Positions 1 through 64,000 of a DNA stretch of 64,000 bases are shown here, piece after piece. The stretch's first letter is position 1; every line of letters begins with the position of its first letter. The translations under genes and the position numbers were made by a program. This stretch comes from Eledone cirrhosa (Eukaryota), in assembly GCA_964016885.1 (NCBI GenBank), contig OZ024763.1, positions 4,092,001 through 4,156,000 on the forward strand, written 5' to 3'. The notes below the pieces were generated by a model, which did no database searches, was not told where the DNA came from, and worked only from the letters and a program-made list of their open reading frames with translations.

Positions 1-13569: not shown

Positions 13570-15484
13570 ACACACTAACACACTAACACATACATACACA
13601 TACTGGAAAAGACACATACACACTAACACATACATACACATACTGGAAAAGACACATACACACTAACACATACATACACATACTGGAAAAGACACAGACA
13701 CACTAACACCTACATACACATACTGGAAAAGACACAGACACACTAACACATACATACACATACTGGAAAAGACACAGACACACTAACACATACATACACA
13801 TACTGGAAAAGACACAGACACACTAACACATACATACACATACTGGAAAAGACACAGACACACTAACAGATATATACACATACTGGAAAAGACACAGACA
13901 CACTAACACATACATACACATACTGGAAAAGACACAGACACACTAACACATACATACACATACTGGAAAAGACACAGACACACTAACACCTACATACACA
14001 TACTGGAAAAGACACAGACACACTAACACCTACATACACATACTGGAAAAGACACATACACACTAACACATACATACACATACTGGAAAAGACACAGACA
14101 CACTAACACATACATACACATACTGGAAAAGACACAGACACACTAACACATACATACACATACTGGAAAAGACACAGACACACTAACACATACATACACA
14201 TACTGGAAAAGACACATACACACTAATACATACATACACATACTGGAAAAGACACAGACACACTAACAGATATATACACATACTGGAAAAGACACAGACA
14301 TACATACACATACTGGAAAAGACACAGACACACTAACACATACATACACATACTGGAAAAGACACAGACACACTAACACATACATACACATACTGGAAAA
14401 GACACAGACACACTAACACATACATACACATACTGGAAAAGACACAGACACACTAACACATACATACACATACTGGAAAAGACACAGACACACTAACACA
14501 TACATACACATACTGGAAAAGACACAGACACACTAACACATACATACACATACTGGAAAAGACACAGACACACTAACACATACATACACATACTGGAAAA
14601 GACACAGACACACTAACACATACATACACATACTGGAAAAGACACAGACACACTAACACATACATACACATACTGGAAAAGACACAGGCACACTAACACA
14701 TACATACACATACTGGAAAAGACACAGACACACTAACACATACATACACATACTGGAAAAGACACATACACACTAACACATACATACACATACTGGAAAA
14801 GACACAGACACACTAACACATACATACACATACTGGAAAAGACACAGACACACTAACAGATACATACACATACTGGAAAAGACACAGACACACTAACACA
14901 TACATACACATACTGGAAAAGACACAGGCACACTAACACATACATACACATACTGGAAAAGACACAGACACACTAACACATACATACACATACTGGAAAA
15001 GACACAGGCACACTAACACATACATACACATACTGGAAAAGACACAGACACACTAACACATACATACACATACTGGAAAAGACACAGACACACTAACACA
15101 TACATACACATACTGGAAAAGACACAGACACACTAACACATACATACACATACTGGAAAAGACACATACACACTAACACATACATACACATACTGGAAAA
15201 GACACAGACACACTAACACATACATACACATACTGGAAAAGACACAGACACACTAACAGATATATACACATACTGGAAAAGACATATACACACTAACACA
15301 TACATACACATACTGGAAAAGACACATACACACTAACACATACATACACATACTGGAAAAGACACATACACACTAACACATACATACACATACTGGAAAA
15401 GACACAGACACACTAACACATACATACACATACTGGAAAAGACACAGACACACTAACACATACATACACATACTGGAAAAGACA
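13570..15484. repeat. 40-bp minisatellite, about 47 copies
   Basis: Unit gacacagacacactaacacatacatacacatactggaaaa repeated head to tail. Confidence 0.97.
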
Positions 15485-15537
15485 AACAAAATGGCTACCA
15501 GGTGACATAACATAGGTATCATATGACCTTTACATAT

Positions 15538-15951
15538 ATGTGTGTGTGTCCCAGTGACTAAGAAGTGCGTGTGTGCGTGTGTGAGAGTGAGTGTGTGTGT
15601 GTCCCAGTGACTAAGAAGTGCGTGTGTGCGTGTGTGAGAGTGAGTGTGTGTCCGTCCCAGTGACTAAGAAGTGCGTGTGTGTGTGTGTGTGTGAGTGTGT
15701 GTGTCCCAGTGACTAAGAAGTGAGTGTGTGTGTGTGTGTGTGTGAGAGAGTGAGTGTGTGTGTGTGAGAGTGAGTGTGTGTGTGTGAGAGTGAGTGTGTG
15801 TGTGTGAGAGTGAGTGTGTGTGTGTGTGTGTGAGAGAGAGAGTGTGTGAGTGTGAGTGAGTGAGTGAGTGAGTGAGTGAGTGAGTGAGTGAGTGAGTGAG
15901 TGAGTGAGTGAGTGAGTGAGTGAGTGAGTGAGTGAGTGAGTGAGTGAGTGA

Positions 15952-15983
<32 letters not shown>

Positions 15984-16261
15984 GTGTGTGGGTGTGTGAG
16001 AGTGAGTGTGTGTGTGTGTGTGAGAGTGAGTGTGTGTGTTCCAGTGACTAAGAAGTGCGTGCATGAGTTTGAGTCCGAGCATGTGTGAATTGCATTTGTC
16101 ATGTGTGTAGATGTGTATGTTTGTGTATGTATGTAGATGTGTATTTTGTGTATGTGTGTATGTGTTGTTTATGTCTGCGTATGTATAGGTTTGCATCTGT
16201 GCATGCATTTGGCATATATCTGTGAGTGTGTGTGTATATACGTGTTTGTATGCGTGTGAAT

Positions 16262-16300
<39 letters not shown>

Positions 16301-16410
16301 GTTTGTACCTTTTGTGCATGTATGATTTTGTGTTTGTGTATTTGTTATTGTATGTGTGTATGGGTGTGGGTGTGCATGAGTGTGTGTGGGTAGGTGTGTG
16401 TATGTGTCAT
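15538..16410. repeat. (GT)n/(GAGT)n compound microsatellite with a recurring ccagtgactaagaagtg motif
   Basis: Seen directly. The motif occurs 5 times. Confidence 0.9.
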
Positions 16411-16565
16411 TGTCATGAATCAAGAAACACAATGATAGTAAGTATTGCATGATTTAGGTTAGTGGAAAGTGAGACCACCTGTGAAATGTCAATATGGGTG
16501 GCTGGGTGGGGAAGAAAGAGCAATAATGAGGACAAAAACAGTTGCTACATACATATATCTCTTTT

Positions 16566-17660
16566 ACGATCGACTTTCGTCAAATCGGACCGAGGGAACA
16601 ATGTTTCCGTTGGTCTTTCCAATTGCTAATACTATCTATCGGTCGCAACTCCAGGTAGAAGGAGCAACGTGAAATAAAGTGTCTTGCTCAAGGACATAAC
16701 GCATCGCCTGGTCCAGGAATCGAACTCACAACCTTACGATTGCGAATCCAATTCTCTAACCACTCAGCCACACGCCTTCACAAAAAGGAACGATCGACTT
16801 TTTTGTCAAATCGGACCGAGGGAACAATGTTTCCGTTGGTCTTTCCAATTGCTAATACTATCTATCGGTCGCAACTCCAGGTAGAAGGAGCAACGTGAAA
16901 TAAAGTGTCTTGCTCAAGGACATAACGCATCGCCTGGTCCAGGAATCGAACTCACAACCTTACGATTGCGAATCCAATTCTCTAACCACTCAGCCACACG
17001 CCTTCACAAAAAGGAACGATCGACTTTTTTGTCAAATCGGACCGAGGGAACAATGTTTCCGTTGGTCTTTCCAATTGCTAATACTATCTATCGGTCGCAA
17101 CTCCAGGTAGAAGGAGCAACGTGAAATAAAGTGTCTTGCTCAAGGACATAACGCATCGCCTGGTCCAGGAATCGAACTCACAACCTTACGATTGCGAATC
17201 CAATTCTCTAACCACTCAGCCACACGCCTTCACAAAAAGGAACGATCGACTTTTTTGTCAAATCGGACCGAGGGAACAATGTTTCCGTTGGTCTTTCCAA
17301 TTGCTAATACTATCTATCGGTCGCAACTCCAGGTAGAAGGAGCAACGTGAAATAAAGTGTCTTGCTCAAGGACATAACGCATCGCCTGGTCCAGGAATCG
17401 AACTCACAACCTTACGATTGCGAATCCAATTCTCTAACCACTCAGCCACACGCCTTCACAAAAAGGAACGATCGACTTTTTTGTCAAATCGGACCGAGGG
17501 AACAATGTTTCCGTTGGTCTTTCCAATTGCTAATACTATCTATCGGTCGCAACTCCAGGTAGAAGGAGCAACGTGAAATAAAGTGTCTTGCTCAAGGACA
17601 TAACGCATCGCCTGGTCCAGGAATCGAACTCACAACCTTACGATTGCGAATACAATTCTC
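16566..17660 (-). repeat. 226-bp tandem array (about 4.8 copies) of a CORE-like tRNA SINE (family B)
   Basis: Identical ORFs at a period of 226. The minus-strand unit has A box tggctgagtggt, B box gagttcgattcc, a gtccttgagcaagacac core and a TTTTT run. Confidence 0.92.
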
Positions 17661-17719
17661 TTGCGAATACATATATATATATTATAAAGAGTCCTCACTC
17701 TTTATAATATAGCCATACT

Positions 17720-17881
17720 CCACTACAGCTAGATCTTATCGCTTGGATCTAACTGTCGAAATGGCCAGAGCTCAGCCGGCAGGGTCGTAACTCTTTTCCT
17801 ATTACCCACTCAATTACCCTAAGTATTGAGTACTTTGGTGCGCTATGGTCCACCTGGTTCCTTACCACACCCTCTTTGGTA
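17720..17881 (+). mobile_element. Penelope-like tail module with the 3' half of a hammerhead-like motif
   Basis: acagctagatc...gatctaactgt c gaaa tggc..gccg followed by cctattacccact...aagtattgagtactttggtgcg, shared with 26826, 47882, 48098 and 51210. Confidence 0.6.
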
Positions 17882-17884
17882 TAT

Positions 17885-18205
17885 CATCATCATCATCATT
17901 TTACGTCCCCTTTTCCCTGCTTGCAAGGGTGGGACGGAAAGTGATTCTAGCTTGATTTCTACAGCTGGATGCCCTTCCTAACACCAAGCTCATTTACATT
18001 GAGAGCTGGGTGCTTTTTTGCCGTGGCACCTCCACGACCACTTTACAGTGGAATGATAGGGACCCCATCTCATTTCTACAGCTGAGTAAACTGGAGCAAT
18101 GTGAAATAAAGTGTCTTGCTCAAGGAAACAACACATCACCCGGTCTGAGAATTGAACTCTCAACCTTTCGATTGCAAGGCCAATGCTCTAACCACTAAGC
18201 CATGT
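17885..18205 (-). mobile_element. Near full-length RTE-tailed tRNA SINE (family C)
   Basis: Minus-strand head ggcttagtggttagagcattgg...gagttcaattc, CORE-like ccttgagcaagacac and a (TGA)n tail. Confidence 0.85.
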
Positions 18206-18315
18206 GTCTATATATTTAGGGACTGTAACTTCCAGTTACTGTAGGTCCACCAGAGTGAGCACTCAATACATAGTTTCCAGTAGGTATACTGGTGTTGTAC
18301 TAAGCACAGTGTAAT

Positions 18316-18495
18316 AATAATTGTTTCTACTTTTGATACAACGCCAGCAATTACCAAGTACATTACTGGTACTTGATTTTATTGACCCCGTAAGGATGAA
18401 AGGCAAAGTTAACCTCGGTGGGATTTGAACTCAGAATAGCAAGGGCCGTAACTCTATGCTGGAAAGCATGGTGCCCGACCCTCTGATACTGCCAA
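18316..18495 (-). mobile_element. tRNA SINE (family A)
   Basis: Reverse complement of the 23978 consensus. Confidence 0.88.
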
Positions 18496-18721
18496 TAATA
18501 ATATAAAGGTTGGAGTGTTAGATCTTCATTACGTTTATTGAGGTGTGATGTGCGTTTCACAATTGATCAGTTCAAGGTTTGATCTGTATCTCAATAAATG
18601 TAATGAAGATCTAACACTTCGTCCTTTTTATTATTATTATTATTAGTAGTAGTAGAATATATATATATATATATATACACACAAACACACACATACAGAT
18701 ATGCATATATAAATATACATC

Positions 18722-19270
18722 AAATGCTGTGTGCAGGAGGGGCGGTTGCGTTGGTATGGACATGTGATGCGTATGAAGGATGACAGATGCATAAAAAGGT
18801 GCAGAGCACTAGAAGTCGATGGAAACAGCGGAGTGGGGAGACCCAAGATGACCTGGGATGAGGTGATAAAAGCCGACCTTACCCAATTACACCTCTCAAA
18901 GGCGATGACACACGACCGTGACCTCTGGCATCACGCAGTGATACAGAGTACCCGACCTCCCATGGGTACAAGCTGAAGCATATAGACAATATTCCCCCAC
19001 CGCAAGGTGGTCGTGGAGGTGCCACGGCAAAAAAGCACCCAGCCCACACTGTAAAGTGGAGGTGTAGGTGCCACGAAAAAGCACTCAGCACTCACTGTAA
19101 ATGAGGTTGGTGTTAGGAAGGGCATCCAGCTGTAGAAATCAAGCCAAATCAGTTCCTGTATGAGCAAAGCATGGTCAGCCGACCAGACACTGCCCACAAC
19201 AGGACAACCCGTCTAACCCATGCTAGCATGGAAGAACGGACGTAAAACGGTGATGATGATGATGATGATG
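18722..19270 (+). mobile_element. RTE 3' fragment followed by the 3' half of a family C SINE
   Basis: QEGRLRWYGHVMRM...GRPKMTWDEVI, then aggaagggcatccagctgtagaaatc and (GAT)n. Confidence 0.85.
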
Positions 19271-20213
19271 ACATATATATTATATAAATATATATACATA
19301 TAAATACATGTATATGTACACACACGCATATATATATATATATATATATTATCATCACCATTTAACGGCTATTTTCATGCTTAGACAGGTTGTCCCATTT
19401 GAGACAAGTTGGGTCAGGTGACTGTGCCTTACTCATAAAGAACTGTTACCACATTTATAGTGTGTGCTGGGTGCCTTTTGTTGTGACACCTACACGACCA
19501 ATATACAGTTTGAGCTGGATATGTTTTGTTCACAGTGTAAAGATGGTGTTGAAGTCAGGAAAGACAGGCCGAGCAAACAACAGGAATGCAGTAAAAATGG
19601 AACAAGGAACCACCAGACAAAGAAGGGAATCCAAGCAGAAAGTGACCAATGGACAACTGTCCAAGTGAAGAACAAAACATGATGCCGAGGAAAAAGAAAC
19701 CCCAGATAACCTACATAGCTTATTCAAAATGTTAAAGGGTTACAGTTGTATATAAATATATATATACAAAGAACTGCCCTCTCAGCTTGAAGCATACAAC
19801 TAGTATGCACCACCATCTTATATTTGATACATTTTTTTATTCTTTACTAATTTCAGATATTAAAGTGTGGCCATGCTGGGGCACTACCTTGCTTTTAGCC
19901 AATTTCATCAACCTCACTACTTATTATATTGATCGCGTCTTTGTTGAAATGCTTATATTTGATTGATTGATAAAAAATACAGGTCACACTGATCATCATC
20001 ATCGTAATGTCCTTATGTCCAGATACTAGTAGAACCAATAAATAAATTGGTACAGATATAGATTTATTTTAAAACATGTATTTATTTATGCAGATCTTAG
20101 AGTATTTATTATAAATAGAGGTATATATCTAAATACACATCAAGATGGCTAACTAAAGATACACATCGTCTCAGGTCACAAACACTACCACCACCCCACA
20201 TTTATTAATGTTT

Positions 20214-20257
<44 letters not shown>

Positions 20258-20796
20258 TGTGTCATGACTGCCCATGGATTTGCACTTAGAACGTTCTTTG
20301 CCAGCTGCTCCCTTATCAATGAGACTGACCTAGAAGGTGGCTAGACTTTATAGTTGCTAGGAAACAAAGATAAGGTGGTTGGCAATTGTAAGTCTTTTCC
20401 AGGAAAAGAAACATATCACTCAGTATGGTCTAGTGAGTAATGACATCAGTGTTAGGGGCTAGATGGACCCTAACACATAGGGCAAACGAGTAAAAGAAGG
20501 TATAGAAGCTGGTAAGATACTTCTGCTTAGATGTAAGGAAATTCTAGGGCCTACACATCAGATAGGATGGGGCAGAGCTGTTGACAGGCTTTGGTTCTCA
20601 AGGGTGCATCAGAACATTCTGGGTGGAATTGGCATGCAGGGAGGTGTGGGAAAGGGTGCAACAGTCCCCAGGCATTCATATTGGGGCAGGTACATGATCA
20701 TAATGTTGCGAATTTAATTCCTGTACCGAGTAGAACATTGTTTACTCATGAAAGACATTTCATTTCATGGGAAATTGTTCAAATGACAATGATGTA

Positions 20797-20964
20797 CCAT
20801 ATTTCCTGGCATCGAAGACACTTCGTCCTCAAGTACGTACACTAATTTTGACAACCAAAATTTTGGAAAAAAGTAATAAACAACCTTCGGCCTCCAGGAC
20901 GCATGGTAGATTTTTGAGACTTATTTTAGGAAAAAAGTAGCTTCTTCGACACCAGGAAATACAG
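20797..20964. mobile_element. Tc1/mariner-pogo-type MITE
   Basis: TIRs ccatatttcctggcatcgaag / cttcgacaccaggaaatacag, with TA on both sides. Confidence 0.75.
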
Positions 20965-21273
20965 TACTTACTTTTACTGATGCTGAGAATATTCAGGTTT
21001 GGAAATGTTCCTAGATGTTGAATGATAAGAATATATAGAATAAAGAGGGGCTACCTTCCAGTTGATCCAACAGAATGACTAGTCGCTAATAGATCCCAAA
21101 AAAGTACAAGCTACTGAAGTTGATAGTTATACAATTGAAAGTATGATCAACCATTTTAATACCAAACAGCCTGAAACTGGACTTGGTTCTATAATACAAA
21201 GCTGTTTCTTTGACAGTATTTATATTTATCTAAAAACCTTCCATCATAAATTTTATGTAAAAACTTTGGTTAA

Positions 21274-21466
21274 CCCTTTAGCATTTAAACCAGCCGTATC
21301 TGGCCAGAATTCTCTCACCTCTTTCTGTTCAAACCAGCTATAACTGGCTACTCATACTGATGTTAAGTCATTATTCTCAAAATCTCATAGATTCGATATT
21401 ATGTGAGATAAAGCCTTTATCACAAAAATACAATAGTGTTTATAAAGCAATGTAAATGCTAAAGGG
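21274..21466. mobile_element. piggyBac-like MITE
   Basis: ttaa|ccctttagcattta ... taaatgctaaaggg|ttat. Related ends occur at about 24672 and 59002. Confidence 0.7.
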
Positions 21467-21708
21467 TTATGTTATATTCCAAAGATCATCACATTTACAA
21501 GAATCTTAATTATATTACTATTCCATATAAATTCTTGATTATTTAAATTTTTCCAAAACAATGTAAACAATGAATCAATTATATGCAAGAAACATACATC
21601 AAATTTTAAAATATATATATATTTTTTTTAAATTATGCTGCTTCAGTGTAGGTTTGTTTTTTAGACAATGAAAATAGTTGAACAAGTTAGACATATAATA
21701 CCCTAGAG

Positions 21709-21849
21709 CAGAGGTTTTCACAGTGGGCACTACTGCACCCCCACGTCACCCACCCGAGAACGTCCAGGGGGGGGGGGGGGGGGCACTGAGGGTATTACGT
21801 GACCTTGAAGGGGGGGGGGGGGGGGGTCCAAAAAGTTTGAGAACCTCTG
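21709..21849. mobile_element. hAT MITE with 8-bp TSD CCCTAGAG
   Basis: TIRs cagaggttttca / tgagaacctctg. The TSD is exact at 21701-21708 and 21850-21857. Confidence 0.9.
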
Positions 21850-22051
21850 CCCTAGAGATTGAAAAGGTGAACAGTGTCACTTGTGGTATCCAAACTCACA
21901 CCAAAGTGAGACTGAGAACTTAGCCAACATTTGCAAGCTTTATTCAGAGGCTTATATGCCCAATTTGGTCGACTATGGAGACGCAGGACATGGCAGCGAT
22001 AATGAGGGACAGAGACCGCTGGAGAGAACTCGTCCATGGATCTCGGGAATT

Positions 22052-22968
22052 TTACCCGCCTTAGATAGATAGATTTCCATAGGAAAACAAAAAAGACTAT
22101 ATAAAAAAAAATGTACCCGCCTTAGATAGATAGATTTCCATAGGAAAACAAAAAAGACTATATAAAAAAAAATGTACCCACCTAAGATAGATAGATTTCC
22201 ATAGGAAAACAAAAAAGACTATATAAAAAAAAAATTTACCCGCCTTAGATAGATAGATTTCCATAGGAAAACAAAAAAGACTATATAAAAAAAAATGTAC
22301 CCACCTAAGATAGATAGATTTCCATAGGAAAACAAAAAAGACTATATAAAAAAAAATTTACCCACCTTAGATAGATAGATTTCCATAGGAAAACAAAAAA
22401 GACTATATAAAAAAAAATTTACCCACCTTAGATAGATAGATTTCCATAGGAAAACAAGAAAGACTATATAAAAAAAAATTTACCCGCCTTAGATAGATAG
22501 ATTTCCATAGGAAAACAAAAAAGACTATATAAAAAAAAATTTACCCACCTTAGATAGATAGATTTCCATAGGAAAACAAGAAAGACTATATAAAAAAAAA
22601 TTTACCCGCCTTAGATAGATAGATTTCCATAGGAAAACAAAAAAGACTATATAAAAAAAAATTTACCCGCCTTAGATAGATAGATTTCCATAGGAAAACA
22701 AGAAAGACTATATAAAAAAAAATTTACCCGCCTTAGATAGATAGATTTCCATAGGAAAACAAGAAAGACTATATAAAAAAAAATTTACCCGCCTTAGATA
22801 GATAGATTTCCATAGGAAAACAAAAAAGACTATATAAAAAAAAATTTACCCACCTTAGATAGATAGATTTCCATAGGAAAACAAGAAAGACTATATAAAA
22901 AAAAATTTACCCGCCTTAGATAGATAGATTTCCATAGGAAAACAAAAAAGACTATATAAAAAAAAATT
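22052..22968. repeat. 61-62-bp minisatellite, 15 copies
   Basis: Unit tacccgccttagatagatagatttccataggaaaacaaaaaagactatataaaaaaaaatt. Confidence 0.95.
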
Positions 22969-23144
22969 ACATTGAAACAGTTTACTGCAAGCTAACATAC
23001 ATTAAAAAGTAAATTCAATGTTAGTAGTGTATTTTATATGAAATATGGTAATAAAAGGTTAAATATGTAGGGAACCGGACCATGAAGGATAGCTGCTAGC
23101 ATGCTGAAAATATCCAACAAAGTTGGGTATGTCCTAGTTAACAG

Positions 23145-23592
23145 AGTGTAGGAGGAGTCATACAATAGAGAGTAGAGGGAGGTGTCACACACAGTAGAGG
23201 GAGGTGTCATACAATAGAGAGTAGAGGGAGGTGTCACACACAATAGAGGAAGGTGTCGTACAATAGAGAGTAGAGGGAGGTGTCACACACAATAGAGGGA
23301 GGTGTCGTACAATAGAGGGAGGTGTCACACACAGTAGAGGGAGGTGTCGTACAATAGAGGGAGGTGTCACACTCAGTAGAGGGAGGTGTCACACACAGTA
23401 GAGGGAGGTGTTGTACAATAGAGGGAGGAGTCATACAATAGAGAGAGGAGTCATACAATAGAGAGTAGAGGGAGGTGTCACACACAGTAGAGGGAGGTGT
23501 CGTACAATAGAGAGAGGAGTCATACAATAGAGAGAGGAGTCACACACAGTAGAGGGAGGAGTCACACTCAGTAGAGGGAGGTGTCACACACT
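23145..23592. repeat. Complex minisatellite of about 20-29 bp (tagagggaggtgtc core)
   Basis: Seen directly. Confidence 0.88.
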
Positions 23593-23977
23593 ATAACTGG
23601 TGTAATCCCATCAGCGACTACTTAAACATGAAGGAAGATGATCTAGCAAAAAGGACCAAGTTATGAACACAACTGACTAGGGGGAAAAAGCAGACCTCTA
23701 TGGCTATGGTAAGTAGCCATCCTCGATATGTTGAGCTGGGGTAGATAGGAGTTCCATCTGGTGTCTCCAGTTTAAAATAGGGCAGCACAAATGGTGTAGC
23801 AGGATAAAAGTCAGGCTGAGAGAGAAAGAAGACTGTGGCAGATATACAAGAGTAGGACAACCAACAGCTGTTATTAAGTTGGCATAATTAGTTGTGAAGG
23901 TGGGTGTTCTGCAAACATAACAACCAGAGTAAGAATGGGATGGAAAACATTTAGGGGTTTATTATATCTATTGGTAA

Positions 23978-24364
23978 GGGCGGTGGATTGGCAGTATCGG
24001 TAGAGGGTCGGAAGCCATGCTTTCCAGCATAGTTACGTCCCTTTACGATTTGAGTTCAAATCCCGCCGAGGTTGACTTTGCCTTTCATCCTTACTGGGTC
24101 GATAAAATAAAGTACCAGTAATGTACTGGGTAATTGCTGGCCTTGTGCCTAAAGTAGAAACAATTATATCTATTGGTAAGGGCGGTGGATTGGCAGTATT
24201 GGTGGAGGGTTGGACGCCATGCTTTCTGGCATAGTTACATCCCTTTACGATCTGAGTTCAAATCCCGCCGAGGTTGACTTTGCCTTTCATCCTTACTGGG
24301 TCGATAAAATAAAGTACCAGTAATGTACGGGGTAATTGCTGGCCTTGTGCCTAAAGTAGAAACA
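23978..24364 (+). mobile_element. Two tandem full-length family A tRNA SINEs (period 202)
   Basis: A box tggcagtatcggtag and B box gagttcaaatccc. attatatctattggtaa occurs three times (23961, 24163, 24365). Confidence 0.92.
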
Positions 24365-25025
24365 ATTATATCTATTGGTAACACATGCATTCTCTGTATG
24401 AGTGTGATGGTCGTATAGAAAGTGTGATATTACAGAGCAATAAAAACATGGGCACTGAATACAGAAGATCCAGAACACAGCAGGGATATGATGACACAAG
24501 TATCATTAAGCTTGGTAGAAAGTTTCAAGCCTCCATTTATCCGGCCACTCATACTTATTGTGCTCAAAATAAATAATATCAAAATCGATATTATGTGAGA
24601 TAATTATGAGAAATAAAGTGTTTACCATGAAAATACACAAGTAAATACAGAGTAATGTAAATGGTAAAGGGTTAAACAATCTTGTTTCTTGAATGATCCA
24701 AATGCAACGGAAGCCCTATCAATCCTCAGGTTGATCTCATATGTAACTTAGTGGTTACAGTGTTGGGCTGATGAACCTAAGGTTATTGTTTCAATGGTGT
24801 GAAATGAAGCATCATGTTGGCTTCTTGAGAAAGATGCTTCATTTCACACCAGACTGGGGGCCCTATAGTTAAAACACCTAAGAAACCTCTTATAAGATAC
24901 AACATCATACAAGGCCAACTAAACTTGCATCAGTGTAAGCTTTATATTTCATTTGTGTGTGTGTGTGTTGTGTAATGGCCTGAGTTGTTTACTGTAGAAT
25001 TATGGTTAGGTTAAAGTTAGTTTGA

Positions 25026-25527
25026 TCCATTGGTCTTTCCATTGTTGATACTCTCTGTTGGTCACAACTCCTGGTAGAAGAAAGGAGTCTATGATCAAAT
25101 CAAACTAGGGAAACAACGTTTCCATTGGTCTTTCTATTGTTGATACTCTCTGTTGGTCACAACTCCTGGTAGAAGAAAGGAGTCTATGATCAAATCAAAC
25201 TAGGGAAACAACGTTTCCATTGGTCTTTCTATTGTTGATACTCTCTGTTGGTCACAACTCCTGGTAGAAGAAAGGAGTCTATGATCAAATCAAACTAGGG
25301 AAACAACGTTTCCATTGGTCTTTCTATTGTTGATACTCTCTGTTGGTCACAACTCCTGGTAGAAGAAAGGAGTCTATGATCAAATCAAACTAGGGAAACA
25401 ACGTTTCCATTGGTCTTTCTATTGTTGATACTCTCTGTTGGTCACAACTCCTGGTAGAAGAAAGGAGTCTATGATCAAATCAAACTAAGGAAACAACGTC
25501 TCCATTGGTCTTTCTATTGTTGATACT
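25026..25527. repeat. 95-bp tandem repeat (about 5.3 copies) derived from the family B SINE body
   Basis: tgatact at 25046, 25141, 25236, 25331, 25426 and 25521. Shares aaacaacgtttccattggtcttt with the 226-bp unit. Confidence 0.9.
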
Positions 25528-26307
25528 AAATGTCAGGTGCAACTCCTGGCAGAAAGAAAGGAACTGATCGTCAGATAAGACCAATGAAATAATGTTACTA
25601 TTGGTTTTTCCATGGTTGCTATCTGTTGACTGTAACATGAAATATAGTAATTTGATCACAACATGCTGCCCAGTCCAGAAATCAAATACACTTGTAACTC
25701 CAACACCCTACCTTCACATTTTCCATTTCATGCATACACACATATACATACATGCACATACATACATACATACACATATAACTACATACACACACATAAC
25801 ATACACACACATAACTACATGCACACACATATACACACACATACATACACACATAACTACATACACACACACATAACTACATACACACACATAACTACAT
25901 GCACACACCTATTTACACACACATACATACACACACACATAACTACATACACACACATACATACATATACACACAGAGTTAGTGCATTGGACAAATACAT
26001 TGTGGTATCTGATTTCAAGCCTTTATTTTCAAATAATGCCAAGGTGGACTTAGTCATTCATCCTGTCTGACATCAATGAAATAACTAATAATCAAGTCCT
26101 GAGATCAATATCTTCAATTATACCCTGGCAACTTGATCAACTACCAAGAGAAAAGTCTGGTGACTGAAACCAATATATCCACACACACACACACACGTAT
26201 ACATATATACACACACACACATATTCTTTTCTTTTATTCTTTTACTTGATTCCAGTCATTAGATTAGACAGCAACCATGCATGGACACCACCTTGATTTA
26301 GGTGATC

Positions 26308-26350
<43 letters not shown>

Positions 26351-26372
26351 AATGGTGGTGATGATATATCTG

Positions 26373-26822
26373 TATCTATATAAAATTAAGTATGTGTGTC
26401 TGTATATTACCTATAGAGGCCTACATCTTACGACCGATTTTCATGAAACTTTACAGGCTCATAAATTAGTCATCAGGGAGTGTTTTCTATATATCAGCAT
26501 ATGGTTTTTTTTAATACGGGGTCATTCTGCAGATAAAAATCGATAGGGGGGGGGGGGGGGGTCACCTTTTTTTAGGTATTGAAAAATAAGATTTTTGGCT
26601 CTAGCTCCCACATTTTGCCACCGATTTCATTCAAATTTTAAAGCAAAATAGAATTTATCATTGCACATCCTGTAATGGCTTTATATTTTGCATTTGTTGT
26701 TCAGGGACGGCGTGGCAGCCACTTAAATATTCAAAAAATACCACTTTTAGACTCAAAATTCCACTTATTCGGCTCTAGCTCCCACATTAATCAACCTACT
26801 TTGTTCAAATTTTACACTATGC
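26373..26822 (+). mobile_element. Possible non-autonomous Helitron-like repeat
   Basis: tctatata start, gtgtgtctg tract, ccgattttcatgaaacttt motif and internal direct repeats (ggctctagctcccacatt). Family not confirmed. Confidence 0.4.
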
Positions 26823-26825
26823 TAG

Positions 26826-26933
26826 CGCACCAGAGTACTCAATACTTAAGGTAGTAGGGTGGGTAATAGGAAAATGGCAGAGCTCAAGCCATTTCGATGG
26901 CTATTTCTGGACTGAAATAGCCGTCGAAACGGG
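26826..26933 (-). mobile_element. Penelope-like tail module folded back at hammerhead stem II
   Basis: ccatttcgatggctatttc-tggact-gaaatagccgtcgaaacgg hairpin. Homologous to 51210-51392. Confidence 0.6.
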
Positions 26934-47417: not shown

Positions 47418-47850
47418 TGATATTAAATAAATGGAAACTATATTTATAAAACCATATTTATTTCGTTATATATATTTCAGGGATATCATATTAACAATAT
47501 GTTATGCCATCTTCAGACAAAATACAATATAAACAGTCTTATAAATAAATAGATACGACATACCTTTCAATCACCTTGCATTTGATACGACATACCTTTC
47601 AATCAAATGCAAGGTGATTGAAAGGTATGTCGTATCTATTTATTTATAAGACTGTTTATATTGTATTTTGTCTGAAGATGGCATAACATATTGTTAATAT
47701 GATATCCCTGAAATATATATAACGAAATAAATATGGTTTTATAAATATAGTTTCCATTTATTTAATATCATAAATATACTCCAAATACTTGTTGAGTGCT
47801 TTTATATCAGTTATAAATATTTACTCGTTGTTAACCCAACAATTTAAATA
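47418..47850 (+). mobile_element. Palindromic Penelope-like pLTR module (arms 47418-47586 and 47602-47770, tail to about 47850)
   Basis: Perfect arms. Hammerhead ttttgt [ctgaaga]...[gaaa] tatata [ta] acgaaa at 47666-47727. The tail is the reverse complement of 28005-28045. Confidence 0.82.
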
Positions 47851-47881
47851 TAACTTTCCATATATATATATATATATATAT

Positions 47882-48017
47882 ATAGGAACGAGTAAGACCC
47901 CGACGGCTTGAGCTCAGCCGTCGGGGTCTTACTCGTTCCTATTACCCACTCTACTACCCTAAGTATTGAGTACTTTGGTGCGTTATGGTCCATCTGGTTC
48001 CTTACCACATTTCCTTC

Positions 48018-48064
<47 letters not shown>

Positions 48065-48240
48065 ACTAGAAATTGATATATATATATATATATATATATA
48101 GGAACGAGTAAGACCCCGACGGCTTGAGCTCAGCCGTCGGGGTCTTACTCGTTCCTATTACCCACTCTACTACCCTAAGTATTGAGTACTTTGGTGCGTT
48201 ATGGTCCATCTGGTTCCTTACCACATTTCCTTCATTATAT
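47882..48240 (+). mobile_element. Two identical tandem Penelope-like tail modules, each folded back at hammerhead stem III
   Basis: taggaacgagtaagaccccgacggc-ttgagctca-gccgtcggggtcttactcgttccta plus a shared tail, at about 47883 and 48099, separated by (AT)n. Confidence 0.75.
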
Positions 48241-48610
48241 ATATATATATATATATATATATCAACTAGAAATTGATATATATATATATATATATATATC
48301 AACTAGAAATTAATTGACATATATATACATATATATATATAATGGCCTGACCCCATGCAACAGGCAGGAAGCGATATTTTCTCTAACCATGAGACTTTAT
48401 ACTCTTATGGTACAGAAATAGTTGTCTGAAGATCTAATTCTTTCCATTGGAAATTCTCTGAATTTCCAATCTTTTGATTAGTGAAACCGTTGGTAACGGC
48501 AATAGAACAGCTGAATATTTTAATCGTTTTTTAATTTATTTAAAAGATTGTTTGATGATCACTTATTCCGCTCATTTTTATATATATATATATATATATA
48601 TAAAATAAAC

Positions 48611-48656
<46 letters not shown>

Positions 48657-48689
48657 CAATCAATTTCTAGTTGATATAAATGCTCGGAT

Positions 48690-49556
48690 CTATTCATTGG
48701 AATCTTTGAGCATATTCTACAGTGGATATGGCGCATGTCTCTCAGACATGACACCCTTATATTTTAATGAAAGGTCTTTTAGCTTCCAGACCTTTCTTTT
48801 ACACACCTTCCTGTATGTCTCATTCCATCTCTTGCTTACTGAGGTATCACTAACGACTAACCTATGCTGTGGGGTACATTCTTCCTCAGGGTATGCCTTG
48901 GTATTTGACACCTTCTGTCTAACTAGTAAGAAGTCAATCTAGCTTATGTGCTCGCTTGATTTGTAGGTTTTTAGGTGGTTGGCAGGTGTCTGGAAGTTAG
49001 TGTTGCAAATAGTCAGTGTACTTGCATCACAAAATTCAAGATCCCTCACTCCTTTTTCATTTCATGAGCTGTAACCGTGCCCAACATGTACCCCAGTGTA
49101 ACCATCCTGGAGCTGTCCAACATGACCATTGAAGTCTCCTGCTAGCATAACGATGTCTCTGTCTTCTGTCATTGAGGCTGTTTGTAAAAGTTGCTCGTAA
49201 GAACAGTCTTTCTCTTCTTTACCTAGGCCTGCCTGGAGAGCATAGGCAGAGATGATTGTCAGTAGTCTCTTGCCTACAACTAATCTAAGCTTAATTATTC
49301 TATTACAAACTCTAACTACCTCTATTGTCTTATTGATCCACCTCTCAGCCAGTAATATGCCTACCCCACCTAACCCATCATCATTACCCACCCAGAAAAG
49401 CTTATAACTATGATGTTTGCCTGCGATTAGTCTTGCAGAGGCACCTCTCTATCTCACCTCTTGCACACAGCACACATCCACATGCCTTCTCTCCAGCATC
49501 TCCGCTATCTCACCAGATCTACCTGTTAGAGTGTCAACATTAAATGTGTCAACTCT
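48690..49556 (-). mobile_element. RTE LINE 5' fragment (APE endonuclease)
   Basis: GVGILLAERW, IISAYA, LAGDFNGHVG and QHRLVV, with a TFNVDTLTGRSGEIAEML start. Contains stops and frameshifts. Confidence 0.88.
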
Positions 49557-49861
49557 GCGATGCAACGTCTTATTCTTTTTCCTGTTGTTAGAAATGCTAA
49601 GTCAGGTGACCATGTTTTGCTCATACAGAACTATTTGAAAAAGGAGTAAGGTTCTATACAAAACAGAGATTATAGAAAAAAAAGTGGAATTGGAAATAGC
49701 ACAAAAAGTATATTTAAAGGATCCATTTTTCTTTTTTCTTCTTTGATTCGTCAAAGTAACATTATTGAAAAAATGAGAGGAACAATTTTTTGTTTTGAAA
49801 CTAACAAACAAACAAACTAAAACACACACACACACTCACATATATATATATATACATATAT

Positions 49862-50223
49862 ATATTTTGAGTTTATGTTGGTTGTATACCAACACCTCAG
49901 TATGCAGGCTGGAGCACTCGACGAAGTGCGCAGGTTGGTTTGGTTACTCCGGAGTTGTGTAAAATAAAGTTAAATAAAAGTCAAATGATTAAAATTTAGC
50001 TTCGTTTATTACTGCTATATATATTTCAGTGACAGCCATCTTTGGCTGTAACCTCTTCAGGCAGTTTGAATTAGTATGGTATAGACAAGTACATATGTCT
50101 ATACCATACTAATTCAAACTGCCTGAAGAGGTCACAGCCAAAGATGGCTGTCACTGAAATATATATAGCAGTAATAAACGAAGCTAAATTTTAATCATTT
50201 GACTTTTATTTAACTTTATTTTA
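49862..50223 (-). mobile_element. Palindromic Penelope-like pLTR module (arms 49960-50087 and 50096-50223, tail on the left)
   Basis: 128-bp arms with an 8-nt loop, flanked by (AT)n. Confidence 0.82.
50118..50172 (+). ncRNA. Minimal type I hammerhead ribozyme motif
   Basis: actgc [ctgaaga] g gtcacagcca-aaga-tggctgtcac t [gaaa] tatata [ta] gcagt. Mirror copy at 50011-50065 (-). Confidence 0.8.
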
Positions 50224-50293
50224 TATATATATATATATACGCCGATGAATTTGTTTTGCAAGGTTTTTGATATGAAATCGTGTGTTGAAACAA

Positions 50294-50430
50294 ATATTGT
50301 TATATTTAGGGAGGGTTATATTGTTATAATATTGCCAGAAATATATAGTAAAGCAAACTCACTGTGTATGTTTTACTATATATTTCTGGCAATATTATAA
50401 CAAGATGACCCTCCCCAAATATAACAATAT
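50294..50430. repeat. Inverted repeat with arms of about 60 bp
   Basis: atattgttatattt...gccagaaatatatagtaaa / tttactatatatttctggc...aaatataacaatat. Confidence 0.8.
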
Positions 50431-50451
50431 ATATATATATATATATATATA

Positions 50452-50620
50452 TCATTCCACTGCAAAGTGGTCATGTAGGTGCCTCGGCAAAAAAAGCACC
50501 CAGCACTCACTGTAAATGAGGTTGGTGTTAGGAAGGGTATCCAGCTGTAGAAATCAAGCCAAAATCAGTTACCGTCCCACCCTTGCAAGCAGGGAAAAGC
50601 GGACGTAAAAATGAAATGAA
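50452..50620 (+). mobile_element. 3' half of a family C SINE
   Basis: Matches 57880-58050. Confidence 0.85.
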
Positions 50621-50893
50621 TATCAAAAGTATATATAGGATAAGAAGGCATTTCAGCTATATTAAGGACGGGATATCTTCCCTAGTATCAATGCCATAAT
50701 GCAATGGACAGATATAGATATGTAGTCGTGACAACATGACCAACACTGGTCAGCTGGAAAAACCCACTTTAAATGATAATGCTGATGATGATGATGATAT
50801 GTATATATTTATATATATATATAGCAAACTTATACTAGTGAGTCTGTGTTAAGGTATGTCAATATCTTAACATCAAATATTATATTTTATTTT

Positions 50894-51087
50894 AGGGCGG
50901 TGGATTGGCCAGTATCAGTAGAGAGGGTCGGACGTCATGCTTTGACGCATAGAGTTACGGCCCTTTCCATTCTGGGTTCAAATCCCGCCGAGGTCAACTT
51001 TGCCTTTCATCCTTACGGGGTCGATAAAATAAAGTACCAGTAATGTACTGGGGTAATTGCTGGCCTTGTGCCAAAAGTAGAAACAAT
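50894..51087 (+). mobile_element. Family A SINE with a TSD of about 10 bp, inserted into a hammerhead-bearing pLTR module (50850-51190)
   Basis: tatattttat at 50881 and 51088, immediately followed by ctgatga aag...ctt aaaa (GAAA mutated). Confidence 0.85.
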
Positions 51088-51209
51088 TATATTTTATCTG
51101 ATGAAAGCACACTAAAATTTTGTGTCCTTAAAATATGTCTAATAAAATAAATATGATATTATAAAGATATTTTCCATTTATTAATATTGTTAATATTATA
51201 TATATATAT

Positions 51210-51388
51210 AACGAAGGAAATGTGGTAAGGAACCAGGTGGACCATAACGCACCAAAGTACTCAATACTTAGGGTAGTAGAGTGGGTAATAGGACCCCGAC
51301 GGCTGAGCTCAAGCCGTTTCGACGGCTAATTCTGGACTGAATTAGCCGTCGATACGGCTTGAGCTCAGCCGTCGGGGTCCTACTCGTT

Positions 51389-51392
<4 letters not shown>
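51210..51392 (-). mobile_element. Penelope-like tail module folded back at hammerhead stem II
   Basis: Hairpin 51289-51382 with loop tggact. The minus strand has gaaa cggc..gccg tc ggggtc (GUC site). Confidence 0.7.
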
Positions 51393-51427
<35 letters not shown>

Positions 51428-51575
51428 TATGATCTCAGCATGACCTGACTTTTACAATACACCCCCCTTCCCTTATATTTTTGTTCATTTCCTTATTTTA
51501 TTGTTTTTGTTGTTGTTTTCTTATGTATTTATTCAGCTGACTCACCTTGGTTTGTCAGAGATTTTATGGTAAATA

Positions 51576-52665
51576 TATAGATCAACACCCCTCTCGATTT
51601 CTGATGGAAATATTTCTTTTTCCTCATGCTTTTTCATGTGTTATCAACTAATCTGACCTCATGATTCTGGCAATCAACCCCTCCACCCCGGAAAATGGAA
51701 GGGGTGGAGTGGGACCCCTCTCCTCAGAGTTTTCTCAACAATTTTCTTTTTCAAGTGTTATCAACAAATATGACGTCCAAACCAGTTGGAAACGCCTAGA
51801 TTTGTAGAAAACGTAGGATAAAAGAGGGTGAAAAGACCATCAGACTTTCGTACATCTACACATCTTTCACATTTGGTGGGAAATAATAATCTTTCCTTGT
51901 TCTATTTTTCTGGACCACTTAGATCAGTGATTCCTAACATGGGCACCCTCACAAGGGGGCAATTTAAATATTTAAGGGGGCCATTTGAAAATGATGTTAA
52001 TGAAAACAAACCTCAGGTTTTACTTTATTACACAATTACTTTCAGAAACTCTTGTCTCACCTTCTCCACCACATGTTATTGTGCATATGGCACCACTTTG
52101 TTTATATTTTGCAGTTGATCATCGCTGTTTTCATATTAAGGGAGGAGGGCATAAATATTTTTAGATGTTGAGGTGGGGCATGGTACACAAAAGATTGGGA
52201 ACCACTGACTTAGATGCTTGCAATTGACTTTTTTTCCTTACCCTAAAGTACACCTTACAACAAATTCTAAACCTAAAACTGACCCTAATCCTAACTCTAA
52301 ACCTAACCCTAATCCCAACTCTAAACCTAAAACTAAACCTAATCCTATCCTTAACCCTAAAACTAACCCTAACCCAAACCCTAAAACTAACCCTAATCCT
52401 AACCCAACGCTAATGTGGGGAAAAAGTTGATTGCAAGCATCAAAGAGGTCCAGAAAAACACAAGGAAAGACAATTATTTCCCACCAAACGTGAGAGGTGA
52501 GTAGATCTGTGAAACGTCGATGGTCTTTTCACCCCTTTTCCTATAAAGCTAGTCATTTCCAGCTGGTTTGTAGGTCATGTTTCCTGATAACACAAAAAAA
52601 AAAACCTAGAGAAAACTCCAAGGAAAAAAAATCTTTCCCACTGAAATCAAGTGGGGTGATCTATA
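51576..52665. mobile_element. Foldback/MITE-like element with long imperfect TIRs and a telomere-like (CCTAAC-type) centre
   Basis: tatagatc...gatctata ends. The arms match in blocks (gggtgaaaagaccatc, tttggtgggaaataat, gatgcttgcaat). The centre 52268-52408 is degenerate (AACCCT)n. Confidence 0.72.
51925..52207. mobile_element. hAT MITE with 8-bp TSD ACTTAGAT nested in the foldback element
   Basis: TIRs cagtgattcctaa / ttgggaaccactg. TSD at 51917-51924 and 52208-52215. Confidence 0.88.
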
Positions 52666-52738
52666 ATAATATCAATTTTATACAAGGTACATGTGTGTGT
52701 GTGCGCACGTGTGTGTGTGTGTGTGTATGTGTGTGTGT

Positions 52739-52806
<68 letters not shown>

Positions 52807-53019
52807 TTATATATTTGGCGATATACAGTATGTTTATTTATAAACATACTGTATATTACCAGATATAGAAATTCATGCATTTCATATACAAAGCTATGTT
52901 AGGGTTATTTCCTTATTTCAACTTCTGGCCGAGCCAGTCGATACTCTATATGCAAATGTGCCTGATCAGCCCATATACATAGGTTTCTAAACTATGTGTT
53001 TTAGCTTTCAGTAACTTCC

Positions 53020-53330
53020 AGCAGTAAATGGTGACTTTCCCCACAGTCACGTGCTGGGCTGTCCTGACATGTGTGGATCTGATTAAGGGACACCCATTGA
53101 TTTCTGGGAAGGTCAAAGCCAGCTTGTTTAGATGTGGGGGTCCTTGGTGAGGTCCAGGTCAGCAAATTCGGACTCATTCTATGATCTTCGCCACTCTTCC
53201 TTCAGATCAAAGTTATTGTCCTGAAGGGTTTTTATTGATTCACAGAATGGTTTGCATGATTTCAAGTACATGCTGGGAAGGTCGAGCTTGAACTTGGTAA
53301 GAAGTGCTGGGTGAATGTAGCCTGTGTAGT
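53020..53330 (-). pseudogene. Decayed C-terminal fragment of another non-LTR retrotransposon ORF
   Basis: Minus strand PTSKQAGFDLPRNQWVSLNQIHTCQ resembles the GFDLPRxxWxxLNRxRTG motif. Confidence 0.55.
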
Positions 53331-53856
53331 AGAAAATACAATCTTAGTAATTTTTTTAATTAGGTTTATCAGCTTGTTAAGATAGAAGTATTTATTAGAG
53401 AGAATGGCAGATATAGATGAGAGAAGCACATATTGTAGGGTGAACCTAGGGGGTTAAATACACAGCTTCTGGTCCCACCCCTTCCGTATCAGTGTGAGTG
53501 AGATGGTATATAATCAATTGTGGTGGCAGGGAGGCATTTAACTGCTACATTAGACAGGTCAAGTGATTATTTAGAGGCCATAAATCTTTCTCAAAGAATA
53601 ATAGTTAATCTTTGATTTATCCCTATATATAGAGGTCAATGGTTATCTATTGAGGGTGACCAACGTGAAAGTTGATAAGAGATACATATATTGTTCCATT
53701 TATTCATTGAAACATAGCAGACAGACCCTATATAAAAATGATTTAAGCGGGTCAATTAGTGTTTTATGATATTTGCACAATTAGTAGACATTGGTAGACA
53801 TTTCCACCACTGCAGCTGAAACTCCACTTGAGTCAACTTTGTATTTCATTATTCCA

Positions 53857-54424
53857 GCGGATTGGCAGTATTAGTAGAGGGTCGGACGCCATGCTTTCCA
53901 GCATAGTTACGTCCCTTTATGATCTGAGTTCAAATCCCGCCGAGGTTGACTTTGCCTTTCATCCTTACGGGGGTCGATAAAATAAAGTACCAGTAATGCA
54001 CTGGGTAATTTGCTGGCCTTGTGCCTAAAGTAGAAACAATTATTCCAAAGATGAAATTGGAGGGACCAGTGAGGTCGATAGAATAAAGTACCAGTCAAGT
54101 ACTGGGGGTTGATTTAATCATCATTCCCCTCCAATAATATTGCTAGCCTTGTGTCCAAATTAGAAATCACCATCATCATCCTCATGAATTTACGATAATA
54201 CAGCTTAATGAACTTCTTTCATTTAACACATTCTTCACATTTCATTTGTTGAAACATGTGTAAGGCAAATAAAAATGTTTTAAATTCCTCCATAATTCCT
54301 GTATGTATTATTTATTATCCCGCCGAGGTTAACGTTGCCTTTCATCCTTACGGGGTCGATAAAATAAAGTACCAGTAATGCACTGGGATAATTGCTGGCC
54401 TTGTGCCTAAAGTAGAAACAATTA
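53857..54424 (+). mobile_element. Cluster of family A SINEs (full copy 53857-54042, partial copies at 54070-54170 and 54318-54424)
   Basis: Consensus matches to 23978. Confidence 0.85.
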
Positions 54425-54452
54425 TTTATTTATATATACACACACACACACA

Positions 54453-54500
<48 letters not shown>

Positions 54501-54559
54501 TAGCTCTGTACTATACAAAGAGCACTTCTTTCCTGTACCTTTTCTATGGAAATACTTAA

Positions 54560-57012
<2,453 letters not shown>

Positions 57013-57016
57013 GTAT

Positions 57017-57294
57017 GTTAAAACAATGAAATAAAAAATCAAGTCATTAGAAATATACTTCACTGCGTTACGATCGTTTCTAGGTGATGATAATACATCG
57101 TAAATTATTATTGCTTTTGACAACAGCTGGTGATATGCATGTAAGTAAATATTCTCCTTATTTGAAATTTTGTAACTAACCTTACATAGATCGATAACGA
57201 GGTAGAGTTATGATGTATTATCATCACCTAGAAACGATCGTAACGCAGTGAAGTAATTTCTAATGACTTGATTTTTTATTTCATTGTTTTAACA
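57017..57294. repeat. Inverted repeat (arms of about 85 bp, spacer of about 105 bp) carrying the 3' half of a hammerhead-like motif
   Basis: The arms contain ccta gaaa cgatcg ta acgca, but no CUGANGA core is present. Confidence 0.7.
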
Positions 57295-57507
57295 CATATA
57301 TCATGACTCTGTTTTCCTTTTAATGTTTTATTGTTTTCCGAGATTTATCTTAACCTACAACATTTTCAACATATGGATTACATTGAGTTCTTCTTGTGGG
57401 GTCATGTAGAATAGACCTCACAACTTACCGTGGATATCTATGTGTATATATATATATATATAGTGACGAAACATAAGTCAATTGCATGAACTCATAATCC
57501 TTTATTT

Positions 57508-57563
57508 ACTGCTATATTTATTTCGATGATAGCCATTGAATGGCTATGACCTCATCAGGCAGT
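57508..57563 (-). ncRNA. Minimal type I hammerhead ribozyme motif with canonical core
   Basis: actgc [ctgatga] g gtcatagcca-ttcaa-tggctatcat c [gaaa] taaata [ta] gcagt. Same family as 50118, with covarying stem II. Confidence 0.78.
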
Positions 57564-57632
57564 TAGTCAGTTCTTAGATATGCCAGCTCTGTGTTTATGG
57601 TGTTGATGGTATCAGAGCCTTGGGACATATAT

Positions 57633-58050
57633 ATCATCATCATCATCATTTTACGTCCGCTTTTCCCTGCTTGCAAGGATGGGACAAGAACTGGTTCTGG
57701 CTTGATTTCTACAGCTGGATGCCCTTCCTAACACCAACCTCATTTACAGTGAGTGCTGGGTGCTTTTTGGCCATGGCACCTCCACGACCACTTTGCAGTG
57801 GAATGATAGGGACCCCAGTCCCTATCATCTCATTTCTACAGCTGAGTAAACTGGAGCAATGTGAAATAAAGTGGGGTCCATATCATTCCACTGCAAATTG
57901 GCCGTGGAGGTGCCACGGCAAAAAAGCACCCAGCACTCACTGTAAATGAGGTTGGTGTTAGGAAGGGCATCCAGCTGTAGAAATCAAGCCAGAATCAGTT
58001 CCCGTCTCACCCTTGCAAGCAGGGAAAAGTGGACGTAAAATGAAATGATG
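57633..58050. mobile_element. Inverted pair of family C SINE 3' halves
   Basis: About 57645-57817 is the reverse complement of about 57872-58042, with a spacer of about 55 bp. Confidence 0.85.
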
Positions 58051-58311
58051 AAATATATATAAATATATATATATATATTACATATTATAATTCTTATAAT
58101 ATAAAATATAAATACTACTACTGCTACTGCTACTGTAGTAGGCCATGTTGTGTAAATTCTAATTTAAATTCCAAGCACATAGTTGTCATATTTAAGGTCA
58201 CACCCAGAAAGAGAATGAAACAATGAACAAAGGAGGGGGTGGAAGTGAGGAGCTAAGGCTGGTTATATGTGTGGGTGGGGAAGGGGTGAGGTGATAGAGA
58301 AACTATTGTAA

Positions 58312-58833
58312 ACCACCACAACCAACACCATCATCATTATCCTCATCACTACAACCACCACCACCACTACCACCACACACCCATCTCTACAACCAACACC
58401 ACTGCCACCATCACTACAACCAACACTACCACCAACACCACCACCACCACCACCTCAACCACCACCACTACAACCAACACCACTACTAACACCACCAACA
58501 CCACTACTACCACCACCACCATCACTACAACCAACACCACTACTATTACCAACACCACTACAACCAACACCACCACCACCACTACAACCAACAACACTAC
58601 TACCACCATCACTACAATTACCACCACCACCACCTCAACCACCACCACTACTAACACCACCAACACCACTACTACCACCACCACCATCACTACAACCACC
58701 ACCACCACCATTACTACCACCACCACTACAACCAACACCACCACCACCACTACAACCAACACCACTACTACCACCACTACCACCACCACCATCACCACTA
58801 CTACCACCACCACCACTACCACCAACACCCTCA
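58312..58833. repeat. Degenerate (ACC/ACT)n microsatellite
   Basis: Seen directly. Confidence 0.93.
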
Positions 58834-59114
58834 CCTCAGCAGTCTGTTAGTGTCACTTTAGCTAAACAATAAAAACACAACTGATGTTATTTATTTTGAG
58901 AACAGTACCTTAACATCAGTATGAGCAGTCAGTTATGGCCAGTTTCAACAGAAAGAGGTGAAAGAATTCTGGCTAGATACGGCCAGTTTAAATGCTAAAG
59001 GGTTAAATTCTTGATTATTTTTCCTAGAAATATGATCCTGAAAAGGTTAAAGATATTCTGTTGATACGTCTTAAAGCAAGTGTTGTTGTTTAAGTCATTT
59101 GTATTAATTACAAA

Positions 59115-59440
59115 TCATCATCATCATCATTTTACGTACGCTTTTCCCTGCCTGCAAGGGTTGGACGGGTCCTATTCAGCACAGCACCTCTCCACTTGTC
59201 ACGGTCCTTCGTCATCTTCTTGGTGAGTTTCAGCGATCTGAGGTCTGCTCTCACCACCTCTGCCCATGTTTTTCTTGGTCTTCCTCTTCTGCGTCTTCCT
59301 TCTACTGGCATTTCTTGGCACTTCTTTACCCAGTGGTCATCCTCCATGCGCATCACATGTCCATACCATCTCAGCCTTCTCTCCTGCACACCACAATTTA
59401 TCCCTCTTATATCCAGTTTCATTCTCAACTCATCTACGAG
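59115..59440 (-). mobile_element. RTE LINE 3' fragment
   Basis: VQERRLRWYGHVMRM...RGRPRKTWAEVV...DRDKWR with a (TGA)n tail. Confidence 0.9.
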
Positions 59441-59529
59441 TTTAATTCAATAGCAAAGTTGGCATAGTTTAACCACTCTTCTCCTCCTGTACGATATCAT
59501 CTGATATTTCCAGTGTCGTTTATATTACA

Positions 59530-60270
59530 TAAAATGGTTTCTAATTCAAGCAAAAAGCCAGCAATGTGACACAAAGATGGCAAAGTCAATTAAATCGCTC
59601 TCAGTGTGTTACGGGTACTTTATTTTATTGACTGTGGTAGGGGGAAATACAGAGTTGACCTTGGTGGGATTCTGAATTCACGATGGAAAGGGCCGTAACT
59701 ATACACTGCAAAGCATGTTGTCCAATTCTCTCCCAACACTGCCATTCCACTGGCCAGGACTTCTATACACACACAGCTTATAGAAAATAGCACTACTAGA
59801 CACTGCATACATATTACAAAGAGTACTCTCAATACAGTAGAAATAACAACACCAAAAACAAAACTGCACATGCTCAAGGCACACTGTGCTATGCTCAGTA
59901 ATGCAGTGATGATATGCAATAAAAATAAAACTGATAATAATAATAATTGTTTCTACTTTTTGGCACAAGGCCAGCAATTACCCAGTGTATTACTGGTACT
60001 TTATTTTACCGACCCTGTAAGGATGAAAGGCAAAGCTAACCTCGGCGGGATTTGAACCCAAAACGTAAAGGGTCATAACTCTATGTTGCAAAGCATGGCA
60101 TCTGATGCTCCACCGATACTGCTGATCCAGTGCTCTTGATACTGATAGTGATTTCTAATTTAGGGACAAGGCCAGCAATACTGAGGGAGGGGAGATTACA
60201 CAAACCACTAATACATGACTGGTACATTGTTTAATCACCCCCAGCCCTGGAAGAATGGAAGGCAATTGTA
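59530..60270 (-). mobile_element. Family A SINE copies and fragments
   Basis: Reverse consensus at about 59530-59745, 59940-60128 and 60150-60265. Confidence 0.75.
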
Positions 60271-60283
60271 ACATTTTCACTCC

Positions 60284-63200
60284 ATAGACAGTGTCTCCAC
60301 ACCAAAGAGAGCTACACTACACTGAGATAACTCATAGACAGTGTCTCCACACCAAAGAGAGCTACACTACACTGAGATAACTCGTAGACAGTGTCTCCAC
60401 ACCAAAGAGAGCTACACTACACTGAGATAACTCATAGACAGTGTCTCCACACCAAAGAGAGCTACACTACACTGAGATAACTCATAGACAGTGTCTCCAC
60501 ACCAAAGAGTGCTACACTGACATAACTCATAGACAGTGTCTCCACACCAAAGAGAGCTACACTGAGATAACTCATAGACAGTGTCTCCACACCAAAGAGT
60601 GCTACACTACACTGAGATAACTCATTGACAGTGTCTCCACACCAAAGAGTGTTACACTGAGATAACTCATAGACAGTGTCTCCACACCAAAGAGAGCTAC
60701 ACTACACTGAGATAACTCATAGACAGTGTCTCCACACCAAAGAGTGCTACACTACACTGAGATAACTCATTGACAGTGTCTCCACACCAAAGAGAGCTAC
60801 ACTACACTGAGATAACTCATAGACAGTGTCTCCACACCAAAGAGTGCTACACTACAATGAGATAACTCATTGACAGTGTCTCCACACCAAAGAGAGCTAC
60901 ACTGAGATAACTCATAGACAGTGTCTCCACACCAAAGAGAGCTACACTGAGATAACTCATAGACAGTGTCTCCACACCAAAGAGTGCTACACTGAGATAA
61001 CTCATAGACAGTGTCTCCACACCAAAGAGTGCTACACTGACATAACTCATAGACAGTGTCTCCACACCAAAGAGTGCTACACTGAGATAACTCATAGACA
61101 GTGTCTCCACACCAAAGAGTGCTACACTACACTGAGATAACTCATAGATAGTGTCTCCACACCAAAGAGTGTTACACTGAGATAACTCATAGACAGTGTC
61201 TCCACACCAAAGAGTGTTACACTACACTGAGATAACTCATAGACAGTGTCTCCACACCAAAGAGTGCTACACTGAGATAACTCATAGACAGTGTCTCCAC
61301 ACCAAAGAGTGCTACACTGAGATAACTCATAGACAGTGTCTCCACACCAAAGAGTGCTACACTGAGATAACTCACAGACAGTGTCTCCACACCAAAGAGT
61401 GCTACACTGAGATAACTCACAGACAGTGTCTCCACACCAAAGAGTGCTACACTACACTGAGATAACTCATAGACAGTGTCTCCACACCAAAGAGTGCTAC
61501 ACTGAGATAACTCATAGACAGTGTCTCCACACCAAAGAGTGCTACACTGAGATAACTCACAGACAGTGTCTCCACACCAAAGAGTGCTACACTGAGATAA
61601 CTCATAGACAGTGTCTCCACACCAAAGAGAGCTACACTACACTGAGATAACTCATAGACAGTGTCTCCACACCAAAGAGAGCTACACTACACTGAGATAA
61701 CTCATAGACAGTGTCTCCACACCAAAGAGTGCTACACTGAGATAACTCATAGACAGTGTCTCCACACCAAAGAGTGCTACACTGACATAACTCATAGACA
61801 GTGTCTCCACACCAAAGAGTGCTACACTGACATAACTCATAGACAGTGTCTCCACACCAAAGAGAGCTACACTACACTGAGATAACTCATAGACAGTGTC
61901 TCCACACCAAAGAGAGCTACACTACACTGAGATAACTCATAGATAGTGTCTCCACACCAAAGAGTGCTACACTGACATAACTCATAGACAGTGTCTCCAC
62001 ACCAAAGAGTGCTACACTGAGATAACTCACAGACAGTGTCTCCACACCAAAGAGTGCTACACTGAGATAACTCATAGACAGTGTCTCCACACCAAAGAGA
62101 GCTACACTACACTGAGATAACTCATAGACAGTGTCTCCACACCAAAGAGTGCTACACTGAGATAACTCACAGACAGTGTCTCCACACCAAAGAGTGCTAC
62201 ACTGAGATAACTCACAGACAGTGTCTCCACACCAAAGAGTGCTACACTACACTGAGATAACTCATAGACAGTGTCTCCACACCAAAGAGTGCTACACTGA
62301 GATAACTCATAGACAGTGTCTCCACACCAAAGAGTGCTACACTGAGATAACTCACAGACAGTGTCTCCACACCAAAGAGTGCTACACTGAGATAACTCAT
62401 AGACAGTGTCTCCACACCAAAGAGAGCTACACTACACTGAGATAACTCATAGACAGTGTCTCCACACCAAAGAGAGCTACACTACACTGAGATAACTCAT
62501 AGACAGTGTCTCCACACCAAAGAGAGCTACACTACACTGAGATAACTCATAGATAGTGTCTCCACACCAAAGAGTGCTACACTGACATAACTCATAGACA
62601 GTGTCTCCACACCAAAGAGTGCTACACTGAGATAACTCACAGACAGTGTCTCCACACCAAAGAGTGTTACACTGAGATAACTCATAGACAGTGTCTCCAC
62701 ACCAAAGAGTGTTACACTACACTGAGATAACTCATAGACAGTGTCTCCACACCAAAGAGTGCTACACTGAGATAACTCATAGACAGTGTCTCCACACCAA
62801 AGAGTGCTACACTGAGATAACTCATAGACAGTGTCTCCACACCAAAGAGTGCTACACTGACATAACTCATAGACAGTGTCTCCACACCAAAGAGTGCTAC
62901 CCTGAGATAACTCATAGACAGTGTCTCCACACCAAAGAGTGCTACACTACACTGAGATAACTCATAGACAGTGTCTCCACACCAAAGAGTGTTACACTGA
63001 GATAACTCATAGACAGTGTCTCCACACCAAAGAGTGTTACACTACACTGAGATAACTCATAGACAGTGTCTCCACACCAAAGAGTGCTACACTGAGATAA
63101 CTCATAGACAGTGTCTCCACACCAAAGAGTGCTACACTGAGATAACTCACAGACAGTGTCTCCACACCAAAGAGTGCTACACTGAGATAACTCATAGACA

Positions 63201-64000
63201 GTGTCTCCACACCAAAGAGAGCTACACTACACTGAGATAACTCATAGACAGTGTCTCCACACCAAAGAGAGCTACACTACACTGAGATAACTCATAGACA
63301 GTGTCTCCACACCAAAGAGTGCTACACTGTGATAACTCATAGACAGTGTCTCCACACCAAAGAGTGCTACACTGACATAACTCAGACAGTGTCTCCACAC
63401 CAAAGAGTGCTACACTGACATAACTCATAGACAGTGTCTCCACACCAAAGAGAGCTACACTACACTGAGATAACTCATAGACAGTGTCTCCACACCAAAG
63501 AGTGCTACACTGACATAACTCATAGACAGTGTCTCCACACCAAAGAGTGCTACACTGAGATAACTCATAGACAGTGTCTCCACACCAAAGAGTGCTACAC
63601 TGACATAACTCATAGACAGTGTCTCCACACCAAAGAGAGCTACACTACACTGAGATAACTCATAGACAGTGTCTCCACACCAAAGAGAGCTACACTACAC
63701 TGAGATAACTCATAGACAGTGTCTCCACACCAAAGAGAGCTACACTACACTGAGATAACTCATAGACAGTGTCTCCACACCAAAGAGTGCTACACTGACA
63801 TAACTCATAGACAGTGTCTCCACACCAAAGAGAGCTACACTACACTGAGATAACTCATAGACAGTGTCTCCACACCAAAGAGAGCTACACTACACTGAGA
63901 TAACTCATAGACAGTGTCTCCACACCAAAGAGAGCTACACTACACTGAGATAACTCATAGACAGTGTCTCCACACCAAAGAATGCTACACTGAGATAACT
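60284..64000. repeat. 45/50-bp satellite array running off the window end
   Basis: Unit catagacagtgtctccacaccaaagagtgctac(actac)actgagataact, roughly 80 copies. Confidence 0.97.

Follow-up and report, generated by a model that had tools for sequence, protein, structure and literature searches.

A 64,000-nucleotide stretch of the Eledone cirrhosa genome (contig OZ024763.1, positions 4,092,001 to 4,156,000; here, the window) carries palindromic copies of one repeated tail, which raises the question of what sets the points at which such copies are truncated and inverted. A first-pass annotation had placed the palindrome axes at ribozyme stem-loops and proposed that the cDNA snaps back at these hairpins and primes its own second strand. 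Its five-copy tail family (17720, 26826, 47882, 48098, and 51210) was recovered by blastn within the window. Two copies are perfect palindromes around the loop TGAGCTC (47909-47915 and 48125-48131), which confirms the stem III loop palindromes described at 47883 and 48099, and two around TGGACT (26908-26913 and 51333-51338). Copies 47882 and 48098 are identical and have a common unique flank past the TA run, i.e., they belong to a 216-bp tandem duplication; they represent a single duplicated event, so that the four palindrome examples reduce to three events. The repeat search of the window was dominated by microsatellites. A second family, at 4737-4971, has the same geometry, and several of its copies in the flanks examined begin at one base; two further palindromes, with axes near 47606 and 50088, each retain a complete hammerhead-like motif with the canonical CUGAAGA on the downstream side of the axis.

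To describe the arms, element positions were counted from C17 (position 0), the base 5′ of the predicted hammerhead cut, with the natural copies L033 and L086 as references. The tail-less arm of copy 47882 (47883-47908, minus strand) runs from an outer end at +19, a TA, to -6, and the tailed arm (47903-48020, plus strand) starts at -19 and comprises loop III, GUC (C17 at 47922), the 3′ strand of stem I, and a 79-nt tail (47942-48020) followed by (TA)n. The two arms meet through 6 nt common to both, a strand of stem III. The second identical copy (48099-48236, plus strand), lying within the tandem duplication and its shared flank, is not an independent insertion. In copy 51210, the tailed arm (51210-51338, minus strand) ends at -40, likely the RNA 5′ end within loop II, and has a 10-nt deletion that is absent from the other arm; the tail-less arm (51339-51392, plus strand) spans -34 to +19, with C17 at 51373. 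Copy 26826 belongs to another subfamily; its tailed arm (26823-26913, minus strand), with a shortened tail, likewise ends at -40. What is left of the arm facing it (26914-26932, plus strand) starts at -34 and is cut off by a minisatellite. The junctions at 51335 and 26910 thus have the same composition, with the tailed arm stopping at -40 and the opposite arm beginning at -34. Copy 17720 (17725-17878, plus strand) represents a diverged subfamily, found in long form in L100 and L191, and consists of an 11-nt inverted remnant, a 10-nt spacer, a sense arm from approximately the same place in loop II, and the tail.

The annotation held that four of these copies retain only the 3′ part of a putative hammerhead. 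The CUGANGA half is indeed missing from all five, but the stretch from GAAA to GUC is altered as well: an internal deletion removed the GUC site of copy 26826, copy 17720 reads GCA in place of GUC, copies 47882 and 48098 start past GAAA, and copy 51210 reads GATA in one arm. TGGACT, taken for the loop of stem II, is instead the final 6 nt of an arm that ends at -40; loop II is really about 33 nt long. In the short copies, the 5′ strand of stem II is missing, and therefore no stem II hairpin exists in copies 26826 and 51210.

The palindromes are the short end of a Penelope-like retroelement (PLE) with Hydra-type motifs. Exact matches to two tail motifs of 35 to 36 nt number 15,324 and 5,591 in the 3.0-Gb genome (reversed controls, 0); the family is young and has >20,000 copies. 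Reverse transcriptase (RT) sequence was reached by following one copy outward, and a protein search revealed many open frames of about 784 codons, frequently within 3.53-kb tandems. L086 contains an intact 717-aa ORF encoding RT plus a C-terminal GIY-YIG-like end, with the endonuclease (EN) motif recognized by eye. A Pfam scan of this protein was weak, with no domain over the whole and RVT_1 at an E value of 0.03 for one part; its top named homologue (39% identity) carries PF01541, which we take to be GIY-YIG. Mapping of 20 long stretches (L073-L092) uncovered the layout of EN+ Penelope-like elements, i.e., partial tandems (pLTRs), an inverted 5′ copy, and an optional tail. The translation displays the Hydra-clade motifs SDKTGN (DKT), CNCPDRSIC (the CxCX5C linker), and CNLC..E..N..CKH, and TA runs border nearly every copy examined, pointing to (TA)n targets. 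As far as the available text of Craig et al. (2021; PMC8557442) describes them, Hydra-clade C-terminal EN+ PLEs share the single ORF with RT followed by a GIY-YIG-like EN, the DKT motif, the CxCX5C linker, the CxxC and CxH pairs around E and N, the (TA)n targets, the inverted 5′ copy, and the tail. The element differs from that description in reading RWR (LRWRTFF) at the RWK position, a conservative K to R change; in its unit length of 3.53 kb (generally <3 kb in Hydra); in its 79-nt tail (30 to 40 bp for Naiads and PLEs generally); and in a noncanonical hammerhead, the canonical CUGANGA core being absent here. Many intact ORFs and copies that are 99.5% alike also set it apart. The Naiad clade, which has an N-terminal EN, a DKA motif, and no canonical hammerhead, was ruled out by the C-terminal EN and the DKT motif found here.

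Long copies contain stem I, a core, a stem II that has a bulged base and ends in the ∼33-nt loop II, GAAA, a stem III of 6 bp whose loop is palindromic, and GUC. This is the arrangement predicted for a type I hammerhead, with three helices about the core, GAAA, an NUH site, and a G10.1-C11.1 pair, and the minimum free energy fold of L086:2728-2862 is a three-way junction. Hammerhead folding did not differ significantly from that of shuffled sequences (z of 0.27 for the L086 fold, -0.72, and -0.53), and no hammerhead match emerged when the window and the full pLTR were scanned with Rfam. Among 133 long-copy regions, the cores were TTGAGAA (61), CTGAGAA (48), TTGATAA (4), GTGAGAA (3), and four rarer, with 13 unparsed. 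The expectation that untruncated copies would have a hammerhead core upstream was thus borne out in kind, as a hammerhead-like motif, and not in its literal form, gacccc-CTGANGA, since CTGANGA occurs in 0 of the 133 regions. The 3-8 pair is U3-A8 in the young subfamily and others and a mismatched C3-A8 in 48 of the 133. Across 13 variants, 92.9% of the cells in the helices pair, versus 26 to 52% in slid controls; two pairs changed on both sides, both from one subfamily. These features are consistent with a predicted type I hammerhead with a UUGAGAA or CUGAGAA core in full copies. According to the part of Cervera and de la Peña (2014; PMC4209133) available to us, the U3-A8 minimal hammerheads of Schistosoma mansoni Cercyon are similar in being type I motifs within the pLTR with a covariant U3-A8 core, a long stem II that has an additional base close to its 5′ end, a G10.1-C11.1 pair, and a palindromic loop III; that part of the paper holds no evidence of their cleavage in vivo. 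Unlike Cercyon, the Eledone element has a full 6-bp helix III, a ∼33-nt loop II that likely holds the transcription start, and a large C3-A8 subfamily.

To locate the arm ends, tail matches were taken in order along one contig, 92 and 91 from the two motifs; 180 of these 183 were kept, the rest being one tandem duplicate and two nested mis-parses. Two short arms are present in 127 of the 180 copies, with about five very short inverted arms missed and counted as single. The outer end of the tail-less arm is +19 in 126 of the 127, and the tailed arm runs to +98. The inner ends (n = 287) fall at -44 to -33 in 192 cases, at -45 to -84 in 2, in loop III in 4, and at 0/+1 in 13. Of the 286 ends between -84 and +30, 192 thus lie within 12 nt (P = 3e-116 versus a uniform distribution). 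This main wall falls within loop II (33 to 44 nt 5′ of the cut site), with modal ends at -40/-39 in unpaired sequence and a side peak at -34 (21 ends). Sequencing depth of the independent contigs X1 and X2 rises roughly 20-fold across L033 1701-1739, the same place as the wall. The two arms are joined through inserts in 54 copies, without overlap in 31, and through microhomology of 1 to 6 nt in 42. Genome-wide, the stem III junction has 161 exact copies and the tggact junction 924 (reversed-pattern controls, 0 for both). Relative to an estimated 14,800 two-armed copies, a lower-bound denominator, the former makes up roughly 1% and the latter roughly 6%, i.e., about 20- to 30-fold and 3- to 4-fold over rough independence estimates. 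The anticipated clustering of axes at hairpin loops therefore stands insofar as the ends are far from uniform and stem III complementarity favors one junction, but with 4 of 287 ends in loop III, the hairpins do not set the axes.

The bases flanking the ends at -40 are also biased. Where an end of this kind borders an insert or flank, the adjoining base is G in 14 of 23 cases versus 21 of 120 elsewhere (P = 5e-5), and the extra G is present on both arms in L155 and L263. In the young subfamily genome-wide, the next cDNA base past -40 is C in 898 cases, G in 684, T in 108, and the genomic A in 3,059, where the G class includes, unsubtracted, mirrors of C matches and the partner's first base. 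Eight head-to-head pairs with an extra base on both arms occur among the first 100 C matches. In single-armed copies with the pattern (TA)4-X-AGTCC, X is G in 19, C in 22, and A in 2, C being the genomic base in one subfamily. The sequence at -40, TTAGTC, is Inr-like, and a copied cap that leaves a G is reported from work on L1. The -40 wall, together with its minor form at -44, is likely the capped start of transcription within loop II of the upstream pLTR, although the extra C could alternatively reflect a terminal-transferase habit of the RT. The readings of start, cap, and cleavage given here all derive from footprints in genomic DNA. The available portions of the respective papers describe, for Penelope of Drosophila virilis, an internal promoter containing Inr and DPE motifs (PMC2377424) and place the start of PLE transcripts in the pLTR of the upstream partner (PMC6765202).

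A second wall lies at +1, on the 3′ side of the predicted cut. All four tail-less arms that end at +1 have a partner ending at +1, and three further tailed arms may stop there without such a partner (P = 3e-6). Very short copies number 638 genome-wide, a set that replaces an earlier one of 532 places in which 27 of the first 50 were, by eye, an unrelated repeat. The first 100 were tallied by hand: 36 have both arms at +1 (23 with an insert and 13 blunt), 24 have a single arm at +1, its partner being shorter, 19 extend past this point in the upstream direction, and 21 fall short of it. The class with both arms at +1 scales to some 230 copies, about 1%. Its 23 inserts start with A (15), T (7), or C (1), unlike the G/C at -40. 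The +1 wall is likely run-off on RNA cut by the hammerhead and, as read from these ends, would be a record of cutting in vivo. The C3-A8-associated haplotype accounts for 8 of the 36 both-at-+1 copies and for a larger share of all copies; a link between this core and fewer +1 copies is suggestive only, age being a confounder.

We consider it probable that the palindromes arise from two target-primed cDNAs that are made on the element RNA, run to its 5′ end, and are joined head to head. Both cut strands of the (TA)n target would prime separate cDNAs, with internal RT starts at +19 and +98, both TA, one per target strand end. Each cDNA would then run off the RNA 5′ end, at -40 (or, as a minor form, near -44) or at +1, where hammerhead self-cleavage of tandem or read-through RNA may have left the end. 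Joining of the two 3′ ends would involve trimming, microhomologies of 0 to 6 nt, or short inserts, and the self-complementary stem III would offer a 6-nt annealing site between the two cDNAs. Long copies may stem from tandem transcripts or template jumps, and jumps from the wall to the internal element are found in L023, L149, L184, and L212. Both cDNAs were likely made on one RNA or come from one source copy. Consistently, 33 of 34 scorable arm pairs (44 read) have concordant haplotypes (mean of 11 and maximum of 21 in shuffles; L113 is discordant), which suggests one RNA or one source, although conversion between the arms could give the same agreement. Arm lengths of the long copies are uncorrelated (rho = -0.22; P = 0.37; n = 19) and do not support a single shared RNA end in that class. 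The side peak at -34 is not accounted for by the two-cDNA model.

Snap-back of a single cDNA at stem II or III, with the hairpins fixing the axes, constrains the arms in a way that can be counted. A fold-back copy must lie within the strand that was copied, and a tail can come only from the tailed cDNA; hence, a tail-less arm longer than the tailed one contradicts fold-back. Of the 127 two-armed copies, 53 have the longer arm on the tail-less side, 54 have it on the tailed side, and 20 have arms of equal length; where the arms differ by at least 10 nt, the tail-less arm is the longer one in 26 and the shorter one in 6. Among longer copies drawn from mixed sets (n = 19), the tail-less arm exceeds the tailed one in 11 and falls short of it in 7, with a median difference of 298 nt. 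As neither arm is consistently contained in the other, neither can be a copy of the other. At the tggact junction of the young subfamily, 127 copies have the form that fold-back cannot produce and 140 the form that it can, with tails on both sides in a few. At the stem III junction, the corresponding split is 12:17 among 30 of the 161 copies, one having no tail; a script assigned the orientation of 14 and 10 copies, and inspection by eye that of the other 5 (L277, L278, and L284; L299 and L301). Self-priming has been proposed for Penelope palindromes (PMC3846280), and it would agree with the haplotype common to both arms, with the fold-back-compatible orientation of all three independent window events, and with the 20- to 30-fold enrichment of the stem III junction by the rough independence estimate. 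This enrichment equally fits annealing of two cDNAs at the self-complementary 6-mer. Snap-back would also need copying to halt at +19 in 126 of 127 copies, and both the cap-like base on tail-less arms and the missing 5′ strand of stem II in short copies speak against it. The 1:1 mirror counts largely refute snap-back as the main route, which we regard as very improbable, and leave it a possible share below about 1% of copies. Nor do RNA hairpins appear to set the truncation and inversion points as first proposed: the ends cluster at the -40 wall, and the part of the ribozyme that seems relevant is its cut site, for about 1% of copies.

A hairpin-free alternative, in which the RT makes a U-turn at the RNA 5′ end by jumping onto its own cDNA and any asymmetry comes from later central deletion, would suit the many short copies that are nearly symmetric around -40, and the wall-to-internal template jumps already mentioned show that such jumps exist. 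By this route, the last bases of the cDNA could not be copied, yet in L238 and L249, a tail-less arm that extends to -40 and has an extra base is paired with a tailed arm ending at +15 or +19. The extra base on both arms of L155 and L263 and opposite arms that are sometimes kilobases longer are further obstacles, and we find the U-turn improbable. We hold a similarly low opinion of a variant with two cDNAs in which both walls are RT stalls at RNA structure (the top of stem II and the base of stem III) and ribozyme cutting plays no part. The location of +1 directly 3′ of stem III and the side peak at -34, the base with which the 3′ strand of stem II begins, are what stalling would give, and for the Poseidon element PAc, the accessible text of PMC11167929 describes insertion independent of hammerhead (HHR) cleavage, with no reads ending at the HHR site. 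Stalls should nonetheless be independent between arms, yet the +1 ends are paired; the modal ends at -40/-39 lie in the unpaired loop II, and the added base differs by wall (G/C at -40 versus A/T at +1). Run-off of two cDNAs from RNA 5′ ends thus remains the reading that we prefer.

In L1 twin priming, cDNA synthesis is likewise primed from each strand of the target, and microhomology serves to join the two products; one priming occurs at the 3′ end and the other far inside, which yields an inversion without duplication. In the Eledone element, the two primings are close together, so that the same sequence is duplicated head to head. For PAc of Anolis carolinensis, the available portion of Frangieh et al. 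(2024; PMC11167929) reports in vitro that RT starts at two internal sites, one on either side of the tail, and that both strands are cut and extended. An AT-rich target, a tandem organization, and uncleaved RNA as the probable main template are further points of resemblance. For PAc, no RNA ends were found at the HHR site, whereas about 1% of the Eledone copies end at it on both arms; no explanation of inverted copies is given in that portion. The palindromes of Penelope elements in Arkhipova et al. (2013; PMC3846280) have the same geometry, with an inverted pLTR, a palindromic junction, an optional tail, and Inr-like motifs in the pLTR. In its available sections, that paper puts forward self-priming on an antisense template as a hypothesis and calls for further experiments; our data favor two cDNAs on sense RNA. 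Retrozymes have been described as PLE derivatives (bioRxiv 10.64898/2026.07.22.740005, in the part available), which has no bearing on the junctions. That elements of this type exist, form palindromes, and contain hammerheads was already known, and the mechanistic read-out is new: in a search of openly accessible main texts, we found no published account of PLEs that describes the synthesis of two cDNAs, footprints of a cap, or ends at the cleavage site.

The available texts of PMC8557442, PMC3846280, PMC4209133, and PMC11167929 name the formation of inverted repeats (as PMC8557442 does for the inverted structures) and hammerhead cutting in vivo as open questions for PLEs. In a young family of >20,000 copies, footprints can be counted that tell self-priming and two-cDNA synthesis apart, and the model predicts exact RNA ends, capped at -40 and uncapped at +1. 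Taken together, the findings tip the balance slightly toward a general view in which PLEs insert by paired target-primed reverse transcription, with a dimer priming both strands at two sites on one RNA. Thousands of run-off copies would then map a capped start in loop II, so that only half of the ribozyme would be present in new transcripts, and hammerhead cleavage in the germ line would be recorded in at least some 200 copies. If this is true, paired priming would explain the inverted repeats found across the family, and the +1 ends would be a first in vivo footprint of PLE ribozyme activity.

In four copies of the main Penelope-like family (L023:945-1470, L149, L184, and L212), the arms reach the wall, i.e., the position near -40 (counted from C17) at which their inner ends cluster, and then run on into unrelated regions from the element's interior; these extensions are likely template jumps. 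The junction inserts in L247, L253, L245, and L228 are built from short iterated copies of arm sequence, resembling polymerase-theta joining.

A head-to-head palindrome at 4737-4971 of the window derives from another family. Copies of this family in the flanks of the genomic stretches taken around element copies (L035, L150, L167, L211, and L269) share a common start base, a probable second run-off wall. Two further inverted structures carry canonical hammerhead-like motifs. The palindrome at 49958-50225 has 130-bp arms that contain, ∼35 nt downstream from its axis, an intact minimal-hammerhead-like CUGAAGA motif whose loop is TATATA. The head-to-head element at 47410-47775, with a CUGAAGA...GAAA motif, has a short, templated-looking duplication at its junction and 21 BLAST matches in the flanks of the genomic stretches. 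Another palindrome in the window, at 39886-41287, is loopless, and its arms are 701 bp long.

The insertion at 47882 and its flank form a 216-bp tandem duplication (47865-48300) bounded by TA runs, with a partial third copy of the flank; this may reflect microsatellite-mediated duplication or an assembly effect. Copy 26826 is truncated by a minisatellite of 29-bp units (26933-27400).

The GACCCC/GGGGTC stem also occurs, with a 7-nt loop, in a hairpin within an abundant repeat unrelated to the element; this repeat occupies 27 of the first 50 places listed along one contig of the 3.0-Gb genome. Finally, in L033:1674 and other long copies, C and U occur with approximately equal depth at hammerhead core position 3 and A8 looks fixed, indicating that the 3-8 pair was mismatched in a large subfamily that nevertheless spread.
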